From a virus: a stretch of DNA of 14,875 nt. Made by a program: the position numbers and the translations under genes. Under the pieces are notes generated by a model. It did not search any database. It saw nothing but the letters and a program-made list of their open reading frames with translations, and was not told the origin of the DNA. The stretch is taken from UHGV virus genome UHGV-1730466. One strand, given 5' to 3'. Shown one piece after another: positions 1-14,875 of this stretch; the stretch's first letter is position 1, and the number at the start of each line of letters is the position of its first letter.

Positions 1-2
1 TC

Positions 3-239
3 ATGGGTGAGCCTCAAAGGGTTGAGTATGACGGCAAGTATAGCTATCACGTATGGTGGTCAGTAACCAGCACGGTAGGTTTTACATACATGGATGTTGA
101 AGAGTTATCCCCTTCAAGGGTTATCGCAAAGTTTGATAACTGCATCCTAAAAGAATGGAAAGATCGCAGTAAGGCAAAGTCTGTATACAATACAATCACA
201 CACAGTTCACCAGGTACAGCGATTAAAGATTTCAATTAG
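3..239 (+). CDS. Hypothetical protein, 78 aa; possibly the 3' part of a gene that begins before the window
   Basis: ORF in track; the ATG sits at nt 3 so the true start may lie upstream; followed by a hairpin plus T-run at 246-268. No motif recognised. Confidence 0.3.
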   Translation: MGEPQRVEYDGKYSYHVWWSVTSTVGFTYMDVEELSPSRVIAKFDNCILKEWKDRSKAKSVYNTITHSSPGTAIKDFN

Positions 240-245
240 CAAAAC

Positions 246-268
246 GCCCGGCTAATCCCGGGCTTTTT
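246..268. terminator. Rho-independent terminator hairpin (gcccgg / ccgggc stem, then TTTTT), shared by convergent genes
   Basis: Stem 246-251 pairs with 258-263, loop ctaatc, T-run 264-268 on the plus strand; the reverse complement is also followed by a T-rich stretch. Confidence 0.55.
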
Positions 269-935
269 CTTGCTCGCTATTTTCCATTCTTTTTAGTATC
301 TCCATAGCCTCCCTCATTCCATCGTCATAAGCCTTTTTATCCAGTAATACATCTGGTCGTTTTTGTTTGTTTCTCGCTTCTGGCGGCGTTTTAGCACGTA
401 CTGCGGCCCTATATCCGGTCATTGTCATGTTCCACGCTTCTGATTCGGATAATCCCAGGTGAGCCACGGCAGAATAAACATACTCCAGAACATCGAATAC
501 AGGTGTGTAGCCACCATCTTGCGGTTGTTCTGCCGCCTTGTTTTCCGGTCCGTCGCCAATGAGTCCATGAAAGAGAAGATGTTTCGCAAGTGTGATAACG
601 TCCTCAACGGGAATAATCCCATATCTTAACTTCAACTTCCCGCTCAGGGTGATCTCGCATGTGCCTATCAGGTGCGATATGTCGCTATCTGTGCACGCTT
701 TTAATACCAGCATGGATGTTTGTACCATCTCACCATAACACCGCGCCAGAATGCGATTGCGAAGCTCTGGATCTACTGGCAATCTGTTGGGGTATTTGCC
801 GCCATGAACAATGGCGAATGCCTGCACCAGGTCGATACTATTCTCTATCTTCGCCATAGCTGCAAAGGATGGAGTAAACACATAACTAACTCCGGCAACC
901 GTGATGGCGCACTGCCCAATCTTGATGTGGAACAT
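252..935 (-). CDS. Hypothetical phage protein, 227 aa (a tail assembly chaperone is possible from position only)
   Basis: Long ORF on the operon strand downstream of the putative tail tube gene; no diagnostic motif recognised; charged C-terminal tail. Confidence 0.5.
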   Translation of the reverse strand: MFHIKIGQCAITVAGVSYVFTPSFAAMAKIENSIDLVQAFAIVHGGKYPNRLPVDPELRNRILARCYGEMVQTSMLVLKACTDSDISHLIGTCEITLSGKLKLRYGIIPVEDVITLAKHLLFHGLIGDGPENKAAEQPQDGGYTPVFDVLEYVYSAVAHLGLSESEAWNMTMTGYRAAVRAKTPPEARNKQKRPDVLLDKKAYDDGMREAMEILKRMENSEQEKARD

Positions 936-969
936 GCTTTACTCCTTATTTTGTGATCTGCATCGCACT

Positions 970-1013
970 TTTATACAAAATGGCTTCCATTCATGAATGA
1001 CATTTTGTATAAA
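970..1013. promoter_or_regulatory. Palindromic site in a divergent intergenic region (putative operator)
   Basis: tttatacaaaatg (970-982) is the exact reverse complement of cattttgtataaa (1001-1013); the 18-nt spacer contains the 7+7 palindrome tcattca/tgaatga; lies between the start of the minus 227-aa gene (935) and the plus membrane-protein gene (1052). Confidence 0.4.
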
Positions 1014-1051
1014 GGAGCCAAGCAAAGAGATGTCGGGTTTAACAGGATTAG

Positions 1052-1369
1052 ATGGGGTGGTTTATGTTATACATGATTGGTTTTATCGGTATGCTGGTTA
1101 CCTTTATCGTTGCTGTAAACAACAAAGTAAACTGGTTTCTGGCATTGATTGGGTGCCTTGTGTTCTGGCCTGGTGTATTAATCTACGCGCTCTGTGCCAA
1201 TAAATGCGTGTTTAAGAGCCTCGCCGAAGCAAGAATGTGGGTTGACGCTGAATACCCTGACGCAGATGCGAAACTGAGAAACAGAGTGTCAATGTTCATG
1301 GTTCGCGAGGTCCGCAATAACAAAGACTTGATGGATTTGCCAAAACGCTTTCCTGAACTGAATAAATAA
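1052..1369 (+). CDS. Small membrane protein with two predicted TM helices (moron-like; opposite strand to the structural operon)
   Basis: ORF in track; hydrophobic stretches MLYMIGFIGMLVTFIVAV and WFLALIGCLVFWPGVLIYALCA followed by a charged C-terminus; an alternative start is the ATG at 1064, preceded by GGGGTGG; terminator directly downstream. Confidence 0.5.
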   Translation: MGWFMLYMIGFIGMLVTFIVAVNNKVNWFLALIGCLVFWPGVLIYALCANKCVFKSLAEARMWVDAEYPDADAKLRNRVSMFMVREVRNNKDLMDLPKRFPELNK

Positions 1370-1384
1370 GGAGCGCAAGCAGAA

Positions 1385-1408
1385 AAGGGGCTGAATGGCC
1401 CCTTTGTT
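1385..1408. terminator. Rho-independent terminator (aggggc / gcccct stem, then T-rich), between convergent genes
   Basis: Stem 1386-1391 pairs with 1398-1403, followed by ttgttgttt; sits between the plus gene stop (1369) and the minus gene stop (1411). Confidence 0.5.
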
Positions 1409-1410
1409 GT

Positions 1411-1887
1411 TTATGCGGCAACCGGATCGGTTACAGTTACCTGGCCCGCGCTTTCGCACTCAATGGACCAGGTTGTGACATCATCGTGCGGTGCCTCTTC
1501 TTCGAAAGATGTGCAAAGGAATGGACCCTCAGTCACATCGGTGGGAGTGACGATTTTTAGCCACACGTATGGCTGATTTCCGGTAGCAGTGCCCGGTGAC
1601 ATTACATGACGCTTTAGTTCTTTCTGGTTGTGTAGAGCATCACTACGTGATACGCCGTCGCCGGAGAAAGAAATAGATTTGTAAGTAACCAGGGATTCTT
1701 TGGTATAGTCGGCGGATTTATCAGCGGTGGCGTCTGCGGTTTCCCATTCTACGGAAAGCGTTTTGCCGCGCATCATGCCTAACGCTTTATATGCTTCTTG
1801 ACCAGGTTTCGCATTAGGGCAAGCGATAGCAAAGAATACAGCAACGTCACGGCCTGTAAATGAGCCATTTTTGCAAGTCTCAGACAT
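1411..1887 (-). CDS. Putative major tail (tail tube) protein, 158 aa
   Basis: Size, composition and position after the gp10-like and tail-completion-like genes in a siphovirus-type order; no strict motif, so the assignment is positional. Confidence 0.4.
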   Translation of the reverse strand: MSETCKNGSFTGRDVAVFFAIACPNAKPGQEAYKALGMMRGKTLSVEWETADATADKSADYTKESLVTYKSISFSGDGVSRSDALHNQKELKRHVMSPGTATGNQPYVWLKIVTPTDVTEGPFLCTSFEEEAPHDDVTTWSIECESAGQVTVTDPVAA

Positions 1888-1900
1888 GTTTTATTACCTC

Positions 1901-2287
1901 TTATCTGGATATTATGGTTTGGAAAGCTACGGTAAAAATAAAGCGCCCTTCTCTTGTCTGCATTGCAGGAATAGCGCCTACTGGCTTCATGTGTGTAATT
2001 TTATCAGTTTTATACTCTGTTATCATACTTTGCCGTATAGCGTCGGCGAGGTCTTCCACTTCACCGATATTTGCGTCATTACGCGCCGAAATAACCAGGA
2101 TGCGGAAGTAGTCACGGGTTACTGCTTCTTCACCAGCCGCCCCGCCATTTTGCTGGATAACAATATATCGGTCGTTGTTAGAATTGGATCGCTCATTCCA
2201 GAAACGGGCCTGCAAAATATAACCTTCGTCGTACCCGTGGGATTTAATCCAATCCCTTATTTCGTCGTAAACCTCGCTGCGTTTCAT
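1901..2287 (-). CDS. Putative tail completion / neck protein, 128 aa
   Basis: ORF in track; 4-nt overlap with the upstream gene; position between the gp10-like and tail tube genes. Confidence 0.4.
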   Translation of the reverse strand: MKRSEVYDEIRDWIKSHGYDEGYILQARFWNERSNSNNDRYIVIQQNGGAAGEEAVTRDYFRILVISARNDANIGEVEDLADAIRQSMITEYKTDKITHMKPVGAIPAMQTREGRFIFTVAFQTIISR

Positions 2288-2724
2288 GTCTTGTAACCTT
2301 CTATAATCTCTTTATAAATATTGTCAGCGTTGTTTGGATCTTCGAATGCCTTGCGCAAAAATTCCGGCTCCGCGTTTGGGCCCCAATATTTACCTTTTCC
2401 AGTACCGCCGCCGAATTCAACCCCTTCGCTAGTCTTGCCGAAATGTTCGCGCGGCTGTCCTTTTAATTTACCTGGCATATTGTGCACCCATTCAGCATAC
2501 CGGGCCGTATATCCCAGCCGTAACTGCATACCCTCCGCCGTGTTACCTATATACTGGAATTGACTGTTAATTAAAAAACCCGTATCGATCGGCGTCATGT
2601 TTGCAGCGAATCCACCAGCAACAAGCCCCACTCGCCATAATACATCGTGCGTTTTTCTGTCTGTAATTTCCTTTATTTCCTGCTTCAATCGCTCCCTGAC
2701 GCGTTTAACACCCTTGATAGGCAT
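2284..2724 (-). CDS. HK97 gp10-like head-tail joining protein, 146 aa
   Basis: Motif ANMTPIDTGFLINSQ resembles the conserved TPVDTG.LR.S block of the HK97 gp10 family; glycine-rich middle; tight operon packing. Confidence 0.55.
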   Translation of the reverse strand: MPIKGVKRVRERLKQEIKEITDRKTHDVLWRVGLVAGGFAANMTPIDTGFLINSQFQYIGNTAEGMQLRLGYTARYAEWVHNMPGKLKGQPREHFGKTSEGVEFGGGTGKGKYWGPNAEPEFLRKAFEDPNNADNIYKEIIEGYKT

Positions 2725-2726
2725 GA

Positions 2727-3116
2727 TTAACCCCCTGTCACGATCTTATAATCCGGCGTGTCGTTAAACATACTCATGTCCCATTCAACGATTCCGGTTA
2801 TAAAGTTGGCCCCAGCCGCCAGCGGGTCAGCAATAGCGGCAGTGTCGCCAGTGGCAATCATCCACCCTTTTTCCGGGCGCTGCACTGGCTGCATCTTGTG
2901 AAGCAGTTCGGTATATACGGTTATCGTGTTGCTAACCTCATTCCCGTTTGCGTCTGTTGCGGTTCCGTCAGTACGCTCCCATGCACAATCTACCAGGTAT
3001 GGCGCACCGTACACGTCGGAGTTTGTCCAGTCGTCACGCGTTACGGGGTAAATGGTGGCTAATGCCTTGTAGCTGAATCTCGCGATCTTACTCATAGCCA
3101 TAGCTCCATTTAACAA
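2727..3116 (-). CDS. Putative head-tail connector / head closure protein, 129 aa
   Basis: ORF in track within the connector gene block; the start may be the internal Met (MSKIARF), which reduces the overlap with the upstream 61-aa ORF. Confidence 0.4.
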   Translation of the reverse strand: MLNGAMAMSKIARFSYKALATIYPVTRDDWTNSDVYGAPYLVDCAWERTDGTATDANGNEVSNTITVYTELLHKMQPVQRPEKGWMIATGDTAAIADPLAAGANFITGIVEWDMSMFNDTPDYKIVTGG

Positions 3117-3273
3117 TTTTCGGATGGGTTTTCGCCACGCGCGGGCAAAGAATTACCCATTCACCAGCATCATTGAGATAGGCTGCCACCTGTCGCCCGG
3201 TGTCGGTCTTCACCCACACGCGGGTAAACAGTTTCGGCAATAGCGGATCCGGCAATGTCAGGTCATTCCACAT
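3088..3273 (-). CDS. Small hypothetical protein, 61 aa
   Basis: ORF in track on the operon strand, tightly packed between neighbouring genes. Confidence 0.3.
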   Translation of the reverse strand: MWNDLTLPDPLLPKLFTRVWVKTDTGRQVAAYLNDAGEWVILCPRVAKTHPKIVKWSYGYE

Positions 3274-3275
3274 TG

Positions 3276-3662
3276 TTACATCCTCCCGCTTTTACCTATC
3301 CACAGACCAGCGTGTGCGGTGTTTTGTGGGTCTGCCGGAATTAGTTCTGCTGTACAGTGATTCTTATCAAGGGAGTAAAGCAACGAGTAGGCTGCCTTCC
3401 ATTTCTGATTGAAATCGACATATCGGTATGACTGGCTTGCGCCGTTCGTACCAGTATGCGAGGAAACGTATTTGTTAGCCTGGGTTAGTCCTAACAGGCC
3501 AATCAGGTAAAGTTGAATCAATGTTGCAGTGGAGGCCGGATAGTTGGCATCAAGGCATTCGTTAACGCTGTTTGCCTGCTCCACCAGCAAGGATAAGATA
3601 ACGTCTGGCAGGTCAATACCCTGGCTTTCAAGATATTCCCGCGCCTGTTCTGTAGTGACCAT
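3276..3662 (-). CDS. Putative gp6-like head-tail adaptor, about 128 aa
   Basis: Track ORF runs 3276-3698 but its first 12 codons overlap the terminator hairpin; the internal Met at 3662 (MVTTEQAREYLESQGIDLPDVILSLL) gives an N-terminus resembling gp6-like connector proteins. Confidence 0.4.
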   Translation of the reverse strand: MVTTEQAREYLESQGIDLPDVILSLLVEQANSVNECLDANYPASTATLIQLYLIGLLGLTQANKYVSSHTGTNGASQSYRYVDFNQKWKAAYSLLYSLDKNHCTAELIPADPQNTAHAGLWIGKSGRM

Positions 3663-3680
3663 TTTGTTTTCTCCACATAC

Positions 3681-3710
3681 AAAAAAAATCCCCGGCATTG
3701 CGCCGGGGAG
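3681..3710 (-). terminator. Strong rho-independent terminator directly downstream of the major capsid gene
   Basis: Minus-strand reading ctccccggc-gcaat-gccgggga followed by eight T; perfect 8-bp GC-rich stem (3689-3696 with 3702-3709). Confidence 0.65.
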
Positions 3711-3727
3711 TCACAGAAACATATCAA

Positions 3728-4792
3728 TTAGGTATTGCTGCCGTAGACCACACCCGAACGACCTTTCATATCACAGGTGATCTGAAGCCCCTCAGCAGAC
3801 ATAATGCGGAAGTTGTAGTTATCGGTCGGCATCATGCGCGGTAACGGAACTACGCCAGTGGTCATGCCAATCAGCGGGGTGATGACGCTGCGACTACGCT
3901 GATAAGCGATAAATTCGTTGCCAGTCAGCGCATAGGTCTGGCGAATATCATCAACCGGGACAAACGGCTTGATAACATCCAGTACACTACCAACAATTGC
4001 GCCATTAACGATGTGTGGGCGTGCTAGGTTAGCCATGATTTCTGGCGATACCCACATTACATCGTATTTAGCCACGAAGTTGGCGCGGGCCAGTTTCCCG
4101 AACTCACCAGTGGTAAAGAATTCAATAATCTTATCGAAAGTCGCGGTGGTCAGGTCGATTTTAGCGACAGTTTTCAGTTTAAGTTGCTGGGTGTTTTTGT
4201 GGTTTTTAATACCCATTGCTTTATGACCATCAACCACGATGTTTTCGTTACCTTCAAGGTAGAATTTAACGCGTGCTTTGTTGAATTTTTTCAGTTTCAG
4301 GAGCTGGCTGTCCAGGGCAAGGTCGATGCCTACAGTATTTAAGCCCTGGGCTAAACGCCAGTTAACACCGTAACCCGCTGCGAACATCGGGATCGGGTCG
4401 CCATCGCTGCCGTATTCGGTGTGATCATAGCCGTGAGGCGCCTGACCATCCATAGACATTACGACTTCATCGTTGATGTCGCCGGATACGCTGTACATTT
4501 TCAGCGTTTTACCGATAGGCAGTACGGTTTGCACACCCATCAGGTCGTTGACGATTTCAATACCGATTTCTTCGGTGTTCAGTTCGATAATCTGGTTGTC
4601 GATTTCTTTCCAGAACTCTTTTGCAAAGCCGCCAACGGCGTTACAGGCAATCATTTCAGCGGTCATGTTCGCCTTGTTTGCTGCAATCATGGCGTCATGC
4701 TGATCGTTGAAGATGTTGCGTTGCGCCCACAGTTCTTTCCAATGGCCCTGCATACGGGCGTTGGTAGCGAGGTTTTCTTTAGTAAAGTACAT
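3728..4792 (-). CDS. Major capsid protein, 354 aa
   Basis: Position after the scaffold-like gene and before a strong terminator; size and composition typical of a major head subunit; family assignment (possibly DUF2184-like) is from memory, not a search. Confidence 0.65.
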   Translation of the reverse strand: MYFTKENLATNARMQGHWKELWAQRNIFNDQHDAMIAANKANMTAEMIACNAVGGFAKEFWKEIDNQIIELNTEEIGIEIVNDLMGVQTVLPIGKTLKMYSVSGDINDEVVMSMDGQAPHGYDHTEYGSDGDPIPMFAAGYGVNWRLAQGLNTVGIDLALDSQLLKLKKFNKARVKFYLEGNENIVVDGHKAMGIKNHKNTQQLKLKTVAKIDLTTATFDKIIEFFTTGEFGKLARANFVAKYDVMWVSPEIMANLARPHIVNGAIVGSVLDVIKPFVPVDDIRQTYALTGNEFIAYQRSRSVITPLIGMTTGVVPLPRMMPTDNYNFRIMSAEGLQITCDMKGRSGVVYGSNT

Positions 4793-4809
4793 GTTTTTCC
4801 CCTTTTAAA

Positions 4810-5238
4810 TTAAGCGACGCGAACGCGGATAAAGTCTTCCGCTTCCAGGGTTACGTCTTCCTGGCAGTATGCGACAATCGGATCTGCGGGTGCTGACTCA
4901 AGCGGCTCGGTAAACAGCTTGATGCCAGTGGCGGTAAAAGCAATAGCTGCGCCTTTTTTGTATGCTGCGGCAGGGACACGAAGAGCAAACTCACGGCCCT
5001 GTTCCACATAATCAGCAACAACGGTTGCGTCTTTAGCAATTTCATCAGCAATGGTTTTGCCTTCATGGAATGCCGGGTTAACGATGAAAAGTTGGGCCTT
5101 GCCAACATCTGCAAGGGCTGCTTTAGCGAATTTACCTTCAGCCAGTTTAACCAGTTCACCAGGTTTCACCGCCTCATTGGCTGCATAGGTTTCGGTAATT
5201 GACTTACCATCAATATTTACACGACAAAAACGAAACAT
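4810..5238 (-). CDS. Head-associated structural protein, 142 aa (decoration or accessory protein candidate)
   Basis: ORF in track between the scaffold-like and capsid genes; Ala/Lys-rich. Confidence 0.45.
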   Translation of the reverse strand: MFRFCRVNIDGKSITETYAANEAVKPGELVKLAEGKFAKAALADVGKAQLFIVNPAFHEGKTIADEIAKDATVVADYVEQGREFALRVPAAAYKKGAAIAFTATGIKLFTEPLESAPADPIVAYCQEDVTLEAEDFIRVRVA

Positions 5239-5254
5239 TGTGATCCCCTTTTAA

Positions 5255-6538
5255 TTAGAAATAAGTGTTAAAGTCTGGTACTCCGCCTTTTTTACCTTCG
5301 CTTGCTGCGTTGGTTGCCATCGGCGTTGCGTTGCCCAGGGATTTAAACATTGCTTCTAACGCTTCCCCACTTAATGCGTTAGCAACAATTTCGCCGTGTA
5401 CTTTCGCAACTGCGGCGCGTTTTTCTGCTACTTCTTTATTTGCGTTTGCTGCGATCTCTTCTTTAATCGCTTTCTGATTGGTCTGTAATTCTTCTACGCT
5501 TGCCTGTACTGGTTTAAGTGCTTCAGCTACTGCACTGGCGATATTAGCGGATAAACCTTCGTTAATTTCTTTTACCAGTTCGGCGCGTTCTTCTTTGGTC
5601 AAAGGCATGGGATCGTCCTCCGATTTATTGGCCTTAATTTTTTCATTCAGTGAGAAAAGATTGGATAGGTGTTCAGCGAACTGAACGAACCATGATTTAC
5701 TTTCCTCATTGGTTGCAAGCTCGCCATTATTGAGAATTATTTTATCAGCCTGTTTTTCATACGTGCAAACTTGAGCATTTTCGGCATTAGTAGCAATAGT
5801 CACTTCTTTATCAGTGAAGTCCACGACATAGACATAATCTGCATCGGGGAACAGTTTACGCGCCGCTTCCTCAAGTTGTCTTTCAAGCGTGCGATAGCTG
5901 TTTTCTTTCATTGCCACCGCCATTAACGGCTTCGCCTGGTCAGTGTTAACCATCAGGCCAACGCCCTGTTCAGGCGATGCGGCTGGCGGTTCATGCAGTA
6001 AGATGGCGTCATGGTCAATCGACATGATTTTGACAACGCTGTCAGCACCCTGGGCTTTCATCTCTTCAGTAGCTGGCATACGCTGACGATATACGGCAAC
6101 AGATGACCAGATCGGATCTTTGCTTTCGCCTTTTTCCAGCGCTTCCAGTCGGCTTAATAATTCGCGTCCTTGTTCTGAATGGCTGGCGGTTTCAACATCC
6201 ACCCATTTTTCCACATAAACACGATTGCCGCGTAATTCAACATTTCTGTTCCACGCTCCACAAAAGCCAATATTCAGACCTTCCGGGCTAAATGCGGAAA
6301 CAAATTCACCGTCAACCGTAGGATGGCCCAGCGGTGCGAGTGTGCCTTCCAGTGACTGATAATTAGCAATGATTTCAGCTTCCGGGTAATATTCACGATT
6401 CATAACGATATTGAAGGGCAACGTATACGACGGGACTACAATGTGTTCGCGCCCGTTATATGTTTCCCGGCGGATGGTATTAGCGGTTAATTTGGTATTA
6501 ACCTGAATCAATTCTTTACTCACGGTTTTTACTCCCAA
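5255..6538 (-). CDS. Putative prohead scaffolding / protease protein, 427 aa
   Basis: N-terminal globular part plus a long Ala/Glu/Lys-rich C-terminal region (LTKEERAELVKEINEGL...AEKRAAVAKVHGEIV) typical of scaffolding proteins; position between minor head and capsid genes. Confidence 0.55.
   Translation of the reverse strand: MGVKTVSKELIQVNTKLTANTIRRETYNGREHIVVPSYTLPFNIVMNREYYPEAEIIANYQSLEGTLAPLGHPTVDGEFVSAFSPEGLNIGFCGAWNRNVELRGNRVYVEKWVDVETASHSEQGRELLSRLEALEKGESKDPIWSSVAVYRQRMPATEEMKAQGADSVVKIMSIDHDAILLHEPPAASPEQGVGLMVNTDQAKPLMAVAMKENSYRTLERQLEEAARKLFPDADYVYVVDFTDKEVTIATNAENAQVCTYEKQADKIILNNGELATNEESKSWFVQFAEHLSNLFSLNEKIKANKSEDDPMPLTKEERAELVKEINEGLSANIASAVAEALKPVQASVEELQTNQKAIKEEIAANANKEVAEKRAAVAKVHGEIVANALSGEALEAMFKSLGNATPMATNAASEGKKGGVPDFNTYF

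Positions 6539-14875: not shown

Follow-up and report, generated by a model that had tools for sequence, protein, structure and literature searches.

A probable moron cassette with an orphan two-TM protein behind a duplicated candidate promoter module in the tail operon of an mEpimmI-type coliphage

[quoted passage not shown] Another inner-membrane exclusion protein, SieA of phage P22, provides a precedent (PMC10883804), and the moron gene 15 of phage HK97, which is located between the chaperone and tape-measure genes, likewise codes for an inner-membrane exclusion protein (PMC3594210). Its product, gp15, keeps the genomes of superinfecting phages from entering the cell (Juhala et al. 2000; Cumby et al. 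2012; PMC3594210). Exclusion has also been shown experimentally for Lpp021 and Lpp010 (Negrete-Mendez et al. 2025, PMC11893012), two lipoproteins of the mEpimmI phages, a recently described group of Nus-dependent, non-lambdoid temperate coliphages from human faeces (PMC11893012). Their reported frequency among E. coli isolates from human faeces equals that of lambdoid phages (PMC11893012).

The gene analyzed here, which is located on the plus strand and codes for a small protein with two predicted TM segments, resembles HK97 gene 15 in several respects: it is a small extra gene in the tail operon of a temperate E. coli siphophage, lies in the area of the chaperone/tape-measure junction, has its own terminator, encodes a small predicted inner-membrane protein, and is absent from close relatives. 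However, HK97 gp15 consists of 62 aa with one TM segment and is encoded on the tail-gene strand, whereas the two-TM protein comprises 101 aa and its gene is antisense and located one gene earlier, at the tube/chaperone junction; homology between the two proteins was undetectable (hhalign probability 0.8%). With the lpp genes of the mEpimmI phages the two-TM gene shares the phage family and the character of an opposite-strand accessory gene inside the structural cluster, but the Lpp proteins are lipoproteins encoded after gene J behind direct upstream repeats, whereas the two-TM protein is a predicted polytopic inner-membrane protein unrelated in sequence, whose gene is associated with inverted repeats. 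P22 SieA and T4 Imm, integral inner-membrane proteins encoded by a prophage or phage and directed against the incoming ejection conduit, may serve as mechanistic model, although SieA shows no sequence or fold similarity to the two-TM protein and its gene is located in the immunity region and not in the tail operon. Since homology to a characterised exclusion protein is absent, the two-TM protein is regarded only as one that may work like these proteins and not as a member of their families.

The window, i.e., the whole stretch of 14,875 nucleotides of the UHGV virus genome UHGV-1730466 that was analyzed, represents the part of a temperate siphophage genome that extends from the lysis to the tail genes, and its backbone genes are all encoded on the minus strand. 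The region is 85-89% identical (megablast) to mEp013, mEp515, mEp021, mEp010, mEp044, mEp554, and MagusPhagus, and its sequence places the phage in the mEpimmI (mEp021-like) group of temperate coliphages. Two positions for additional genes are distinguished in the following, slot A between the tail tube and DUF6246 genes and slot B between DUF6246 and the tape-measure gene (TMP). The surroundings of the two slots are as follows, the match of the DUF6246 protein to Phage_TAC_11 being weak:

3-239, plus strand: 3' part of the slot-B cargo gene, which is cut by the window edge (lipoprotein family c4, phrog_18614)
252-935, minus strand: DUF6246 protein of 227 aa in the tail-assembly-chaperone position, flanking backbone gene (PF19759, E-value 8e-47; phrog_791)
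1411-1887, minus strand: tail tube (major tail) protein gene, flanking backbone gene (PF06199, phrog_853)
3728-4792, minus strand: DUF6260 capsid-region protein
6529-8436, minus strand: Mu-F-like protein
8378-9769, minus strand: portal
9827-11314, minus strand: TerL
11814-12314, minus strand: TerS
13664-14134, minus strand: Rz
minus-strand backbone: tail terminator and completion genes

Within and next to slot A, the following features were found:

246-263, no strand assigned: bidirectional terminator between the slot-B cargo gene (plus strand) and DUF6246 (minus strand), which converge here
936-1380, no strand assigned: slot-A insert of about 440 nt compared to the relatives (alignment with five relatives, gap sizes, GC content)
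952-967, plus strand: CRP-like box TGTGATCTGCATCGCA, 9 of 10 core positions
970-1013, no strand assigned: palindrome TTTATACAAAATG-N18-CATTTTGTATAAA (arms, folding, conservation)
985-1013, plus strand: candidate sigma-70 promoter with -35 TTCCAT (985-990), a 17-nt spacer, and -10 TATAAA (1008-1013)
1064-1369, plus strand: CDS of 101 aa, or 105 aa if the start is at 1052 (homologue starts, TM and model evidence)
1384-1405, no strand assigned: bidirectional intrinsic terminator of the tube gene (minus strand, tail UUUUCUGCUU) and the two-TM gene (plus strand) (folding, conservation)

The gap between the tube and DUF6246 genes measures 475 nt in the window (936-1410), whereas it has a size of only about 45-95 nt and lacks a gene in five relatives deposited in GenBank (mEp013, mEp021, MagusPhagus, mEp554, and mEp044), whose short spacer consists of just the terminator and a ribosome-binding site. 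Gaps below 100 nt without a gene were also found in all 36 IMG/VR family contigs (of 43) in which both genes were readable and which could thus be counted. In the alignment with mEp013 the homology ends at the DUF6246 start codon (935) and restarts at about 1380, just ahead of the hairpin, and mEp515 is about 434 nt shorter than the window across the gap. The ribosome-binding site of DUF6246 (AAGGAG) falls within the left edge of the insert. A gene in this position occurs only in the window and five metagenomic contigs, and the close homologues (72-100% identity) occupy the same slot in the same orientation on every contig examined. No correlation was seen between the presence of the gene and the sequence type of the tape measure. 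A 10-nt inverted repeat, AAATAAGGAG, is located at both insert ends; because it is partly kept in one related locus (L007) and not kept in another (L006), its interpretation as a recombination or inversion scar was rejected, and it probably is due to chance or resembles a ribosome-binding site.

As the gap is short in the relatives, the insert of about 440 nt represents an add-on, which supports its interpretation as a moron. According to the definition of Juhala and Hendrix as summarised in PMC3594210, a moron is extra DNA between genes that are adjacent in related phages, has its own promoter and terminator, differs from its neighbours in base composition, and is expressed from the repressed prophage. 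The insert is such extra DNA; its conserved upstream module holds a candidate promoter, described below; a terminator is present at 1384-1405, but its hairpin is common to the convergent tube gene; and the G + C content of 42.5% differs, if only modestly, from the 47.7% of DUF6246, the 49.5% of the tube gene, and the 48.4% of the structural block. The region 936-1380 is thus very probably an independent accessory cassette of the moron type. A previous reading of the sequence alone had arrived at the same classification on the grounds of a divergent cassette flanked by terminators, and the comparison with related phages bears it out, as the insert is lacking at this position in the five GenBank relatives and the 36 IMG/VR contigs. 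Conservation of the gene in all relatives as a part of the tail module, which that reading had named as the argument against itself, was looked for with negative outcome.

A core tail gene would be expected in the same position and orientation in all family members, and the two-TM gene does not show this distribution. The proposal that its product nevertheless truly belongs to the tail or DNA-delivery module, e.g., as a helper of assembly or ejection at the membrane, draws its sole support from the location among the tail genes and from the distant homologues adjoining the tape-measure gene. It is contradicted by mEp013, mEp021, mEp515, and mEp010, which form functional virions without a homologue, by the orientation of the gene opposite to the late operon, and by the different slots occupied in different genomes, and is therefore considered highly improbable.

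The sequence-only reading had further described a plus-strand protein of 105 aa with two TM segments. The corresponding ORF (1052-1369, plus strand, 105 aa) and both hydrophobic helices were recovered, but the length has to be revised, since the homologues begin at the residue matching the ATG at 1064 and the product thus likely has 101 aa. The ribosome-binding site and start are conserved, with the homologue starts preceded by GGGGTGG or GTGAGG. Hydropathy maxima (Kyte-Doolittle, 19 residues) of 2.19 and 2.29 were obtained for residues 3-21 and 29-47, respectively, and an AlphaFold model based on a 13-sequence alignment, whose mean pLDDT of 69 corresponds to moderate confidence, contains helices at 2-23 and 28-49 followed by short C-terminal helices. 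The two windows above 2.1 and the two long model helices predict an integral inner-membrane protein. The loop between the helices consists of 4-5 residues (NNKVN), and the charged, helical C-terminal tail of about 55 aa contains 12 K/R and 9 D/E. Based on the positive-inside rule, the protein is probably located in the inner membrane with both termini in the cytoplasm (N-in/C-in), a topology that is not clear-cut because the inter-helix loop holds 1-2 Lys.

The coding status of the ORF is supported by dN/dS values of 0.08-0.19 compared to two homologues (Nei-Gojobori), which indicate purifying selection, and by a subfamily of only 38% identity that preserves the frame with 25 invariant columns, most of them in TM2 and its cytoplasmic edge. 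The second helix carries the invariant motif WPxVLIYALCxNKxxFK. That the ORF is spurious and the region a non-coding spacer might be suspected from its small size, its hydrophobic product, and the lack of a database family, but the selection and frame conservation just described and the 13 cluster representatives in a collection of 5.8 billion proteins render this the least probable of all explanations considered. Both a role in the tail module and a spurious ORF are effectively excluded.

The homologue search proposed in the sequence-only reading for the 105-aa protein revealed a small orphan family with members of 72-100% and 38% identity. Of the 13 cluster representatives, six are 72-100% identical to the two-TM protein, and an exhaustive HMMER profile search of 1.84 billion representatives retrieved three, which correspond to the two known subfamilies and a 54-aa fragment. 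Among 50,697 phage records searched by tblastn, matches were obtained only in mEp554 and mEp044, in another slot, and no homologue was found in mEp013, mEp021, mEp515, and mEp010. The slot-A gene was detected in none of 5,426 complete E. coli genomes at megablast sensitivity, the slot-B version in three of them, and the GTDB species-representative genomes yielded no confirmed relative. Nothing significant was found in Pfam, PHROGs, PADLOC, and NCBIfam; the best hit of a PDB sequence search had an E-value of 10, and Foldseek comparison of the AlphaFold model with BFVD and PDB returned nothing below an E-value of 0.4. A likeness to exclusion or defence proteins in sequence, profile, or fold was thus not seen with PADLOC, HK97 gp15, PDB, or BFVD. 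Judged by these searches, the two-TM protein represents an orphan family confined to the mEpimmI phage group.

Hairpin terminators on both sides of the cassette had been postulated from the sequence. Both hairpins are real and terminator-like, but neither is private to the cassette. They are among eight terminator-like sites found in 2.4 kb, compared to 2.3 expected; RNA folding of positions 1370-1420 gave -23.7 and -17.7 kcal/mol for the plus and minus strand, respectively, and of positions 236-285 -15/-19 kcal/mol, and the fold z-scores of the terminator segments range from -2.3 to -3.5. On the plus strand, a T-rich tail follows the GC-rich hairpin at 1384-1405. Because this hairpin is conserved, and annotated as terminator of the tube strand, in the GenBank relatives without the insert, it is the tube gene's own terminator, and the slot-A cassette uses its other face. 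The hairpin at 246-263, which also exists in the relatives, does not form the other boundary of the cassette, as it terminates a different plus-strand cassette, the neighbouring gene 3-239; it insulates the slot-A cassette from slot-B transcripts.

The 38% identical homologues of mEp554 and mEp044 are located antisense in slot B. In GenBank, the CDS of the mEp554 homologue has been called on the wrong strand. The palindrome upstream of the slot-B genes of mEp044 is the same as in the window, and a pattern search detected it in every related locus and in 43 IMG/VR family contigs, in the latter always oriented away from the tape-measure start codon. It belongs to a module of about 110 nt, consisting of a TGTGATC box and TATACAAAATG-N18-CATTTTGTATA, which all relatives seen carry ahead of the tape-measure gene and which is followed by variable, mostly envelope-directed plus-strand cargo. 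The palindrome occurs in both slots of L006 and only in slot A of L007, where slot B retains a remnant of the left end of the module fused directly to the terminator. From this pattern it follows that the module was duplicated into slot A and that slot B was then deleted in one lineage. When plus-strand ORFs were called from the module up to the next backbone gene and clustered, the following kinds of cargo were obtained:

peptide of 28-29 aa
signal-peptide protein of 116-165 aa
lipoprotein family with a T6SS VasI domain (PF11319)
lipoprotein family of the window gene 3-239 (phrog_18614)
single-TM peptide of 35 aa
two-TM protein
three small soluble proteins

In slot B the two-TM gene is always preceded by the gene of the 35-aa single-TM peptide, whereas it stands alone in slot A; the slot-A protein may therefore work differently or be incomplete. 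Outside both slots, the type-C Lpp lipoprotein gene after J of mEp044 is preceded by a related TGTGATCT box and TAYACRAAATG repeats. Its homologue Lpp010 experimentally excludes mEpimmI phages and lambda (PMC11893012).

Comparison of 37 distinct module sequences revealed no length variation. TGTGATC, CT.TTT, both 11-mer arms, GGCT, and AAAG are invariant or nearly so, and the 18-nt spacer is variable. Apart from the CRP-like box at 952-967, no site in the 14.9-kb window matches TGTGA-N6-TCACA with one mismatch or fewer; nearly all copies of the module share the TGTGATC half of this box without change, and in the 37 unique sequences this half keeps a fixed distance to the palindrome. The palindrome possesses perfect 13-bp arms (970-982 and 1001-1013), which can be extended to 32-nt arms with 78% complementarity, and has a fold z-score of -4.25. 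With at most one mismatch the 11-mer arm has four matches in the window compared to 0.49 expected, the two exact ones being the two arms, and the palindrome is exactly conserved, with fixed spacing, in 54 copies from relatives, which is far more than chance would give. The palindrome that the sequence-only reading had taken for a putative operator is thus real, but constitutes one half of a family-wide module and was not brought along with the gene.

The left arm of the palindrome adjoins the candidate -35 and the right arm holds the candidate -10. The -35 of the window, TTCCAT, is poor with two of six consensus positions, and the slot-B copies have, one base behind the left arm, TTCACT or TTTACT (26 of the 37 sequences) at 17 nt from a TATAAA within the right arm. 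The 12-mer TATACAAAATGG of the palindrome is also found directly upstream of a near-consensus early promoter after cI in mEp044 (TATACAAAATGG-A-TTGACT-17-TATATT, 10 of 12 consensus positions), a 19-mer of which is exactly conserved in 40 IMG/VR contigs. As the geometry of this early promoter is that of the tail module, the module is read as a candidate plus-strand promoter with a predicted transcription start at about 1020-1021, which would place the CRP-like box (centre at 959.5, i.e., 60.5-61.5 nt away) at about -61. A CRP site centred near -61.5 combined with a weak -35 is the geometry of class I CRP-dependent promoters such as lac P1. A class I CRP-dependent promoter with a putative CRP site hence serves as working model of the module. 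The promoter prediction proposed earlier thus gives a candidate by module comparison, but a consensus promoter scan did not flag this candidate because position 6 of the -10 is an A instead of the conserved final T.

The palindromy itself could reflect an operator, divergent promoters sharing the arms, or a hairpin in the late mRNA, and because the arms are invariant covariation cannot decide among these interpretations. The extensions of the stem are not compensated, and a search of Rfam returned only sub-threshold noise such as miRNA hairpins. An operator for CI was not adopted, as the early promoter after cI has a single copy of this 12-mer in place of a dyad and the cI-proximal region carries different dyads.

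A symmetric element in this location might also serve the late genes DUF6246 and TMP, be it as a bidirectional or minus-strand promoter, a processing site, or a stabilising hairpin, with the ORF as a mere passenger of a regulatory duplication. Consistent with such a role, the module lies in every genome, whatever the cargo, at a distance of 17-21 nt ahead of the ribosome-binding site and start codon of the tape-measure gene (in slot A, of DUF6246), its left arm provides by symmetry a TATAAA -10 on the minus strand, its hairpin is equally good in minus-strand RNA (-19.7 kcal/mol, z-score -3.3), and strong terminators are present ahead of the DUF6246 and TMP genes. However, the minus-strand -35 (TTCGTT or GTCGTT) is worse than that of the plus strand (TTCACT or TTTACT), slot B of L007 lost the palindrome and kept the tape-measure gene directly behind DUF6246, the invariant arms yield no covariation in favour of an RNA structure, and purifying selection acts on the ORF, whose ribosome-binding site and start are conserved. 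A purely regulatory duplication is thus quite improbable.

Strand, independent control region, shared terminator, and envelope-directed cargo point to an inner-membrane factor that is expressed by the prophage. In the proposed account, the cassette would consist of a second copy of the family-wide regulatory module of about 110 nt, composed of the TGTGATC/CRP-like box, the 11-13-bp palindrome flanking the -35, the TATAAA in the right arm, and a leader with ribosome-binding site, and of a single gene antisense to the late operon, with transcripts that would end at the bidirectional terminator of the tube gene. As the late operon is silent in the lysogen, the cassette would there be open to host RNA polymerase, possibly helped by CRP bound at about -61; in lytic growth its expression should be dampened by late transcription that runs head-on. 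The product would be an inner-membrane hairpin of 101 aa with a tiny periplasmic loop, a near-invariant second helix, and a cytoplasmic helical tail, which at the inner membrane of the lysogen might prevent the genomes of superinfecting phages from entering, through interference with the tape-measure/ejection conduit or its membrane partner, in a manner like HK97 gp15 and P22 SieA. On balance we lean towards this combination of a moron cassette behind a duplicated module, an inner-membrane hairpin, and an entry block in the lysogen. Taken by itself, superinfection exclusion at the inner membrane is suggested for the two-TM protein by analogy to these systems as the most likely of the functions considered, and is a tentative assignment.

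The same moron cassette could have another function: its product might be a membrane-active protein that works by abortive infection or like a holin, or it might modulate a host protein of the inner membrane, for instance a transporter, a sensor, or a component of the envelope-stress response, and so give the lysogen some other benefit. In their gross shape, class II holins and small membrane regulators also combine two TM segments with a charged C-terminal tail. Phage 21 S21 in particular is small and, like the two-TM protein, probably N-in/C-in. Moreover, the strongest conservation in TM2 and its cytoplasmic edge suggests an intramembrane partner, and the co-resident cargo is diverse and includes the VasI (T6SS-related) lipoprotein, so that the slot is not reserved for exclusion. 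Unlike holin genes, however, the two-TM gene is not located beside endolysin or Rz: it lies outside the lysis cassette (about 13.6-14.9 kb, on the other strand), with the minus-strand Rz about 12 kb away. Its N-terminus, MGWFMLYM, is uncharged and lacks the Lys-containing dual-start motif, and neither Pfam or PHROG holin profiles nor PADLOC gave a match. In addition, the sole experimentally characterised opposite-strand cargo of this phage family is an exclusion lipoprotein. A function of this other kind is therefore rather unlikely.

A more far-reaching interpretation, which we put forward as a speculation with little probability of being correct in full, is that the module may be a portable, host-controlled platform, possibly under control of CRP, that acts as a symmetric bidirectional promoter for lysogen-protection cargo. 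Each TATACAAAATG arm would then be an upstream element in one direction and supply the TATAAA -10 in the other; copies of the module would have reached two or more sites in the tail operon, related motifs being present at the lpp site after J, and would switch on a changing set of envelope-directed genes for the protection of the lysogen. If this were true, the two-TM protein would be a so far unrecognised, new family of inner-membrane exclusion proteins restricted to the mEpimmI group.

As an element, the cassette is very probably a moron and thus of a known kind, and the orphan membrane protein that it encodes is new; a modest degree of novelty also lies in the conserved and duplicated candidate promoter module with its swappable envelope cargo. 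The accessory genes of the mEpimmI phages are almost wholly unannotated. Two cargo slots of their tail operon have now been mapped behind one conserved control module, an orphan membrane-protein family has been found to move between both slots, and the public annotation of the mEp554 homologue has been corrected with respect to its strand. For this phage group, the outcome is a candidate gene, simple to clone, with a possible new function in exclusion or lysogenic conversion, together with a compact candidate promoter/operator element whose regulator may be CRP, a phage factor, or neither.

Every member of the family (e.g., L012, L016, and L052) has a hot spot for cargo in the gap between the DUF6246 gene and the tape-measure gene (slot B), which is occupied by varying combinations of lipoproteins, one periplasmic protein, very small peptides, and the two-transmembrane (2-TM) protein. 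One of the slot-B lipoproteins carries a T6SS VasI domain (PF11319). In the window, this cargo is represented by one gene at the left edge:

3-239, + strand: slot-B lipoprotein gene, interrupted by the window's left edge

At slot B of locus L007 (2470-2530), the conserved control module found upstream of cargo genes is reduced to its left end (TTTTGTAATCTGTATCTCTATT), which is fused directly to the terminator. This junction of module and terminator indicates that slot B formerly held a cassette in L007, and the remnant is a deletion scar. In mEp554 (L004, PP180005.1), the conserved 2-TM homologue and the GenBank CDS mEp554_92 (3498-3806) lie on opposite strands, so that the true gene is missing from the annotation of that phage.

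The insert between the tail-tube and DUF6246 genes (slot A) has a perfect 10-nt inverted repeat (AAATAAGGAG) at both of its ends (942-951 and 1364-1373 in the window). This repeat was considered as a recombination site and rejected: it is partial in L007 and absent from L006, and probably reflects chance or a resemblance to ribosome-binding sites. The end of an ENA contig bearing a 100%-identical 2-TM gene (L008, 1-560) shows an inverted DUF6246 fragment, which is probably a contig-end assembly artefact.

Further inserted or insertion-like sequences lie in these parts of the window:

6529-8436, - strand: Mu-F-like head morphogenesis protein, 635 aa (PF04233 and PF14890 Intein_splicing)
11298-11801, - strand: HNH_3 endonuclease ORF between TerS and TerL
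14138-14644, - strand: HNH_3 endonuclease ORF with HNH and AP2 domains, adjoining Rz

The head protein contains an intein (PF14890), and its length compared with the counterpart of approximately 314 aa in mEp044 indicates an intein insertion in the head gene of the window. TerS and TerL are neighbours in mEp044, whereas in the window they are separated by the first HNH_3 ORF; both of these ORFs look like homing-endonuclease insertions.

The 11-mer forming the palindrome arms of the module, TATACAAAATG, is enriched across the mEp044 genome, with nine matches (at most one mismatch) in 34.8 kb compared to 1.17 expected. The sites concerned are:

L065 (mEp044), 10517-10558 and 17940-18018
L066, 9850-9930, - strand

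The early promoter after cI is directly adjoined by the 11-mer, a second inverted pair surrounds a CRP-like TGTGATCAGCATCACG, and a direct pair together with a TGTGATCT box lies upstream of the gene for the exclusion lipoprotein Lpp.

Identical arms, with a spacer of 27-28 nt, were also observed in unrelated AT-rich viral contigs (L013, L017, L018, L030, L046, L048, L057, L058, and L061). There they bracket a textbook TTGACT...TATAAT promoter, and the downstream gene product begins with MEN. The palindromic design of the promoter may have been adopted convergently in these contigs.
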